From an uncultured delta proteobacterium (GTDB taxonomy: Bacteria; Desulfobacterota; RBG-13-43-22), in assembly GCA_963711835.1 (NCBI GenBank), contig CAVQFQ010000016.1:64001-128000 (forward strand): a stretch of DNA of 64,000 nucleotides, written 5' to 3'. This document shows, one piece after another, positions 1-64,000 of this stretch (within the stretch, counting starts at the first letter, position 1; each line of letters starts with the position of its first letter). The notes beneath the pieces are model-generated. The model had not been told where the DNA came from and searched no databases. It worked only from the letters and a program-made list of their open reading frames with translations. Both the position numbers and the translations under genes were made by a program.

Positions 1-675
1 TTCTCCGGCCGAATGGAGGCTTTCGTGGGGAAAGCCGAAGATATCATAGGCAATCTGTTTGGTATTAAGGCCGTGATAGCGTTTATCCAATTTTTTAAGG
101 GTCCGGCCGAAGAGTCTTTCTCCCCAGGCCACCCGCTTATCAATGTCATCTCCTCCAAGCCATTTGCAGGCCATTTGTTTGGAGCGCAGGATGCGCCGGC
201 TGTAGCTGTTGTACAGACTGACAATGACCAGGCCCCCCGGTTTGGTAACCCGAACCAGGTGCTTGAAACCCCGGAAAGGATCTCCGGTGTGATGGAGTAC
301 TCCCACCGAAAAACTGTAATCAAAACTGTTGTCCGGAAAATCCAGATTTAAGATATCTTTTTTAATAAATTCCACATGCTCCAGATGTTCTTCTTCCTTC
401 CTCCTCCGGGCAACGGCCAGAGACCCTTCGGAGAGATCGACGCCGGTCACTTTCCCCGCCCCCTTCAGGGCATACCAGAGGGCATATTCTCCTGTTCCGC
501 AGCCCATATCCAGTACCTGTTTGCCTTGATAGTCTTCCGGGACGACTCCGAGACATTTCAGGCGCCAGCCCATTTCTTCATCGGCGTTGCGTCCCATAGG
601 CCAGGGATGTTCGGAGTACATCCCGACCACGGTTTCCTGGATTTTTTTAATCTCTGCTGAAAGTTGTTCCGTCAA
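1..675 (-). CDS. Class I SAM-dependent methyltransferase (partial, runs off window start)
   Basis: Not in the ORF track. Manual translation from TTG at 675 is open to base 1: MTEQLSAEIKKIQE...VLDMGCGTGEYALW...VTGVDLSEGSL...FPDNSFDYSFSVGVLHHTGDP...TKPGG. AAGGGG RBS upstream. Confidence 0.9.
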   Translation of the reverse strand, partial: MTEQLSAEIKKIQETVVGMYSEHPWPMGRNADEEMGWRLKCLGVVPEDYQGKQVLDMGCGTGEYALWYALKGAGKVTGVDLSEGSLAVARRRKEEEHLEHVEFIKKDILNLDFPDNSFDYSFSVGVLHHTGDPFRGFKHLVRVTKPGGLVIVSLYNSYSRRILRSKQMACKWLGGDDIDKRVAWGERLFGRTLKKLDKRYHGLNTKQIAYDIFGFPHESLHSAGE

Positions 676-706
676 TTACGCTACCCCCTTGGTTTTCCCA
701 AAAGTC

Positions 707-1471
707 CTATCGTCCCGGCCCCGTCAGACCCTCGCTCCCTCTGACCCGGATGATTTTGGCCGGATTTCCCAAAGCTACGGCAAAAGGCGGGAGATCCTTG
801 GTGACTACCGAACCGGCGCCGATGATGCAATCGTTCCCCACGGTCACCCCGTCCAGGATGACGGTATTGGCCCCGATCCAACAGTTTTTCCCAATATGGA
901 TCCCGCCTTTCAAGTCCATCCCCTGTTCGCTGATGGGAACCTCGGTTTTTTCAAAATGATAGTTGCTTCCTCCGGCCAGGTAGACCATAGGCCCGATCAC
1001 GACCTGATCCTCCACCACCACCCGGCTGATATCCACGGCATGGATGATACAATGGGGGCTGATCCCCACATGATCCCCGATCAGAATATCGGAATTCTTG
1101 CAGCCCAATATGGAATGGCGGCCGATCATGCAGGACTTGCCGAGGGAAATCCCCTGATTCGTGCCCCCTTTGGCATCCAGAACACAGCCGTCGTCAAAGA
1201 TGCATTGATCTCCGATTCGGATCTTTTGAGGATAACGAATCACCAGGTTACTTCCCCAGACAATCCCTTTTCCGCAGTACGAGATCATCAAAGGGTAAAA
1301 CAACTTCCGAGCCATCAGCCCCAAAGCGCCCGGCACTCCGGCCATGAGATTAATGAAAATTTCATACTTGAAAAGTTCCCAAAGAGAACGGCTGCCGGTT
1401 ACGTATTCCTGGTAAAGGGCCAAAGAACCCTTTTTCAGATAATAATCTTGAATTTTTTCATAGCCGGCCAT
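707..1471 (-). CDS. Hexapeptide-repeat (LbH) O-acyltransferase
   Basis: LbH repeats (IHIGKNCWIGANTVILDGVTVGNDCIIGAGSVV) and GNPAKII end. Start placed at ATG 1471; the ORF extends to 1555. Confidence 0.88.
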   Translation of the reverse strand: MAGYEKIQDYYLKKGSLALYQEYVTGSRSLWELFKYEIFINLMAGVPGALGLMARKLFYPLMISYCGKGIVWGSNLVIRYPQKIRIGDQCIFDDGCVLDAKGGTNQGISLGKSCMIGRHSILGCKNSDILIGDHVGISPHCIIHAVDISRVVVEDQVVIGPMVYLAGGSNYHFEKTEVPISEQGMDLKGGIHIGKNCWIGANTVILDGVTVGNDCIIGAGSVVTKDLPPFAVALGNPAKIIRVRGSEGLTGPGR

Positions 1472-1633
1472 GGCGGGTTTTAAGCCATCCTTATTGAAAA
1501 CTTGTAGGACCTGGGAATTTTTGGTAAGACTATTATGAATTCCGAGGGCTGTCAAGACTGAAGAAGCCTTTAAGGGCGGGAGCAGCCCCGAATCGGATCA
1601 TCATTAAATCCATAGGATCGGCCCTTTTACCCC

Positions 1634-4000
1634 ATGCAGATCGCAGCCTTCTTGGCCATAGGGCTTTTAGCCTTACTTGTTCGCCTCCCCTTTTTGAAGA
1701 ACCTCCCTTTTGACTCCGACCAGGCCATCGTGGGCTTGATGGGGCTTCACGTCCTTAAAGGCGAATTCCCCGTTCTCTATTATGGGGATTCTTATGGAGG
1801 GGCTTTGGAACCCTTCTTAGCCTCCGTGGTTTTTCTCCTCTTCGGAGCCGACCGCTTCTGGCTGCATGGCGTCTCCCTCCTGTTTACCCTGCTCTTTATC
1901 ATTTCCGTCTATCAGTTGGGATCCGAACTCTTCAACCGGGTCGTGGGCTTGTGGGCCATGCTGACGGCCTCCCTGCCTCTGTTCTATGTGGCCCTTTATT
2001 CGTCGATGGCCTATGGGGGCTATATGGAAATTCTCTGGTTGGGGAATCTCATCCTGATTTGCAGCCACCGCTGGTCCGGACGGTCGGGATCCAAACCACC
2101 GGCTCCTTATTCCCTTTTCATCCTGGGTTTTTTATGGGGGCTGTCCTGGTGGACCTATCCCCTGAGCCTGGTCTATCTGCTTACCAGTTTATTGTTTATG
2201 GTTTGGGTCGATAGGTCCTTTATCCTTAAAGGCAGGTGCCTTTGGACCGGACCGGGGTTTTTCCTGGGAAGCCTCCCGTTTTGGCTCTGGAACCTCAAGC
2301 ATGGTTTTCCTTTCTTTTCCTTTGTTCACTCGGCCGAGGGGGTCCCCTATCGCCAAAAGATCTCCGCCATCCTATTTACTTTTTTTGAATTTTTCGGGTA
2401 CCGCCCCGGGGAGGGTCTCTCCTGGGCGGTTTTTCTGTTCCTCCTGCTCATGGTGATCAGCCTGATGTTGCCACTCGTCCGAAGAAAATGGGTCTCCCGC
2501 CGGTTTCCCAACAGCCGACCTACCCTGCTGCTCATCCTCTTCGGTGTTGTCTTTCTGGTTTTATACAGCGGCAGCCGTTTCAGCGAAAAAACGGTTTTGC
2601 GCTATCTCCTGCCCCTTTACTCCCTTTACCCCTTGACTTTAGGCCTCCTTCTTTATTCCCTGAGCAGGCTGACCCGCTGGGGAACCTGGCTCCTTTTGGC
2701 GGGCCTCTTCCTCTTCTTCCTGAACGAATACAACACCTTTTATTCTTTGATACAAAGGCAGGCCGTTAAAAACCAACAGCAGTCTCAAGTAGAAAAAGCC
2801 ATGAACAGCTTTTTAAAGGAAAAACAAATCACCACCAGCTATGCCCCCGAATACTGGAGCGCGGCCCAGTTGACTTTTGACGCCCGGGAGGAATGTCTCT
2901 TCGCCCAGCCCTTCAACGACCGCTACCCTTATTATACCTTCCTGGCCGATGCCTCCCCCAATCCGGCTTTTGTCCTGGAGGGCAAGCACCCCCAAAGTTT
3001 TGAGGAGATGTTATCCGCTATGGGCGGCGCCGGTCAAAATAAACTCTTTGCCTTCCATCAGGGGATAAAAGGTATCGTGGTTCAATACGGGTTTCAGCTT
3101 CCGGAAAAATCCTCCCTTGAAATTTTTCCCCGGCAGTGGAGAAGCACCAGCAACAGCAATCCCGAAACATCACAGAAAGCCTTTGACCGCAACCGGGCCA
3201 CCTATTGGACCTCGGGCCGTCCGCAACAGCCAGGGTTGTTTTATCAGTTGGATTTAGGCCAAGCCTATCGGCTTGATCGCTTGGTCCTCCTGGCTGCCAA
3301 AGGGAAGGAATGGGATTTCCCAGCCGCTTACCAGGTGGAATTGTCTCAGGATCTGCGTAACTGGAACCCCATCGTCTGGGTCCCCCATCAATGGGCCTAT
3401 CTTTTCTGGTCCCTGGATCACCCGGTCTGGAAGCTGCGGGAGGGGCGGATCGAAATAGACCTCCAGGCTCAGGAGGCCCGCTATATAAAAATCACCCTGA
3501 CCGGTTCAACCCGATACTACTGGGCCATAGGGGAGATCTTTGTCTATCGTCAGGAGAAGGCCGCTCAACAGCAGACGCTGAATTTGAAGGAACTCCTGGC
3601 TTTTCTGGACCAAGAGAAAATCCGCCGTCTCTATGCCGATGTCGTCCTTTCCGCCAGGATTACCCAAGCCACCCTGGGAAAAGTCAAGTGCCTCATGGAC
3701 GAATACGATATGAGCCGGGCCATGGACTACAAAACAAATGGCTACAACGACCCCTTTCCCTATTTAAATGACTTAAAAAGACTAGTTGATTTTTCCCAAT
3801 CTCCAGCTTTCATCATCAAAAGGGAAAACGCCCCGGCCCTGGAAAAAGTTTTAGAAAGCCGAAAGGCCTCCACCATTAACCGGTCTTTCGGCGATCATCT
3901 GCTTTATTATCAATTGAAATTCCCTGCCTCCCCGGGTGCCGGCCAAAAACAGGACAAGCCCTCCCTCTACTGGACTGGAACCCATCTCTTGGCTTATTAA
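1634..4000 (+). CDS. GT-C fold (ArnT/PMT-like) membrane glycosyltransferase with C-terminal discoidin (F5/8 type C) domain
   Basis: PFDSDQAIVGLMG...YYGDSYGGALE loop, many TM helices, then KAFDRNRATYWTS...YQLDLG...ARYIKITLT...WAIGEIFVY discoidin signature. Confidence 0.8.
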   Translation: MQIAAFLAIGLLALLVRLPFLKNLPFDSDQAIVGLMGLHVLKGEFPVLYYGDSYGGALEPFLASVVFLLFGADRFWLHGVSLLFTLLFIISVYQLGSELFNRVVGLWAMLTASLPLFYVALYSSMAYGGYMEILWLGNLILICSHRWSGRSGSKPPAPYSLFILGFLWGLSWWTYPLSLVYLLTSLLFMVWVDRSFILKGRCLWTGPGFFLGSLPFWLWNLKHGFPFFSFVHSAEGVPYRQKISAILFTFFEFFGYRPGEGLSWAVFLFLLLMVISLMLPLVRRKWVSRRFPNSRPTLLLILFGVVFLVLYSGSRFSEKTVLRYLLPLYSLYPLTLGLLLYSLSRLTRWGTWLLLAGLFLFFLNEYNTFYSLIQRQAVKNQQQSQVEKAMNSFLKEKQITTSYAPEYWSAAQLTFDAREECLFAQPFNDRYPYYTFLADASPNPAFVLEGKHPQSFEEMLSAMGGAGQNKLFAFHQGIKGIVVQYGFQLPEKSSLEIFPRQWRSTSNSNPETSQKAFDRNRATYWTSGRPQQPGLFYQLDLGQAYRLDRLVLLAAKGKEWDFPAAYQVELSQDLRNWNPIVWVPHQWAYLFWSLDHPVWKLREGRIEIDLQAQEARYIKITLTGSTRYYWAIGEIFVYRQEKAAQQQTLNLKELLAFLDQEKIRRLYADVVLSARITQATLGKVKCLMDEYDMSRAMDYKTNGYNDPFPYLNDLKRLVDFSQSPAFIIKRENAPALEKVLESRKASTINRSFGDHLLYYQLKFPASPGAGQKQDKPSLYWTGTHLLAY

Positions 4001-4094
4001 CAATCTAAAATGCGGACTGATCCTCGATGTCCGGGCACTAAGGTCCTAATACTTTCGAAGCCCCAAACAAAATAAAATGACCAATATCCAAATT

Positions 4095-4141
4095 CACCCC
4101 CACCCCTTCCCTCCCCCCTCCGAGGGGGAGGGTGAGGGAGG
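4095..4141. repeat. REP-like palindrome (CCCTCCCC..GGGGAGGG family)
   Basis: ccctcccccct-ccg-agggggaggg hairpin flanked by C-rich and G-rich arms. Related copies at 20236, 20291, 30647, 33878 and 34017. Confidence 0.6.
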
Positions 4142-4163
4142 ATTTCTGATTTAGTTCAAACTT

Positions 4164-4847
4164 TCAATTTTTTTTTCGACTCGTTCGGGCAGGAAAAAGA
4201 AGAGGAAACAATACCAAGGGGACCAGGATAAAGGCGGCATAGTGACTCAGTTGCAGGAAAAAATCCGAAACCTTATAGGCCAAGGAACTCCAGGGGGCTA
4301 AGGGAAAAGAAAGCAGGGATAGTTTCTCGCGCTGCCCTTCCGGTGAAATCCAGAAAAAATCCAGGTAGGCCTCTCCACCCAGGTTCTGATGAATAATTTC
4401 TACAAAATGGAGCCCTTTTTTCAGGAATACAAAATCCCTCAATTCCCTCCGACCATGAACCCCTCCATTATCCAAGACCCTCTCCCCGTCTATCCAAATC
4501 CAGGACCCATCATCCGATTCGCTTCCGATCCAGTACAGGCCGGGCCTTTTTATTTCCCAGAGACCCATGACCCGGACCTCAAAACGATCATAATCCCAGT
4601 GAGAGTCTCCTTGGCGAGTCAGGGGAAGATTGATGGCTGTTTTAAAATGCCGGCTTGAAGCGTCTCTCTCATAAACAGTCGCTCTGCCTTCCAGCCCCGG
4701 GGAAGAGGCGTTGAAAAGCAGCGCCCAGCCAAGATGAAAGCCGCTGACTGTCCAGCCTATAAACAGAGAAATAATCCAGAAGCTGGCCGGGAGGGCAACC
4801 CACCGCCCCGGATGTTTTTTAAAACTCTGGGAAAAAAATCCGGCCAC
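4164..4847 (-). CDS. PA14 (carbohydrate-binding) domain membrane protein
   Basis: SESDDGSWIWIDGERVLDNGGVHG...LKKGLHFVEI...GGEAYLDFFW PA14 motif between TM segments. Confidence 0.85.
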   Translation of the reverse strand: MAGFFSQSFKKHPGRWVALPASFWIISLFIGWTVSGFHLGWALLFNASSPGLEGRATVYERDASSRHFKTAINLPLTRQGDSHWDYDRFEVRVMGLWEIKRPGLYWIGSESDDGSWIWIDGERVLDNGGVHGRRELRDFVFLKKGLHFVEIIHQNLGGEAYLDFFWISPEGQREKLSLLSFPLAPWSSLAYKVSDFFLQLSHYAAFILVPLVLFPLLFPARTSRKKN

Positions 4848-4848
4848 G

Positions 4849-6784
4849 TTAAGAGGCCAATCCCGTCTTAAGAATGGTTATTTCGGGATTCGCATAGACC
4901 ATGATAAAAGATTGTTTAAAAAGGTCCAGGTCCAGGTGATGCTCTTCCATAAATTGGCTTTCAATGGGTCCTAGTGACTATATACTGAACCTGGTATTTT
5001 TTGATGAAATTTTCTCTCATCGCCCGGTCGGTGGAGGAAAAAAATTGCTCCACCTCCTCTCTCCATCGGATCAGGTTCTTTTCATTCTCATAGCGGTCCA
5101 GGTGCCAGGAGATCCCATAGACGACGACCCTCTCCCCCAGCCCTTCAACGGTTTCCAATGCTTCCCGGTTATCAGGCAGGACGACAAAGGTGCTCTTGGA
5201 AGGGGTGAAGGTCCTGATAAAATTACCGGCCGCCCTTTGTTCCCGGCTGAAGGTTCCTTCCCAGCCGGTTTCGATTCGATAGGCCACCTCGTTTATATAA
5301 GGGGGCAAAAGGATGCCCCCCAGGATTAAAAAAATCAGGACCCGGTATTTCAGGCGTAGGATGTTTAAGGTGCTCAGCCCGATCCCCCCCAGGAGTGCGA
5401 TATAAAGACTGTTCGGCAGAAGGAAATGACAGGGATGATTTAATCCTCCCGAACCCAGCAGACTTAAGGTCATATACGGGAGGGAAAAGGGCAGGAGCCA
5501 TTGACGGGCCGGTCCCGAAAAGACCAGGGCCATGAAGACGAAAGGCAGGGCCAGCCCATGCAGGCTGAGGATTTCCTCCAGGGCCTTGCCTATAGACTCC
5601 CACTCCTGGTGAAAAATATAAATCGGGGCCTGAGGGGCATCCGGCCGGAAATAAAGATAAAAAGTAAGCAGATAGGGAAGGGGGGTCAAAAAATAGGTCA
5701 GATAGGAAGGGGAGAATTTTTTTTGGAAGATCTGAACCAAGAGAAAAAGGCCAAAGCCTCCTAAAAATCCCAGGATATAAATAGGATGAAAGAAGGGTCC
5801 AATAGCACAAGCCGCCAGAGAAAGGATTAAATCTTGTTTTCTTTTGTCCTCATGATAACGGATTAAAAAGTAAAAGGCCGTCAAAACCGGCAGCAGCCCC
5901 GGCAGGGCATACCATCCCCACAACAGGGAGTAGCCGGTAACGGCGATCAGAAATTCCCAGATCAGACCATATTCGGGGATGAATCCGTTGCCCGCGAGTC
6001 CTTTGAGAATCCAACCCAGGAAACTGCCGAAGGTCAGGAAAAGAACGGCCCCCACTCCGGCCCAGCCATCCCGGGTTATCTTTTGGGTCACCATATAAAT
6101 CAGCCCGAGATAAACGAAACTGAGCAGGCTCGACATGATCTCAAAAACTCTCCAGGTCGAAACACCCCCCAGGCAATGGATTAAAGCATACATAAACCAA
6201 AATCCCCAAGGCTGTTTCAGGGGTAAAAAAGAGGCCTCCGGATTTCGCGGCGGAAAATTCCTAACCAATTCCTGGACGATACCGGAGAGGTAAATCCAGT
6301 CATCGGTGAAGGGGCCCATACGGGTAAGGCCAAGATAGAAAAAAATCCAGAAACAAATGGCTAAAAGGAGTGGGGGTAGAATGGAGACATGGTCATTTTG
6401 ATCATAAAAAGGCTCCTCCTGTCTTTTTCGTTGAAAAAGAATAATCAGGCCAAACAGATTCAAGGAAAAGGCCGTCAGGAAGGGGGTTAGTTTCTGGAGA
6501 AAGATATAACCAGGCAAGACCAGGAAAGGAGAAATTAAAAAACTTAATCCCATGGACCCCACCAGGGCAAAAAATGGATCCCGCCAAATTTTTAGCCTCT
6601 GGCTTAAAAGGTATCCGGGTAAAAATCCAATCCAGATTAAAGAAGCGGTCAGCCGGGTTGGTGGGATTAGAAGCCCCAGATCGGCCAAGGCTATAAGTGT
6701 GAACCCAACAAATAAAGGGCTTGACCGGAGGTTCCCGAAAGAAAGGACCTGATTAATGAATGGCCGGGGGTGCGCTTTTTCCAT
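4849..6784 (-). CDS. Polytopic membrane protein, probable GT-C glycosyltransferase; +1 frameshift near the 3' end
   Basis: 607-aa multi-TM ORF (4961-6784) with a DDWIY loop. Removing one C near 4966 extends it by IESQFMEEHHLDLDLFKQSFIMVYANPEITILKTGLAS* to 4849, next to the following start at 4847. Confidence 0.65.
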
Positions 6785-6984
6785 TAGAGGCAGGCATCCC
6801 CACGAAGGCCTTTAGGGGGTTGGCTCCTGACTTGACTTTCCTCGAAGAAATCCAATTCGTACCTGGCCCCCAAAAAAACAGGGCACTTATCTGACTGAAC
6901 CATTTTTATTCCTGGCAAATAAACGCGTAATCAACCCAATAAATTTCTTGACAGATGGTCCATTTTAGCCCAAAGGAAACCCTT

Positions 6985-8088
6985 ATGGGAAGAGATATTC
7001 GGCTTGATATGATCAGGGGTTTGATTTTAATTTGGATGACGGTCAGCCACCTGGGAGAACCCCTTCGTCGTTATTCCTATGAGGGCCTGGGATTTATTTC
7101 GGTGGCCGAGGCCTTCGTCTTTATTTCGGGTTTGGTGGCCGGCATGGTTTATACCCGCATGGCCGAGCGGCTTTCCTACCAAGCCCTGAGCACGAGGGCC
7201 CGTCATAGGGCCAGAGACATCTATGGCTACCATCTATCGGTTTATCTGCTCATCCTGGTTCTGGTGAACGTAATCCAGGCCTTTTCTGATTCTTGGGGGC
7301 CGCGGTTTCCCCTTTTTACCGAATCTCCTCTAAAGGCCCTGGGCTTTGGCATCGTATTATTGTACCAACCCACGCTCATGGATATCCTGCCCATGTACTG
7401 CCTTTATATTTTATTCACTCCCCTTATTATTGATTGCTTCCAAAAAAATCGAACCGGACGTGTCTTTCTGGTCAGCCTGTCGGGATGGATCGTCTCCCAA
7501 TTCGGTATCTGGGGATGGATCCACCATGAAGCCATCCTAAAAGTCATTCCCTTAAACCTGGGTATTTTTGATTTTTTTGCCTGGCAATTCCTATTTATTG
7601 TTGGGCTGTGGTTTGGGTTTAAAAGACAAAAGGGGTATTCCTTTCCTTTTCTTCAAAAAAGACACCTCATCCTAGTCTGCTTTTTAGGGAGCCTGTTTTT
7701 TTTCCTGTTTAAACACCATTTGGTCCTGGATAATCTTTTCAAGTTAGATCTATACCCCTGGTTGGGAAGGCAATCTTTGGGTCCTCTCCGGCTGGTCAAT
7801 TTTTTTATGATCGTTTATCTCGTAACCGTTATTTCGGTCCGATTAAAAAGATACCTGGAATGGCGAGCCCTGGCTTTTCTGGGACAGCATTCCCTGCAAG
7901 TCTTTACCTTTCATGTCCTCCTGGTCTATTTGATGCTCACTTTCTATTATCGTCTCATCCCCCTGAGTTGGGTGATAATTATTCTTTTTAATTTGGTCGT
8001 CATCGCTGCCTTATTTATTCCTGCCTGGATCCATAGCCGTTATCGAAAAGAGACCAAAAAATTAGCCAAAGCCGACACCGTTGAGTGA
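6985..8088 (+). CDS. opgC: OpgC-domain protein (glucan succinyl/acyltransferase-like)
   Basis: RDIRLDMIRGL...SVAEAFVFISG...DILPMY...FFAWQFLF...LGPLRL...LGQHSLQVF, the OpgC family pattern. Confidence 0.82.
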   Translation: MGRDIRLDMIRGLILIWMTVSHLGEPLRRYSYEGLGFISVAEAFVFISGLVAGMVYTRMAERLSYQALSTRARHRARDIYGYHLSVYLLILVLVNVIQAFSDSWGPRFPLFTESPLKALGFGIVLLYQPTLMDILPMYCLYILFTPLIIDCFQKNRTGRVFLVSLSGWIVSQFGIWGWIHHEAILKVIPLNLGIFDFFAWQFLFIVGLWFGFKRQKGYSFPFLQKRHLILVCFLGSLFFFLFKHHLVLDNLFKLDLYPWLGRQSLGPLRLVNFFMIVYLVTVISVRLKRYLEWRALAFLGQHSLQVFTFHVLLVYLMLTFYYRLIPLSWVIIILFNLVVIAALFIPAWIHSRYRKETKKLAKADTVE

Positions 8089-8201
8089 TCCCTCTTTCAG
8101 CATCGCCGGCTTTCAATCTATAAAATATTTCACAAAATTATTATTGACAACTTATTGAATTGGAAAGAAAATAGTTCAAAACTATTTAAAAGGAGGAAAC
8201 T

Positions 8202-8402
8202 ATGGCACCAGCAAAAAAACCGGCGGCTAAAAAGACCGCGCTTAAACCGGCTCAAAAAGCCTCTTCCCGGGTAGGGAGCAAGTATGCCTGCAGCGATTGC
8301 GGCCTGGTTTTGGTGGTTGATGCAGATTGCGGTTGCGCCACGGTGGATCTGGTTTGCTGCGGCACGCCGATGAAGAAAAAAAGGGCGGCCTGCAAAAAAT
8401 AA
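8202..8402 (+). CDS. Small basic Cys-rich protein (PAKK tail plus desulforedoxin-like CxxC...CC metal site)
   Basis: AGGAGG RBS; YACSDCGLVLVVDADCGC...LVCCGTPMKKK. Confidence 0.8.
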   Translation: MAPAKKPAAKKTALKPAQKASSRVGSKYACSDCGLVLVVDADCGCATVDLVCCGTPMKKKRAACKK

Positions 8403-8521
8403 CCCCAGAGGCAATAGGTTATAGGGTTAAAACATTCCTTTAAAATTCAGCCTTTCGATTTTATCTGTTTTGCAAAACCGGCAGGGTTGATGTTTCTTTT
8501 GCGAAGAAGGGACTAAAGATA

Positions 8522-8552
8522 ACCGGCGATCCGCCAAAGGCGGACCGCCGGT
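8522..8552 (-). terminator. GC-rich hairpin downstream of the rhodanese gene
   Basis: accggcg-a-tccgcc-aaa-ggcgga-c-cgccggt between convergent genes. Confidence 0.5.
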
Positions 8553-8577
8553 CTAGAGGGAAGGTTGAGAGAGAGGT

Positions 8578-9945
8578 TTATTTATAACAGCAGAAAAATT
8601 CTTTGCCTTTTACGGCAATTTTATCATTCAGGAATCGGGCCTTGTAACCGCCGGCATTCCGGATAATATGGTAGCTCATTTCAGCCCGCAGACCTGTTTC
8701 GCAATGAATGATAATCTCTTTATCTTTGGGCAGTTCGGCCAGGCGCCCCTGGAGGCTGTCCAGAGGGATATTGATGGCCCCTTCCAAAACGCCTTCCGAG
8801 GCCTCTTCTTTGTTGCGGACATCCAGAATCAACTTATCCGCCGGGCGCACCTTAACCACATTCATAAACTCGTCGCCGGAGATCTCGCCCGGATGAGGAC
8901 GGGGGATGTAGAATATCGTCGTTCTGACCTCCCCTTTTTGAACGGGCCGATTTTTAGCCAGCCATCCTTCAAAGCCTCCTTCAAGAACCCGGATCCGTGA
9001 ATAACCCCAGGAGGTGATCATTTTTACTGCCGGCTGCAACTCCTTCCAGTCGGATTTGTCGGTGTATAGAATAATCGGGGCTTTTCGGTCGATCGGGAAT
9101 TGAACCTTTTCCTTTTCCAGATTTTTCAGATCCAAGGCCACCGCGCCCTGAATATGGGATTTCTTTGCTGCTTCAACCCCTCTCAGGTCCAATAGGACCA
9201 GGTAGCCCATCATTTGCTCCACAAAAGCACCATCGGTATAAAGGACATTACCTGTTTCACCCCAGACCGGAACGCCGGCATGGAACACCTTGACATTGGT
9301 ATAACCGAGTTTTTCTGCCTTCCTGGCAGCCATAGGACTAAGCACTCAGGTAAATCCCTGGCAGTAAAAAATGACCAATTGATTTTTGTCCTGGGGAAGC
9401 AGATTGGTCAACTTGTCAAAATTAGGGAAGGGCTGATTGACAGCTCCGGGGAGCCGCTCCTCCTGGAAACGGTAGGCCGGCCTGGAATCGAGCAGGGTAA
9501 ATTTTCCTTTCTCAGGCCCCAGATCCACCAGTTTCTTCATTTCCTCCACCGAGAGAATTTGGTTCTCCGGAACCTTGATTTTTGGTTTGACTACAACCTT
9601 ATCCGTATGCAGGCCATCCGGCTTTTCCTCGTAATAAACCTTAACGGACGCTTCAATCGGAATTTCCCTTAGACTGGGGGCATTTTCCACCTTGGTCCGG
9701 GGGTTGTATTTTACGGTCTGGACCTTTGGTCCGACCTTAACGGTAATCAAGCCGGCCAAGCGGGAGTAGGACTGAAAGTCCCCCAAAATCAATTTCTGTT
9801 CAGCCGGATAACTGTGGCAGTTGACACAGTTGGGCGCCCGGAAGGCGGTCACATCGCTCGCCGCCGGGGTTTCGCCGGACAGGTAGAAAAGACCCACCGC
9901 CGGGATCAAGAATCCGATTACATAGGATAGCCATCGCGTTTTCAT
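8578..9945 (-). CDS. Exported heme-c (CxxCH) / multi-rhodanese sulfurtransferase with in-frame UGA (selenocysteine), 455 aa
   Basis: ORFs 9346-9945 and 8578-9345 are in one frame, separated only by TGA at 9346-9348: FYCQGFT-U-VLSPMAARKAEKLGYTNVKVFHAG. Signal/TM segment, CVNCH, three rhodanese domains (last one HCETGLRA). Confidence 0.85.
9315..9329 (-). promoter_or_regulatory. Putative bacterial SECIS hairpin
   Basis: On the minus strand, 16 nt after the UGA: CUGCC-AGGAA-GGCAG stem-loop with G in the loop. Confidence 0.6.
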
Positions 9946-9948
9946 AAT

Positions 9949-10203
9949 TCAGATATTCCTCCTTTTTTGAATGTATAAACTATAGGACCCGCCTTCCCTG
10001 CCGGTCCCAATCAAACACTCGTCAGCCGAACGGGATACCATAGTCAACAGATCATTCCGTACCCCGTCATTATTGACCACGACCTCCAGGACGCCCCCTT
10101 CCGGTATTTCCTTCAATCGTTTTCGAAACTGCAGCAAAGAGATGGGACAATCCAGGTTTCGGATATCCAAAACAAGGTCGGGCCGACAATTAACATCCTT
10201 CAT
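9949..10203 (-). CDS. TusA/SirA family sulfur carrier protein
   Basis: VLDIRNLDCPISLLQFRKRLKEIPEGGVLEVVV...YSLYIQK, a TusA-type CP motif. Confidence 0.85.
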   Translation of the reverse strand: MKDVNCRPDLVLDIRNLDCPISLLQFRKRLKEIPEGGVLEVVVNNDGVRNDLLTMVSRSADECLIGTGREGGSYSLYIQKRRNI

Positions 10204-10288
10204 CTCTGGATCTTTTCCTCCCACTGGGCACAGGAGCCGGGATGGGGGCGGGTGCGACCAAAGATTGTACTAAGAGGTTTTTCTTCAT
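10190..10288 (-). CDS. Unannotated 32-aa Pro-rich peptide ending in EGC
   Basis: MKKNLLVQSLVAPAPIPAPVPSGRKRSRDEGC*. Strong AAGGAGG RBS; first ORF after the sigma54 promoter; overlaps the TusA start. Confidence 0.6.
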   Translation of the reverse strand: MKKNLLVQSLVAPAPIPAPVPSGRKRSRDEGC

Positions 10289-10356
10289 AACTTCAATTTC
10301 CCTCCTTTCTTCCGGTAGCTGAAAGAATTAGAGACCAAATTCTTTTTCTTAATAAA

Positions 10357-10372
10357 AGCAACTTCCATACCA
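10357..10372 (-). promoter_or_regulatory. Sigma54 (-24/-12) promoter of the peptide-TusA-rhodanese operon
   Basis: Minus strand TGGTATG-GAAG-TTGCT matches TGGCACG-N4-TTGCW; a divergent enhancer-binding protein gene is adjacent. Confidence 0.8.
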
Positions 10373-10520
10373 AATTTATTATTGATCTTTAAAACAAATT
10401 AACTTATTAAAATCTATTATATTATCCTTTCAGATACTTCTGTTAACTCTGTTCGGGATGTTGCTTATTGACGTTAACATAATTAACATGTATTAACCTA
10501 TTTAGTTAAACATGAATTAA

Positions 10521-10776
10521 CCTCGAAGTTGCATAAAAATTGATCGATAAAGAGTTTTTTATCAATCAAAACAATTTGTTCTGACGATTTTGGCATTGGG
10601 GCCAAAATTCACCCGGGGTGAGGTGCGGCATTTAAAAAATTATCGATCAATTTTTACCCTTCGGGAAAGTCTGGGAGGCCGCATCTCCTTTGTTGTCCAG
10701 GACTCGCAGTATGCGTATACAGCGTCGCCCTGGACGTCTCGGATCTGCAACCTCCGAGACTTTTACAACATCGAGG
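10521..10776. mobile_element. MITE (256 bp) upstream of the sigma54 activator
   Basis: Terminal IRs CCTCGAAGTTGCATAAA / TTTTACAACATCGAGG, TAA on both sides, internal IRs (taaaaattgatcgataa / ttatcgatcaattttta; aaagtctgggaggccgca / tgcaacctccgagacttt). Confidence 0.6.
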
Positions 10777-10802
10777 TAAACTGGCGGGGAAAGGATTAGC
10801 CT

Positions 10803-12175
10803 ATGAAACCGGAAGATTGTTCCCTTTACTGGGAGTCGGTAGTCGACAATATGGTGGACGGCTTACTTATTGTGGATACTGAAGGAACTATCATATTTAT
10901 CAATCCTGCGGCCGAGATCATCACCGGTTATAAAAAAGAGGAAGTGGTCGGCCTGCCCTGCACGGTCTTCGAGAGCGATACCTGCATGCTTTCCACCCCC
11001 AACGGAACCGTCAAGCGCTGCAATCTCTTCGAGCAGGGCATTGTCACCCGCAAACGCTGTATGGTCAAACGGAAGGATGGTTCCGCCGTCTATCTGCTCA
11101 AAAACGCCACGGTGCTTCGCAATGTCCAGGGCGAGGTGATCGGCGGGGTTGAAACCCTGACCGACATCACCCAACTGCTCAAGAAGGATCAGGAGATTGA
11201 ATTTCTCAAAAAGGAATTGACCCAGGAACACGGCTTTCACGGCCTGATCGGGAACAGCTCCTCCATGCAGCAGGTCTTTGATTTAATCAAAAACGCCGCC
11301 GAATCCGAAGCTCCGGTGGTCATCCTGGGGGAAAGCGGCACCGGCAAAGAACTGGTCGCCGCGGCCATTCATAAGCTTAGCCAGCGTCACAAGGGTCCCT
11401 TTATCAAGGTCAACTGCGCTTCACTGAATGAATCCCTTCTGGAAAGTGAACTTTTCGGGCATGTAAAGGGGGCCTTTACCGGGGCCGAGCGGAACCGGAT
11501 CGGGCGTTTTGAAGCCGCCAATCGGGGCAGTATTTTTCTGGATGAGATCGGGGACATCCCCCCTTCGGTTCAGGTCAAACTGCTGCGGGTGGTCCAGGAA
11601 AAAGAAATCGAACGGGTCGGAAGCCACGAGCCTATAGGGGTTGATGTGCGATTGATTTCAGCCACCAATAAAGATTTGAGAGGGTTGATGGACATGGGAC
11701 ATTTTCGGGAGGATCTCTACTACCGCCTGAATGTCATCCCCATTGCCATCCCGCCTTTGAGGGAAAGAAAGGAAGATATCCCCTGGCTTACCGAGACCAT
11801 GATTCGAAAAATCGCCTTGCGCAGCCAGCGACCTATTCAGGGGCCTTCATCCGGAGGCCATGGAATTGATGATGAACTACCCCTGGCCGGGCAATGTGCG
11901 GGAACTGATTAACGTCCTGGAATATGCCTTTGTGGTCTGCAAGGAGAAAGTGGATCAAACCGGAGCACCTGCCGGCCTATCTGAACCAGAAGCCGGGTCG
12001 TTTCCAGGCCCTGGAATCTCGCAACTCCAAAATCGCCGCAGAGGAGCCGGAAAAGATCCGCCTTCAAAAAGCCCTGGATCAGGCCGGAGGGAAAAAGTCC
12101 GAGGCCGCCCAGGCCCTGGGCATCAGCCGGGTGACCTTGTGGAAGAAGATGAAAAAGTTTAATCTGTCCCCATAG
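10803..12175 (+). pseudogene. PAS-AAA+-HTH sigma54-dependent activator (Fis family), interrupted by two +1 frameshifts (possibly sequencing errors)
   Basis: PAS domain, GESGTGKE, ESELFGHVKGAFTGA, FLDEIG, FREDLYYRL. WPGNVREL and the HTH (AAQALGISRVTLWKKMK) continue in other frames after about 11840 and 11948. Confidence 0.88.
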
Positions 12176-12227
12176 CTCTTATCTCTTTTATTCTGATGGT
12201 GCGCCTCAGTAATGCCTTTAGAGTGTT

Positions 12228-12279
12228 GTCATTCCGGGCTTGACCCGGAATCCAGTCTTTCTAGTTCTGGATTCCTGCC
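12228..12279. repeat. REP-like GTCATTCCG...CGGAATCC palindromic repeat
   Basis: gtcattccgggcttgacccggaatccag...ctggattcctgcc. Related copy gtcatcccggccaagggagccgggatcc near 47213. Confidence 0.55.
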
Positions 12280-12432
12280 GATCGGCTTAAAACCTCGTCT
12301 CTGGGAAAAGCGAATAGGCGGCGGTCAGTTTTAGCCGGGTGCCGCGCTTCGCGGGATCGCTCGGCTAAAAATTAATTTCCGTAGTTATCGGTGTGGGTCT
12401 GCGGCAAAAATGGTTTTCCTCCAATTCCCCAC

Positions 12433-13911
<1,479 letters not shown>

Positions 13912-14085
13912 TCAGTGCCCTTGGCGCATGGTGAACTTTCCATTCGCGATAGCGATGGCCTTTTTTGCCTGTTCATTAGCCTGCCCCGTAGGTATTAATA
14001 CGGGATCGAACAGGCAAAATGATGGTCCGTTTTTGTCCGTGTGCGTCTGTGGCTAAGACTAAAAGAAGAATTATCAGGAGGGGTT

Positions 14086-14556
14086 ATGTTTGAATTGGAT
14101 ATTCCGGGATTCGGGCCGGTTCATTTAGAACACCTGATTTCCGATTTTACCGGCACCTTGTCGGTGGATGGAAAGTTAATCCCCGGGGTCCGAGACCGTC
14201 TGAACACCCTGGCCGAAATTATGACGATTCACATCCTGACCGCCGATACCTTTGGACGGGCCCGGGAAGAACTCCAGGCAGTAGACTGTCGGATTATGAT
14301 CCTCACCGGTGCCGATCATGATCTTCAAAAGGAAGGCTATGTCAAAAGTCTGGGGTCTGAAGGGGTAATAGCCTTCGGCAATGGTAACAATGACCGCCGG
14401 ATGCTGAAAGCCGCCAAAATCGGAATAGCGGTTTCTGAAGGGGAAGGCTGTGCCGTAGATGCCATTCAGGCGGCCGATATCCATGTCCGCAGCGCCCTGG
14501 AAGGTCTGGATCTCCTCCTCCATCCAAAGCGTATGAAAGCGACCTTGCGGTTTTGA
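14086..14556 (+). CDS. HAD family hydrolase (soluble P-type ATPase-like)
   Basis: DFTGTLSVDG, LTADTFG, GNGNNDRRML. Confidence 0.88.
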   Translation: MFELDIPGFGPVHLEHLISDFTGTLSVDGKLIPGVRDRLNTLAEIMTIHILTADTFGRAREELQAVDCRIMILTGADHDLQKEGYVKSLGSEGVIAFGNGNNDRRMLKAAKIGIAVSEGEGCAVDAIQAADIHVRSALEGLDLLLHPKRMKATLRF

Positions 14557-14640
14557 ATCCCGGTCAAGCCTTTTTCTCCCCCTCCCGGGATCAAAAACCC
14601 CTTCAAACCCAAGCCCGGCTCCGGGTTAGCAAAAGCCTTG

Positions 14641-15453
14641 TTAGTGAATCAGCCGGCGGCGCATCAGGCGCAGTGCCAGGGGCAGGGTAATCAGGCAAAA
14701 ACCCAGTAAGTAAATTAGATTCCAGATCAAAGAAGGCCGGAGGATGTTCAGGGCCAGGGCCCGCGTCAGTTCCACAACATGAGTCAGGGGAAAAACCCAG
14801 GCCAGCCACTGGGCCCACACCGGGAGTTGCTCCAGGGGGAAAAAGGTGCCCGAGAAAAGGAACATGGGGGTGATAAAGAGGAAGACCGGAAGATTAAAGG
14901 ATTCGATGTTGGGCATGATGGCCGTGAAGCACATGCCGGCTGCCCCGAAGGCCAGCCCGCCCAAAAGGGAAACCGGAATGATGAACAAGGCTAAGGGAAA
15001 AGACAAAAGGGAAAAAAAGGAAAGGACGATCATCATCAAGAAGGTAGCCATAAGGGATCGGGAAGCGCCCCAAATGATTTCTCCCAGAATGACCTCTTCC
15101 AGGGTCAAAGGAGTGGCCATGAGGGCGTCAAAGGTCTTTTGGTAATACATGCGGACATAAGAAGCATAGGTGTTTTCAAAAAAGGCATTCTGCATGATGT
15201 TAATCGCCAAAATACCTGGAGCGATGAAGGCCGTATAGCTGACCGACTGACGGCTGAAGGTAATATTTCCTACCAGGTATCCCAGACCGGCCCCAAAGGC
15301 CAGGAGATAAAAAAAGGGCTCCAGAATTGGGGGCAGGAAATTAATTTTCCAGGTCTTGACATAGACATCCCAGTTGCGCTGCCAAACCCTTAAAAAATGC
15401 CAGCTGATATCGTTCAGCGTTCGACGTTCGGCGTTCGGTGAGTGTGAAATCAT
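14641..15453 (-). CDS. ABC-2 type permease (NodJ-like)
   Basis: FIAPGILA...QKTFDALMATPL...PMFLFSGTFFPL. Confidence 0.9.
   Translation of the reverse strand: MISHSPNAERRTLNDISWHFLRVWQRNWDVYVKTWKINFLPPILEPFFYLLAFGAGLGYLVGNITFSRQSVSYTAFIAPGILAINIMQNAFFENTYASYVRMYYQKTFDALMATPLTLEEVILGEIIWGASRSLMATFLMMIVLSFFSLLSFPLALFIIPVSLLGGLAFGAAGMCFTAIMPNIESFNLPVFLFITPMFLFSGTFFPLEQLPVWAQWLAWVFPLTHVVELTRALALNILRPSLIWNLIYLLGFCLITLPLALRLMRRRLIH
15411..15438. repeat. Tandem heptamer repeat (CGTTCRR x4) inside the 5' end of the permease gene
   Basis: cgttcag cgttcga cgttcgg cgttcgg. Confidence 0.7.
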
Positions 15454-15464
15454 CGTTCCTCAGC

Positions 15465-16376
15465 TTATTCGCGCAGGCCCCGGCCGGTCAGTTTTAAAAA
15501 AACGTCTTCCAGGGTAGCCATGCGCAAGGTACAGCCGCCGACGCAAAATTCCCCTGAAATCTGACGGAAGAGCGTCTCCCCTTGGCTGGTATAAATCAGC
15601 AGCCGGCGGGAGAGGAGTTCAAAGGGGATCTGCCGGGATTTCAAGAAGTCCTGGAGGGCAAACCCGGGATTATCCACCTCTATGACGTTCCCTCCGATCT
15701 GTTGCCGGATGAGATCCAGAGGTTTTCCTTCCACCAGGATGCGGCCGTGATCCATAATCACCAATCGGTCACACATCTGCTCCGCTTCATCCATGTAGTG
15801 GGTGGTAAGCACTATACAAAGGCCTTTGGCCTTAAGCTGCCCGAGCTTTTCCCAGACCTGATGGCGTGATTGGGGGTCCAGGCCGGTGGTGGGCTCATCC
15901 AGGATCAACAATTCGGGATTGTTGATCAAGGCCCGGGCCAGGACCAGGCGCCGCATCATCCCCCCTGAGAGCTCCGGGATCTTGGCCTGCCGCTTATGGC
16001 CCAAGCCCATGAACTCCAGCAACCCTTCTGCCCGGGTGCGGGTTACGGCTGCGGGCAGATCAAAATAGCGGCCATAGACCTGCAGGTTGTCCCAAACCGA
16101 CAGGTCCGGATCCAGATTGTTTTCCTGCTGGCAGACCCCAATCCGGGCTTTAATCTCCCGATGGCGGGTGGTGATGTTCTGGCCGAAAACAAGCAGGCTG
16201 CCGCTGGTTACCGGGGAGAAACCGTAGATCATACGAATGGTGCAGGTTTTACCGGCGCCGTTGGGCCCCAGAAATCCGAAACACTCCCCGGCCTGGACAT
16301 AAAAGGAGATCCGGTCCACGGCTGTGAAGTCCTTGAACTGCTTGGTCAAATTTTCAGTTTTTACGACAGGTTCCAA
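15465..16376 (-). CDS. ABC transporter ATP-binding protein (NodI-like)
   Basis: GPNGAGKT, LSGGM, ILDEPTTGLD, TTHYMDEA. Confidence 0.93.
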   Translation of the reverse strand: MEPVVKTENLTKQFKDFTAVDRISFYVQAGECFGFLGPNGAGKTCTIRMIYGFSPVTSGSLLVFGQNITTRHREIKARIGVCQQENNLDPDLSVWDNLQVYGRYFDLPAAVTRTRAEGLLEFMGLGHKRQAKIPELSGGMMRRLVLARALINNPELLILDEPTTGLDPQSRHQVWEKLGQLKAKGLCIVLTTHYMDEAEQMCDRLVIMDHGRILVEGKPLDLIRQQIGGNVIEVDNPGFALQDFLKSRQIPFELLSRRLLIYTSQGETLFRQISGEFCVGGCTLRMATLEDVFLKLTGRGLRE

Positions 16377-16395
16377 AGCCAGGCTCCGCTTTTAT

Positions 16396-17682
16396 TCAAT
16401 TCGATTGTTCTTCCTTTATAGGCACCCAGATCATGAGCAGCATAGCCGGGATGGAAGCGCAAAAGGCCATGATAAACATGTTGAGGTAACCCATCATTTC
16501 CACAATGATACCGCCGAAACCCCCGAAGACGGTGGAGACAATGGACATAATGGCTGATCCCACCGCATAATGGGAAGCCTTGTATTCAGGTTTACAGGTG
16601 CGCAGCAGATAGACGATCAGAACGGCGTTGCCGAGCCCGGCGGCAGCCTGCTCATAGGTGTGGACAGCGGCAATGGCGGCCAAGCCCCAGGGAGTTTGGG
16701 CCTGAGGCATGGACCAGGCCAGCCAGACATAAGCCCAGATATTGAAATTCATGAGGATGGTCAAGGGCCAGATGGCCTTTTTCAACCCCTTTTTCTTGAT
16801 CCAGAGCCCGCCGACAGAGGTCCCGACGATGGCCCCCAGGGCCCCCAGGATCCCGCTCAGCCAGGAAAGCTGAGCCTTGGTCACACCCAGTTCCCGCATA
16901 AGAAAAGGCGTGCCCATGGAAAAAAGTATCTCGTCGCCGATCTTGTAGGTGACGATAAAGAGAACAATCAGGATCACCCTTTCCTGCTGAAAATAGGTGA
17001 AGAAGGCCTGTCCAAAATCCCGGCTGATCTTGGCCGGAGACCAGCCACTCTCAGGGCGATCCTTCTCGAACCTGGGGAGATGCCAGATATGAAAGAGAGT
17101 CAGTAGGGTCATCGTCAAGGCGGCCCCCCCAAAGGCAAACCCCCAAGGTCGGTAGACATCGCCATCCCCGAGCCTGGCGGCTGAAAAGGCCGCCAAAGCC
17201 ACAAAGCCGCTGCGAACCAAAATAACCGCCAGACGGTAAGCAAAAACGCGGTAGCCGGTATAGGCGGCTTGTTCCTTTGGGTCCGTCAGCCCTTCCATAT
17301 AATAGCCGTCAATGGCAATGTCGTTGGTCGCTGAAAGAAAAGCCAAGACAATGAAAAGGACGGATATGACCCCCAATACCCAACCGACCTCAGCCTGATG
17401 GGCGGCGCTGAAGCAACTGAAGGAAACGCAAATGATCAGTAAAGAAATCAGGGTCTGGACGGCGATCATCCAGGTTCGCTTCGTTCCGATGAGGTCGACA
17501 AAGGGAGCCCAGAGAAACTTGAGGTTCCAGGGGATCCCCAAAAAGTTCAGGTAGCCGATATAGCGTTCCTTCAGACCGATATCGGTGAAGAAGATCGAGG
17601 AGAGCAGCCGGATGACCGCAAAGGGCAGCCCTTCGGCCAAATAGGTTGTAAAACACCAGACGCTGGTTTTTTTCAGATTCAT
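16396..17682 (-). CDS. ampG: AmpG-like MFS permease
   Basis: YLAEGLP, PWNLKFLWAPFVD, SATNDIAIDGYY. Confidence 0.8.
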   Translation of the reverse strand: MNLKKTSVWCFTTYLAEGLPFAVIRLLSSIFFTDIGLKERYIGYLNFLGIPWNLKFLWAPFVDLIGTKRTWMIAVQTLISLLIICVSFSCFSAAHQAEVGWVLGVISVLFIVLAFLSATNDIAIDGYYMEGLTDPKEQAAYTGYRVFAYRLAVILVRSGFVALAAFSAARLGDGDVYRPWGFAFGGAALTMTLLTLFHIWHLPRFEKDRPESGWSPAKISRDFGQAFFTYFQQERVILIVLFIVTYKIGDEILFSMGTPFLMRELGVTKAQLSWLSGILGALGAIVGTSVGGLWIKKKGLKKAIWPLTILMNFNIWAYVWLAWSMPQAQTPWGLAAIAAVHTYEQAAAGLGNAVLIVYLLRTCKPEYKASHYAVGSAIMSIVSTVFGGFGGIIVEMMGYLNMFIMAFCASIPAMLLMIWVPIKEEQSN

Positions 17683-17701
17683 GAATGGAGTGTATGGACA
17701 G

Positions 17702-18328
17702 TTAAAAACCCGACTTCAAGGCCCTCCTGAGCTCCGAGGAACCCTGGCTATAAAAATGATCGGCCCCGGAAATAATTTTTAAGGGGGGCGGCTGATCCAT
17801 GTCCTTCATTAATTTTTCCAACTCCGCCAAAGGGCAAAAAGGATCGGAATCGCCGGTAATAATCATGAGGATTTTGGCTGCGTTCATCAGGAAGGGGAAG
17901 TGGGCCAGGGGCGGGGAGACCAGGATCGAACCCAGCACCCCGGCCTGGGTTGAGGCTGCCTGGGCATTAACCCAGGCGCCGAAAGAATAACCGGCCAGAG
18001 TGACCTTCGTGATCCCATTTAGTTGGAGATGTCGAATGGCTGCGGCCACATCTTCCTGTTCTCCTCGGCCGTCATCAAAGTTCCCCTGGCTTTGGCCCAC
18101 CCCCCGAAAATTAAACCGCAACGTCGTCCAGCCCATTTCATCGAAGGCTTCATGCATTATTTCCACCACCGAATTATGCATATCCCCCCCATAAAGGGGA
18201 TGGGGGTGGGAAATGACGACCCCCTGGGAGGAACTGTTTTTTTTGAACAGGCCCTCCAGAAAAAGAGAGCCGCAGGGAAACATTATTTTTTCTGCTTGAC
18301 CTGCCCTCATAATCTTTCCTCTCGCCAT
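17702..18328 (-). CDS. Alpha/beta hydrolase
   Basis: HPHPLYGGDM, RFNFRGVG, GYSFG nucleophile elbow, GADHF. Confidence 0.9.
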   Translation of the reverse strand: MARGKIMRAGQAEKIMFPCGSLFLEGLFKKNSSSQGVVISHPHPLYGGDMHNSVVEIMHEAFDEMGWTTLRFNFRGVGQSQGNFDDGRGEQEDVAAAIRHLQLNGITKVTLAGYSFGAWVNAQAASTQAGVLGSILVSPPLAHFPFLMNAAKILMIITGDSDPFCPLAELEKLMKDMDQPPPLKIISGADHFYSQGSSELRRALKSGF

Positions 18329-18427
18329 CTGCTTAAAATTCCGTGTTCCTTTGACAGAAAATTTTGGTCATGGTATTAAATCTTATAACCAATTGCAATC
18401 ATATAAAAATTACTGAAGGAGGAACTT

Positions 18428-19072
18428 ATGAGTACGGTTTATGAAAAATATCATGAAAAGACGGCCAGGCAGATTATTGCCGAACTGGAGAAAAAACGAA
18501 TGGTCGGCAGTTTTGCCCCCACCATAAATCAGGCTAAAGATGAGGTTATAAAAATGATCCCGGCCGGATCAACGATCTTCCGCTGCGGCTCCACCTCCCT
18601 GGTGGAAATGGGCCTTTGGGAGGGCCTTAAGGCCATCCCTGGGTTAACAATCATCGATCCCTATCTCCCGGAATTTTCACCTGAGGAAGGTCTGGAGCAG
18701 CGGCGTAAGGGCCTCACCGCCGATATCATGATTTCGAGCGTCAACGCCATCACGCTGAACGGCACCCTGGTCAATCTGGACGGTATGGGAAATCGGATTG
18801 CGGCCATGGCCTTCGGTCCCAGGAAAGTCATTTTAGTGGTTGGGATGAATAAGGTGGTCCCGGATTTAGAAACGGCCCTGAAAAGGGTTAAGCACCAGGC
18901 CGCCCCCCTGAACAGCATCCGCTTGGGACTGCCCAATCCCTGCACCGAAACCGGTCTCTGCGCCGACTGCCGCACACCCAGCCGTATTTGCAATATGTGG
19001 TCTATCATCGAGGGCCAGGCCGTCAAGGACCGCATCCACGTCAAACTGGTCGGCGAGGCGCTGGGTTACTAA
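18428..19072 (+). CDS. LutC/YkgG (LUD domain) lactate utilization protein
   Basis: SSVNAITLNGTLVNLDGMGNR, VVGMNKVV, PCTETGLCADC...RICN. Confidence 0.88.
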   Translation: MSTVYEKYHEKTARQIIAELEKKRMVGSFAPTINQAKDEVIKMIPAGSTIFRCGSTSLVEMGLWEGLKAIPGLTIIDPYLPEFSPEEGLEQRRKGLTADIMISSVNAITLNGTLVNLDGMGNRIAAMAFGPRKVILVVGMNKVVPDLETALKRVKHQAAPLNSIRLGLPNPCTETGLCADCRTPSRICNMWSIIEGQAVKDRIHVKLVGEALGY

Positions 19073-19108
19073 AAAGGGTTATTTCAAAACAATTAGTGAC
19101 TGTCCCCA

Positions 19109-20192
19109 TTACGATTCAAAGGAGGTTAGGTAGGCGATGACTTTTTGATCGGCCCGGGGGAAGGCGAAGCCGGCCAATTCGGATGGGAAAACCCAGCGAA
19201 AGTCCTTCACCCCATTCAGCTTGATTCTTCCCGATATTTTTCGGCAGAAGAAGCAATGAAGCATTATTCGAAAATGGGAATAGGCATGTCTGACTTTTAA
19301 AAAGGGGGCTTCCCCCACTTCGATTTCAAGATCCAGTTCTTCCTTGATTTCCCTTTTCAGGCACTCTGCCAAAGATTCCCCTTTTTCTCTTTTGCCCCCC
19401 GGAAATTCCCAGAGCCCGCCCAACAACCCTTTTTCCGGTCTCTGGGTAATCAGGATTTTATTTCCTCTACGGATGACAGCCGCTGTCACATCATAGTGGG
19501 GAATCTTTTTCCTGGGGAACCTTTAGAGGCAGGACGGCCGGATTCCCTTGAGCATAGGCCCGACATTTTCGTTTGATTGGGCAATGGGGGCAGTCCGGAT
19601 CTTTAGGTCTACAAATCAAGGCCCCCAGTTCCATCAGGGCTTCATTGAAAAGCCCGGGTTGTTGGGCCGGTAACCCTGCTGACAGCAGGGCAGCAGCGAG
19701 ATTCCAAAGTTCCCTAATAGTGCCTGCCTTTCCAGTCTCCTTCCGAATATTAAAAAACCGGATCAAGACCCGCTTGACATTGCCGTCCAAAATGGGAAGG
19801 GGTTGGTTATAAACCAGACTCAAAATAGCTCCGGCCGTGGAGCGCCCAATGCCGGGCAACTGAATCAACTGCTCATAGGTTGCCGGCAGTTTCCCGTCAA
19901 ATTGTTTAACCACCAGCTTAGCGGTCTGGTGGAGATTCCTGGCCCGGCTGTAATAACCCATTCCCTCCCAGGCCTTGAGCACCTTATCAATCCGGACCTT
20001 GGCCAGGGTCCGGATTTCCGGAAACCATTCCATGAATCGCCGATAATAGGGTTCGACCTGTCCCACTTGGGTTTGCTGGAGCATGATTTCAGAGACCCAG
20101 GCGGCATAGGGGGTCCGATTTTGACGCCAGGGCAGATCACGACCGTTTTTTTTAAACCAGGATAGGAGTTGTTTTTCAGGAAATTTAGTCAT
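19109..20192 (-). pseudogene. mutY: A/G-specific adenine glycosylase MutY with NUDIX C-terminus, split by a +1 frameshift (possibly sequencing error)
   Basis: WVSEIMLQQTQV, LPGIGRSTAGAI, DGNVKRVL, Fe-S CRPKDPDCPHCPIKRKC. Removing one C near 19515 gives VPRKKIPHYDVTAAVI...GLLGGLWEFPGG. Confidence 0.92.
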
Positions 20193-20235
20193 TAAATATC
20201 AGATTAAAATTCTTCTAAGATCTCTTTAGTCTCTT

Positions 20236-20332
20236 TCCCCTCCCCGCGGCGGGAGGGGATTGAGGGGAGGGGGATATAACTTTTTCCTGTTCACCCTCAT
20301 CCCATACCCTCCCCACGTCAGGGGAGAAGGGG
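20236..20332. repeat. Inverted pair of REP-like palindromes
   Basis: tcccctccc-cgcggc-gggagggga-ttgaggggaggggg followed by tcaccctcatcccatacc-ctcccc-acgtca-ggggag. Confidence 0.6.
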
Positions 20333-20380
20333 TTGTTTATTGTATTACCAGGAATATACACCTCACTTTTCCTAATCCCA

Positions 20381-21607
20381 CTAATCCTCCAAAAGGGTCC
20401 CCGGCCGGATGGCCTCTTGGCCGAACTTATCTTGAATGGCATCCATGGCCTGATTGAGGGCCTTGCTTTTAGGGGAGTCCTTTCCATCTCGGAAGAGGAA
20501 GAGTTGTCCCGATCCGTGGGAAGAGAAGTGGGAAAGGCTGATGCCCAGAAGCCTGACGGGCCGGGAGCCGATTTCGGTTTTGTCCATCAATCCAAGACAG
20601 GTTTGGAAAATCTCACGGCCGTCGTCGGTGGCAACAGGGATCGTCAGGGACCGGGTGATCTGTTTGAAATTGCTGTAGGTCACTTTCAAGGTCACGGTTT
20701 TTCCGGCCAGACCATTTCTTCGCAATCGTCGGCCTACGCGCTGGGCCAGGTGAAGCAATTCTTTCCTGGCCCGCTCCTTATCCCGGATATCCTCGGAAAA
20801 AGTTTCTTCCCGGCCGAGGGATTTAACGTCGTGGAGGGGCTGCACCGGCCGGTCATCAAGGCCTCTGGCGAGACAATAGAGCTGAAGCCCCGTTTGGCCC
20901 AGGTGCTTTTCCAAAAGATCCCTGGTAAGGACCCGCAACTCTTTGATAGTTCGGACGTTTAACCGGTGAAAGGTCTCCTGGGTAACCTGGCCGACTCCCC
21001 AGAGCTTTTCAATGGGCAGCGGATCCAGAAATTCCCCTGTTTTTCCCAGGGGCACCACGGTCAAGCCGTCGGGTTTATTTAAGTCCGAGGCAATTTTGGC
21101 GACCAATTTGGAGGAGGCTACCCCGGCGGATATGGTAAGGCCGATTTCTTCCCTGACGGCTTTTTTTATTTCCTGGGCGATGTTTTCCGCAGGGCCGAAA
21201 AGATGAACCGATGCGGTTACATCCAGGAAGGCCTCATCGATGGACAGGGGTTCTACTACCGGGGTATAACGGCGAAAGATTTCAAAAACCTGGTCCGAGA
21301 TTTCTTTGTAACGGCCCAGGCGAACCGGCAGGAAAATCCCCTGGGGGCAGAGTCGCAAGGCCGTGACTATGGGCTGGGCGGAATGGACCCCGAACTTTCG
21401 GGCTTCATAGGAGGCGGCCGAAACCACCCCTCTTTGTCTCGGGCCTCCTACGATGACCGGCCGGCCTTTTAATTCCGGGTTGTCCAGGGTCTCGACGGAG
21501 GCGTAAAAGGCGTCCAAGTCAAGGTGGATGATCTGTCTGCCCTCAGGTTTTTCGGTCCGGCTGCTTTCCGGGAGTTCAGGAAGAGATGGGTTTGGAAGGG
21601 CGTCCAT
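20381..21607 (-). CDS. dinB: DNA polymerase IV
   Basis: IHLDLDAFYASVE, SAASYEARKFGV, SIDEAFLD, KIASDLNKPDG. Start uncertain. Confidence 0.95.
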   Translation of the reverse strand: MDALPNPSLPELPESSRTEKPEGRQIIHLDLDAFYASVETLDNPELKGRPVIVGGPRQRGVVSAASYEARKFGVHSAQPIVTALRLCPQGIFLPVRLGRYKEISDQVFEIFRRYTPVVEPLSIDEAFLDVTASVHLFGPAENIAQEIKKAVREEIGLTISAGVASSKLVAKIASDLNKPDGLTVVPLGKTGEFLDPLPIEKLWGVGQVTQETFHRLNVRTIKELRVLTRDLLEKHLGQTGLQLYCLARGLDDRPVQPLHDVKSLGREETFSEDIRDKERARKELLHLAQRVGRRLRRNGLAGKTVTLKVTYSNFKQITRSLTIPVATDDGREIFQTCLGLMDKTEIGSRPVRLLGISLSHFSSHGSGQLFLFRDGKDSPKSKALNQAMDAIQDKFGQEAIRPGTLLED

Positions 21608-21717
21608 GAGATGGTGAAATATCCTGAGCCTTCCCAACTCTCCCGGCTTCCGGGAAGAGCAGGAAGTCCGGAGACAAGGACTATCCGGGTTGATAAGGAC
21701 CGGCCGTGGCCTAAACC

Positions 21718-22371
21718 CTATTTCTTATCCGTCAAAGTCTGGACCCTGAAATCCGAATTTCGGAAGAGATCCTTCAGGGTTTTATCCAGAAGGTTGTTCA
21801 GGACTTCCTGACTTTGCGAAGAAAAGTTTTCCGGGGTGAAAGGGACCCGAACCTCGCGATGACCGATCTTTTTGCTCCAGGCCAGATCGCCATGAGGGGG
21901 TCTTATCAGGTACGCCTCAATCTCAACATCGGCCAGAAACCGGCCCACTTGCTGGATAAAGAAATGAGAAATGGTCCCCCCGACTAAAAAATCCACCTGA
22001 AGGTGGGGTATCTTTCTTAGCAGGGTCTTGACGTCATGTTTTCCGATTTGAATGGTGTAAATTTCATCGCTGCTGAGCTGATAGCCATAGGCCTCCATCT
22101 CCTTTTTGACACTGCGGGTAACGAATTGGGAAATGGTGGTCGGGCTATAGAGCTTGGTCCCGTAAAGCGAGGCCTGCCCCACCCAATAGGCATTTTCCTG
22201 ACCGTTCCAGGTGGCATCCTCAAAGGGGATAACCGCAATTTTTATGGGTGCGGAGGTGAGGGGAGGGGCCTTGGAAGGCGCATAAGCCAGTTCCAAGGTC
22301 TGTGTGGTAGTACAACCCCACAGGAACAAACAAAAGAGTGCCGCGAAAATTACCCTGGTTCGTGCCGTCAT
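21718..22371 (-). CDS. Lipoprotein
   Basis: Signal peptide with lipobox LWGC; KIAVIPFED. Confidence 0.75.
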   Translation of the reverse strand: MTARTRVIFAALFCLFLWGCTTTQTLELAYAPSKAPPLTSAPIKIAVIPFEDATWNGQENAYWVGQASLYGTKLYSPTTISQFVTRSVKKEMEAYGYQLSSDEIYTIQIGKHDVKTLLRKIPHLQVDFLVGGTISHFFIQQVGRFLADVEIEAYLIRPPHGDLAWSKKIGHREVRVPFTPENFSSQSQEVLNNLLDKTLKDLFRNSDFRVQTLTDKK

Positions 22372-23736
22372 TTATGCCTCCTTTTTTTGATAATGCTTTT
22401 CCCAGGCCGCATCGGCCAATTCCCCATAACGCGCGGCAAACTGATCGATCTCCGGGGCCAGATCGGAAAAGATAGTTTCCGCGCCGGGATGGGTAAAATG
22501 GGCCCCGGTTTCATAGGCCATCCTTCTACCCATATCAGGCCGGTCCACCAGCATGCAGGGCCGGAGCAGGTTTTTCTGTAAAGGCTGCTCGGTCCGGATG
22601 GCCTTAAATAGAGGAGAATTTAAGGCCTCCCGAAGGGGGGTCTCTTTGATATTGTGCATGGCAATATGGCAAAAAACGCAGGGCTCCACGTCCCCCTGGG
22701 CATTGATATGAAAATATTTTCGAGCGCCGGAAATGCAGCCGCCGACCACCGGGCCGTCATTCCAGAAATCGGCTACCAGAATCGGCCGGGTGGCCCTGAT
22801 TTGGGCCACCCGCTCCCGAAGGGCGTCCCGTTGCTCCGGGGTGGGCATAAGCTGGATGTTGGGTTCCCTGCCGATGGGCAGATACATGAAGAACCAGCCC
22901 AATAGGCAACCCTGATCAATAAGAAAGTCCATAAATGGTTCGCTGGTGATGGTATCATGATTCAGCCGGGTCTGGGTAGCGGAAAAGCCGAAAATAATCC
23001 CGGCTTCTTTTAAGCTTTTCATGGCCTGGAGGACCCGCTCAAAATGGCCTGCGCCCCGTCGTTTGTCCGTTTCTTCCTGGAACCCTTCCAGACTGATGGA
23101 TGGGAGTATATTGCCGCATCGGGCGATCCGCTCCGCCAGGCGCTGGTCGATGAGGCCGCCATGGGTATAGACATGAAAAATCATGTCATGGTGTTGCTCA
23201 AAGATGTCAAAAATATCCTGCTTGAAAAAAGGTTCGCCTCCGGAGACCACGCAGGCATAAATACCCATTTCATTGGCCTGATCCAAGGCCTGGTGGATGA
23301 TTTTAGTGGGTAATTCTGCCCCCTTATCATAACTCCCGGCATAACAACCGAAACATTTCAGATTGCATTTCATGGTCGGGCTTATGACCAGAAACCCGGG
23401 CGGATAAAAACCTCCCTCCAGTTCTGAAAAGGCCTTCCTTTTGTTGGTCCCTTCCAATAACTGGTTGATGATCAGGGTCTGGATGATGGTCTTGCGATGA
23501 TGGGGATTGGTTCGATAAAGGATTTTCTTGGTTACTTCCAGGCAGGGGTGGTTTTGATCGAAAAGGTCCCGGATCCAATTGATCCAGTCGATGTAATAAT
23601 CCTTTCTGACCAACAGAGCAGCCAGGCGGGCGATCTGGGTGTAGGTCCAGCGAAATTTTTTTTCATCAGTGGTCCGGGATAAAGCCGCCAGTAAGAGATT
23701 GATGCTGTTGGCAATGGCTTGGTTTCTTAGCGACAT
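22372..23736 (-). CDS. Radical SAM/SPASM domain protein
   Basis: CNLKCFGC, SGGEPF, GCISGARKYFHINAQGDVEPCVF. Confidence 0.9.
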   Translation of the reverse strand: MSLRNQAIANSINLLLAALSRTTDEKKFRWTYTQIARLAALLVRKDYYIDWINWIRDLFDQNHPCLEVTKKILYRTNPHHRKTIIQTLIINQLLEGTNKRKAFSELEGGFYPPGFLVISPTMKCNLKCFGCYAGSYDKGAELPTKIIHQALDQANEMGIYACVVSGGEPFFKQDIFDIFEQHHDMIFHVYTHGGLIDQRLAERIARCGNILPSISLEGFQEETDKRRGAGHFERVLQAMKSLKEAGIIFGFSATQTRLNHDTITSEPFMDFLIDQGCLLGWFFMYLPIGREPNIQLMPTPEQRDALRERVAQIRATRPILVADFWNDGPVVGGCISGARKYFHINAQGDVEPCVFCHIAMHNIKETPLREALNSPLFKAIRTEQPLQKNLLRPCMLVDRPDMGRRMAYETGAHFTHPGAETIFSDLAPEIDQFAARYGELADAAWEKHYQKKEA

Positions 23737-23744
23737 TGGTTATA

Positions 23745-24224
23745 TTATACCGCCTTCCATAAATAGGCCAGGGTTTCACCCAGGCCAAGCAAAAGAAAAC
23801 AACCGACCAAGGACCCGGTTATTAAGATCAGATAAGAAATCTTCTTGGGTATTTTCAGGGAAAAGGCCATCAATACCCCGCTCCACATCCCGCCCCCCTT
23901 TACCGGCATGACCGTGATCAGAAAGACCCCCAGGCCTTTCCAGGCCGACCAGGCCCGCCAGGCCCAGGATTGTTGTCTTCCCACCCCTTTTTGAGTCAGC
24001 CACCGGTTCAATCGGGAAAAACCCGGGAAGCGCACGGCTCCTTCATAGAGCCGATAAAAAAGAGGGATTTGTAACCCATCCAACAAAACGATCAGGGGTA
24101 AAAAAAATAAAAGATTTTGTCCCAGCCACTGGGCACTTAGGATAGCCGCGGTCCGGCCTCCTAAGACATAAAGGCCGAAAAAATAAAACAGATAGGTTTG
24201 CTTAATCCATTCCAGCCATTCCAT
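23745..24224 (-). CDS. Small membrane protein (putative small multidrug export family)
   Basis: TM helices; GVFLITVMPVKGGGMWSG resembles that family's LPxxGxWxG motif. Confidence 0.6.
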   Translation of the reverse strand: MEWLEWIKQTYLFYFFGLYVLGGRTAAILSAQWLGQNLLFFLPLIVLLDGLQIPLFYRLYEGAVRFPGFSRLNRWLTQKGVGRQQSWAWRAWSAWKGLGVFLITVMPVKGGGMWSGVLMAFSLKIPKKISYLILITGSLVGCFLLLGLGETLAYLWKAV

Positions 24225-24415
24225 AAAGGTTTTTGTTGAAGAGGCCTGCGCTCCTGCTTAATCCTATTCTGTTATAACCTAACCGTCCTAACCATCCATA
24301 ATCATACTGACTTTACCCAGGCAGCCCCTCCGGTTATAACCATTTATGAGACTGTAAGTAAGATGGTTTAAGTTTAATTTATAGCCGTCTCTTTTGCAAT
24401 AAGATTTATCAGGGC

Positions 24416-25606
24416 TTAGGTCCTCTGGATCCGCTCGTGGAGAAGCCGCCGCATGTCCTGATCATATAATAAGGTGATCAGGGTCAGCAGGCGCCCCAGG
24501 ACCGGGAGAGGGTCCCCAGATTGGTAAAAATCATGAGCCGTATTTTTATCAAAAAACCGAAAAAAGGAGGGCTTCATTCGAAAACGTTCAGGATTTTGAA
24601 TAAAATGAAGTAAATCCCCGGGCAGAATCCAGCGGCAGCGCTTTCCTAAATCATAGCCTTCCATTTTCTCGATCGGCTGTTCCAAGGCCATTTGAAACAA
24701 AAGATAAGGGAAGTCCACCCCGGCATAAACGGCCAGGGGCAATGAACCCCAAAACCGGGGGTTGATCTCCATCAACTTGGGTCTCCCATCCCTGGGATCA
24801 TAACGAAATTCCACCATGGCCACCCCAAACCAGCCCAAGGCTCTTAAAAGAGATTCCCCTAACCGGTGTACTTCCGGGTCGTAACTACTTTCCCGCAAGG
24901 TGCTCGGCCCGCCTTTGACAGGATATTCCCGGATGCGTTTATGGATAAAATAGGCCAGCGGCTCCTGGTCCGGCCCAAATAGGAATGAGGCCCCGAGGGC
25001 CTGCCCTCCCGGGGGTATGAATTCTTGAATCAGCGGTAAGGGATATTTCCGATGGACCTTCTGGTAGGCCGGCCAGAAGTCTTTTTGATCATAGACATAG
25101 ACGATTCCAGTGGAACCGGAGCCGATGCGGGGTTTGATAACGGCCGGAATCGGAACCTCCGGAAAAAGGTCCGGGACCGCGTCCAGGCTTTCCGGGAAAA
25201 GGGTCTTGGGAATGGGGATTCCGATTTTCAGGGCCAGCCGAAGAACCTCGTCTTTGCGGCGGGCCTGATCCAGGGCGGAAAAACCGGTGAAGGGAATCCG
25301 GGTATGGGGTTCCAGAAGAGAGCGATGCCGGGCGATGAGGAGAGTAGTCTGTTCTTCCATAGGGATCAGGACCTCGTAAGCCCGGCTTTTTACTTCCTTG
25401 ATCAGGGCTTCCAGAAAGGCCTCGGGATGGAAATAGGGGGAAGGATAGACCCATCTCCGGGAACAATACCGTGAGAAAAAGGAAGTGGCGATGGGAGTAC
25501 TTTCCCCGACCGTTACCCGGATGCCCCTCCTGCCCAGAGAACGGGTTGCGGCCAGGGTCTTGGCCCAATGGCCATCCGTCAATAAGACACGGGTTTTATT
25601 TCTCAT
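24416..25606 (-). CDS. ATP-grasp domain protein (carboxylate-amine ligase)
   Basis: VIKPRIGSGS, LIQEFIP, MVEFRYDPRDG, LMEINPRFWGS. Confidence 0.88.
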   Translation of the reverse strand: MRNKTRVLLTDGHWAKTLAATRSLGRRGIRVTVGESTPIATSFFSRYCSRRWVYPSPYFHPEAFLEALIKEVKSRAYEVLIPMEEQTTLLIARHRSLLEPHTRIPFTGFSALDQARRKDEVLRLALKIGIPIPKTLFPESLDAVPDLFPEVPIPAVIKPRIGSGSTGIVYVYDQKDFWPAYQKVHRKYPLPLIQEFIPPGGQALGASFLFGPDQEPLAYFIHKRIREYPVKGGPSTLRESSYDPEVHRLGESLLRALGWFGVAMVEFRYDPRDGRPKLMEINPRFWGSLPLAVYAGVDFPYLLFQMALEQPIEKMEGYDLGKRCRWILPGDLLHFIQNPERFRMKPSFFRFFDKNTAHDFYQSGDPLPVLGRLLTLITLLYDQDMRRLLHERIQRT

Positions 25607-25678
25607 TTTTTAAAGTAAGGCCTATTTTTCAGGCCAATTAACCCTTGAGGATCAATCTAAACTGTGTTAAGTACTAAC

Positions 25679-25821
25679 TAGTTCTCATCCGGACAAGATA
25701 TTTTCGGCTGAGAGCTGTCAGCGATCAGCTTTTAGCCATCTGCAAAAAATCTTAAAAATAATGGTTTAAGCTGACGGCTGAACGCTCCATTCGGAAATCG
25801 GAGATTCCCGGATGGACACTG
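25679..25821. mobile_element. MITE (143 bp) with 6-bp target duplication
   Basis: ACTAAC at 25673-25678 and 25822-25827; imperfect TIRs tagttctcatccgga / cccggatggacactg; internal GCTGA heptamer-type repeats. Confidence 0.65.
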
Positions 25822-25864
25822 ACTAACTTAACACAAAAGCGCCTGAAGGTTAAAAAGGATTTTA

Positions 25865-26650
25865 TTGACCAACGAACTTAAAGGCCTGCTCTACCCCTAT
25901 TTTGCCCCGGAAGAATTTAAGGATCGAACCGCTATCGTGACCGGGGGGTCTCGGGGGATTGGAAAGGCCGTTTCTTTGGCCTTATCCTTCCTGGGGGCCA
26001 ACCTGATAGTGGTTTTTCGGGAAGACCGTCAAGCCGCCCTTTCTCTGAAAGAGACCCTTGCCGATCAAGGGGGAGCCTGTACCCTGATACAGGGAGATGT
26101 CTCCTCACGGGAAACCTGGTTGGAACTGGTCAGGCAGGCCTTGAATCAATGGGGAAGAATCGACATCCTGATTAATAATGCCGCCCTGCTCAAAGACCGG
26201 TTGTTTCTTTTTCTCCAGGAAAATGACTGGGACCGGGTGCTGGAAATAAATTTAAAAAGCCTTTACCATGGCTGTCAGGCCGTTATCAAGACCATGATCG
26301 GGCAGCGGTTCGGCCGGATTATTAATCTGACTTCTCCCAGCGCCCTGCTGGGGCGGGCCGGTCAGACCAATTATGCGGCCTCCAAGGGCGGGGTGATCAG
26401 TTTTTCCAAATCCCTGGCCCGGGAAGTGGCCCGGGCAGGAATAACGGTCAACTGTGTCTCCCCCGGGGTGATCCGAACCGATTTATTCCAGCGACTCCCT
26501 GAAAAAACGCAACAGGAATTAATTTCCCGGATCCCGGGAGGCCGGACGGGAAAACCGGAGGAAGTGGCCGGGATTATTTTGTTCCTGGCTTCCCAGCGGT
26601 CAAGCTACCTGACCGGCCAGGTTATTGCTGTAGATGGAGGATTGACATAA
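25865..26650 (+). CDS. fabG: 3-oxoacyl-ACP reductase
   Basis: TGGSRGIG, NNA, YAASK, VDGG. Confidence 0.85.
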   Translation: MTNELKGLLYPYFAPEEFKDRTAIVTGGSRGIGKAVSLALSFLGANLIVVFREDRQAALSLKETLADQGGACTLIQGDVSSRETWLELVRQALNQWGRIDILINNAALLKDRLFLFLQENDWDRVLEINLKSLYHGCQAVIKTMIGQRFGRIINLTSPSALLGRAGQTNYAASKGGVISFSKSLAREVARAGITVNCVSPGVIRTDLFQRLPEKTQQELISRIPGGRTGKPEEVAGIILFLASQRSSYLTGQVIAVDGGLT

Positions 26651-26655
26651 AAGAC

Positions 26656-26955
26656 ATGATGGAAACCAAAACACCGGACTGGAGTAAGGATACGCCCGGA
26701 CTGATAGTCTTTCTTAAGAAGATAATCATCGAATCCCTCAAACTGGAAGACCTTGATCCCGAGGAGATCAAGGAAGAGGACCCCCTTTTCGGTGAGGGAC
26801 TCGGGTTGGATTCCCTGGACGCCCTGGAGCTGGTGGTGGCTGTTGAGAAATATTTTGGAGTAGTCATCGAGAATGAAGACCAGGGCAAAGAGGCCTTCGT
26901 CTCCATAGTCGGCTTAGCCCGGTATATTCAGCGGGAAGCGGCCGGCCGACCATGA
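26656..26955 (+). CDS. Acyl carrier protein
   Basis: PLFGEGLGLDSLDALELVV phosphopantetheine site, typical of secondary (aryl-polyene/DAR-like) ACPs. Confidence 0.9.
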   Translation: MMETKTPDWSKDTPGLIVFLKKIIIESLKLEDLDPEEIKEEDPLFGEGLGLDSLDALELVVAVEKYFGVVIENEDQGKEAFVSIVGLARYIQREAAGRP

Positions 26956-27380
26956 ACTGGGTGGAAACCGAGGTTAAGGTCCGTTTCGAGGAAGTAGATC
27001 TCTGGCAGATAGTCTGGTACGGCCATTACCTCTCTTACTTTGAAGTGGCCCGGATGACCCTTCTGGAAAAATTCGGCCTCCTGATAGAAAAGGTGGCCAT
27101 GTTGGGCTTCAGGACCCCCCTGGTCACCTTGAAGTGCCAATTCAAAAATTCGGCCCGCTTCAACGATACCCTTCGGGTCAAGGCGGCGGTCCTGCCTTCT
27201 GAAACGGCCTCCCTGACCTTCCTTTTTGAAATTCATCGGCCTTCCGATCAGACGCTGATCGCCCAGGGGGAAACCACTCATGTCCTTCAGGATAAGGATG
27301 GCAAAATGATTTATAAGTTCAGCGGGGCCTTGAGGGAAAAAATAGAAGCTATGGTGGCCTATTGCAATTCCCCCGGCTAA
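26952..27380 (+). CDS. Acyl-CoA/ACP thioesterase (4HBT/YbgC hotdog fold)
   Basis: VRFEEVDLWQIVWYGHYLSYFEVAR. Confidence 0.88.
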   Translation: MNWVETEVKVRFEEVDLWQIVWYGHYLSYFEVARMTLLEKFGLLIEKVAMLGFRTPLVTLKCQFKNSARFNDTLRVKAAVLPSETASLTFLFEIHRPSDQTLIAQGETTHVLQDKDGKMIYKFSGALREKIEAMVAYCNSPG

Positions 27381-27392
27381 GGCAGGTGTCGC

Positions 27393-28646
27393 TTGCCCCC
27401 TCTTTTACCTCTGCTCCGCCTCTCCCTCTCCCAGTTATCCTATTATAAAAGCCGCTACCTGATCATGGGTCTGCTGCTGGTTTCAGGGTCTTTGATCCTC
27501 TTCCTTTCATTGAGCTATCTTGTTTCCGTCCAGGCTTCCATCCGGGAAGGGCTGGTTTCCAGACTGACCGGGCACCTGCAACTTTATAACCCGGCGGTTA
27601 AAGAGGTATCTTTCTATCAGGATCCAACGGGGCAGATCCCCTGGATTCAGGACCCGGAAGCGCTGGAAAGGATCCTTACAGCGGTCCCGGGGTTGGCCGG
27701 TTTCACCAAAAGGATCCTGGTCGGCGGCCTGCTCCAGAAAGGGGACCGGTCCATGGGGGCCTTAGTGGCCGGAATGGAGATGAATAAAGAGATCGCCCTC
27801 AGGGGGAAAATTTCTCCTCTTTCCCTTTCGGGGATGATCTCCATCCGGGAAGGGGAGGTCTTGCTCGGAAAAGGGGTAGCCAAGGTTTTACGGGTGGCCC
27901 CAGGCGAAAAGATCCCTCTGCTGGTCCCCAATGAATCCGGCTTTATCAGCGGCCGGCGATTTCTGGTCAGGGGTTTATTCAGCACCCCGGGTCTGGATCC
28001 CGTTGCCGAACTCTTTGTTTACCTGAACTTGTCGGATCTCCAGCATTTATTAGGTCTGGAAAAGGAAGTGGGCCATTTCGTCCTTTTTGCCGAAAAGGAA
28101 ACCCGGATAAATTCCCTGACGGCTTCTCTGGCCCATCGCTTTAAAGCGCTTCACCTGCCGGTCAGCCTCTTTACCTGGGACGAGATCGGGAAACCTTTCT
28201 TAGGGATTTTAAGTCTGAGCCAAATTTTTTTCGGCCTGACCAACCTTCTTATCCTGATTATCATCGCCCTCACGGTTGTCAATTCCACCCTGATGAACCT
28301 CTTTGAAAGGATGCCGGAACTGGGCACCCTCTTAACTCTGGGGACGAAAAGAAGCCAGCTTTTTATTTTTCTCGGGGGCGAAATTATTCTCTTTGGATCA
28401 GCAGCCGCCGTGGCGGGTTTGTTTCTGGGATGGATTTTGAGCACGATCCTGGGGCAATGGGGACTTCCAGCCCTGAATCCGGCCATGGCCATGGCTTTCG
28501 GCCAGGAACGATTATACTTCAAAACCAATATCTGGGTCTGGCTCTTGTCTTTTGGGGCTTCCTTTCTGTTTTTAGTGCTCTCGGTCGGGGTCCCGATAAG
28601 CCGGGCCTGCCGTCTGAATCCGGCCGAGGTCTTAAAAGAGAGATGA
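27393..28646 (+). CDS. ABC permease, FtsX/LolE family
   Basis: TGHLQL, MNLFERMPELGTLLTLG, LNPAEVLK. Confidence 0.85.
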   Translation: MPPLLPLLRLSLSQLSYYKSRYLIMGLLLVSGSLILFLSLSYLVSVQASIREGLVSRLTGHLQLYNPAVKEVSFYQDPTGQIPWIQDPEALERILTAVPGLAGFTKRILVGGLLQKGDRSMGALVAGMEMNKEIALRGKISPLSLSGMISIREGEVLLGKGVAKVLRVAPGEKIPLLVPNESGFISGRRFLVRGLFSTPGLDPVAELFVYLNLSDLQHLLGLEKEVGHFVLFAEKETRINSLTASLAHRFKALHLPVSLFTWDEIGKPFLGILSLSQIFFGLTNLLILIIIALTVVNSTLMNLFERMPELGTLLTLGTKRSQLFIFLGGEIILFGSAAAVAGLFLGWILSTILGQWGLPALNPAMAMAFGQERLYFKTNIWVWLLSFGASFLFLVLSVGVPISRACRLNPAEVLKER

Positions 28647-29881
28647 AGGCCTTTCTTTTTACAAAAATGGCCTGGAATAATCTCCGGCGATACCGGCGAC
28701 GGACGATCCTGGTGGGGTTGACCATCCTGCTCTCATCGGCGGTCTTAATTTTTAACAACTCGCTCGGAAACGGCATAGAGGAACAGTTGATCCAGAACAT
28801 GGTTTATATCCAGACCGGGCATATTGTTTTGACCCCCCAAGCCGACAGCCGGGACCCGGCCACGGAGACGGTCCGCTGGCAACCTTTACCCCCCGGGCTT
28901 AGCACCTTCCTGGCCTCCGATCCCCGTCTGCGCGGCATCCATCCCCGCTTGGAATCGGCGGCCCTTTTGACCGCCAACAATCAAACCATTACCCGGGCTT
29001 TTTTGGTAGGATTTGATCCTCGGGAAGAAGCGGCCTTCTTAAAGACCAGGCTTCCTATTTTACAGGGAAGCCCCTTTTTGAGTTCGGCCTCCAAGGCGAT
29101 CTTCCTTAGCCAGGAATATGCCCGGCGCCTGAAGGTCGGCCTAGGCGATCCGGTAACCCTGACCATCCATAATCCCCGGGGAGAAACCCGGATGAAGGAT
29201 TTTCAGCTTGGCGGCCTATTCAGGAAAGCCAATCCCTGGCAGGAGTTTTTTGTTTTCGCCCCCCTGGATGAGGTTCAGGATCTTTTCGGAACACCGAACC
29301 AGATCAGTTCGGTCCGTCTGATTCTGCATAAGGTCCCGGATGTGACTCGGGTCAGAAACGATCTCCAGGCTTTTATTACTAAGTGGCAGTTGCCCTGGAC
29401 GGTCAAAGGTTTTCAGGAAGTGGGGGGGTTCTCTTTGGGTATCATCCAGGCCAATAATTTTTCGATTGTCTTGATGGACAGCCTTCTTCTCCTGATAACC
29501 GCCATAGGCATCAGTCTGCTGATCCTTTTATCGCTTCAGCTCCGAGTTAAGGAGATGCGTATACTTTCTTTGCTGGGGACGCCGCCGGGATGGCTTCTTT
29601 TCAGCGTAATCCAGGAGGCCCTTTTGTTGGGGCTGCTTTTCGGGGGCCTGGGATTGGTCATGGGTTGGGGCCTGGCCTGGTATTTTCAAAACACCGGAAT
29701 CCGGATCACCTCCCTTCCCATTACTTACCTTCTGGGTGGGGATAGCCTGAGGCCCCTGATCCGCCTCCAGGGTATGGGAAAGGTTTTTTCCCTCCTCCTG
29801 GGGATCTGTTTTTTTTCCGCCCTGCTGCCCATGATCAACCTCCTCTGGGCCTCCTCTAAAAAAAGGGCCCGATCTGTTTAA
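28643..29881 (+). CDS. ABC permease, FtsX/LolE family
   Basis: KMAWNNLRRYRRRT, QTGHI, RVKEMRILSLLG. ATG overlaps the previous stop. Confidence 0.85.
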   Translation: MKAFLFTKMAWNNLRRYRRRTILVGLTILLSSAVLIFNNSLGNGIEEQLIQNMVYIQTGHIVLTPQADSRDPATETVRWQPLPPGLSTFLASDPRLRGIHPRLESAALLTANNQTITRAFLVGFDPREEAAFLKTRLPILQGSPFLSSASKAIFLSQEYARRLKVGLGDPVTLTIHNPRGETRMKDFQLGGLFRKANPWQEFFVFAPLDEVQDLFGTPNQISSVRLILHKVPDVTRVRNDLQAFITKWQLPWTVKGFQEVGGFSLGIIQANNFSIVLMDSLLLLITAIGISLLILLSLQLRVKEMRILSLLGTPPGWLLFSVIQEALLLGLLFGGLGLVMGWGLAWYFQNTGIRITSLPITYLLGGDSLRPLIRLQGMGKVFSLLLGICFFSALLPMINLLWASSKKRARSV

Positions 29882-29885
29882 GGAG

Positions 29886-30647
29886 ATGACCATGTTCAAA
29901 AAAAGGAAAAGCCCTGCCTGGGTTCGGTTTGCTTTAGGCCTCCCTGGATTGGTCTTGTTCCTATTTATGGCTGCCACAACCGTTATGGGAGAGGAAGTTT
30001 TGACCAATCCGGAATCCTTGCTGAACCGGTTTAAGCCTCTCGTGGCCCCCGAGACCTTTAAGGCCGTCCTTCATCTGGAGATTCAGAGACCGGATCGGCC
30101 TTTAAAAAAATATGAACTGGTCGTATGGCAGAAATCGCCGGACCTGGTCAAGATCGTCTTCCAGGCGCCGGCCTCAGAAAAGGGTAAATTTTTGCTCAAA
30201 AAAAAGGACCAGGTTTTTTTATCCCTGCCCGACCTGGAGGAGACCATCTTATTATCCCCGGCCCAGCTCAGCGGCTGGAACTTCTTTTTTGCCGAGAACC
30301 TTTTCCCCTTTTATTTTACCAGGGAGATTCTCTGGGGGGAAAGCCGCCATACGCCGGAGTCCCTGATTCTATCCATAATTCGCAAAACCGACCGCTCCCT
30401 TTGGGTGGAAGCCGCCCTTCTTAAACCGCAGGGCCCCTTAACCGGAGTCACTCTTTATGAACCCTCGGGTAAAAAAATCCGAACCGTGTCCCTGACCTGG
30501 GATTCTTCCGCGGGAAGCGAAAGGCTCAAGGCCCTGAGCATAGAAAATTTTTACCCGGACTCTTATCGAGCCAAAATAGGGATCGAAGATCTCCGCACCA
30601 GGCCCGTATTTCCGGACCGGTTTTTTGAATTAGGGACAAAGCCGTAA
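29886..30647 (+). CDS. Outer membrane lipoprotein-sorting (LolA-like) protein
   Basis: Signal peptide, FQAPASEKGKFLL, FPDRFF end; follows two LolE-like permeases. Confidence 0.7.
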   Translation: MTMFKKRKSPAWVRFALGLPGLVLFLFMAATTVMGEEVLTNPESLLNRFKPLVAPETFKAVLHLEIQRPDRPLKKYELVVWQKSPDLVKIVFQAPASEKGKFLLKKKDQVFLSLPDLEETILLSPAQLSGWNFFFAENLFPFYFTREILWGESRHTPESLILSIIRKTDRSLWVEAALLKPQGPLTGVTLYEPSGKKIRTVSLTWDSSAGSERLKALSIENFYPDSYRAKIGIEDLRTRPVFPDRFFELGTKP

Positions 30648-30685
30648 CCCCTTCCCCCCTTTTCGGGGGAAGGTGGGGATGGGGG
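30647..30685. repeat. REP-like palindrome at the left edge of the RiPP-like cassette
   Basis: ccttccccc-ctttt-cgggggaagg-tggggatggggg. Confidence 0.55.
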
Positions 30686-30717
30686 CGGAGGAGCGGATAA
30701 GAAGTTCAGTCCCGGAT

Positions 30718-31569
30718 TCAGGATCCGGATGCGGAAACCAGAATCTCGTTTACCCAATCCATCATCCTTGGTGTAATCTCGTTGTAAACGACCTGGTAGG
30801 CGCGGATTTTTTTACTTAACGAAGTAATGAAGGGAAAGCCGTGGCCGGACAGGTTCCTGGCATTGACCAGCCGTTGAAGAAGCATGAAAGCCGCTTGGGC
30901 CTGGGAGAGAGGCTGGACCCGGAAGGGTTGGTCGGTCTGATATCGGGGAAAGATCAGGATCCGAGGGCGTGCCGACCGGCAGATCCCGCCACCCCGGAAC
31001 AATTCAGGGTCTATCCAGGTCTCACCGCTGAAGAAGGTCTCCGGCGCCTCTCGTCCCTCTGAAGCCACTTTCTCTTTCCAGGAAAGCCCCGAACCGCCTT
31101 TCAAAATGACGGGTCTGGGCAGACCGGATAACACCTCATCTTTTAGACGAACGGCTATGATTTCATCGGTCAGGTAATCAAAGCCCGAAGATACCAGTTG
31201 GGCGGTCAGGGTTGATTTTCCGCTGCCGCTGTCTCCGCAAAGGATGATCCCCTGTTTGTCCCTGGCCACCCCGCCGGCATGAAAAACCGCCTGGCCACAG
31301 GAATGGGCGATCAGACTGCCTACTGCTTCCTGCATCAATCTCCAGAACAACCGGTCGGCAGATAAATCGTGGCCTACCAGGATCTCCCCCTTCCAGAGCT
31401 CAAAGGTGTCGTCCATCTCTCTGTTGATGTGAAAAATAACCGCCGGGGAGACGGCCCGGGCCGGCAGGCAATGGCGAAAATGGCGGCCGAGCCGGCTCAG
31501 GATAACCGGATCCTGGCCTTCTATTTCCACACTTACCTCGCCGAACTGGAGGACCAGGGGGTCAGCCAT
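30718..31569 (-). CDS. HPr kinase-related Ser/Thr kinase
   Basis: FHAGGV, Walker A GDSGSGKST, YLTDE, IFPRY. Confidence 0.85.
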   Translation of the reverse strand: MADPLVLQFGEVSVEIEGQDPVILSRLGRHFRHCLPARAVSPAVIFHINREMDDTFELWKGEILVGHDLSADRLFWRLMQEAVGSLIAHSCGQAVFHAGGVARDKQGIILCGDSGSGKSTLTAQLVSSGFDYLTDEIIAVRLKDEVLSGLPRPVILKGGSGLSWKEKVASEGREAPETFFSGETWIDPELFRGGGICRSARPRILIFPRYQTDQPFRVQPLSQAQAAFMLLQRLVNARNLSGHGFPFITSLSKKIRAYQVVYNEITPRMMDWVNEILVSASGS

Positions 31570-31578
31570 GGTTTAGGA

Positions 31579-31851
31579 TCAATCCAGGACCAAGACCCTG
31601 GTTTCAACAAAAAGCTGCAGGGTCTCATTCACATCCTCTTTAATCTGCTCGGCGGACTCCGGATAGGCTTCGCTCAGGAGCTGCTTGATCTCAGCTACGG
31701 TTCGTTGACCGTCACAGAGTTTCCAGATCAAAGCGGCGCTGGGGTTGCTGTGCAGGACCTGGGTGCTGTCCGGATGAATAAGGACCAATTCGCCTTCCAT
31801 GATTTCGGCTTGGCAATCAGGAACAGGCCTGGGACGGGCGGTTTCCAGCAT
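31579..31851 (-). CDS. PqqD family protein (RiPP recognition element)
   Basis: EIMEGELVLI...NPSAALIWKLCDGQRTVAEI...DVNETLQLF. GAGGAGG RBS before ATG 31851. Confidence 0.92.
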   Translation of the reverse strand: MLETARPRPVPDCQAEIMEGELVLIHPDSTQVLHSNPSAALIWKLCDGQRTVAEIKQLLSEAYPESAEQIKEDVNETLQLFVETRVLVLD

Positions 31852-31894
31852 AGGTTCCTCCTCAGGGAGCATTCGGCCGTCAGCAGACAGCACG

Positions 31895-31927
31895 CATCCG
31901 GAAAAGATCTTTTCCGGATGGACACTA
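31895..31927. repeat. Perfect 26-bp palindrome / MITE-end remnant
   Basis: catccggaaaagatcttttccggatg followed by gacacta, the same end as the MITE at 25679-25821. Confidence 0.6.
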
Positions 31928-31969
31928 ATTTAATTAAATTCTTTATAAATCGCAACCGGAAAGACCTTT

Positions 31970-33055
31970 TCAATGAATCAAAGGCAGGGATACTTTGGAA
32001 GCCAGGCGACCGTAAAGACGCCGCAGGACAAATTTAAAGAGAAAGAGAGGATGTTTGACCCAGCGGGCGGTGAAAAGAGAACGGCCGGGGGCAAGGCCAT
32101 AGTAAAGGTGGAGCCACCATTCCGAGGGAAAGAGGGTTTCCTTTAAAAATCCCCAAAGCCCTAAGTTCTTCCATTGCCGGAAGGTGATGCGGGGCCAGCC
32201 CTTGAATTCCTGTCCTATGTCTTTAGGGGCCTCCCCCGGTTTGATGGAAAACCGCTTGACCAGTTTTTCAGAAAGAGGGCTGAGGCAGTGAAACAGGGAT
32301 AGGATTCCCTGGAGGGAGGGAAGCATTTGAATCAATCGCTCCCAGTCCATCTCGTCCTCAAACTGCTCACTTATATTTATCAAATCGGTTAAAGCGATGA
32401 GCCGGGCCTGTTCGACGGCCATGTGCCGGTAGATATGTCGGAACATATCCTCCAGGGCCAGGGTGTGGGCCGTGAGCCCTTCGAAAGAAAATGGCCTGGC
32501 CCTGGCCATAAGATCGTCCACCAAAGGTTGCCCGGGGTCCCATTCCTCTTCAATAAGGCTAAAATGGACCTCCAGGGTCATTTCATAGCCGCTTACGCGG
32601 GAGGTAAGGGCCGGAAGGTGCTTTGAAGATCTGGGCTTTTTTAATTCGGCAGGATGGACGGTAAAGCCCAAGTCGCCCAGCAGGATTTCCATGACCGGGG
32701 CCTGGCTGGGATGGACCAGCAGATCCAGATCGCGCATGGGGCGCAGACCCGGTTCCGGATAGACCAGATGGAATAAGGCGGCCCCCTTGAGCAGGATCAA
32801 CTGCACCCCGGCCTTTTCACAGGCTGGTATAATTTTGGTCAGAAGACCGGTGCGGATCTGGTTGGCCTGGCGGTGACGCAAGGTGAGGGCCTGCAGTTGA
32901 CGGCGAGTAGTTTCGGGAATTTCAAGGCCGGCATTACGGCAGTGGAAATAAAAAAGGGGGGCCATCCCCTGCTCTTCGGCAAAGGGGATGAGATTTACCC
33001 ATTGGGAGAATCCCTGGAATTGTTCTTTTAATAACAGACCCTGCACCCGGTCCAA
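31970..33055 (-). CDS. Nucleotidyltransferase family protein (NTP_transf_5 type)
   Basis: LILLKGAAL, RPMRDLDLLV, LEVH. Start uncertain because the frame is open further upstream. Confidence 0.88.
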   Translation of the reverse strand: MDRVQGLLLKEQFQGFSQWVNLIPFAEEQGMAPLFYFHCRNAGLEIPETTRRQLQALTLRHRQANQIRTGLLTKIIPACEKAGVQLILLKGAALFHLVYPEPGLRPMRDLDLLVHPSQAPVMEILLGDLGFTVHPAELKKPRSSKHLPALTSRVSGYEMTLEVHFSLIEEEWDPGQPLVDDLMARARPFSFEGLTAHTLALEDMFRHIYRHMAVEQARLIALTDLINISEQFEDEMDWERLIQMLPSLQGILSLFHCLSPLSEKLVKRFSIKPGEAPKDIGQEFKGWPRITFRQWKNLGLWGFLKETLFPSEWWLHLYYGLAPGRSLFTARWVKHPLFLFKFVLRRLYGRLASKVSLPLIH

Positions 33056-33120
33056 CTTCGACCGGGCACAGGGTATTAAAATCTTAAACAGTGATTCCGT
33101 CTTAGTAAAGAAAGCGGCAA

Positions 33121-33729
33121 TTACCTGCGGCGCATCGGTGATTTTTGACCACCAATTATTGAACGGATACCGCTAGTTGGCGTAATCGTCCCCACTGGAA
33201 ACTCAACGTTACAGATGTTGTAACCGGTTGACGTACTTGCAGCAGTTAAAGTTATCGTAAAAGTTTGGGTAATGGCCCGGGCTTTTACCCGGACCGTACA
33301 CGGGGTAGAGGTGGCGGGGACAGCGTCGCTACTATAATAGACGAGGTATATCTGGTAGATGCCAGCCGCCGTATTATTGATGGGAACAAAGATGTTCTCG
33401 GGGCCAAGCCCGCAGGTATTATCAAAGTCTAACGTTGCTGTTGGTCCAACTTTATTTGCATAATAAACATGAGCTCCAAGCGGTTCGATGACATGAAGGT
33501 CAATATCAACCGACGAACCTACACAGGTTGGATCTCCGGTAGTCCAGGTCAAAGTGGCCTGAAAATCACCGGTCCCCAAAGAGGCCTGGGCAAAGGCCGG
33601 CAGGGCGCCTATGCCGACTACGGGCTTTTCCCAGCCGGGCAATAGGGAAATGGTCGTGGCCCCGGCGGCGGCGGATAAAACTTTAAGAGCCTTACGACGT
33701 GACATGGATTGGTCTTTTGGTTCGCTCAT
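33121..33729 (-). CDS. Tat-signal protein with WxxP leader motif and YfaP/DUF2135-like cargo domain; putative substrate of the cassette
   Basis: SRRKALK...LLPGWEKPVVGIGALPAFAQAS, then LTWTTG...DIDLHVIEP...LDFDNTCGLGPENI. AAGGAGG RBS. Confidence 0.8.
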   Translation of the reverse strand: MSEPKDQSMSRRKALKVLSAAAGATTISLLPGWEKPVVGIGALPAFAQASLGTGDFQATLTWTTGDPTCVGSSVDIDLHVIEPLGAHVYYANKVGPTATLDFDNTCGLGPENIFVPINNTAAGIYQIYLVYYSSDAVPATSTPCTVRVKARAITQTFTITLTAASTSTGYNICNVEFPVGTITPTSGIRSIIGGQKSPMRRR

Positions 33730-33795
33730 CGTATCCTCCTTTAAAAAAATAGTTGTACCTATTAGAATTTAAAATATAACCTTTCAGGCTTCTTT

Positions 33796-33824
33796 ATATT
33801 AAAATCAACTAAAAATCAAGTCAA
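33796..33824 (-). promoter_or_regulatory. Putative sigma70 promoter of the cassette
   Basis: Minus strand TTGACT-N17-TAATAT. Confidence 0.5.
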
Positions 33825-34143
33825 ATTTTTGAAAAGTATACATTTTTTTTAAATCCTTCTTGGGATCCCTTGGTATCTCTTCCCCTCTCCGAGGCGGGAT
33901 TGAGGGCAAGGGATTGAGGCCGATCAAACAACCTATTTGACAGCGGACCCGAAAAAAAACTATAGTTCTTTTTCGGCCATAAAAACCCTCTGTCCATTTT
34001 CACTAACACGCTTGTATCTCTTCCCCTGCCCGATGGGCACGAAGGGAAGGGAAATTAAGGGGGAAAGGTGTTTATTATAGGATCCGGGCTGATAACTATT
34101 ATTTTTTAATAAATCCAAACTCTTACGATAATTTTAGCGCATT

Positions 34144-34815
34144 ATGGAGATCGTCCGATTAGAAGAAGTTTCTAAAGAATATGTTCTTAAGGGAGAAACC
34201 ATCCGGGTTTTAAGCCGGGTATCGTTTACCGTCCAATCCGGAGAATTTGTGGCCCTCATGGGACCCTCGGGGAGCGGGAAAACCACCCTGCTGCACCTGA
34301 TCGGCTGTGTGGATCTGCCCACCTCGGGCCGCATCAGCCTGGGAGGCCAGGAAACCTCAGCCTTAAACCCGGCCCGGTTGGCGGAGATTCGATTAAATCG
34401 GCTGGGCTTTATATTCCAGGCCTTCAATTTATTACCGGCCATGACGGTCCTGGATAATTGCGCCTATCCCTTGATTCTACAGGGGGTCCCTTTTCGGGAA
34501 AGAAAGCAGAGGGTGGAGGCCATGCTTTCCCGGGTGGGCCTGGCCCATCGTCTGAAACACAGGCCCGAAGACCTCTCGGGAGGGGAGCAGCAAAGGGCGG
34601 CCATTGCCCGGGCCTTGGTCACCCGACCGCTCTTGGTCCTGGCCGATGAACCGACGGCCCACCTGGATGCCGAAACCGGCCAGGAGATCATCGACCTGAT
34701 GTACCGCCTGAACCGGGAGGAAAAGATAACCTTTCTATTCGCCACCCACGACCCGGCCATCCTGACCCAGGCCGGTCGTATCCTCAAACTGTCCCAGGGG
34801 AGAATTACAGAGTAG
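34144..34815 (+). CDS. ABC ATP-binding protein (LolD/MacB-like)
   Basis: GPSGSGKT, LSGGEQQR, LADEPT. Confidence 0.92.
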   Translation: MEIVRLEEVSKEYVLKGETIRVLSRVSFTVQSGEFVALMGPSGSGKTTLLHLIGCVDLPTSGRISLGGQETSALNPARLAEIRLNRLGFIFQAFNLLPAMTVLDNCAYPLILQGVPFRERKQRVEAMLSRVGLAHRLKHRPEDLSGGEQQRAAIARALVTRPLLVLADEPTAHLDAETGQEIIDLMYRLNREEKITFLFATHDPAILTQAGRILKLSQGRITE

Positions 34816-34843
34816 TACTAATGTCTCTTCCGAATTTTTCGGG

Positions 34844-36325
<1,482 letters not shown>

Positions 36326-36326
<1 letters not shown>

Positions 36327-37279
36327 CAGGGTCCTTTCTTGGCCGGCGCAGGTTCGTTTTTTTCCTCCCAGACCTCAGGCCCCTGGGGGATCTTTTTGAT
36401 AAACCCCGGGTCCAAAAAGAGGGTTTCCCGGTGGATAGGACTGCGGGTCGGGAGGCCTTTTTCAGCCGTCCCGGCCCCAATGATCAGGGTCTCTTCTTTC
36501 TTTTCCTTTTCGCCGCCCAGGAGGCGGATCCGGAGCCTGGGCTTTTTAAATCCCCAGTCAGGCTCTTCCTCTCCCGGTTCCGCAAATCCTTTGGCCTGGG
36601 TCAAGAGGAGGTCCGATAGGAAAGAGGCGACCTTTTCCTTAGCCAGTGTCCGATTCGGCTTTTCTTTGGAGATCCAGCCTTTGCTTCCCTTCTCAAGAAA
36701 AAACCTTTTTCCATCGGAGGAAATTTCAAATCCATGGATCTGCTCGGAGGCAAAAGAAAAAATCTTTTTGGATCTCAAAGCGAAGAGATCCCGATCCAGT
36801 TCCTTTATCTGGGAACTGTCGACCAGGAAAAGGGAAGGAGACCGGGAGGTCTTGACATAAAAGGCATTGCCGACGGCATTTTTAGCGCCGATTCGTATTT
36901 CCTCACCCTTTCCCTGGGCCTGATAGGAAATAATCAGCCCGGGGGAATCCAATCCGAATTCCTTCAGGTTTTGAATCGGCTCGGTTAGTACGCGCTCCGG
37001 TCTGAGGCCGGTCAGTCCTTGAAGGATCTCTTCCAAAACCGGGGTATCAGCCGCTAAGGCCAGAGGTGTGACGATTTCCCAGCCTTTACCCTTTTTAATC
37101 CGTATGATTTCCTCTCCTCTTTTCCATTGAACCTCCTCCAGCGCAGCTGCAGAAAGAGGAAAAAGAAGAGGATTTTTCTCTTCCCTGGGGGCCTGGGGCC
37201 GGAAGAACCGGGTGGCCGCCAAAAACCCGGCGATGACCAAAAGGATTACCAGATAAACCCAGAGTTTTTTTAGGTTCAA
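36326..37279 (-). CDS. DUF4340 domain protein
   Basis: N-terminal TM, LKEFGLDSP, LRSKKIF, DWGFKKP; gld-like operon context. TTG start overlaps the upstream stop. Confidence 0.8.
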
Positions 37280-38676
37280 CGGGCCCGGCTCCTCTTTTTC
37301 CAGACTGCCAGGCCGGCTGTTACGATTAGAAGAGGGAGTAGGACCAAAGGGACCCAAAAGAGCACCTTGGCCTGGGCGGCAGTCAAGGATAAAGGCTTGA
37401 CCGGGGTTTTAGCCGGACGGATGGCTATTAATTGTTCCTCTTCGGTCAGGAAATTTACGGTATTTAAAAAAAGGTCCCCGTTTCCGGAAAGATTGAAGGT
37501 GCCGTTGCCTGCAAAATCCGAATCCCCGAAAACAGCCAGCCGGCCTTTTAACGGTTTTTGTTCCTTCTCAGCGCTCCCCACAGGTTGACCTTGATTTCCC
37601 GGGGCGTTCAGAGTGAGCAGGACCGCTAAAGTTAGGGGCCCCTGACGATCCTGACCGGCATCGAAGGTTGCCTCCCCTTTTTCGATCTTAGCTTTATTGC
37701 TCTCGGCCCAGCTTCCGGAAGAAGAGCGAACCAAAACATCGGAACGAACCCCCGGGGGTAGCGGGGAGGACAGGGTTAGGGGGCGGGCGCTGGGATAGAA
37801 AGTGGCCACGGTGAATTTTTCGGTGATCGGATGCTGCCCGTAGGAACCGGCCATAGGGATGAGGTAATCCCCTCCGAATAAACGGCTGACTTTATCGATC
37901 AGGATCTCGTTGGATAACATTAACCCGTAGCTTTTCAGCCATTCCGTTAATCCGCCATCCCTAAAAGGCTCCAGCAGCAGGATGAGGCTTCCCCCGCCGG
38001 CCAGATAGTTTCTCAGATCCTGGAGTTCTTCGCCAAAAAAAGGCTTTTGGGGTCCGGCAATCACCAGGCAAGCGGTTTCGGGCGGAAGACCGCCGGCCAG
38101 GAGATTAACTTCCTCCACCCGGTAGTTTTCCTTTTCCAAAAGCCCCTTGGCCAGAGAAAAGCCCTGGCGCTGGGTTTCATTAAGACTTTTTTCACCATGC
38201 CCGGTGGTAAAGACCACTTTTTTGACCTTGTTTTGCATCAGTCGAAGGAGGCCGCCGGTAATCCCTTCCTCATCGGCCGAGGACACATTCCGGGTCTTCC
38301 CTCCGGACTCCAGGACCAGGGTCCCGTAATTGCGAACGCCGAATTGTTGGGCCTGGGCCGGCTGACGGTCCGGGTCGATGAAGAGATAACGGATGCGGGG
38401 ATTGCTGTAGACGTAGGTATCCAGCAAAGCCTGGGCCTTCTTCTTGCCTGGATTTCCTTCCTGGAAAAAGGCCCGGATCATTACCTCCCGGTTAATTGAT
38501 TTGACGATCCTTTGGGACTGAGGGGAAATGGAATGCCTTTGCCCCTCGCTGACATCCCATCTCAAAGGGAAGCGGTGGATAATCAGGGTCAGGCCTATTA
38601 GAATAGCCAAAAAGACCAGGGTCAAGGCCGTTAAAAAAGAACCCTCTTTCCATTTTGATTGTGTTATTGATGTCAT
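37276..38676 (-). CDS. GldG family ABC auxiliary component
   Basis: RWDVSE, FTTGHGEK, LVIAGPQKPF, VFGDSDF, NGDLFLNTVNFL. Confidence 0.88.
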   Translation of the reverse strand: MTSITQSKWKEGSFLTALTLVFLAILIGLTLIIHRFPLRWDVSEGQRHSISPQSQRIVKSINREVMIRAFFQEGNPGKKKAQALLDTYVYSNPRIRYLFIDPDRQPAQAQQFGVRNYGTLVLESGGKTRNVSSADEEGITGGLLRLMQNKVKKVVFTTGHGEKSLNETQRQGFSLAKGLLEKENYRVEEVNLLAGGLPPETACLVIAGPQKPFFGEELQDLRNYLAGGGSLILLLEPFRDGGLTEWLKSYGLMLSNEILIDKVSRLFGGDYLIPMAGSYGQHPITEKFTVATFYPSARPLTLSSPLPPGVRSDVLVRSSSGSWAESNKAKIEKGEATFDAGQDRQGPLTLAVLLTLNAPGNQGQPVGSAEKEQKPLKGRLAVFGDSDFAGNGTFNLSGNGDLFLNTVNFLTEEEQLIAIRPAKTPVKPLSLTAAQAKVLFWVPLVLLPLLIVTAGLAVWKKRSRAR

Positions 38677-38741
38677 TTTGAAATCCAGCCACCGCGGCCT
38701 TTCTTCCAAAAATGGAGAAAAAAGGCGCCGGGATAATGGCC

Positions 38742-39512
38742 TTATCCTCGAATTTTCTGCGAATCCAAGTAGCGCAGGGTCAGGAAAATGAAAAAAGCCG
38801 AGAAACTGATATAAAAAAAGAAATCCCGGGTATCCCAAATCCCTTTGGTAAAGGAGTCGAGATGCTCCGTAACCGAGATATAGGTGACCACCTTATTGAC
38901 GATCGGACCGGAGACCGAACCGACCCATCCGATAATATAGAAAAAAAGCAAAGCCCCAAAACCCAACACGGCGGCAATGATTTGATTTTGGGTCAGGGAT
39001 GAAACAAAAAGACCCAGGGAGATAAAGCCGGCCACCATCAAGACCAGGCCGGCGTAGCCGGTCAGGATCATTCCCCATTCCAGATCCCCAAACCAGGACA
39101 GCAGGACCAGATAGAGGGAGGTCAGGGCCAGCAGAATCATGATAATCATCAAGGTAGCCAAAAACTTGCCCAGGATAATCGACACCTCCCGCAAGGGATA
39201 GGTCAGCAGAAGTTCAATGGTGCCGTTTTTCTTTTCTTCGGCCAGTAAACGCATGGTCAATAAAGGGATGATCAAAAGAAGAAGAATGCTCATGTCGTCG
39301 AATAAAGGTTTGATGACCATCTCATTCAGATTAACCGGGCCGGCCGAAAAGGGATTTTGGGCAGCCTGGAAACTGATCAGGCTGAAGTAGGCCACCGCGG
39401 TATAGAAGAAATAGCCGCTTAAAAGCAAGAAGATCGTCCCCACCACATAGAAAATCGGCGAGGCGAAGAAGGTGTAGAGCTCCCGCTGGAAAACAGCCCG
39501 GAATCCTCTCAT
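38742..39512 (-). CDS. GldF-like ABC-2 permease
   Basis: RELYTFFASP, PLLTMRLLAEEKKNGTIELLLTYP. Confidence 0.9.
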   Translation of the reverse strand: MRGFRAVFQRELYTFFASPIFYVVGTIFLLLSGYFFYTAVAYFSLISFQAAQNPFSAGPVNLNEMVIKPLFDDMSILLLLIIPLLTMRLLAEEKKNGTIELLLTYPLREVSIILGKFLATLMIIMILLALTSLYLVLLSWFGDLEWGMILTGYAGLVLMVAGFISLGLFVSSLTQNQIIAAVLGFGALLFFYIIGWVGSVSGPIVNKVVTYISVTEHLDSFTKGIWDTRDFFFYISFSAFFIFLTLRYLDSQKIRG

Positions 39513-40450
39513 CCCTCACCTCCCGGCTCTTCCGTAACCAATTGAACAAATATTTCCTCCAGGCTCAATTCCCGGCCGGCCATTTCCAACAATCCCCAGC
39601 CCTGATCAACCACGATTTTGGCCAGCTGGGAGCGGACGTCTTGGTCCTTATTCATCTCGACTACGAATTTGCCGGACCCGGGTTCCATGATTTCCGCCCG
39701 CAGGATTCCCGGTTGCACCGTTAAGACCCTGAGCACGTCCTCCTCCGGACCCTGAATAGTCACGTGAATGACCCTGGCGGTCTGCAATTGGGCCGTCAGG
39801 TTGGAAACGGTATCGGTGGCCACGATCTTTCCCCGATTTAAGATTATGACCCGCTGGCAGATCTGGCTCACCTCCGGAAGGATATGGGTGCTGATTAAGA
39901 TGGTCCTTTCCTGCCCCAGCGATTTGATGAGCTGGCGGATCTCAATAACCTGAGCCGGATCCAATCCAATGGTGGGCTCATCGAGGATCAGTACCGGTGG
40001 ATCATTTAAGAGGGCCTGGGCCAGGCCGACCCTTTGTTTAAAACCCTTTGAGAGATGGCCTATGATGCGTCCCCGGACCGATTCCAAGCCGCATTCCTCG
40101 GCCACCTTGTCCATCGCCGGTCCGACTTCACGGGGAGCCATCCCTTTGGCCTGGGCTGCGAAGGACAGAAAAGCCTTGACGGTCATTTCCATGTAGAGGG
40201 GATTATTTTCAGGCAGGTAGCCTACCTGAGAACGAACCTTAAGGGAATCCTTATGGACATCTAGGCCATTGACCCGGACTTGACCGGAAGTGGGAGGCAG
40301 AAAACAGGTCAGGATCTTGAGGGTGGTGGTTTTGCCGGCCCCGTTCGGACCTAAAAACCCGACTACCTCGCCCTGGCTTATGGAAAAGGTAAGGTCGGAT
40401 ATGGCAGGCAAAAAGCCATAATATTTGGTTAACTGGTCAACTTCAATCAT
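39509..40450 (-). CDS. GldA-like ABC ATP-binding protein
   Basis: GPNGAGKTT, LSKGFKQRVGLAQA, LDEPTIGLDP. Confidence 0.93.
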   Translation of the reverse strand: MIEVDQLTKYYGFLPAISDLTFSISQGEVVGFLGPNGAGKTTTLKILTCFLPPTSGQVRVNGLDVHKDSLKVRSQVGYLPENNPLYMEMTVKAFLSFAAQAKGMAPREVGPAMDKVAEECGLESVRGRIIGHLSKGFKQRVGLAQALLNDPPVLILDEPTIGLDPAQVIEIRQLIKSLGQERTILISTHILPEVSQICQRVIILNRGKIVATDTVSNLTAQLQTARVIHVTIQGPEEDVLRVLTVQPGILRAEIMEPGSGKFVVEMNKDQDVRSQLAKIVVDQGWGLLEMAGRELSLEEIFVQLVTEEPGGEG

Positions 40451-40654
40451 GGCCGGTCAGGATTTAGACGCACTATTCCCTTTTCCTAATTTGAGCTGGG
40501 TATTTATTAGTCATTTCAGTTACGGTTGTCAAGTTCGGCCTTGATTTTTAAGGATTTTTTTCCGATGAATGTGGTAGAATAACATCCCGGCGATCAGAAG
40601 GCCATGACCTTCCCGCCTGACGGGAAAATTTTTTTTAAAACGAAAGCCGTTTTT

Positions 40655-41749
40655 ATGCAAGACATTTATCAGGAAATCCTAAAAGAACTCTCCCAAGGTC
40701 GGGATTTCATCCTGGCCACTATCATCGACCAGAAGGGCTCGGCCCCTCGAACCCAGGGAACCAAATTTTTGATTCGATCGGACGGCCGTTTTAGCGGGAC
40801 CATCGGCGGGGGCCGGCTGGAGGCCGATGTCTTAAAAGCTGCCCCGGAGGTATTTAAAAAGAAGAAGAATAAAATCCTCCCCTTTCGGCTCAAGGGGGAA
40901 GAAGTGGCCCAGACCGACATGATCTGCGGTGGAGAAGTGGATGTCTATCTGGAGCTTTTTTTGAGCGAAAACCCCGGCCATCTGAATTTCTTCCGGGAAG
41001 TTCAAACCCTTCGGGAGCAGGGCCGCGAGGTCGTACTGGCTACCTGGGTGGAAGATGGTGCGGCGGCGGAAAGAGAGGACCTGAATTGGATAGGCCCCCT
41101 TAGTGATGAAGGGCCTCAGGAGGAGGGGAGGACCCGGCCTTTCTGGGTCCGGCCCCTTTTGGAAGCCCTTCCTGGGATAAGCCGGGCCAACCAACCCCTT
41201 CTTCAAACTCTTTTGGTAAAAGGTGAGCCCCAAAAAATTTACCTGGAACCCTTACCGGTCCCCTCCTTTCTTTATGTTTTCGGGGCCGGTCACATCTCCC
41301 TTTTCCTTTGTCCTTTGGCTAAAATGGTCGGTTTTCAAGTAGCGGTCTTTGATGACCGGCCGGAGTTTGCCAATCGGGAGCGGTTTCCGGAAGCGGATGA
41401 GATCGTCGCTCGGCCCTTCGAAGAGGCTTTGCAGGACTATCCCTTCAGTGCCAACAGCTTTTTTGTCATTGTCACCCGAGGCCATCTGCATGACCACCAG
41501 GTCCTGGGCCGGGTTTTAAAAAAACCCCACCGCTATGTCGGTATGATCGGCAGCCGGCATAAAAGGGCGGTGGTCTTCAAGGCCTTAAGGGAAGAAGGGG
41601 TCTCCGAAGAAGAATTGAAAACCGTTCATGCCCCCATAGGGCTGGACATCAACGGCGAAACCCCGGAGGAAATCGCCGTTTCGATCGCCGCCGAACTGAT
41701 TCAGGTTCGCGGGCAGGGCCGGGTCGGGAAGAAAAACTGGAAAGTCTAA
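40655..41749 (+). CDS. XdhC/CoxI family molybdenum hydroxylase accessory protein
   Basis: GSAPR, GTIGGG, MICGG, FGAGH, YVGMIGS, PIGLDI..ETPEEIAVSI. Confidence 0.93.
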   Translation: MQDIYQEILKELSQGRDFILATIIDQKGSAPRTQGTKFLIRSDGRFSGTIGGGRLEADVLKAAPEVFKKKKNKILPFRLKGEEVAQTDMICGGEVDVYLELFLSENPGHLNFFREVQTLREQGREVVLATWVEDGAAAEREDLNWIGPLSDEGPQEEGRTRPFWVRPLLEALPGISRANQPLLQTLLVKGEPQKIYLEPLPVPSFLYVFGAGHISLFLCPLAKMVGFQVAVFDDRPEFANRERFPEADEIVARPFEEALQDYPFSANSFFVIVTRGHLHDHQVLGRVLKKPHRYVGMIGSRHKRAVVFKALREEGVSEEELKTVHAPIGLDINGETPEEIAVSIAAELIQVRGQGRVGKKNWKV

Positions 41750-41769
41750 CCAAAGCTATTTGAAATTTT

Positions 41770-42067
41770 GAGTTTGTCCCAACGTTACGTGATTTTTAAG
41801 CACTCCATTCATAGAGGGCTTCGGGGGTCTTGATTTCAAGGTTGTCCAAAAGGTAATCCGTAGCCCCAACCCGGCCCTAATTTCTAAGTTGGTTGGGAGC
41901 CGGGCATTCATCCCGCCGAAGACGGGACTTTGGTGTTGGCCTGTTTCTAAACCCCATTATAAACTTCCTGCCCGGGTTCAGGCTGCCGGCGTTTTGGTGG
42001 ACAATCCTTGAAATCAAGACCCCTGAAGCCCTTCGGTTTGAGAATCACGTAACTTTGGGACTCTCCC
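41770..42067. mobile_element. MITE copy 1 (298 bp; IS256-like ends) with inner IR-bounded core
   Basis: 8-bp TSD GAAATTTT (41762-41769 and 42068-42075); TIRs gagtttgtcccaacgttacgtgatt / aatcacgtaactttgggactctccc; inner IRs at 41815-41847 and 41999-42032. Confidence 0.88.
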
Positions 42068-42156
42068 GAAATTTTTCTCTATCGTTGATGGGTATGATGG
42101 TTGAAAGCAAGAGATAAATTCTCAAAACAGGCCGTATAAGCAACTAAGGAGAGGAC

Positions 42157-43590
42157 ATGAAACCAAAGGTGATCATCAGGCGCTGTGAGGTTTACGATGC
42201 GGACCGGATCGCGGGAATCGTCAAAGAGGGAATGGAAGAGTTGGGGATCAGACCCGAAGGACGAATCCTGTTAAAACCCAATGTGGTTATGGCCCACCCT
42301 GAGATTTTCCCTTATGCCTTTACCCGAAAGGAATTCCTGGATGGCGTTATCGCAGCGACTAAAGCGCGGGCTCAAAATGTCAAAGAAATCGCGGTCGGAG
42401 AGCGATCGGGGATCACCATCCCCACCCGCTTCAATTTTAAGAATGCCGGCTATCCGGAAATTATCAGAAAACACAAGATAAAGACCTATTATTTTGATGA
42501 AAGCAAGCAGGTCCCGCACCATCTCAAGCATGAAGGCCGACTCCGCGACCTGATCTTTGTGCCTAAACCCATTGCCGACTGTGACTTCCTCATCAACCTG
42601 CCTAAATTCAAGGCCCATCCCTGGACCCGCCTGACCTTGAGCCTGAAGAATTTTATCGGCCTTCAGGATGACCGCCACCGCCTGGTGGATCATAACAGCT
42701 TCCTGGAAGAAAAAATCGCCGACCTGCAGGAGGTCATTCAACCCAAGTTCATTGCCATCGATGGGATCATTGCCGGCCAAAAGATGATGCTCACCCCCAC
42801 CCCCTTTGACCTGGGGGCGATTGTCATGGGCAGCAACTCCTGCGCCGTCGATACCGTGGGCTGCCGCATGGTCAGTGTGGATCCCAAGGATCTGGTCCAC
42901 CTCAGACTGGCTTCGGAAAGAGGTTTCGGCCCCATGAGCCTTGACGAGATTGAGGTAGGCGGGGATTTTCCCCTGGAGGAGATCCAGGAAAAAACCAGGA
43001 ATTTTCAATTCTGCCTGGAACCGGTGAATTCCTATTTCGGTCCGGAGAGCAACTTGACCTGTACGGTAGGCACCTTTCCGGAAGCCCACTCTCCCGATTA
43101 CTGCTGGGGAGGATGCCCGGGAGCCCTGCAGGAGGCCATGCATATCTTTCGAGGCTTCTATCCCACTGTGGACCGGGATATGAAAAAAGTCCGCTACGTA
43201 GTGGGCAAGGTGGAAGGATCACTGGATCTGGCTGAAGATGAACGGGTTCTGTTTGCCGGAAATTGTACCAGTTGGGAGGGGAACCTCAACGGCCGGCGAG
43301 TCAAGATTGAAAGCTCTTATAAACCCACCCGGGCCGTAGATGCCCGCAAGACCAGATCAAACGATCTTTTTTTAAAAATTTCCAAAGCCGTCTGGCAGTG
43401 TTTACGGTATCGCCATTCCCGTTACCTCCACATGAAAGGCTGCACCCTTTCCGTAGCCGACCACGTCAATTACCTGTCCTCAGTGGGGAAGATAAAAAAC
43501 CCCAATTTTGATCCCCGCCTGGCCATCCCGGTCACCCTGGCCTATTTTCGGATGCAGGCCAACAGGCTTTTTAACCGCTTGACCGGCTGA
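42157..43590 (+). CDS. DUF362 domain Fe-S protein
   Basis: ILLKPNVV, INLPKFKAH, LSLKNFIG, IDGII, AVDTV, CWGGC. Confidence 0.88.
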   Translation: MKPKVIIRRCEVYDADRIAGIVKEGMEELGIRPEGRILLKPNVVMAHPEIFPYAFTRKEFLDGVIAATKARAQNVKEIAVGERSGITIPTRFNFKNAGYPEIIRKHKIKTYYFDESKQVPHHLKHEGRLRDLIFVPKPIADCDFLINLPKFKAHPWTRLTLSLKNFIGLQDDRHRLVDHNSFLEEKIADLQEVIQPKFIAIDGIIAGQKMMLTPTPFDLGAIVMGSNSCAVDTVGCRMVSVDPKDLVHLRLASERGFGPMSLDEIEVGGDFPLEEIQEKTRNFQFCLEPVNSYFGPESNLTCTVGTFPEAHSPDYCWGGCPGALQEAMHIFRGFYPTVDRDMKKVRYVVGKVEGSLDLAEDERVLFAGNCTSWEGNLNGRRVKIESSYKPTRAVDARKTRSNDLFLKISKAVWQCLRYRHSRYLHMKGCTLSVADHVNYLSSVGKIKNPNFDPRLAIPVTLAYFRMQANRLFNRLTG

Positions 43591-43740
43591 TTTTTAATCG
43601 GCCCCTCCTGAAGGGTGAAATCGCCATCTCCTTTTTCCCCCGCCGTTAGGGAAAGGACGAAAGGAACCGTCTCCTTGATCCAAAAACAAAAAAGGTTGCT
43701 CGGAAGGGGGGGAAATGGTATAGAGCATCCATAGTTAATT

Positions 43741-43919
43741 GAGACCTTTGAAAAATAGCCGCAGGTCATGGCCAACCAGAACCTGTGTTGCCTGGTGTTT
43801 AGGGCGAAATGTGTAGTCCGCTACCTCCTCTGAATTCAAAGTGATTTTCGCCTCGTCGCCCTCTTCGTCCCGCCTCGGCGGACTTCCATTAACTCACATT
43901 TGAGATTTTAAAGGTTCTT
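43741..43919. mobile_element. Possible degenerate MITE
   Basis: Imperfect terminal IRs gagacctttgaaaaat / attttaaaggttctt in the intergenic region. Confidence 0.35.
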
Positions 43920-44002
43920 CAATTTTTGCCCCTCTCGGGTCCGAATTAAAAAAAGATGATCGTAAAAATGGCCTGCGATAATGCCGGGAAGAAAATTTAT
44001 TA

Positions 44003-44989
44003 GTGGAAAAAATTAATATCAGGGGAACGGGATCCTTTATACCCCAAAAGGTGGTGCCGAATTCCTATTTTGAAGGAATTGTAGATACTTCCAACGAATG
44101 GATCATTACCCGAACCGGGATTCATGAGAGAAGGATGATTTTGCCCGGGCAAGCCCTGACCGATATCGCCGCTCCGGCTGCGGAGAGGGCACTGGAGATG
44201 GCCGGCATTTCACCCGAAGAACTGGATTTGATCATTGTGGGGACCTCCACAGCGGATATGCTTTCTCCTTCGGCCGGCTGCATTCTCCAACATAAGATAG
44301 GAGCCGGCAATGCCGTGGCCTTTGATATCAATGCCGCCTGTCCCGGGTTCATTTACGGCCTGGCGGTGGCCCAAAAATTTCTGCAGGATGGCTCCCATCG
44401 TCTGGCCCTGGTTGTGGGAGGAGAGATCGTCTCTCAAAGAATCGACTATCAGGATCGGGCCACTTGTGTACTTTTTGGAGACGGGGCCGGGGCGGCCGTA
44501 TTAGGCCACTCCAAAGGGGATGAAGACGGAGAACTCATCTCCACCCAAATTCAATCGGACGGAAATCTCTGGGGATTGCTGAATGTGCCGGGAGGGGGCT
44601 CTTTAAATCCCCCCACCTACCGGATGATCGACGAGGGACTGCACTATGTCAAGATGCAGGGGAACGAGGTTTTCAAGCACGCCGTACGTTCCATGGTGGA
44701 TGCGGCCAGGAAAACCATGAACAGCAACGGGGTTTCCAAGAAAAAAATCGACTGGTTCATCCCCCATCAGGCCAACATCCGGATTATGGAGGTTGTGGCC
44801 AAACAATTGGAGATCCCTATGGAAAAGGTGATCGTCACCGTTCACAAATACGGCAACACCTCGGCTGCCACCATCCCCACGGCCCTGGATGAAGCGGTAC
44901 GATCCGGTCAGATCCAGCGGGGGGATTTGGTCCTGGTGGCTTCTTTCGGAGCCGGATTTACCTGGGGAGCGGCCTTATTTAGATTCTGA
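44003..44989 (+). CDS. fabH: Beta-ketoacyl-ACP synthase III
   Basis: NAACPGF, LFGDGAGA, PHQANIRI, YGNTSAA, FGAGFTW. Confidence 0.95.
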   Translation: MEKINIRGTGSFIPQKVVPNSYFEGIVDTSNEWIITRTGIHERRMILPGQALTDIAAPAAERALEMAGISPEELDLIIVGTSTADMLSPSAGCILQHKIGAGNAVAFDINAACPGFIYGLAVAQKFLQDGSHRLALVVGGEIVSQRIDYQDRATCVLFGDGAGAAVLGHSKGDEDGELISTQIQSDGNLWGLLNVPGGGSLNPPTYRMIDEGLHYVKMQGNEVFKHAVRSMVDAARKTMNSNGVSKKKIDWFIPHQANIRIMEVVAKQLEIPMEKVIVTVHKYGNTSAATIPTALDEAVRSGQIQRGDLVLVASFGAGFTWGAALFRF

Positions 44990-46349
44990 CCTGGCCGCCC
45001 TGGGCCGATGAGACCGCTCGAACAAAATTAAAACAGTCGAAGTCCTGATGGGAGACAAAACCCAGTTCCACATCTACCGTCCAGGCCGCCACATAGGAAC
45101 GCCGATCGGCACTCCAAAGGGATCTCTTGCGGCGATCGAATAAGGGGGGGATACAAGATTCATCACGCCTTGAAACCGGCTCCAGGATGGAAAGCAGTTC
45201 ATCGATCGTAGGCAGACGCCAATCCGACAAACCGGCCAAACCTGTCCTATTCAACTGATCCAGATAGCCCTGGACCTGAAACCGGTTTAAAGGAAAATCC
45301 GATCCGGCCTGCTGCCAGACCAGGTTGGTGGTCCGGTCAAAAATGGTTTGCTCTTTCCCGAGCCGGAAGGCCTTCCGGCTATATCGATAAGGACGCCCCA
45401 GCGCATCCAGTCCGAAATAGTCTCTGGCCTGGGTCGGGCCCATCTTAACGGGGCGACTGCGCCGTCTTCCCTGACCATTCTCTGTCATTGGGTAACGATT
45501 ATTGCCGGGTTCGGCCTCTAAACAGATCCGGTCCTTTCCGGACTCCCAGACCTTGGCCAGTTCGTCCAATGCTCCAATCATTTCCCGGGCGCTGTTGAAT
45601 CGTTGTTCTCTTTTGGGGGCCATGGCTCGGAACACAAATTCATCCCAGGTCTTATCGAGTTCGTCATGGAACCGGCTTGGCTTTTTAAGCGGCTCCAGAG
45701 GAAGAAAACCGAGCAGGAGGCGATAGAGTAATACCCCGACCGCGTAAAGGTCCGCCCGGCCATCCACCAGATTGGGATTCTCCTCCTGTTCCGGGGCGGC
45801 ATAATAGGGGGACCCCACTTTGAGATTGGAAGGGGTTACTATCATTTCACCGCGCAGGCGCGAGAGCCCGAAATCGCTGATCTTAACCAGGTCTTCATCG
45901 GTTATCAGGAGGTTAAAAGGTTTGATGTCCCGATGGACGATTTCGGCCTGATGAAGACGAGCCAGCCCTTCCAGAGTTTGACGAATATACCAGAGGGCTT
46001 TATCCGGAGGGATCTTCCTGGAGGGCTGTTCCAGTTGATAGCTTTCCCCCATCAGCAGCCCGAGATTATTGCAATAATAGTCCATGAGGAAAAAAGGCCG
46101 TCCCTCAACTTCGTCAAAATCCTTGATGTCGACGATATGGGGATGGCGTAGGGAGGCAATTATTTTGGCTTCCGCCAGGAACCGTTTCTTAATCTCTTCT
46201 TCTCCCAGGAGGGCAATCAGATTGGGATGAGGTCGGAAGAGTTTCAGGGCTTCAACCTTTTGAATCAAGGGAAGGCGCACCTTATAGACGACACTCATAC
46301 CCCCTTGACCGAGGAGCCCGACGATTTCATATCTTCCGATGCGGCGCAT
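44979..46349 (-). CDS. Hanks-type Ser/Thr protein kinase with C-terminal DUF1566 (Lcl) domain
   Basis: LGQGGMSVVY, HRDIKPFN, DFG, YAAPE; DRTTNLVWQQ...DWRLPTIDEL...FVRAV. Confidence 0.9.
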   Translation of the reverse strand: MRRIGRYEIVGLLGQGGMSVVYKVRLPLIQKVEALKLFRPHPNLIALLGEEEIKKRFLAEAKIIASLRHPHIVDIKDFDEVEGRPFFLMDYYCNNLGLLMGESYQLEQPSRKIPPDKALWYIRQTLEGLARLHQAEIVHRDIKPFNLLITDEDLVKISDFGLSRLRGEMIVTPSNLKVGSPYYAAPEQEENPNLVDGRADLYAVGVLLYRLLLGFLPLEPLKKPSRFHDELDKTWDEFVFRAMAPKREQRFNSAREMIGALDELAKVWESGKDRICLEAEPGNNRYPMTENGQGRRRSRPVKMGPTQARDYFGLDALGRPYRYSRKAFRLGKEQTIFDRTTNLVWQQAGSDFPLNRFQVQGYLDQLNRTGLAGLSDWRLPTIDELLSILEPVSRRDESCIPPLFDRRKRSLWSADRRSYVAAWTVDVELGFVSHQDFDCFNFVRAVSSAQGGQVRI

Positions 46350-46352
46350 TTT

Positions 46353-47078
46353 TTACCAGAGCCGCCGGGCGTTGGATTCAGGGAAGCCCAAGGCGATTAT
46401 CTTTTCGGCGGTTCGGGCAATGTCGTACGGGAGGAAGCGGACCTCCAGGGTTTGGGCGGCGTCGTCCCAAATGACATACTTGGCCTTGTTGTCGCCGTCC
46501 CGGGGTTGCCCGACACTCCCCACGTTGATCAGGTAGCGGCCATTTTTTTTCAGCAGGTGCTTCCCCTCCCCCAGGGGTTCGCTGAATACCCGGCCACCGT
46601 CAAAGGCAATCAGAATGAGGTCGTGGGTGTGACCGATGAAGGCCATCCTTTCCTTCATCCGGCCGAAAAGCTCCTTCAGTCCCACATTTGAATATTCAAA
46701 GAGGTAGGTCGTGATCGAATCGGGCGGACAGCCGTGCACAAAGCGGCAATCTCCAACAAGCAGGAAGGGTTTCAGCCCCTGGAAATAGGTCAGGGTTTCC
46801 GGGGATAATAATTTTTTGGTCAGCTTCAGCGATTCACGGGTTGATTGGTTAAACCATTTTAAAAACCTTGGATCCACCAGCCCCAATTCATGATTGCCCA
46901 TGACGGAGGGAATCCGTCTTTTTCGAACCAGCCGGACCACCTCCATGGGGTCCGGCCCGTAGCCGACCAGGTCTCCCAGGCTGATGACCAGATCAAGGTG
47001 ACGCCGGTCCAGGTCCTGCAGGACCTTTCGCAAGGCCTCCAGATTAGCATGGATATCCGATAAGACTGCCACCCGCAT
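46353..47078 (-). CDS. Metallophosphoesterase family protein
   Basis: SDIHAN, LGDLVGYG, GNHE, GHTH, NVGSVGQPRD. Confidence 0.92.
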   Translation of the reverse strand: MRVAVLSDIHANLEALRKVLQDLDRRHLDLVISLGDLVGYGPDPMEVVRLVRKRRIPSVMGNHELGLVDPRFLKWFNQSTRESLKLTKKLLSPETLTYFQGLKPFLLVGDCRFVHGCPPDSITTYLFEYSNVGLKELFGRMKERMAFIGHTHDLILIAFDGGRVFSEPLGEGKHLLKKNGRYLINVGSVGQPRDGDNKAKYVIWDDAAQTLEVRFLPYDIARTAEKIIALGFPESNARRLW

Positions 47079-47334
47079 AAGCCCGGTTTAAAATAACCCC
47101 TTCGTGTTGGATTCTTGCATCCCTGATCTGAGGATTCATCTCTAACTCTTTTTGTAAGCCATCAAATCCGCCGCGGCGGACTCCCCTCCCCGAAGAGGAT
47201 GTGTCACAACTCGTCATCCCGGCCAAGGGAGCCGGGATCCACATAATAGTATCTTTCAGGTCATTCCTTGTAAAGAGTAAAAGCGCGATCCGGATTCTCT
47301 TGACCCCTTTGAGTTAATCAGGCATATTTAAATC

Positions 47335-48405
47335 ATGCAAATCGGAATCCTCGGGCTTCCCCAATCGGGTAAAACAACTATCTTCCAGGCCCTGGCCGGC
47401 GGCGAAAAAGCGGTTTCGGTTTTTTCCTCGGGTCAAATCGACATTCACACCGCCGTAGCCGAAGTCCCGGATCCGCGTCTGGACCGCTTAGGGGAGATGT
47501 TCCAGCCCGAGAAGATCACTCCGGCCAGGGTGACCTATGCCGATATAGCCGGCCTTGATAAGGGAGTCAGCCGGAAAGGCCTGCCGGGGTCTTTTCTAAA
47601 CCTCCTGGGTCAAATGGATGCCTTCCTTCATGTGATCAGGGCCTTTGAAAATCCGGCGGTATCTCACGGCGAAGGATCGATCAATCCCAGGCGTGATCTG
47701 GGCCTGCTGGATACGGAACTGCTGCTCCAGGACCTGACCACGGTGGACCGGCGTCTTCAAAAATTAGTGGAAGGGATGAAGAAGAGCGCCCTGGATAAGG
47801 AGCAGGCCTTAAAAGAAAAAACACTTTTTGAAAGGATGCGGACTTCCCTGGAAGGAGAGAACCCGCTTCGGGATCTGGACTTCGAACCGGAGGAGATAAA
47901 GCTGTTGCGCGGTTACGGTTTCCTTTCTCTCAAGCCGGTGCTGGTTATCGTCAATACCGGTGACGATGGGAAAGGCCCGGAAATCCCTTATGATCACCGG
48001 GACAGCGCCCTCGTTTATCTGCCGGGGAGATTAGAAAGGGAACTGGCCGAATTGTCCGATGAGGAGGCCGGCCTGTTCATGGAAGAATATTCCCTGAAGG
48101 AACTGAGTCGGAGCCGGGTTATCCGGCTTTCTTATGATTTGCTGGGCTTGCAGTCCTTCTTTACCGTGGGAGAAGATGAGGTCCGGGCCTGGACCATAAA
48201 AAGGGGGGCTACCGCTCTGGAAGCGGCGGCCACGGTTCATTCCGATCTGGCTAAAGGATTTATTCGAGCCGAGGTGATACCCTATGAGGAATTAGTGGAT
48301 TTAGGCGGATTGACCCAGGCCAAAAATAAAGGAAAATTGAGACTGGAAGGAAAGGATTATCCGGTTAAAGACGGGGAGATCGTCCATATCCGGCATAGCT
48401 CCTGA
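47335..48405 (+). CDS. ychF: Redox-regulated ATPase YchF
   Basis: GLPQSGKTT, VPDPRL, DIAGL, FFTVGEDEVRAW, GFIRAE, LEGKDY. Confidence 0.93.
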   Translation: MQIGILGLPQSGKTTIFQALAGGEKAVSVFSSGQIDIHTAVAEVPDPRLDRLGEMFQPEKITPARVTYADIAGLDKGVSRKGLPGSFLNLLGQMDAFLHVIRAFENPAVSHGEGSINPRRDLGLLDTELLLQDLTTVDRRLQKLVEGMKKSALDKEQALKEKTLFERMRTSLEGENPLRDLDFEPEEIKLLRGYGFLSLKPVLVIVNTGDDGKGPEIPYDHRDSALVYLPGRLERELAELSDEEAGLFMEEYSLKELSRSRVIRLSYDLLGLQSFFTVGEDEVRAWTIKRGATALEAAATVHSDLAKGFIRAEVIPYEELVDLGGLTQAKNKGKLRLEGKDYPVKDGEIVHIRHSS

Positions 48406-48412
48406 AGAAAAA

Positions 48413-48901
48413 AATCGCATCCGAAATCCGAAACACGAAATTCGAAACCAATACGAATTTTAAAAATCCAAATTATTAAGCCAAAAGGTTTAGAATTTGG
48501 GATAGTCCCAAAGTTACATGATTCTCAAACCGAAGGGGTAGCCTCTTAATATTAAATCACCTCAAAGGGCTTCAGGGGTCTTGATTTCAAGGTTGTCCGA
48601 AAGGTAATCCGTAGCCCCAACCCGGCCCGAATTTCTAAGTTGGTTGGGAGCCGGGCATTCACCCAAGACGATAAATAGCTTTGGTGTTGGCCTGTTTCTA
48701 AACCCCACTTATAAACTTCCTGCCCGGGTTCAGGCTGCCGGCGTTTTGGCGGACAATCCTTGAAATCAAGACCCCCGAAGCCCTCTATGAATAGAGTGCT
48801 TAAAAATCACGTAACTTTGGAACAAACTCTAGAATTTTGATATTGGGTCATTTGGATTTGTTTCGTCCGCCGCGGCGGATCGATATTCGGATTTCGAATT
48901 T
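48413..48901. repeat. Heptamer-periodic inverted repeat (CGAAATC / GATTTCG) hosting MITE copy 2
   Basis: Left arm ccgaaatccgaaacacgaaattcgaaac; right arm gtttcg...tcgatattcggatttcgaattt. Confidence 0.6.
48499..48829. mobile_element. MITE copy 2 (331 bp), ends in opposite orientation to copy 1 but core in the same orientation
   Basis: 8-bp TSD TAGAATTT (48491-48498 and 48830-48837); TIRs gggatagtcccaaagttacatgatt / aatcacgtaactttggaacaaactc; inner IRs at 48566-48598 and 48751-48784. Confidence 0.88.
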
Positions 48902-48922
48902 AATATCAAAGTCTGATCTAAT

Positions 48923-49951
48923 ATGCCCATTCCAGGAAACTTATTGACCACGGCCATGGCGGTCATGCCCCACCGCGATGTGGACCGGGCTTTGCAACAA
49001 GCCTTGTCGCTGGACATCCCCTTTTGGCCCCAACTGCCCCATGTCAGTTATTATGAAGATATGTATGTCCAGGCTTCGGAGCACTTTCCCGGTATCCTGG
49101 TGGACCATGAAAATCGGACCCTTCGTTTTTCCCGGGAAAAGTTCGCCCTGGAACTGGAAGAGGCCCTCAGCCGTTTTGAGGAACCTGATTTTTTTGATAT
49201 CAGCCCCGAGTATTCGGTGGTCTATCACCGTTTCCTGGATCTCGATTTGTCGGATCGACCCGCCATTCGGGGGCAAATCGAAGGGCCGATCAGCTTCGGC
49301 CTCAATGTGCCCGACCTGGAGGGGCGGCCGATCCTCTTTGATGATACGGTCCGTCCTTTCCTGCTGGAATTCATGGCCCAGCGGGTAAATGCCCAGTCCA
49401 GACGGCTCAAGCAGAAAAACCCCCAGGCCTTTATGTACGTGGATGAACCGGGGCTGCAGTTCCTATTCAGCGCCCTGGCCGGGTATGGCGACCAGGCGGC
49501 CCGGAAGGATATGGAATTTTTCTTTTCCCTGATCGAGAGACCCCGAGGGGTTCATTTGTGCGGAAATCCGGATTGGGACTTTTTGCTCGGGCTGGATCTG
49601 GACATTCTTTCTCTGGATGTCTATACCAATGGAGAGGTCTTTTCCTCGTACACCAAATCCATCACCCGATTTTTGGAACGGGGTGCGGTCCTGGCCTGGG
49701 GCATTGTGCCCACCAATTTTGAGCCTTTCGGGCAGGAGAATTTGGAAACCCTGGAAACCCGTCTCCTGGAAATCTGGAAGGCCCTGGAAAAAAAGGGGAT
49801 TGACCGGGAATTCCTTTTATCCCGGAGCCTTCTTTCTCCGGCCACCTGCTGTCTGGTCAATCCCGATGGCGAGAAGACGGTGGAACAGGCCTTTGCTTTG
49901 ATCAAAAAACTGTCAGAAAGACTTCGAACTCGGTTCAACCTGAGTCATTAA
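48923..49951 (+). CDS. Cobalamin-independent methionine synthase-like core-domain protein
   Basis: PFWPQLP, GQIEGPIS, VDEPGL, GVHLCG, WGIVPT, LSPATCC. Confidence 0.7.
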   Translation: MPIPGNLLTTAMAVMPHRDVDRALQQALSLDIPFWPQLPHVSYYEDMYVQASEHFPGILVDHENRTLRFSREKFALELEEALSRFEEPDFFDISPEYSVVYHRFLDLDLSDRPAIRGQIEGPISFGLNVPDLEGRPILFDDTVRPFLLEFMAQRVNAQSRRLKQKNPQAFMYVDEPGLQFLFSALAGYGDQAARKDMEFFFSLIERPRGVHLCGNPDWDFLLGLDLDILSLDVYTNGEVFSSYTKSITRFLERGAVLAWGIVPTNFEPFGQENLETLETRLLEIWKALEKKGIDREFLLSRSLLSPATCCLVNPDGEKTVEQAFALIKKLSERLRTRFNLSH

Positions 49952-49969
49952 ACTGAAAAGGAAAGGAAT

Positions 49970-50128
49970 ATGAGCGAGAAAACCCATACCTTGGGAAGGG
50001 TTTTTATTGAAAGACTGCCTTATACCGGCGATCTGCTCCAGGTTCTGAACGAATTTTGCGGGAAAAGGAAGGTTACAAACGGGACCCTGTCCCTTATCGG
50101 GGCTGCCGCGATCCTCAAACGGGTTTGA
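49970..50128 (+). pseudogene. Truncated PPC/DUF296 DNA-binding protein fragment
   Basis: MSEKTHTLGRVFIERLPYTGDLLQVLNEFCGKRKVTNGTLSLIGAA resembles the DUF296 N-terminus and stops after 52 aa. AAGGA RBS. Confidence 0.6.
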
Positions 50129-50190
50129 ATCTTTGGCAAATTTGACAAGCCGATTCGGCCGGAGTATAGTTTCAGCCTTGGAACCCCCTC

Positions 50191-50883
50191 ATGGATACCC
50201 AATCCTATGATAAGACCATTGAAGCCTTGACCCTGATCAGCAAGGCCATTACCTCGGATCAATATCTGGAGGATATCTTGCGCTTGATCGTTCTGGTCAC
50301 AGCCGAGGCCATGAATTCCAAGGTTTGTTCCTTGTGGTTATTGGATGACAAAACCCAGTCTTTGACTATCCGGGCCACGCAAAGCATCAATCGGGAATAC
50401 TTAAAGAAAAGGTCGCTCAAGGTGGGCGAAGGCGTTGTAGGTTATGTGGCCGCAGACAATAAACCCTACCATTCCCTAAACGTTTTGGAAGACAACCGAT
50501 TTAAGGAAAAGGCCTTGGCTCGAAAGTTGGGGCTCATTTCTTTGCTGAGTGTGCCCATGAGTGTCCGCGACCGGGTGATCGGGGTCATTAATTGTTATAC
50601 CTCGGTCCCCCATCACTTTTCCGAAACGGAGCAGAATCTCTTTACCACCCTAGCCAACCAGGCTGCTCTGGCCATCTTTAATACCGAGTTGATGGTCAAG
50701 ACCAAGGTCATCCAGGAAGAACTGGAAATCCGCAAACTGGTGGAGCGGGCCAAGGATGTCCTGATCCGGCGAAGAAAGATGAATGGCGAAGAGGCCTTTC
50801 GCTGGATTCAGAAGCGGAGCATGGATTCCCGCAAATCCATGCGGGAGGTGGCCGAGGCCGTTCTCCTCTCCGAAGAGCTTTAA
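50191..50883 (+). CDS. GAF-ANTAR RNA-binding antiterminator
   Basis: GAF (GEGVVGYVA, LLSVPM, VIGVIN) plus ANTAR (RKLVERAKDVL...EAFRWIQKRSMD...MREVAEAV). Confidence 0.93.
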   Translation: MDTQSYDKTIEALTLISKAITSDQYLEDILRLIVLVTAEAMNSKVCSLWLLDDKTQSLTIRATQSINREYLKKRSLKVGEGVVGYVAADNKPYHSLNVLEDNRFKEKALARKLGLISLLSVPMSVRDRVIGVINCYTSVPHHFSETEQNLFTTLANQAALAIFNTELMVKTKVIQEELEIRKLVERAKDVLIRRRKMNGEEAFRWIQKRSMDSRKSMREVAEAVLLSEEL

Positions 50884-51020
50884 ACCCTCCGACTTCTTTC
50901 CTGAAAAAATTTTCCCGATACATTTAGCAAAACTTAAACTGAATAGAAAAAATTAGTAAAAATTTCTTGACAACGATAGTAAGTTAAGCTAAAAACTATT
51001 TTTATAAAGAAGTAATAATA

Positions 51021-51107
51021 ATAATTTCGCCCAATGGTGTGCGAAATTATCCCTCAATGAAGACAAGGGCGTCTTTTCCGATGTGGTGAAGACGCCCTTT
51101 TTATTTT
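51021..51107 (+). promoter_or_regulatory. ANTAR dual-hairpin target overlapping an intrinsic terminator
   Basis: Hairpin 1 loop AATGGT (51033-51038) and hairpin 2 aagac-AAGGGC-gtctt, both with A1/G4; terminator aagggcgtctt...aagacgccctt-tttatttt. Confidence 0.85.
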
Positions 51108-51136
51108 AAAAAAATGGAGAGTAAGGAGGATGAGGT

Positions 51137-52729
51137 ATGAATCTGCAACGACCCAATTCCAATGATGCCACCAGGACCTTCAACCGGTCCAAGAATGTGG
51201 TGCCTATGAGCGGTATTTGTTCCCGATGCATCGACGGCTGTAGGGGAAACTGTGAGGTTTTTAAGGCCACCTTCCGGGGCCGGGAATTAATCTATCCCGG
51301 GCCTTTCGGCGACATAACCGCCGGAGGCGATAAGGATTATCCGCTGGACTACTCCCACCTGAATATCCACGGCTACGCCTTAGGGGCCAAGGGTCTTCCG
51401 GCCGGGGTGGTTGGTGATCCGGATACGGCCCGGTTTCCGTCTGTCAATACGGAAACCGATTACGGGTGGGAAATCAAGGTTAAAATGGCCCTGCCGATAT
51501 TCACCGGGGCCCTGGGTTCGACCGAGATCGCCCGTAAAAACTGGGAACATTTTGCCGTGGGAGCCGCTATCTCCGGCGTGACCGCTGTCTGCGGTGAGAA
51601 TGTCTGCGGGATTGATCCGGGGCTGGTCTTGGATAAAAACAATAAGATCGTCCTGTCGCCTGATATGGACCGCCGGATTGAAGCCTACCGGCGTTATTAC
51701 CGAGGATTGGGCGAGATCCTGATCCAGATGAACGTCGAGGATACCCGCCTGGGAGTGGCCGAGTATATCATCAACAAGCACCAGATCCAGACCATCGAAC
51801 TGAAATGGGGCCAGGGAGCCAAATGCATCGGGGGCGAGATTAAGGTTAATTCTCTGGAAAGGGCCCTGGAGCTGCAAAAGAGGGGCTATATCGTAACGCC
51901 CGACCCCTCCGATCCGGTCAGCCAGGCCGCTTTTAAAAACGGGGCCATAAAAGAATTTGAACGCCACAGCCGCCTGGGATTTATCGATGAAGAAGGCTTC
52001 TACGCCGAGGTGGAGCGGTTACGAAATCTGGGTTTCAAACGAATTACCCTCAAGACCGGGGCTTACGGACTTCGGGAATTGGCCATGGCCCTGAAATGGG
52101 GATCCAAGGCCAAAATTGATCTCCTGACCATTGACGGCGCCCCGGGTGGAACCGGCATGAGTCCCTGGCGGATGATGGAAGAATGGGGCATGCCTGCCCT
52201 GTATTTACATTCGGCCGCCTATGAATTTGCGGAGCTCTTGACTAAAAAAGGGGAACGGGTCCCTGACCTGGCCTTTGCCGGCGGTTTCAGTTCCGAGGAC
52301 GGGATCTTCAAGGCCCTGGCCTTGGGCGCTCCGTATGTCAAGGCCATCTGCATGGGCCGGGCCCTGATGATCCCGGGCATGGTCGGCAAGAATATTGCGC
52401 AATGGATAAAAAATAAGGACCTGCCCAAGACCGTGAGCGAATTCGGCTCTACGGTGGAAGAAATTTTTATCAATTATGCGGATGTGGCGAATATCGTAGG
52501 CCCGGCGGAGATAAAAAATATCCCTCTGGGGGCGGTCGGTATTTACAGCTACGCCAACAAACTCCAGGTCGGGTTGCAGCAATTAATGGCCGGGGCCCGC
52601 TGCTTCAATCTGGAGGCCATCAGCCGGAAAGACCTCATGGCCTTGACCGAAGAATGCGCCAAGGTGACCGGAATTTCCTATCTCATGGATTCCTACCGGG
52701 AGGAAGCCCTGGCTGTTTTAAACGGCTAA
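51137..52729 (+). CDS. FMN-binding glutamate synthase family protein
   Basis: CSRCIDGCRGNCE, ELKWGQGAKCIGGE, IDGAPGGTGMSP, AFAGG, CMGRA. Confidence 0.9.
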   Translation: MNLQRPNSNDATRTFNRSKNVVPMSGICSRCIDGCRGNCEVFKATFRGRELIYPGPFGDITAGGDKDYPLDYSHLNIHGYALGAKGLPAGVVGDPDTARFPSVNTETDYGWEIKVKMALPIFTGALGSTEIARKNWEHFAVGAAISGVTAVCGENVCGIDPGLVLDKNNKIVLSPDMDRRIEAYRRYYRGLGEILIQMNVEDTRLGVAEYIINKHQIQTIELKWGQGAKCIGGEIKVNSLERALELQKRGYIVTPDPSDPVSQAAFKNGAIKEFERHSRLGFIDEEGFYAEVERLRNLGFKRITLKTGAYGLRELAMALKWGSKAKIDLLTIDGAPGGTGMSPWRMMEEWGMPALYLHSAAYEFAELLTKKGERVPDLAFAGGFSSEDGIFKALALGAPYVKAICMGRALMIPGMVGKNIAQWIKNKDLPKTVSEFGSTVEEIFINYADVANIVGPAEIKNIPLGAVGIYSYANKLQVGLQQLMAGARCFNLEAISRKDLMALTEECAKVTGISYLMDSYREEALAVLNG

Positions 52730-52738
52730 TAACCCTTT

Positions 52739-52786
52739 TTGGCCGGGGTGTTTCCTCCTTGACCAAAGGAAGAACACTCCGGCCAA
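52739..52786. terminator. Hairpin between convergent genes (probable bidirectional terminator)
   Basis: ttggccggggtgttt...gaacactccggccaa. Confidence 0.6.
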
Positions 52787-52789
52787 CCT

Positions 52790-54088
52790 TCATTTAATTT
52801 TTATCCAGAGCAGCCTGGCGATTTCCTCTCCCGAATTTTTCCATTCCAACGGGATCTCCGAACGCAAGATCATCAGATCCCCTTCCTTCAAAGTATAGAT
52901 TCCCTTTTCCAGCTTGACCTGTAATTCCCCCGAGAGCAGGTATCCCATTTCCTCTCCTTTATGGGTGAAGAAGTGGCCGGAAAAGGATTTCCTGGGGTTT
53001 ATTTCCACAAGGAAGGGCTCCACCCTGGATTCCAAATCCACTGGAGTGAGCAGCAAGCCCCGGATACTGTCCTCGGGAAGGCTGGGAAATTTTATTTTTA
53101 CTCCTTCCCTGGCGGGAAAGATGGCCGGTTTGTTTTCGCCGCCCTTCTCTTGAAAAAAGGCGCCGGCTTGCACCGATAATACCTCCGCCATCTTCAATAG
53201 ACCGGGTAAAGAGGGATAGATCATATTGCTTTCAATCTGGGAAATGGTGCTTGGAGTCACTCCGACCAACTGGGCCAGTTCGGTCTGAGACAGCCCCCGC
53301 TTGCCCCGCAGTTCCTTGAGGCGCAATCCGAAATCAAGGCCGCTGGCGGACCGCCTTTCCGTCCCAAAGGTCACGGATCCGTCTTTGACCCAATAATGAA
53401 AGGGTTTCTGGAGATGGTCCAAATTCCGCTTTTCGGCCTTAAGAATGGTCAGGGAAGTGGTTCCCCTCTTAATGGCGAGTTCGACGACCACCTGGGCGAT
53501 CTGGTTGATCTGGGCCCGGAAACGGGGGGAATGGGCCTTTTTTTCCATAATCCAATAGGCCACCGTGTTCAATTCATATAGCCGGGGGCAGGAATGAGAA
53601 TAGAAGTTGAGGACCTGTTCTTCTCCCCCCCAGAGTTCGGCCATGCCGGTTAAGCTCTCAAAGACCAACCGGACATCGCCCTCCATGGCGGCGTGAAGAT
53701 TGTACAGGGTTTCCATGACCTTGTTTACCTGGCGGGGGTCTTTAACTTGGATAAGGGAGGCCGGGGTTCGGGGGCCGATCTCATCATAAAATTTGAGGAA
53801 AACCGTTGAACCGGCCCCTTTCCCAAAGGTAAAGCAGTCCAGGATGGTCAGGGCCGGATAATCCGCCAGGGGGCCTAATTTTTCTATCAGGTTCCTCGGA
53901 GAACGGTCGAAGGTAATATAAATAATCGGCTTGTCCTGGTTTTGGGAGGCCTGAATGAAATTAAGGCAAAAGACCGAGGCCAGGCTGCCGGCATCATCGT
54001 ACCAGACGACATTGTCCCCGATAAAAAGCCCTTCCAGAAAGAGATCCAATTGGCTGAGACCGGAGGTGACTCGTAATCGTTCCGACAT
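52790..54088 (-). CDS. XRE family regulator: RecA/KaiC-like N-terminal domain + HTH + cupin
   Basis: VTSGLSQLDLFLEGLFIGDNV; GLSQTELAQLVGVTPSTISQIE; HKGEEMGYLLSG. Confidence 0.85.
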   Translation of the reverse strand: MSERLRVTSGLSQLDLFLEGLFIGDNVVWYDDAGSLASVFCLNFIQASQNQDKPIIYITFDRSPRNLIEKLGPLADYPALTILDCFTFGKGAGSTVFLKFYDEIGPRTPASLIQVKDPRQVNKVMETLYNLHAAMEGDVRLVFESLTGMAELWGGEEQVLNFYSHSCPRLYELNTVAYWIMEKKAHSPRFRAQINQIAQVVVELAIKRGTTSLTILKAEKRNLDHLQKPFHYWVKDGSVTFGTERRSASGLDFGLRLKELRGKRGLSQTELAQLVGVTPSTISQIESNMIYPSLPGLLKMAEVLSVQAGAFFQEKGGENKPAIFPAREGVKIKFPSLPEDSIRGLLLTPVDLESRVEPFLVEINPRKSFSGHFFTHKGEEMGYLLSGELQVKLEKGIYTLKEGDLMILRSEIPLEWKNSGEEIARLLWIKIK

Positions 54089-54099
54089 GGTTGGGCCTT

Positions 54100-54762
54100 T
54101 CACCTTCCTTGAGGGTTCGTTCCGATGGAGCCCCGGCGCTGCCGCACTATTTCTATTAGGCCGGGCAGGATAGAAATAAAAATGATGGCCAGGATAACGA
54201 AGGTAAAATTTCTTTTGACCAAGGGGATGTTACCGAAAAAGTAGCCCCCAAAAATAAAAACGGCGATCCAGGCGATTCCGCCTATGACATTAAAGGAAAT
54301 GAAGCGGAAGTAGGTCATTTGCCCGATCCCGGCTACAAAAGGAGCGAAGGTTCGAATGATAGGGATAAAACGGGCAATAATGATGGTCTTGCCGCCGTGT
54401 TTTTCATAAAAAGCATGGGTTCGATCCAGGTACTCCTTCTTAAAAAATCGAACCTTCTCCCGGTGAAAAATTTTCGGCCCGACCAAATTCCCCGCCCAGT
54501 AATTAACCGTATCCCCGGCTACGGCAGCCAGGCTTAACAAGAGAAATAACCAGAGGGGCTCCAAGGCCCCGGTTGCGGCAAAAGCCCCGGCGGCAAAGAG
54601 CAAGGAATCCCCGGGCAGGATCGGCGTGATCACCAGACCTGTTTCGAAAAAAATGATCAGGAAGAGCAGCAGGTAGGTCCAGAGGCCAAAGTCCCGAAGA
54701 AACCCATTCAGATGCTGATCAAGGTGTAAGATGAGATCCAGTCCGTAGGTTATCCATTCCAT
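54100..54762 (-). CDS. dedA: DedA family membrane protein
   Basis: FFETGLV..LPGDSLLFAAG, ARFIPIIRTFAPFVAG. Confidence 0.93.
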   Translation of the reverse strand: MEWITYGLDLILHLDQHLNGFLRDFGLWTYLLLFLIIFFETGLVITPILPGDSLLFAAGAFAATGALEPLWLFLLLSLAAVAGDTVNYWAGNLVGPKIFHREKVRFFKKEYLDRTHAFYEKHGGKTIIIARFIPIIRTFAPFVAGIGQMTYFRFISFNVIGGIAWIAVFIFGGYFFGNIPLVKRNFTFVILAIIFISILPGLIEIVRQRRGSIGTNPQGR

Positions 54763-54973
54763 GGTGTTCAGGCCATCCCTTTCCCTTGCTCTTCTTCAAC
54801 GGCTATTGAGGTACCTTTTCCTTCCGGCTTCAGGAAAGGCTTTGATTATCTATATCATATTTTAGGGAGGACCTTCAAGCGAAGGTGAATATCCATGGAG
54901 AACCGGAAAAAGACCGCGGCAAAGGGGGACTTTTCGAAATGGGATTCAGGAAGAGAATGCTTGCCCGATTCCT

Positions 54974-55032
54974 AAAATAAAAAAAGGAAGGTACAACGGA
55001 ATTTCCCCTGAAGAGGGGAATTCCCTCCTTCC
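54974..55032 (-). terminator. Intrinsic terminator downstream of the histone-like gene
   Basis: ggaatttcccct-gaag-aggggaattcc hairpin with a T tract on the minus strand. Confidence 0.55.
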
Positions 55033-55086
55033 CTTGGTGAAGGTTGGTTGACTTTTAAACGGCCTTACAGAACAACAACCAGTGGG

Positions 55087-55293
55087 CTACTTCTTCTTAG
55101 CCGGGGCCTTCTTGGCTGGTGCCTTTTTGGCCGCAGGTTTTGCAGCGGCTTTTTTAGCCGGGGCCTTCTTGGCCGGAGCTTTTTTAGCCGTTGCCTTCTT
55201 GCTTGGGCTCTTTACGGTTTTGGCGGCCTTCTTAGGGGCGGCCTTCACCGTCTTTTTCTTTGCCGGAGCCTTTGCTTTTTTGGTTGCTGCCAT
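55087..55293 (-). CDS. Histone H1-like Lys/Ala/Pro-rich nucleoid protein
   Basis: PAKKA repeats; AAGGAGG RBS; TTGACA-N17-TAAATT at 55331-55359. Confidence 0.85.
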   Translation of the reverse strand: MAATKKAKAPAKKKTVKAAPKKAAKTVKSPSKKATAKKAPAKKAPAKKAAAKPAAKKAPAKKAPAKKK

Positions 55294-55541
55294 TTTTTGT
55301 CCTCCTTTCCCATATATAGTATTTGATGCAAATTTATAGTACTATATATGGTATGTCAAGAAAAAAATACATTTTTTTATAAAAATTTTTATTTTTATTG
55401 AAAATTTCTTTCCGGAAGATTTTTTTCCAGATCAGGGGTCGCATTTATTCTTCCTTTTATCTCTTTAGAGGTTAAAAGGCCGTCTTTTATTCCATTAAAA
55501 AAAATCAGGATCGGAGACGCTAACCACTGCGGAAACCCTAT

Positions 55542-56573
55542 TCAACGTCCAACCGCTTCGGGCATCAAGCCCAGGCCATCCAAAGGCATGCGGCACTTAG
55601 GACAGGCCCCCTGATCGAGGTTGTTTTTTAAAATACTAAATCCATAGCGATCCAAGAGGAGATGACCGCACTGGTGGCAATAGGTTTTTTCCCCACGATC
55701 CCCTGGAACATTGCCGGTATAAACGTAGCGCAATCCGGCTTCTTTCCCGGCCTCCCAGGCCCGCTGTAAGGTCGTGACCGGCGTAATCGTCAGGTCGGTC
55801 AAACGATAGGTGGGATGAAAACGACTGATGTGCCAGGGCGTCTCCGGTCCCAGTTCCTGCGCCAGGAAACGGGCCAATTCTTTCAGTTCATCCAAAGAAT
55901 CGTTCAAGGTGGGGATGATGAGGGTGGTTACCTCGACCCAGATCCCCAGCTTCTTCATCAGACGCAGGCTATCCAGAACAGGCGCCAGCTTGGCCCCGCA
56001 CTGGGTTTTATAAAACTTTTCGCGGAAGGCCTTCAGATCCACGTTGGCGGCCTGGAGGTGGGGTTGGATGGCTTCCAAGGCTTGGGAGGTCATATAGCCG
56101 TTGGAGACAAAAACATTTTTTAAGCCCCGGGCATGGGCTAAAAGGGCTATGTCCTGGGCATACTCAAAAAAAATCGTCGGTTCGGTATAGGTATAGGAAA
56201 TGGATCGGCACCCCGAACTCAAGGCAGCGGCAACGATTTCTTCCGGAGAGACCTCCTCTCCCCGAATGGTTTTTTGGTCGCGTGGTTGGGAGATGTCGGC
56301 ATTCTGGCAAAAAAGACAGCGGAAATTGCAGCCGGCGGTGGCCAGGGAAAAAGACCGGGAGCCGGGCAGAAAATGGAAAAGCGGCTTTTTTTCAATGGGG
56401 TCCACATGGTGGGCAATGGGTTTGCCGTAGACCAGGGAATAGAGGACCCCGCCTTGGTTTTCCCGGACCCAACAGATCCCGCGCTGTCCCTCCTTAATCA
56501 GGCAATGATGGCTGCACAAAAAACAGTGGACCTTTTGATCCTTTTCTTTTTCATAAAAACGCGCTTCGATCAT
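55542..56573 (-). CDS. amrS: AmmeMemoRadiSam system radical SAM enzyme
   Basis: CFLCSHHC, DPIEKKPLFHF, GCNFRCLFCQN, YTYTEPT, YVYTGNV. Confidence 0.92.
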   Translation of the reverse strand: MIEARFYEKEKDQKVHCFLCSHHCLIKEGQRGICWVRENQGGVLYSLVYGKPIAHHVDPIEKKPLFHFLPGSRSFSLATAGCNFRCLFCQNADISQPRDQKTIRGEEVSPEEIVAAALSSGCRSISYTYTEPTIFFEYAQDIALLAHARGLKNVFVSNGYMTSQALEAIQPHLQAANVDLKAFREKFYKTQCGAKLAPVLDSLRLMKKLGIWVEVTTLIIPTLNDSLDELKELARFLAQELGPETPWHISRFHPTYRLTDLTITPVTTLQRAWEAGKEAGLRYVYTGNVPGDRGEKTYCHQCGHLLLDRYGFSILKNNLDQGACPKCRMPLDGLGLMPEAVGR

Positions 56574-56644
56574 GGCTCTCTCCGGTCATCTATTTTCGGG
56601 ATCAAGACCCCAGGTTACTAATCAGGTCATGGTGGAACAACCGC

Positions 56645-58324
56645 CTATTTTTTATTCCCGAAGTCTTCTTTAAAAACGGCCCCGGTGCTGCCGGAGGTGA
56701 CCAACTGGGCATAGCGGTAAGCGTACCCGGACTTAATTTTAGGCGCCGGAGGACGCCAGGCCTTCCGGCGTTCCCGGAGGGTTTTTTCAGGGACTCGAAG
56801 GGAAAGTTTCTTGCCCGGGATATCGATCTCGATAAGATCCCCTTCCCTGACCAGGGCAATAGGTCCCCCGGCCGCCGCCTCAGGGGAAACATGTCCGATG
56901 GCCGCCCCCTGGGTTCCTCCGCTAAACCGGCCGTCGGTGATGAGGGCCACCTCCCCGCCCAGGCCCATTCCGATAATAGCTGAGGTGGGAGAAAGCATCT
57001 CCTGCATTCCGGGGCCTCCTTTGGGTCCTTCATAACGGATGACCACCACATCTCCCGGTCTGATCTTCTTCCCCAAGATGGCTTTTTGGGCCTCCTGCTC
57101 GGAATTATAGACCCGGGCCGGGCCTTGATGGACCATCATTTCCGAAGCCACCGCCGATTGTTTGACCACCGAACCTTCCGGAGCCAGGTTTCCATACAAG
57201 ACGGCGATACCCCCCTCGGCATGGTAAGGAGAGGTGACCGGTCGAATAACCTCGGGGTTCCGAACGGCCCGGCCTTTAAGATTTTGTTCCAGAGAAGATC
57301 CGGTTACGGTCAGGACCCGGGTATCAAGGGCTTTAATCTTGGTCAACTCCGCCATAAGCGCCGGAATACCGCCGGCCTCGTCCAGGTCCTGGAGACTGTG
57401 GGGGCCGGCCGGAATCAAATTGCAGAGATGGGGCGTTTTTTTGCTGATCTGATTAAATAAGACCAGGGGCAAAGCCAAGCGGGCCTCGTGGGCCATGGCC
57501 GGAACATGAAGAACGGTATTGGTAGAACAGCCTAAGGCCATATCGACCGCAATGGCATTGCGAAAAGCGGCTTTGGTGGCGATATCCCGGGGGCGGATAT
57601 TTTTGGCCAGCAGTTCCATGACCTTGACCCCGGCCTGCTTGGCCAAACGGATCCGGGCCGCGGCTACAGCGGGAATGGTTCCGTTACCGGGCAACCCCAG
57701 TCCAATGGCCTCGGTCAGACAATTCATGGAATTGGCGGTAAACATGCCGGCGCAGGAGCCGCAGCCCGGGCAGGCCTCCTCTTCCAAATCCAGAAGGTCC
57801 CGGGCTTTCATTTTCCCGGCTTTGACCTGACCGACGCCTTCAAAGACGCTGATCAGATGGACATTCTTTCCTTGCCAGCGTCCGGTCAGCATAGGCCCCC
57901 CACTGACCATCAAGGCCGGGATATTCAAGCGCAGCATAGCCATCAGCATGCCGGGGATGATTTTGTCGCAGTTGGGGATCAGGACCAGGGCATCAAACGG
58001 ATGAGCCCGGGCCATTACTTCTACGGAATCGGCAATCAGCTCCCGGCTGGCCAACGAATATTTCATGCCCTCGTGGTTCATGGCCAGGCCGTCGCAGACC
58101 CCAATAGTGGAGAATTCGATGGGGGTCCCACCGGCCATACGGACGCCGTCCTTGACGGCCTGGGAAATCCGGTCGAGATGGATATGGCCCGGGATGATCT
58201 CATTGGCCGAATTGGCGATGCCGATCAAAGGACGGGCAATCTCCTCAGAAGTATACCCCATGGCTTTGAGCAGGGATCGATGGGGGCTTTTTTCTATTCC
58301 TTTTTTCATTACATCACTTCGCAT
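56645..58324 (-). CDS. ilvD: Dihydroxy-acid dehydratase
   Basis: [49 protein letters not shown]. Confidence 0.97.
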
Positions 58325-58398
58325 GCCTGGCTCCTTTTTTTATTCGGATGGTAAAAAATGGCCCTTATTCTGGATTCTGATCAGCGGGTGTTGTTCTT

Positions 58399-59427
58399 TT
58401 ATTTTTCGCTTAAGGTCTGATCGAGTATTTCGATTTTGGCCTTTTTCCGAAGATCATTTACATAGGCCCCAACCGCCTCGTTGGTCTTTTTGTTTTTGAT
58501 TTCCCGTTCCAATGATCCGCGCACCTCTGACAGAGGCGTGACCCCGGCCGGCTTTTTCCCGTAAACCTGGATCAGATGAAAACCGAACTGGGTTTCCACA
58601 ATCTCGCTGACTTCCCCTTCTTTGAGGGAAAAAGCGACCTTCTCAAACTCAGGGACCATCCGGCCTTTGGCAAAATAGCCCAAATCCCCCCCCCGTGCCT
58701 TGCTCGGGCAATCCGACTGGGTTTTAGCCGCTTCAGCGAAATCCTTGCCGGCCAGGATTTCCTGGCGGATGGAAGCTATCTTTTCTTTGGCCGTTTTCTT
58801 CTGATCATCGCCGGCCTCTTTGGGAATCCGGATCAGAATGTGACGAGCCCCCACCTGATCCCCATGCTTAAACCGGTCCGGGGTGGCCTGGTAAGCAGCC
58901 TGGATCTCCTCCTCGCTGACTTTGATGGAAGGAATTACCTTTTTATTGATATTGGCCTGAAGGACAAAGTTCTTTTTGATATTCTCCCGGGCCAGGCGAC
59001 GATCCAGGCCTTCTTTCTCCAATTGGGCCTCAAACTGCTCTTTAGAGCCAGCCTGCTTTTCAGCCATGGCTAGCATGGAATCTACCTGTTGTTCAACGTC
59101 GGTTAACCCCAGATCCCGGCTGTCCTGATAAAGCAGTTCGACCGCCAGGTATTGATCAAAGGCCTTCCGGCGCAGGACATTGGCCGGCTCGGCAGCGATG
59201 CTTTTCTCCCCGAAATGCCGCCGCATTTCGCGGATCATCATCGCCAGGTCTTTTTCATAAATTTTGGTCCCGTTTACCAGGGCTACCGGATTTTCAACCT
59301 TCCCGGCCCCGGTCGCTTCAGTGGGGGATCCGCTTGAAAGTTGAGACCGGCCTTCCGGAGGAAAAAGAATCAGAGTGCTTAAACCCAAGAGGGCAAACAA
59401 GACCGGGCTCAGGTGCTTCCGCTTCAT
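58399..59427 (-). CDS. PpiC/SurA-type peptidylprolyl isomerase
   Basis: Signal peptide, VALVNG, ARHILI, SDCPSKARGGDLGYF, ETQFGFHLI. Confidence 0.92.
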   Translation of the reverse strand: MKRKHLSPVLFALLGLSTLILFPPEGRSQLSSGSPTEATGAGKVENPVALVNGTKIYEKDLAMMIREMRRHFGEKSIAAEPANVLRRKAFDQYLAVELLYQDSRDLGLTDVEQQVDSMLAMAEKQAGSKEQFEAQLEKEGLDRRLARENIKKNFVLQANINKKVIPSIKVSEEEIQAAYQATPDRFKHGDQVGARHILIRIPKEAGDDQKKTAKEKIASIRQEILAGKDFAEAAKTQSDCPSKARGGDLGYFAKGRMVPEFEKVAFSLKEGEVSEIVETQFGFHLIQVYGKKPAGVTPLSEVRGSLEREIKNKKTNEAVGAYVNDLRKKAKIEILDQTLSEK

Positions 59428-59570
59428 ATAAAAACCTCCTGCAAATAGATAATTTTTTCCTCCCGGCGGATGAAGCATCCTCCTCTGACCCAAGAAGAAA
59501 TTGTGATTGTTATTATAGGGTGGACTCGTCAAAAGTCAAGCTGCCCGGAACCGGGGGAGTACTTTCAGCC

Positions 59571-59599
59571 TTGACAGCATGGTCGGGCTTTTTTAGAAT
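59571..59599 (+). promoter_or_regulatory. Sigma70 promoter
   Basis: TTGACA-N17-TAGAAT upstream of the acyl-CoA ligase. Confidence 0.6.
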
Positions 59600-59670
59600 G
59601 GCCTCCCAATTCAAAAATCAGACATCCCGGTTTCCCCTGAAATCGAATGCTCATCCTGAAAGGTCAATCC

Positions 59671-61764
59671 ATGCACTTTTTCTTTGAACCCCGGGGAGTG
59701 GCGGTGGTAGGAGCCTCTCCCGAACCCCAAAAGGGAGGCAGTAATCTGATACAAAATCTTATATTAGGCTATCAGGGCGCCGTCTATCCCGTTAACCCCA
59801 AATATAACGAGATCTACGATCGCCCCTGCTACCGGTCGGTCTCGGAAATACCGGATCCCTTTGATCTGGCTATTGTCTTTATCCCGGCCCCGGGTGTGCC
59901 CGAGATCCTGCGCCAGTGTGCGGCTAAAAAGGTTAAGGGTGTTATTATCGAATCCGGCGGCTTTGCCGAAGTAGGGCCGGAAGGAAAGGCCCTCCAGGAG
60001 GAATGCCTGGCCATTGCCCGAAAGGGAGGCCTGCGCCTCTGGGGGCCCAATTGCATGGGGTATATGGACACACGGAAGCGGCATGTCTTTTCCTTTATCA
60101 CGCCCGATGCCTGGCAAAACATCCTGAATCCCGGAGGTGTTTCTCTGATTGTCCAAAGCGGATTATTGTCCGGGGGATTTGTCACGACCCTTATGGACAA
60201 CAAGATCCTGTCCCTCTCGAAGGTCTGCTCCATAGGCAATAAATGCGACGTAGAGGAGACGGAGATCCTCGCCTATCTGCTTAACGATCCGGCTACCAAG
60301 GTGATCGGCCTCTACCTGGAATCCTTTCCCAAAGGCCGTCGTTTTTTCGAATTGGCCCGGGAGGCCCAAAAACCCATCGTGGTCCTTAAAGGAGGGAAAA
60401 GTCCTTCGGGGGCCAAGGCCGCATCCAGTCACACCGGATCCCTGGCCGGGAATTTCGAAATCATCCGGGGGGCACTGGACCAGGCCGGCGTCATTCAGGT
60501 CGATGATTTCTTTGAACTGGCGGATATGGCCCGGACCCTGGACAAGGATTTTCTTCTTCCCCGGCTCCGGAATAGAAAACCCCGCCTGGCTATCTTGAGT
60601 TATAGCGGGGCGGCCAATATCGTCACCACCGATCATCTCGAGAGATACGAGATGACCCTGGCCGTCTTATCCCCTCAAACCCAAACCCGCCTGGAAGCCT
60701 TATCGCCTTCCTGGATGCCGGTAAACAACCCGGTGGATTTTTGGCCGGCCGTGGAGAAAAGCGGCCCGGTATTGGCCTATCAGGAAGGTCTGGCCGCCCT
60801 TCATGAAGACCCGGAAATAGATGGGATTATCGTCCACATGTTTGCCGGTTTCGGGGTCTGGTTCCTGAACATGAAGGAAATCATGTCGTCCATTAAGGGC
60901 CCCCGCAAGCCCATCCTATTCTGGGTCATAGGGCATGAAAAGGGTTTCCAGGCTACCCGGCTGGCACTGGAGGCGGACGGCTGGCCCGTCTTTACTGAGA
61001 TTTCACGGGTAGCCAGGGTCATGGCCGGCCTTTTTGAGCAGGCCCCCCGGACCACGGCTCTTCCCGCGAAGTCAGCCGAGAAGAAGCCTGAGGCCCTTCT
61101 TAAAAAAATTCAGACCTACCAGGACCAGGGGCTTTCGGTTCTGGACGAATTTCAGGCCAAGGACTGCCTAAGGGCCGCCGGTCTTCCGGTAGTAGAAGAG
61201 AGATGCCTCACCGGTCTTGAAGGGATAATGGCCGCTGCCCAAGAACTGGGGTATCCGGTCGTGCTGAAGGGACTGAGGCCCGGCAAGATCCATAAAACCG
61301 AAGCCGGATGGGTCAAATTGAATCTTCACCATCCCGACCAAGTTCAAAGGGCCTTTCAGGAAATAGCCGGCGGAGAAATTAAACCGGATGCCTATATCGT
61401 GCAGCCCATGCTGAAAGGGGAGCTGGAATTGATCGCCGGGATTCTTCGCGATCCCCAGTTCGGACCGGCGGTCATGCTGGGTTTGGGTGGGGTGAGGGCC
61501 GAGGTCTATAAGGATGTGGTTTTCCGCCTGGCTCCCCTGAACCGGGAAGATGTCATCCGGATGGTCTCGAAACTGAAAGGCCAGGCCTTGCTGAAGGGCT
61601 TTCGCGGCTCCAGGCCGGTGGATCCGGATCTTCTGGCCCAATGGCTGATCGGATTGGGGGATCTTTCTCTGACTGTTGAGAACATCCGGGAAATCGATGT
61701 CAATCCTCTTTTGATCGTCGAAGGAAGACCGGTGGCGGTGGATGCCACCATTATCCTTGAATAA
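59671..61764 (+). CDS. Acetate--CoA ligase (ADP-forming) family protein
   Basis: VAVVGAS, GPNCMG, SHTGSLAG, NPVD, HKTE, DVNPL. Confidence 0.92.
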   Translation: MHFFFEPRGVAVVGASPEPQKGGSNLIQNLILGYQGAVYPVNPKYNEIYDRPCYRSVSEIPDPFDLAIVFIPAPGVPEILRQCAAKKVKGVIIESGGFAEVGPEGKALQEECLAIARKGGLRLWGPNCMGYMDTRKRHVFSFITPDAWQNILNPGGVSLIVQSGLLSGGFVTTLMDNKILSLSKVCSIGNKCDVEETEILAYLLNDPATKVIGLYLESFPKGRRFFELAREAQKPIVVLKGGKSPSGAKAASSHTGSLAGNFEIIRGALDQAGVIQVDDFFELADMARTLDKDFLLPRLRNRKPRLAILSYSGAANIVTTDHLERYEMTLAVLSPQTQTRLEALSPSWMPVNNPVDFWPAVEKSGPVLAYQEGLAALHEDPEIDGIIVHMFAGFGVWFLNMKEIMSSIKGPRKPILFWVIGHEKGFQATRLALEADGWPVFTEISRVARVMAGLFEQAPRTTALPAKSAEKKPEALLKKIQTYQDQGLSVLDEFQAKDCLRAAGLPVVEERCLTGLEGIMAAAQELGYPVVLKGLRPGKIHKTEAGWVKLNLHHPDQVQRAFQEIAGGEIKPDAYIVQPMLKGELELIAGILRDPQFGPAVMLGLGGVRAEVYKDVVFRLAPLNREDVIRMVSKLKGQALLKGFRGSRPVDPDLLAQWLIGLGDLSLTVENIREIDVNPLLIVEGRPVAVDATIILE

Positions 61765-62107
61765 CCTCTTTTCCCCCCTTCCTCCGCCTCAATCGGCGGC
61801 TTTTCTGTTTGCGAATTTTTTCGGCCTGCTCCAGATGGGCTTTCCCTCCCTCTCTGAAAGCTTCAATCTTTTCAGCCAGAAGCCGCCAGGCCAGAAAACG
61901 GTTCAGGGTCTGGGAACGTTCCCTTTGTATTTTTACTTCAAGGCCCGTAGGAAGGTGCTTTAGATAGACGGCTGTTGAGGTTTTGTTGACTTTTTGACCC
62001 CCCGGGCCCCGGCTTCGAACAAACCGCTCCACGACCTCTTCCCGGCGGATTCCCAGCCTTACGAGGGCTTCTTCAAGGCCTTTTTGTTTTTCAGGGCGGA
62101 TAGACAT
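61751..62107 (-). CDS. Peptide chain release factor-like protein (ArfB/YaeJ-type ribosome rescue)
   Basis: RSRGPGGQKVNKT, RSQTLNR, basic C-terminal tail. Confidence 0.85.
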   Translation of the reverse strand: MSIRPEKQKGLEEALVRLGIRREEVVERFVRSRGPGGQKVNKTSTAVYLKHLPTGLEVKIQRERSQTLNRFLAWRLLAEKIEAFREGGKAHLEQAEKIRKQKSRRLRRRKGGKEVIQG

Positions 62108-62292
62108 GGAAAATCCTTGGACGGAAGACCCCAATCCCCTGTCCATAGGTAGTTTGACTAATTACGAGTCCATACTACCAGAAAGGTTTTCAAAATTTAA
62201 TTCCCTAATTTATTTTTTTGAGGTAATATCAACGCCATCCGGGACTATGGTAATAGAGTCCATCCAACAATTAAAGATTTAAATAAATAGCA

Positions 62293-62393
62293 GTCAGTGA
62301 TCAGCCAAGAGGTTGTCTTTTAAAGGGCTTTCCTGAACGCTGAAGGCTGACAGCTGAACGCGCTCATCCGATAACGGTTTTCTCCGGATGAGC
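62293..62393. repeat. GCTGA heptamer repeats plus CATCCG..CGGATG hairpin (MITE remnant)
   Basis: ctgaacg ctgaagg ctgacag ctgaacg; gctcatccg...ccggatgagc. Confidence 0.5.
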
Positions 62394-62416
62394 CCCACTT
62401 AGAAAAGGTCACCTCT

Positions 62417-64000
62417 ATGTTTCTGCGCCTTGCCTTAGCCCAAATCAATGCCACAGTCGGGGATCTGGAAGGAAACCGGGAAAAGATAATCGGGTATCTG
62501 AAAAAGGCCCGGAAGACCGGAGCCGACCTGGTCGTCTTCCCGGAGTTGGCAGTCACCGGCTACCCGCCCGAGGACCTGTTGCTTAAACCTGATTTCGTTG
62601 AGGCGGCCAAAATAACTTTGGCTGAAATAGCCCCCGCGACCAAAGGTTTAGTGGCCGTTGTCGGCGGCCTTTGGGTCGAAGCGGATCTCACCAACAGCGC
62701 TGCGGTCTTTGCCGATGGACAATTGAGGGCCGTCTATCACAAACAGTTTTTGCCCAACTACGGGGTGTTTGATGAAAACCGCTATTTCCAGGTCGGTCAA
62801 AAAAATCCGATCTTCCGATATCGGTCCGCCCTTTTCGGGGTCAGCGTCTGCGAGGATATCTGGTACCCCGACGGCCCGCCTCACTTTCAGGCCTTTCATG
62901 GAGGGGCCCAGCTTTTAATCAATATCTCGGCTTCCCCTTATTATCTGGGCAAGGGCCGGGATCGGGAACGCATGTTAGCCACCCGGGCGGCGGATAATCG
63001 CAGTTATCTGGCCTACTGTAATCTGGTCGGGGGTCAGGATGAACTGATCTTTGACGGCCGGAGCATGGTCTTTGATCCCCAGGGCAATCTAACGGCCCGG
63101 GCCGGACAATTCGTCGAGGATCTCCTGATAGCCGACCTGGATTTAAAGGAGGTCTTCCGCTGGCGTCTTTTTGATCCCCGCCGAAGGAAACAGATCCAGA
63201 CCGAAGACCGAACGGTCCAGGTCATTGAGCTGCCGGAGAAGAAACGGGTCAAAGCGCTAAAACCGGTTATCCCGAGGAAAGAATCGGCCTTGTCTCCTGA
63301 GGCGGAGGTCTATCAGGCCCTGATTCTCGGCACCAGGGACTACGTCCGGAAAAACGGTTTTGAAAAGGTTGTGCTGGGGCTTTCCGGCGGGGTAGACAGT
63401 TCCCTGACCGCCGTCATAGCCGCCGAGGCCTTGGGGCCCGGCCGGGTTTATGGGGTGGCCATGCCGACCCGTTATTCCTCGGCCCACAGCCTGGAGGATG
63501 CCGAACAACTGGCCGGGAATCTGGGGATCCATTTCCGGACCATTCCCATTGAACCGGTCTTCCAATCATACCTGGAAGTACTCAAACCCCATTTCAAAAA
63601 CATTCCGGAGGACCTGACCGAAGAAAATCTTCAGCCCAGGATCCGGGGCACTCTCTTAATGGCCCTGTCCAATAAATTCGGCTGGCTGGTCCTGACCACC
63701 GGGAATAAAAGTGAAACCGGAGTGGGCTATTCCACCCTCTATGGGGACACGGCCGGAGGTTTTGCCGTGCTCAAGGATGTCCCCAAGACCATGGTCTATG
63801 CCGTCTGCCGCTATCGAAATCAGCTTGAGGGCCGGGGGCTCATCCCGGCCCGGGTCCTGGAAAAACCGCCTTCCGCGGAATTGCGTCCCGATCAGAAGGA
63901 TACCGATACCCTTCCGGCCTATGAGCTCTTGGATCCTATTTTAAGCGCCTATGTGGAGGAAAGTTGTTCCGTTAGTGAGATCAGTCACCGGGGCTATGAT
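62417..64000 (+). CDS. nadE: Glutamine-dependent NAD+ synthetase (partial, runs off window end)
   Basis: Manual translation: MFLRLALAQINATVGDLEGN...FPELAVTGYPPEDLL...LPNYGVFDENRYF...CEDIW...GLSGGVDS...TTGNKSE...PPSAELRPDQKD. Confidence 0.95.
   Translation, partial: MFLRLALAQINATVGDLEGNREKIIGYLKKARKTGADLVVFPELAVTGYPPEDLLLKPDFVEAAKITLAEIAPATKGLVAVVGGLWVEADLTNSAAVFADGQLRAVYHKQFLPNYGVFDENRYFQVGQKNPIFRYRSALFGVSVCEDIWYPDGPPHFQAFHGGAQLLINISASPYYLGKGRDRERMLATRAADNRSYLAYCNLVGGQDELIFDGRSMVFDPQGNLTARAGQFVEDLLIADLDLKEVFRWRLFDPRRRKQIQTEDRTVQVIELPEKKRVKALKPVIPRKESALSPEAEVYQALILGTRDYVRKNGFEKVVLGLSGGVDSSLTAVIAAEALGPGRVYGVAMPTRYSSAHSLEDAEQLAGNLGIHFRTIPIEPVFQSYLEVLKPHFKNIPEDLTEENLQPRIRGTLLMALSNKFGWLVLTTGNKSETGVGYSTLYGDTAGGFAVLKDVPKTMVYAVCRYRNQLEGRGLIPARVLEKPPSAELRPDQKDTDTLPAYELLDPILSAYVEESCSVSEISHRGYD

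Follow-up and report, generated by a model that had tools for sequence, protein, structure and literature searches.

A twin-arginine-type tag on proteins with unrelated cores, linked to an RRE, an HPrK-like kinase and an NTP_transf_5 transferase

Genes and features of the cassette

The window, that is the whole stretch of 64,000 nucleotides analysed here, carries a four-gene cassette with the following features.

33121..33729, minus strand: tagged substrate gene, 202 aa, comprising a 47-aa Tat-type leader and a 155-aa mature protein (ORF; 57 homologues; alignment)
31970..33055, minus strand: NTP_transf_5 transferase of the PsmN/LppN type, DLD at 109-111 (E 2e-40, over cut-off)
31579..31893, minus strand: stand-alone RRE of the PqqD family (E 1.5e-16, over cut-off)
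30718..31569, minus strand: HPrK-like kinase with His97, Walker A at 112-120 and D135-E136 (best match TIGR04352)
33735..33740, minus strand: strong Shine-Dalgarno AGGAGG before the substrate start (sequence)
33796..33824, minus strand: weak sigma-70-like site (9/12), candidate promoter (consensus match only)
33038..33074, minus strand: 15-bp hairpin directly 3' of the substrate gene (z -5.3 against base shuffles)

A sequence-only reading of this DNA had described four co-oriented genes, which were recovered as minus-strand ORFs at the same positions, and the NTP_transf_5 and PqqD identities that it proposed were confirmed by profile matches exceeding the cut-offs. The PqqD-family RRE is the sole one found in the genome. 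Since the transferase frame stays open upstream of TTG 33055 and its homologues start about 10 residues ahead of a conserved 'CAR', the true start is probably located 30-70 nt further upstream. The cassette had also been credited with its own promoter: candidate sites exist, but they amount to two weak 9/12 sites (6 promoter-like sites were found, for 2.5 +- 1.5 in shuffles). A hairpin after the stop codon was detected in 9 of 9 homologous loci tested, with z from -2.4 to -5.4, and is a possible attenuator or mRNA stabiliser. RNA libraries returned only short pieces of 88-97% relatives (three sediment libraries from one study) and no sign of expression of the locus.

As anticipated, neither a cyclase, a B2 peptidase nor a radical SAM gene was found in the cassette; apart from an 81-aa overlap, it has no other same-strand frame of at least 60 aa. 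The flanking ABC genes, of the LolCDE/MacB type, were rejected as a dedicated exporter because they lie on the opposite strand and are not recurrent. A radical SAM/SPASM gene 7 kb from the cassette was rejected as a partner, being remote, below all cut-offs and absent among 102 neighbour ORFs.

The kinase scored 101.6 bits against TIGR04352 (HprK-related kinase A), for a cut-off of 200 and 382 bits for a true member. It was not retained as a member of this family and falls in a separate clade (SH-aLRT 97, quick tree). HPr-rel-A systems (TIGR04352/TIGR04353) thus resemble the cassette in that an HprK-related kinase adjoins an NTP_transf_5-like gene, and differ from it in kinase clade and in that genomes with TIGR04352-type kinases do not contain the tag described below. 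HprK/PqqD gene sets had been taken as functionally uncharacterised. Cyclase-free clusters of RRE, kinase and transferase are now characterised through the linear polyphosphorylated peptides (LPP) of Paenibacillus alginolyticus, encoded by lppA-K-B-S-D-N and reported in 2026 (PMC13381572).

Sequence and register of the tag

The motifs SRRKALK, WEKPVV and AFAQAS previously noticed in the 202-aa protein are all in the sequence, and belong to an N-terminal segment organised as follows.

33580..33705, minus strand: portable tag, residues 9-50 (twin Arg, h-region, WxKP, PAxA, Q-x-S; profile and pattern matches)
33694..33699, minus strand: twin arginine R11-R12, putative Tat motif (sequence)
33622..33633, minus strand: W33-x-K-P36, predicted RRE-docking motif at -15/-12 (invariant in homologue alignment)
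33589..33597, minus strand: A45-F46-A47, predicted signal peptidase I site (A at -3 and -1)
33580..33582, minus strand: Ser50 (+3), predicted phospho-acceptor (position conservation; LppA S3 phosphosite)

W33, P36 and P44 are invariant among the 49 homologues found with the whole protein. At the signal peptidase site, Ala occupies -3 in 76 of 79 homologues and -1 likewise in 76 of 79, and position +3 is Ser or Thr in all 79. With a DNA pattern that omitted the +3 position and was scanned over 22 of the 64 parts of the collection, Ser/Thr was located exactly 17 residues past the Trp in 145 of 146 rows. The consensus reads W-x-K-P-x-V-x4-L-P-A-H/F-A-Q-x-S/T with RR upstream. Among 199 tagged ORFs, 176 carry RR, 20 KR or RK and 3 neither, and Thr replaces Ser at +3 in 58. 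In three related proteins (P0004-P0006) the leader is 98% identical and the core 54-56%. Three pattern loci look like chance matches; L049 and L122 have no RR, and L060 and L071 gave no in-frame row.

The window protein exhibits the S/T-R-R-x-x-L-K motif, an h-region (modest, with a peak Kyte-Doolittle mean of 1.55) and AxA within its 47-aa leader, and its host encodes TatC twice; its TIGR01409 Tat score is nevertheless 14.9, below the cut-off of 16.7. This would fit an alternative in which the tag docks the enzymes without acting as a Tat signal, its RR helix belonging to the recognition surface and the product remaining cytoplasmic or membrane-tethered and uncleaved. The 23 tags that carry KR/RK or lack a basic pair cluster in Poriferihabitaceae and Arenicellales and are consistent with it, as is a subfamily that lost AxA yet retains Ser+3 (P0049 and P0051 have no AxA). 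We consider it unlikely, given the 176 RR tags, the RR present in 150 of 150 top library hits, and the fact that 6 of the 7 tagged homologues scanned exceed the TIGR01409 cut-off (P0050, P0058, P0062, P0071, P0075 and P0077, not P0006). Moreover, AxA is otherwise kept, the cores are of extracellular types, no dedicated exporter recurs, and TatC was found in 5 of 5 genomes with RK variants.

Diversity of the tagged proteins

33160..33579, minus strand: all-beta core, residues 51-190, YfaP/DUF2135-like, predicted fold (AlphaFold pLDDT 83-98)

The mature protein had been described as a Thr/Ser/Tyr-rich domain with four Cys, and its 155 aa indeed contain 4 Cys, 23 Thr, 11 Ser and 7 Tyr. The YfaP/DUF2135 label stood only in part: it derives from homologues, which hit PF09906, whereas the window protein matches neither this nor any other Pfam family; its Atlas DUF2135 cluster, at 0.87, is a lead only. 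The closest fold is TerD, a calcium-binding beta-sandwich (Foldseek 2kxt, E 5e-4, TM 0.44/0.50), and the PDB holds no sequence relative of the substrate protein.

The same reading had suggested examining the diversity of the C-terminal domains behind the leader. Diverse, unrelated cores were found: at E<=1e-10 the tag is present in 1,916 protein clusters, on cores 9-801 residues long. A Pfam family could be assigned to 14 of 100 cores tested, all 14 of extracellular or repeat types, and the other 86 had none. A YVTN propeller core is likewise of this kind. Collagen Pfam hits may reflect low complexity. Position +3 alone is conserved from one unrelated core to another, and we therefore discarded the Thr/Ser/Tyr-rich core as the chief target; in place of that domain a single residue, Ser50, three positions after AFA, is the likely one.

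Core length bears on whether the system could be an ordinary LPP-like RiPP pathway, with a short modified peptide as the active product and the folded domain as a passenger trimmed off. Cores of 60 aa or less do occur in 24 of 161 closed tagged ORFs, and LPP precursors span 35 to 200 aa (PMC13381572). However, 124 of the 161 cores exceed 100 aa, the window core is predicted with confidence to fold directly after Ser50, its acidic residues are invariant among homologues, and no protease recurs nearby, which makes such a pathway quite improbable.

Co-occurrence of the tag and the enzymes

It had also been proposed to check the leader for co-occurrence with PqqD, kinase and transferase, and we found it tied to the trio across phyla. 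We searched 750 unselected genomes (150 from the class of genome G073, 300 from the window's phylum and 300 from the class of genome G066, these centres left out) with profiles built from the same families, genome G099 being part of the training set. The kinase (E<=1e-50) was detected in 11, the tag (E<=1e-6) in 12 and both in 11, with 9-48 candidates scored per genome and related genomes not being independent. In the sole tag genome without kinase, the tag adjoins an RRE. Fifty further genomes were selected solely because their tag has no trio beside it: 44 encode the kinase elsewhere (E<=1e-35), one gave a weak partial match and 5 none (these are MAGs of completeness not given). At 30 such distant kinase loci, an RRE lies within 1.5 kb in 28 and a transferase in 25. 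Among metagenome loci of the protein family, a partner gene accompanies 11 of 16 with the leader, in varying gene order, and 0 of 6 without a leader match. Thus, tag and enzymes travel together.

These results bear on a further explanation, in which the trio acts on a lasso or other precursor whose gene lies elsewhere, the 202-aa gene being a mere neighbour. The B2-type peptidase PF13471 occurs in 28 of the 50 tag genomes, the window genome is 89% complete, and the radical SAM/SPASM gene mentioned above lies in the window. But PF13471 was not found in the window genome, whose two long Asn-synthase frames best match EPS amidotransferase/AsnB and are far below the lasso cyclase cut-off. No B2 gene accompanies the kinase at its locus, and all 5 single-chromosome assemblies examined lack one, while the tag co-occurs almost perfectly with the kinase and an RRE is fused to it in one genome. 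This explanation is largely refuted, and we hold it to be very improbable.

The sequence-only reading had overlooked that many genomes carry the tag on a whole series of genes, which one enzyme set serves in trans. The window genome has one tagged substrate; others have dozens per enzyme set, up to 54 tag copies beside one kinase gene, the strong expansions (45-54 copies) being found in Arenicellales-type Gammaproteobacteria. Carriers available in culture include Thiohalocapsa marina DSM 19078 (locus L124) and Arenicella sp. 4NH20-0111 (locus L131). In the PEP-CTERM/exosortase and prochlorosin (ProcM) systems, too, numerous tagged proteins or precursors of a genome share a single enzyme set, and TorD/DmsD-type chaperones hold a Tat signal until maturation. 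The present tag differs from these in its N-terminal position, in its presumed recognition by an RRE and in its predicted role of directing Ser/Thr phosphorylation.

Comparison with known systems

Like the cassette, LPP clusters combine a stand-alone RRE, a kinase of the HprK type and an NTP transferase without macrolactam cyclase, and act on precursors with a conserved N-terminus and a variable C-terminus, a Y/WxxP about 15 residues before the cut and a Ser at +3. The LPP register is Y-16/P-13, a signal-peptidase-type cut and phosphorylated Ser+3; LppA S3 is the phosphosite and LppK does not accept Thr (PMC13381572). Between the LPP leader, YxxPxVLxHQxIxFETxxS, and the tag, agreement is confined to the aromatic-x-x-P and the +3 Ser: the tag has a twin Arg, an h-region, AxA and not FET, W and not Y, and tolerates Thr at +3. 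The SipW-like, archaeal-type LppS and the MsbA-like exporter LppD have no counterpart in the cassette; a TIGR02228 signal peptidase was found neither in the window genome nor, over the cut-off, in any of 5 chromosomes, and a single S26 peptidase gene in 1 of 19 neighbourhoods. A Tat-type signal may replace LppS and LppD. The described range of LPP is confined to Bacillota (PMC13381572), with 1-3 substrates per cluster, whereas the tag system occurs in Chloroflexota, Pseudomonadota, Thermodesulfobacteriota and others, with mostly folded cores and as many as 54 scattered substrates.

Phosphorylated and phosphoglycosylated lasso peptides (paeninodin PadeK; pseudomycoidin PsmK/PsmN; PMC6993621) are tailored by the same three families. 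The window leader contains the lasso-type motif WxxPx[LV] (W33-x-x-P36-x-V38), at the same -15/-12/-10 positions as in PbaA, whose leader register is W-15/P-12 (PMC13381572). Unlike lasso systems, the tag system has no cyclase and no B2, its product is a protein, and the predicted acceptor is near the mature N-terminus and not a C-terminal Ser. In bufferins (MNIO RiPPs with Sec signal peptides), the export signal has been proposed, from preliminary data, as part of the recognition sequence for the RRE partner (PMC12452194); these differ by Sec in place of Tat, a fused DUF2063-RRE, Cys oxidation and no WxxP.

The best PDB match of the RRE family profile is LppB (9x8z). The RRE retains the equivalents of LppB N33, Y60 and D70, whereas F74, which divides the two pockets in LppB, is replaced by Thr91. 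The predicted RRE-tag complex reached a median score of 0.31, for a mark of 0.32 and controls at 0.00, an outcome that we counted neither for nor against binding.

Fusions and sugar-related genes

Several fusions join components of the system: the RRE to the same tag (P0089), the RRE to the window-type core through a variant RR leader (P0050) and the RRE to the kinase (L209). Genomic linkage, diverse cores and the RRE-tag fusion thus lend partial support to the earlier idea that the Tat signal is also an RRE-binding leader. In 6 loci the kinase is fused to GT2, GT2+GT25, a FUT8-like domain, or fucose pyrophosphorylase+GHMP kinase.

The transferase had been expected to add a nucleotide (+NMP) or to prime glycan attachment. 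Its sole characterised relative, PsmN, is needed to add hexose to the phosphate, its exact role being open (PMC6993621); lppN deletion had no effect in the LPP system (PMC13381572). Phosphate and NMP near the cleavage site could alternatively form a transient or nucleotide mark that gates export, without glycan, the RRE masking the Tat signal in the manner of a proofreading chaperone. The nucleotidyltransferase family and retained DxD motif of the transferase speak for such a mark, as does the lack of a glycosyltransferase in the window cassette. Against a sugar cap, none was found in the Chloroflexota trio loci scanned either, and trio loci not picked for long frames had a sugar enzyme in 3 of 17. 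Phosphate can gate processing, LppS cutting the unphosphorylated precursor poorly (PMC13381572), and the bufferin signal is proposed to be masked until modification (PMC12452194). Conversely, hexose on phosphate is the only product seen for the transferase family, and the kinase-glycosyltransferase fusions, together with adjacent GT4, GT2, GT10, PF11397 and sulfotransferase genes at some loci, point to sugar. A transient or nucleotide mark therefore appears improbable to us.

Proposed pathway and significance

Our preferred reading, with a probability of about 0.65, is that the first 50 residues of the 202-aa protein serve both as RRE dock and as Tat export signal. After docking of the RRE on WxKP, Ser50 would be phosphorylated by the kinase while still in the cytoplasm, and the transferase would probably add a sugar to this phosphate before export. 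The folded protein would then leave via Tat, its leader being cut after Ala47. Outside the cell, the mature protein would form a TerD-like beta-sandwich bearing a phospho- or phosphoglycosyl-Ser three residues from its N-terminus. These steps are modelled on LPP and pseudomycoidin: binding of WxKP by the RRE is very likely, phosphorylation of Ser+3 likely and Tat export with signal peptidase I cleavage rather likely, while the sugar cap has an even chance.

We regard the system as a variant of LPP-type tailoring and perhaps as a general system of protein phosphoglycosylation. More tentatively, with odds somewhat below even, it may represent a previously undescribed bacterial pathway in which a 42-residue Tat tag that can be transplanted is recognised by a single RRE-kinase-transferase set, and folded surface proteins, up to dozens in a genome, receive at their N-terminal Ser/Thr a phospho-linked glycan that lineage-specific glycosyltransferases extend.

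If true, RRE-guided modification would reach beyond short peptides to an entire class of exported proteins, and some 1,900 hypothetical-protein clusters would gain a function (of 100 sampled, 86 have no Pfam family). Because the kinase-glycosyltransferase fusions point to phospho-linked glycans, the tag system may supply the missing context of the NTP_transf_5 family. A cleavable, cargo-tolerant tag combining export signal and enzyme dock would be a tool for site-specific protein phosphorylation, the four-gene cassette being a minimal system, and the Arenicellales-type expansions suggest a role in surface decoration.

Organisation of the cassette

The open reading frames of the window contain the four co-oriented genes described in the sequence-only reading, as claimed:
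33121..33729, minus strand, 202-aa substrate
31970..33055, minus strand, NTP_transf_5 transferase
31579..31893, minus strand, PqqD/RRE
30718..31569, minus strand, HPrK-like kinase

Against Pfam, the transferase matched NTP_transf_5 (E-value 2e-40) and the RRE gene matched PqqD (E-value 1.5e-16). The kinase is HPrK-like, yet fell below the cut-off of every family, and the 202-aa protein had no Pfam match. The kinase retains His97, the Walker A motif and the acidic pair, and the transferase retains DLD, which we take, partly by comparison with HPrK, to be catalytic motifs. Mutants of PsmK and PsmN, the kinase and transferase of the lasso peptide pseudomycoidin, provide the other basis for this reading (PMC6993621). 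Upstream of the TTG at 33055, the transferase frame is open over 33056-33125 without any ATG, GTG or TTG; a non-standard start overlapping the stop of the substrate gene is possible.

LolCDE/MacB-type permease genes flank the cassette on one side and their ATPase on the other. The cassette splits a plus-strand set (27393-30647 and 34144-34815: two MacB/LolCE-type permeases, a LolA-like gene and the ATPase), an arrangement suggesting that it arrived by insertion. In the window's genome (89% complete) one RRE, one tag and two TatC were found, neither a B2 lasso leader peptidase nor a SipW-type peptidase was detected, and the synthases were of the AsnB/amidotransferase type only. The window also carries, at 22372-25606, an unassigned radical SAM/SPASM gene that scores below all NCBIfam cut-offs; its product is extended N-terminally by 110 aa, and an ATP-grasp gene lies nearby.

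The substrate and its leader

The tag spans residues 9-50 of the substrate, which has a 47-aa leader. A whole-protein search recovered 57 matches including the query, and W33, P36 and P44 were invariant in an alignment of 49 homologues. Twin arginine and WxxP occurred together in 79 of the 88 stored proteins, and in all 79 a Ser or Thr lies exactly 17 residues past the Trp, that is at +3 from the AxA site. Three relatives (P0004-P0006) keep the leader at 98% identity with cores down to 54-56%. In AlphaFold models the core (51-190) was confidently all-beta and the leader disordered; the closest fold was calcium-binding TerD, a modest match (E-value 5e-4, TM 0.44/0.50, 15% identity). Leaderless copies of this core were found in longer proteins. 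Among metagenome loci, several of them near-duplicates or on short contigs, a partner gene was present in 11/16 with the leader versus 0/6 without a leader match.

The leader on unrelated proteins

A leader-only search placed the leader on unrelated cores. We also searched DNA with the pattern W-x-K/R-P-x6-L-P-A-H/F-A-Q, which leaves out the twin arginine and the +3 residue, over 22 of the 64 parts of GTDB, and obtained 124 loci. Ser or Thr stood at +3 in 145 of the 146 motif rows and an upstream RR (strict rule) in 117, some rows being repeated among overlapping loci. Over all loci there were 199 distinct tagged ORFs with cores of 9-801 aa, and the 136 cores of at least 60 aa formed 88 clusters. 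The leader profile that the sequence-only reading had called for matched 1,916 clusters (50% identity) at E≤1e-10; relaxing the threshold to 1e-3 raised this to 4,850, probably with plain Tat signals among them. In the best 150 profile matches the tag was always N-terminal and the window's core never present. The C-terminal domains proved diverse: 14 of 100 tagged proteins matched Pfam, as fasciclin, fn3, cadherin/Ig, glycine-rich, Peptidase_S74, collagen-like or DUF2135 domains.

Variants were observed. KR or RK replaces RR in tags of loci L034, L069, L072, L078 and L092-L095 (Poriferihabitaceae, Arenicellales), where TatC is nonetheless present. A subfamily (proteins P0049 and P0051, loci L015 and L017) retains WxKP and Ser+3 without the AxA site, and possibly stays uncleaved. 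The tagged peptides of L050, L075 and L083 contain either long stretches of Thr or Thr/Ala/Pro repeats that resemble mucins.

Co-occurrence of tag and enzymes

Among the first 80 pattern loci, the complete set of three enzymes lay within 6 kb of the tag in just 12, and one or two of them in 6 more. In 50 genomes taken from about 60 whose tag had no such trio alongside, the kinase was detected in 45 at E≤1e-15, 44 at 1e-35 and 41 at 1e-50, mostly in single copy; 30 kinase loci were read, with an RRE in 28 and a transferase in 25. Tag copies ranged from 1 to 54 per genome (median 5; at least 10 in 14 genomes) in a set biased to multi-copy genomes. Four Gammaproteobacteria MAGs (G089, G065, G069, G066) carry 45-54 tagged genes each.

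In unselected samples, co-occurrence held: a close kinase and a tag were found in 6 and 7 of 150 genomes (class of G073), 2 and 2 of 300 (the window's phylum), and 3 and 3 of 300 (class of G066). They coincided genome by genome except in G250, whose diverged tag adjoins an RRE. The earlier observation was real, and its extent is wider than was read from the window; the enzymes often stand in trans to the tag.

A distant kinase (E-values 1e-31 to 1e-40) occurred without the tag in 16 further genomes; 12 of these kinases placed on a tree formed one branch, and the one tested was a TIGR04352 member. A possible sister tag, with YxxP after the RR, precedes RRE and distant-kinase genes in genome G301 (L222:2804-3145). 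B2 peptidases were present in 28 of 50 tag genomes (G061-G110), never at the kinase locus, and in 0/5 single-chromosome assemblies; these genes, unlinked to the trio, perhaps belong to a second RRE system.

Fusions and sugar-enzyme neighbours

The RRE is fused to the tag in P0089. In P0050 it is joined in cis to the window's core, and the RR leader between them is a variant that lacks Trp, a second leader class. RRE-kinase (L209) and transferase-kinase (L210) fusions were also found. The kinase is fused to GT2 (L096, L157, L184), to GT2 and GT25 (L206), to a FUT8-like domain (L207), and, in a 1,316-aa protein of a Verrucomicrobia MAG (L107:7841-11788), to fucose pyrophosphorylase and GHMP kinase domains, four of these six loci having been read for their long frames. 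Of 8 further loci, 5 had glycosyltransferases beside the trio, one of them in G018, from the window's own family; they flanked it in only 3 of 17 loci not chosen for long frames, and none lies by the trio in the window. At L207 (G065:C1:3400000-3413000) an RRE-tag fusion lies amid PF11397 and GT7-like transferases, a sulfotransferase and two kinase fusions.

Comparison with known systems and proposed mechanism

For linear polyphosphorylated peptides (LPP) of Bacillota, PMC13381572 describes an RRE binding YxxP at -16/-13, a kinase polyphosphorylating Ser+3 and a leader cut by a signal-peptidase-type enzyme. The window's tag has WxxP at -15/-12 and Ser at +3. The LPP RRE, LppB, is the best PDB match of the window's RRE family; equivalents of its N33, Y60 and D70 are kept, but not F74. 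The cassette would work like LPP but is not a member of it, because it departs from LPP in peptidase, exporter and leader consensus. Term searches of PMC13381572, its main text together with six supplements, returned neither 'Tat' nor 'twin-arginine'. PsmN is required for the hexose on the phosphate of pseudomycoidin (PMC6993621), and a Sec signal has been proposed to form part of the recognition sequence of bufferins (PMC12452194). We found no published description of this tag and trio in searches of mostly open-access literature, covered partly through titles and abstract openings.

In the mechanism that we propose, the RRE would dock on the WxxP of the tag, the kinase would phosphorylate Ser50, the transferase would probably cap the phosphate with a sugar, and Tat would export the protein, its leader being cut after Ala47. 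We give the whole sequence a probability of about 0.65 because of the LPP register, of LppB as best PDB match and of the need of PsmN for hexose; the sugar cap is its weakest part. Tat would suit cargo needing to stay cytoplasmic until modified. On a broader and more tentative reading, somewhat short of even odds, the tag may direct a genome-wide phosphoglycosylation system for exported proteins.
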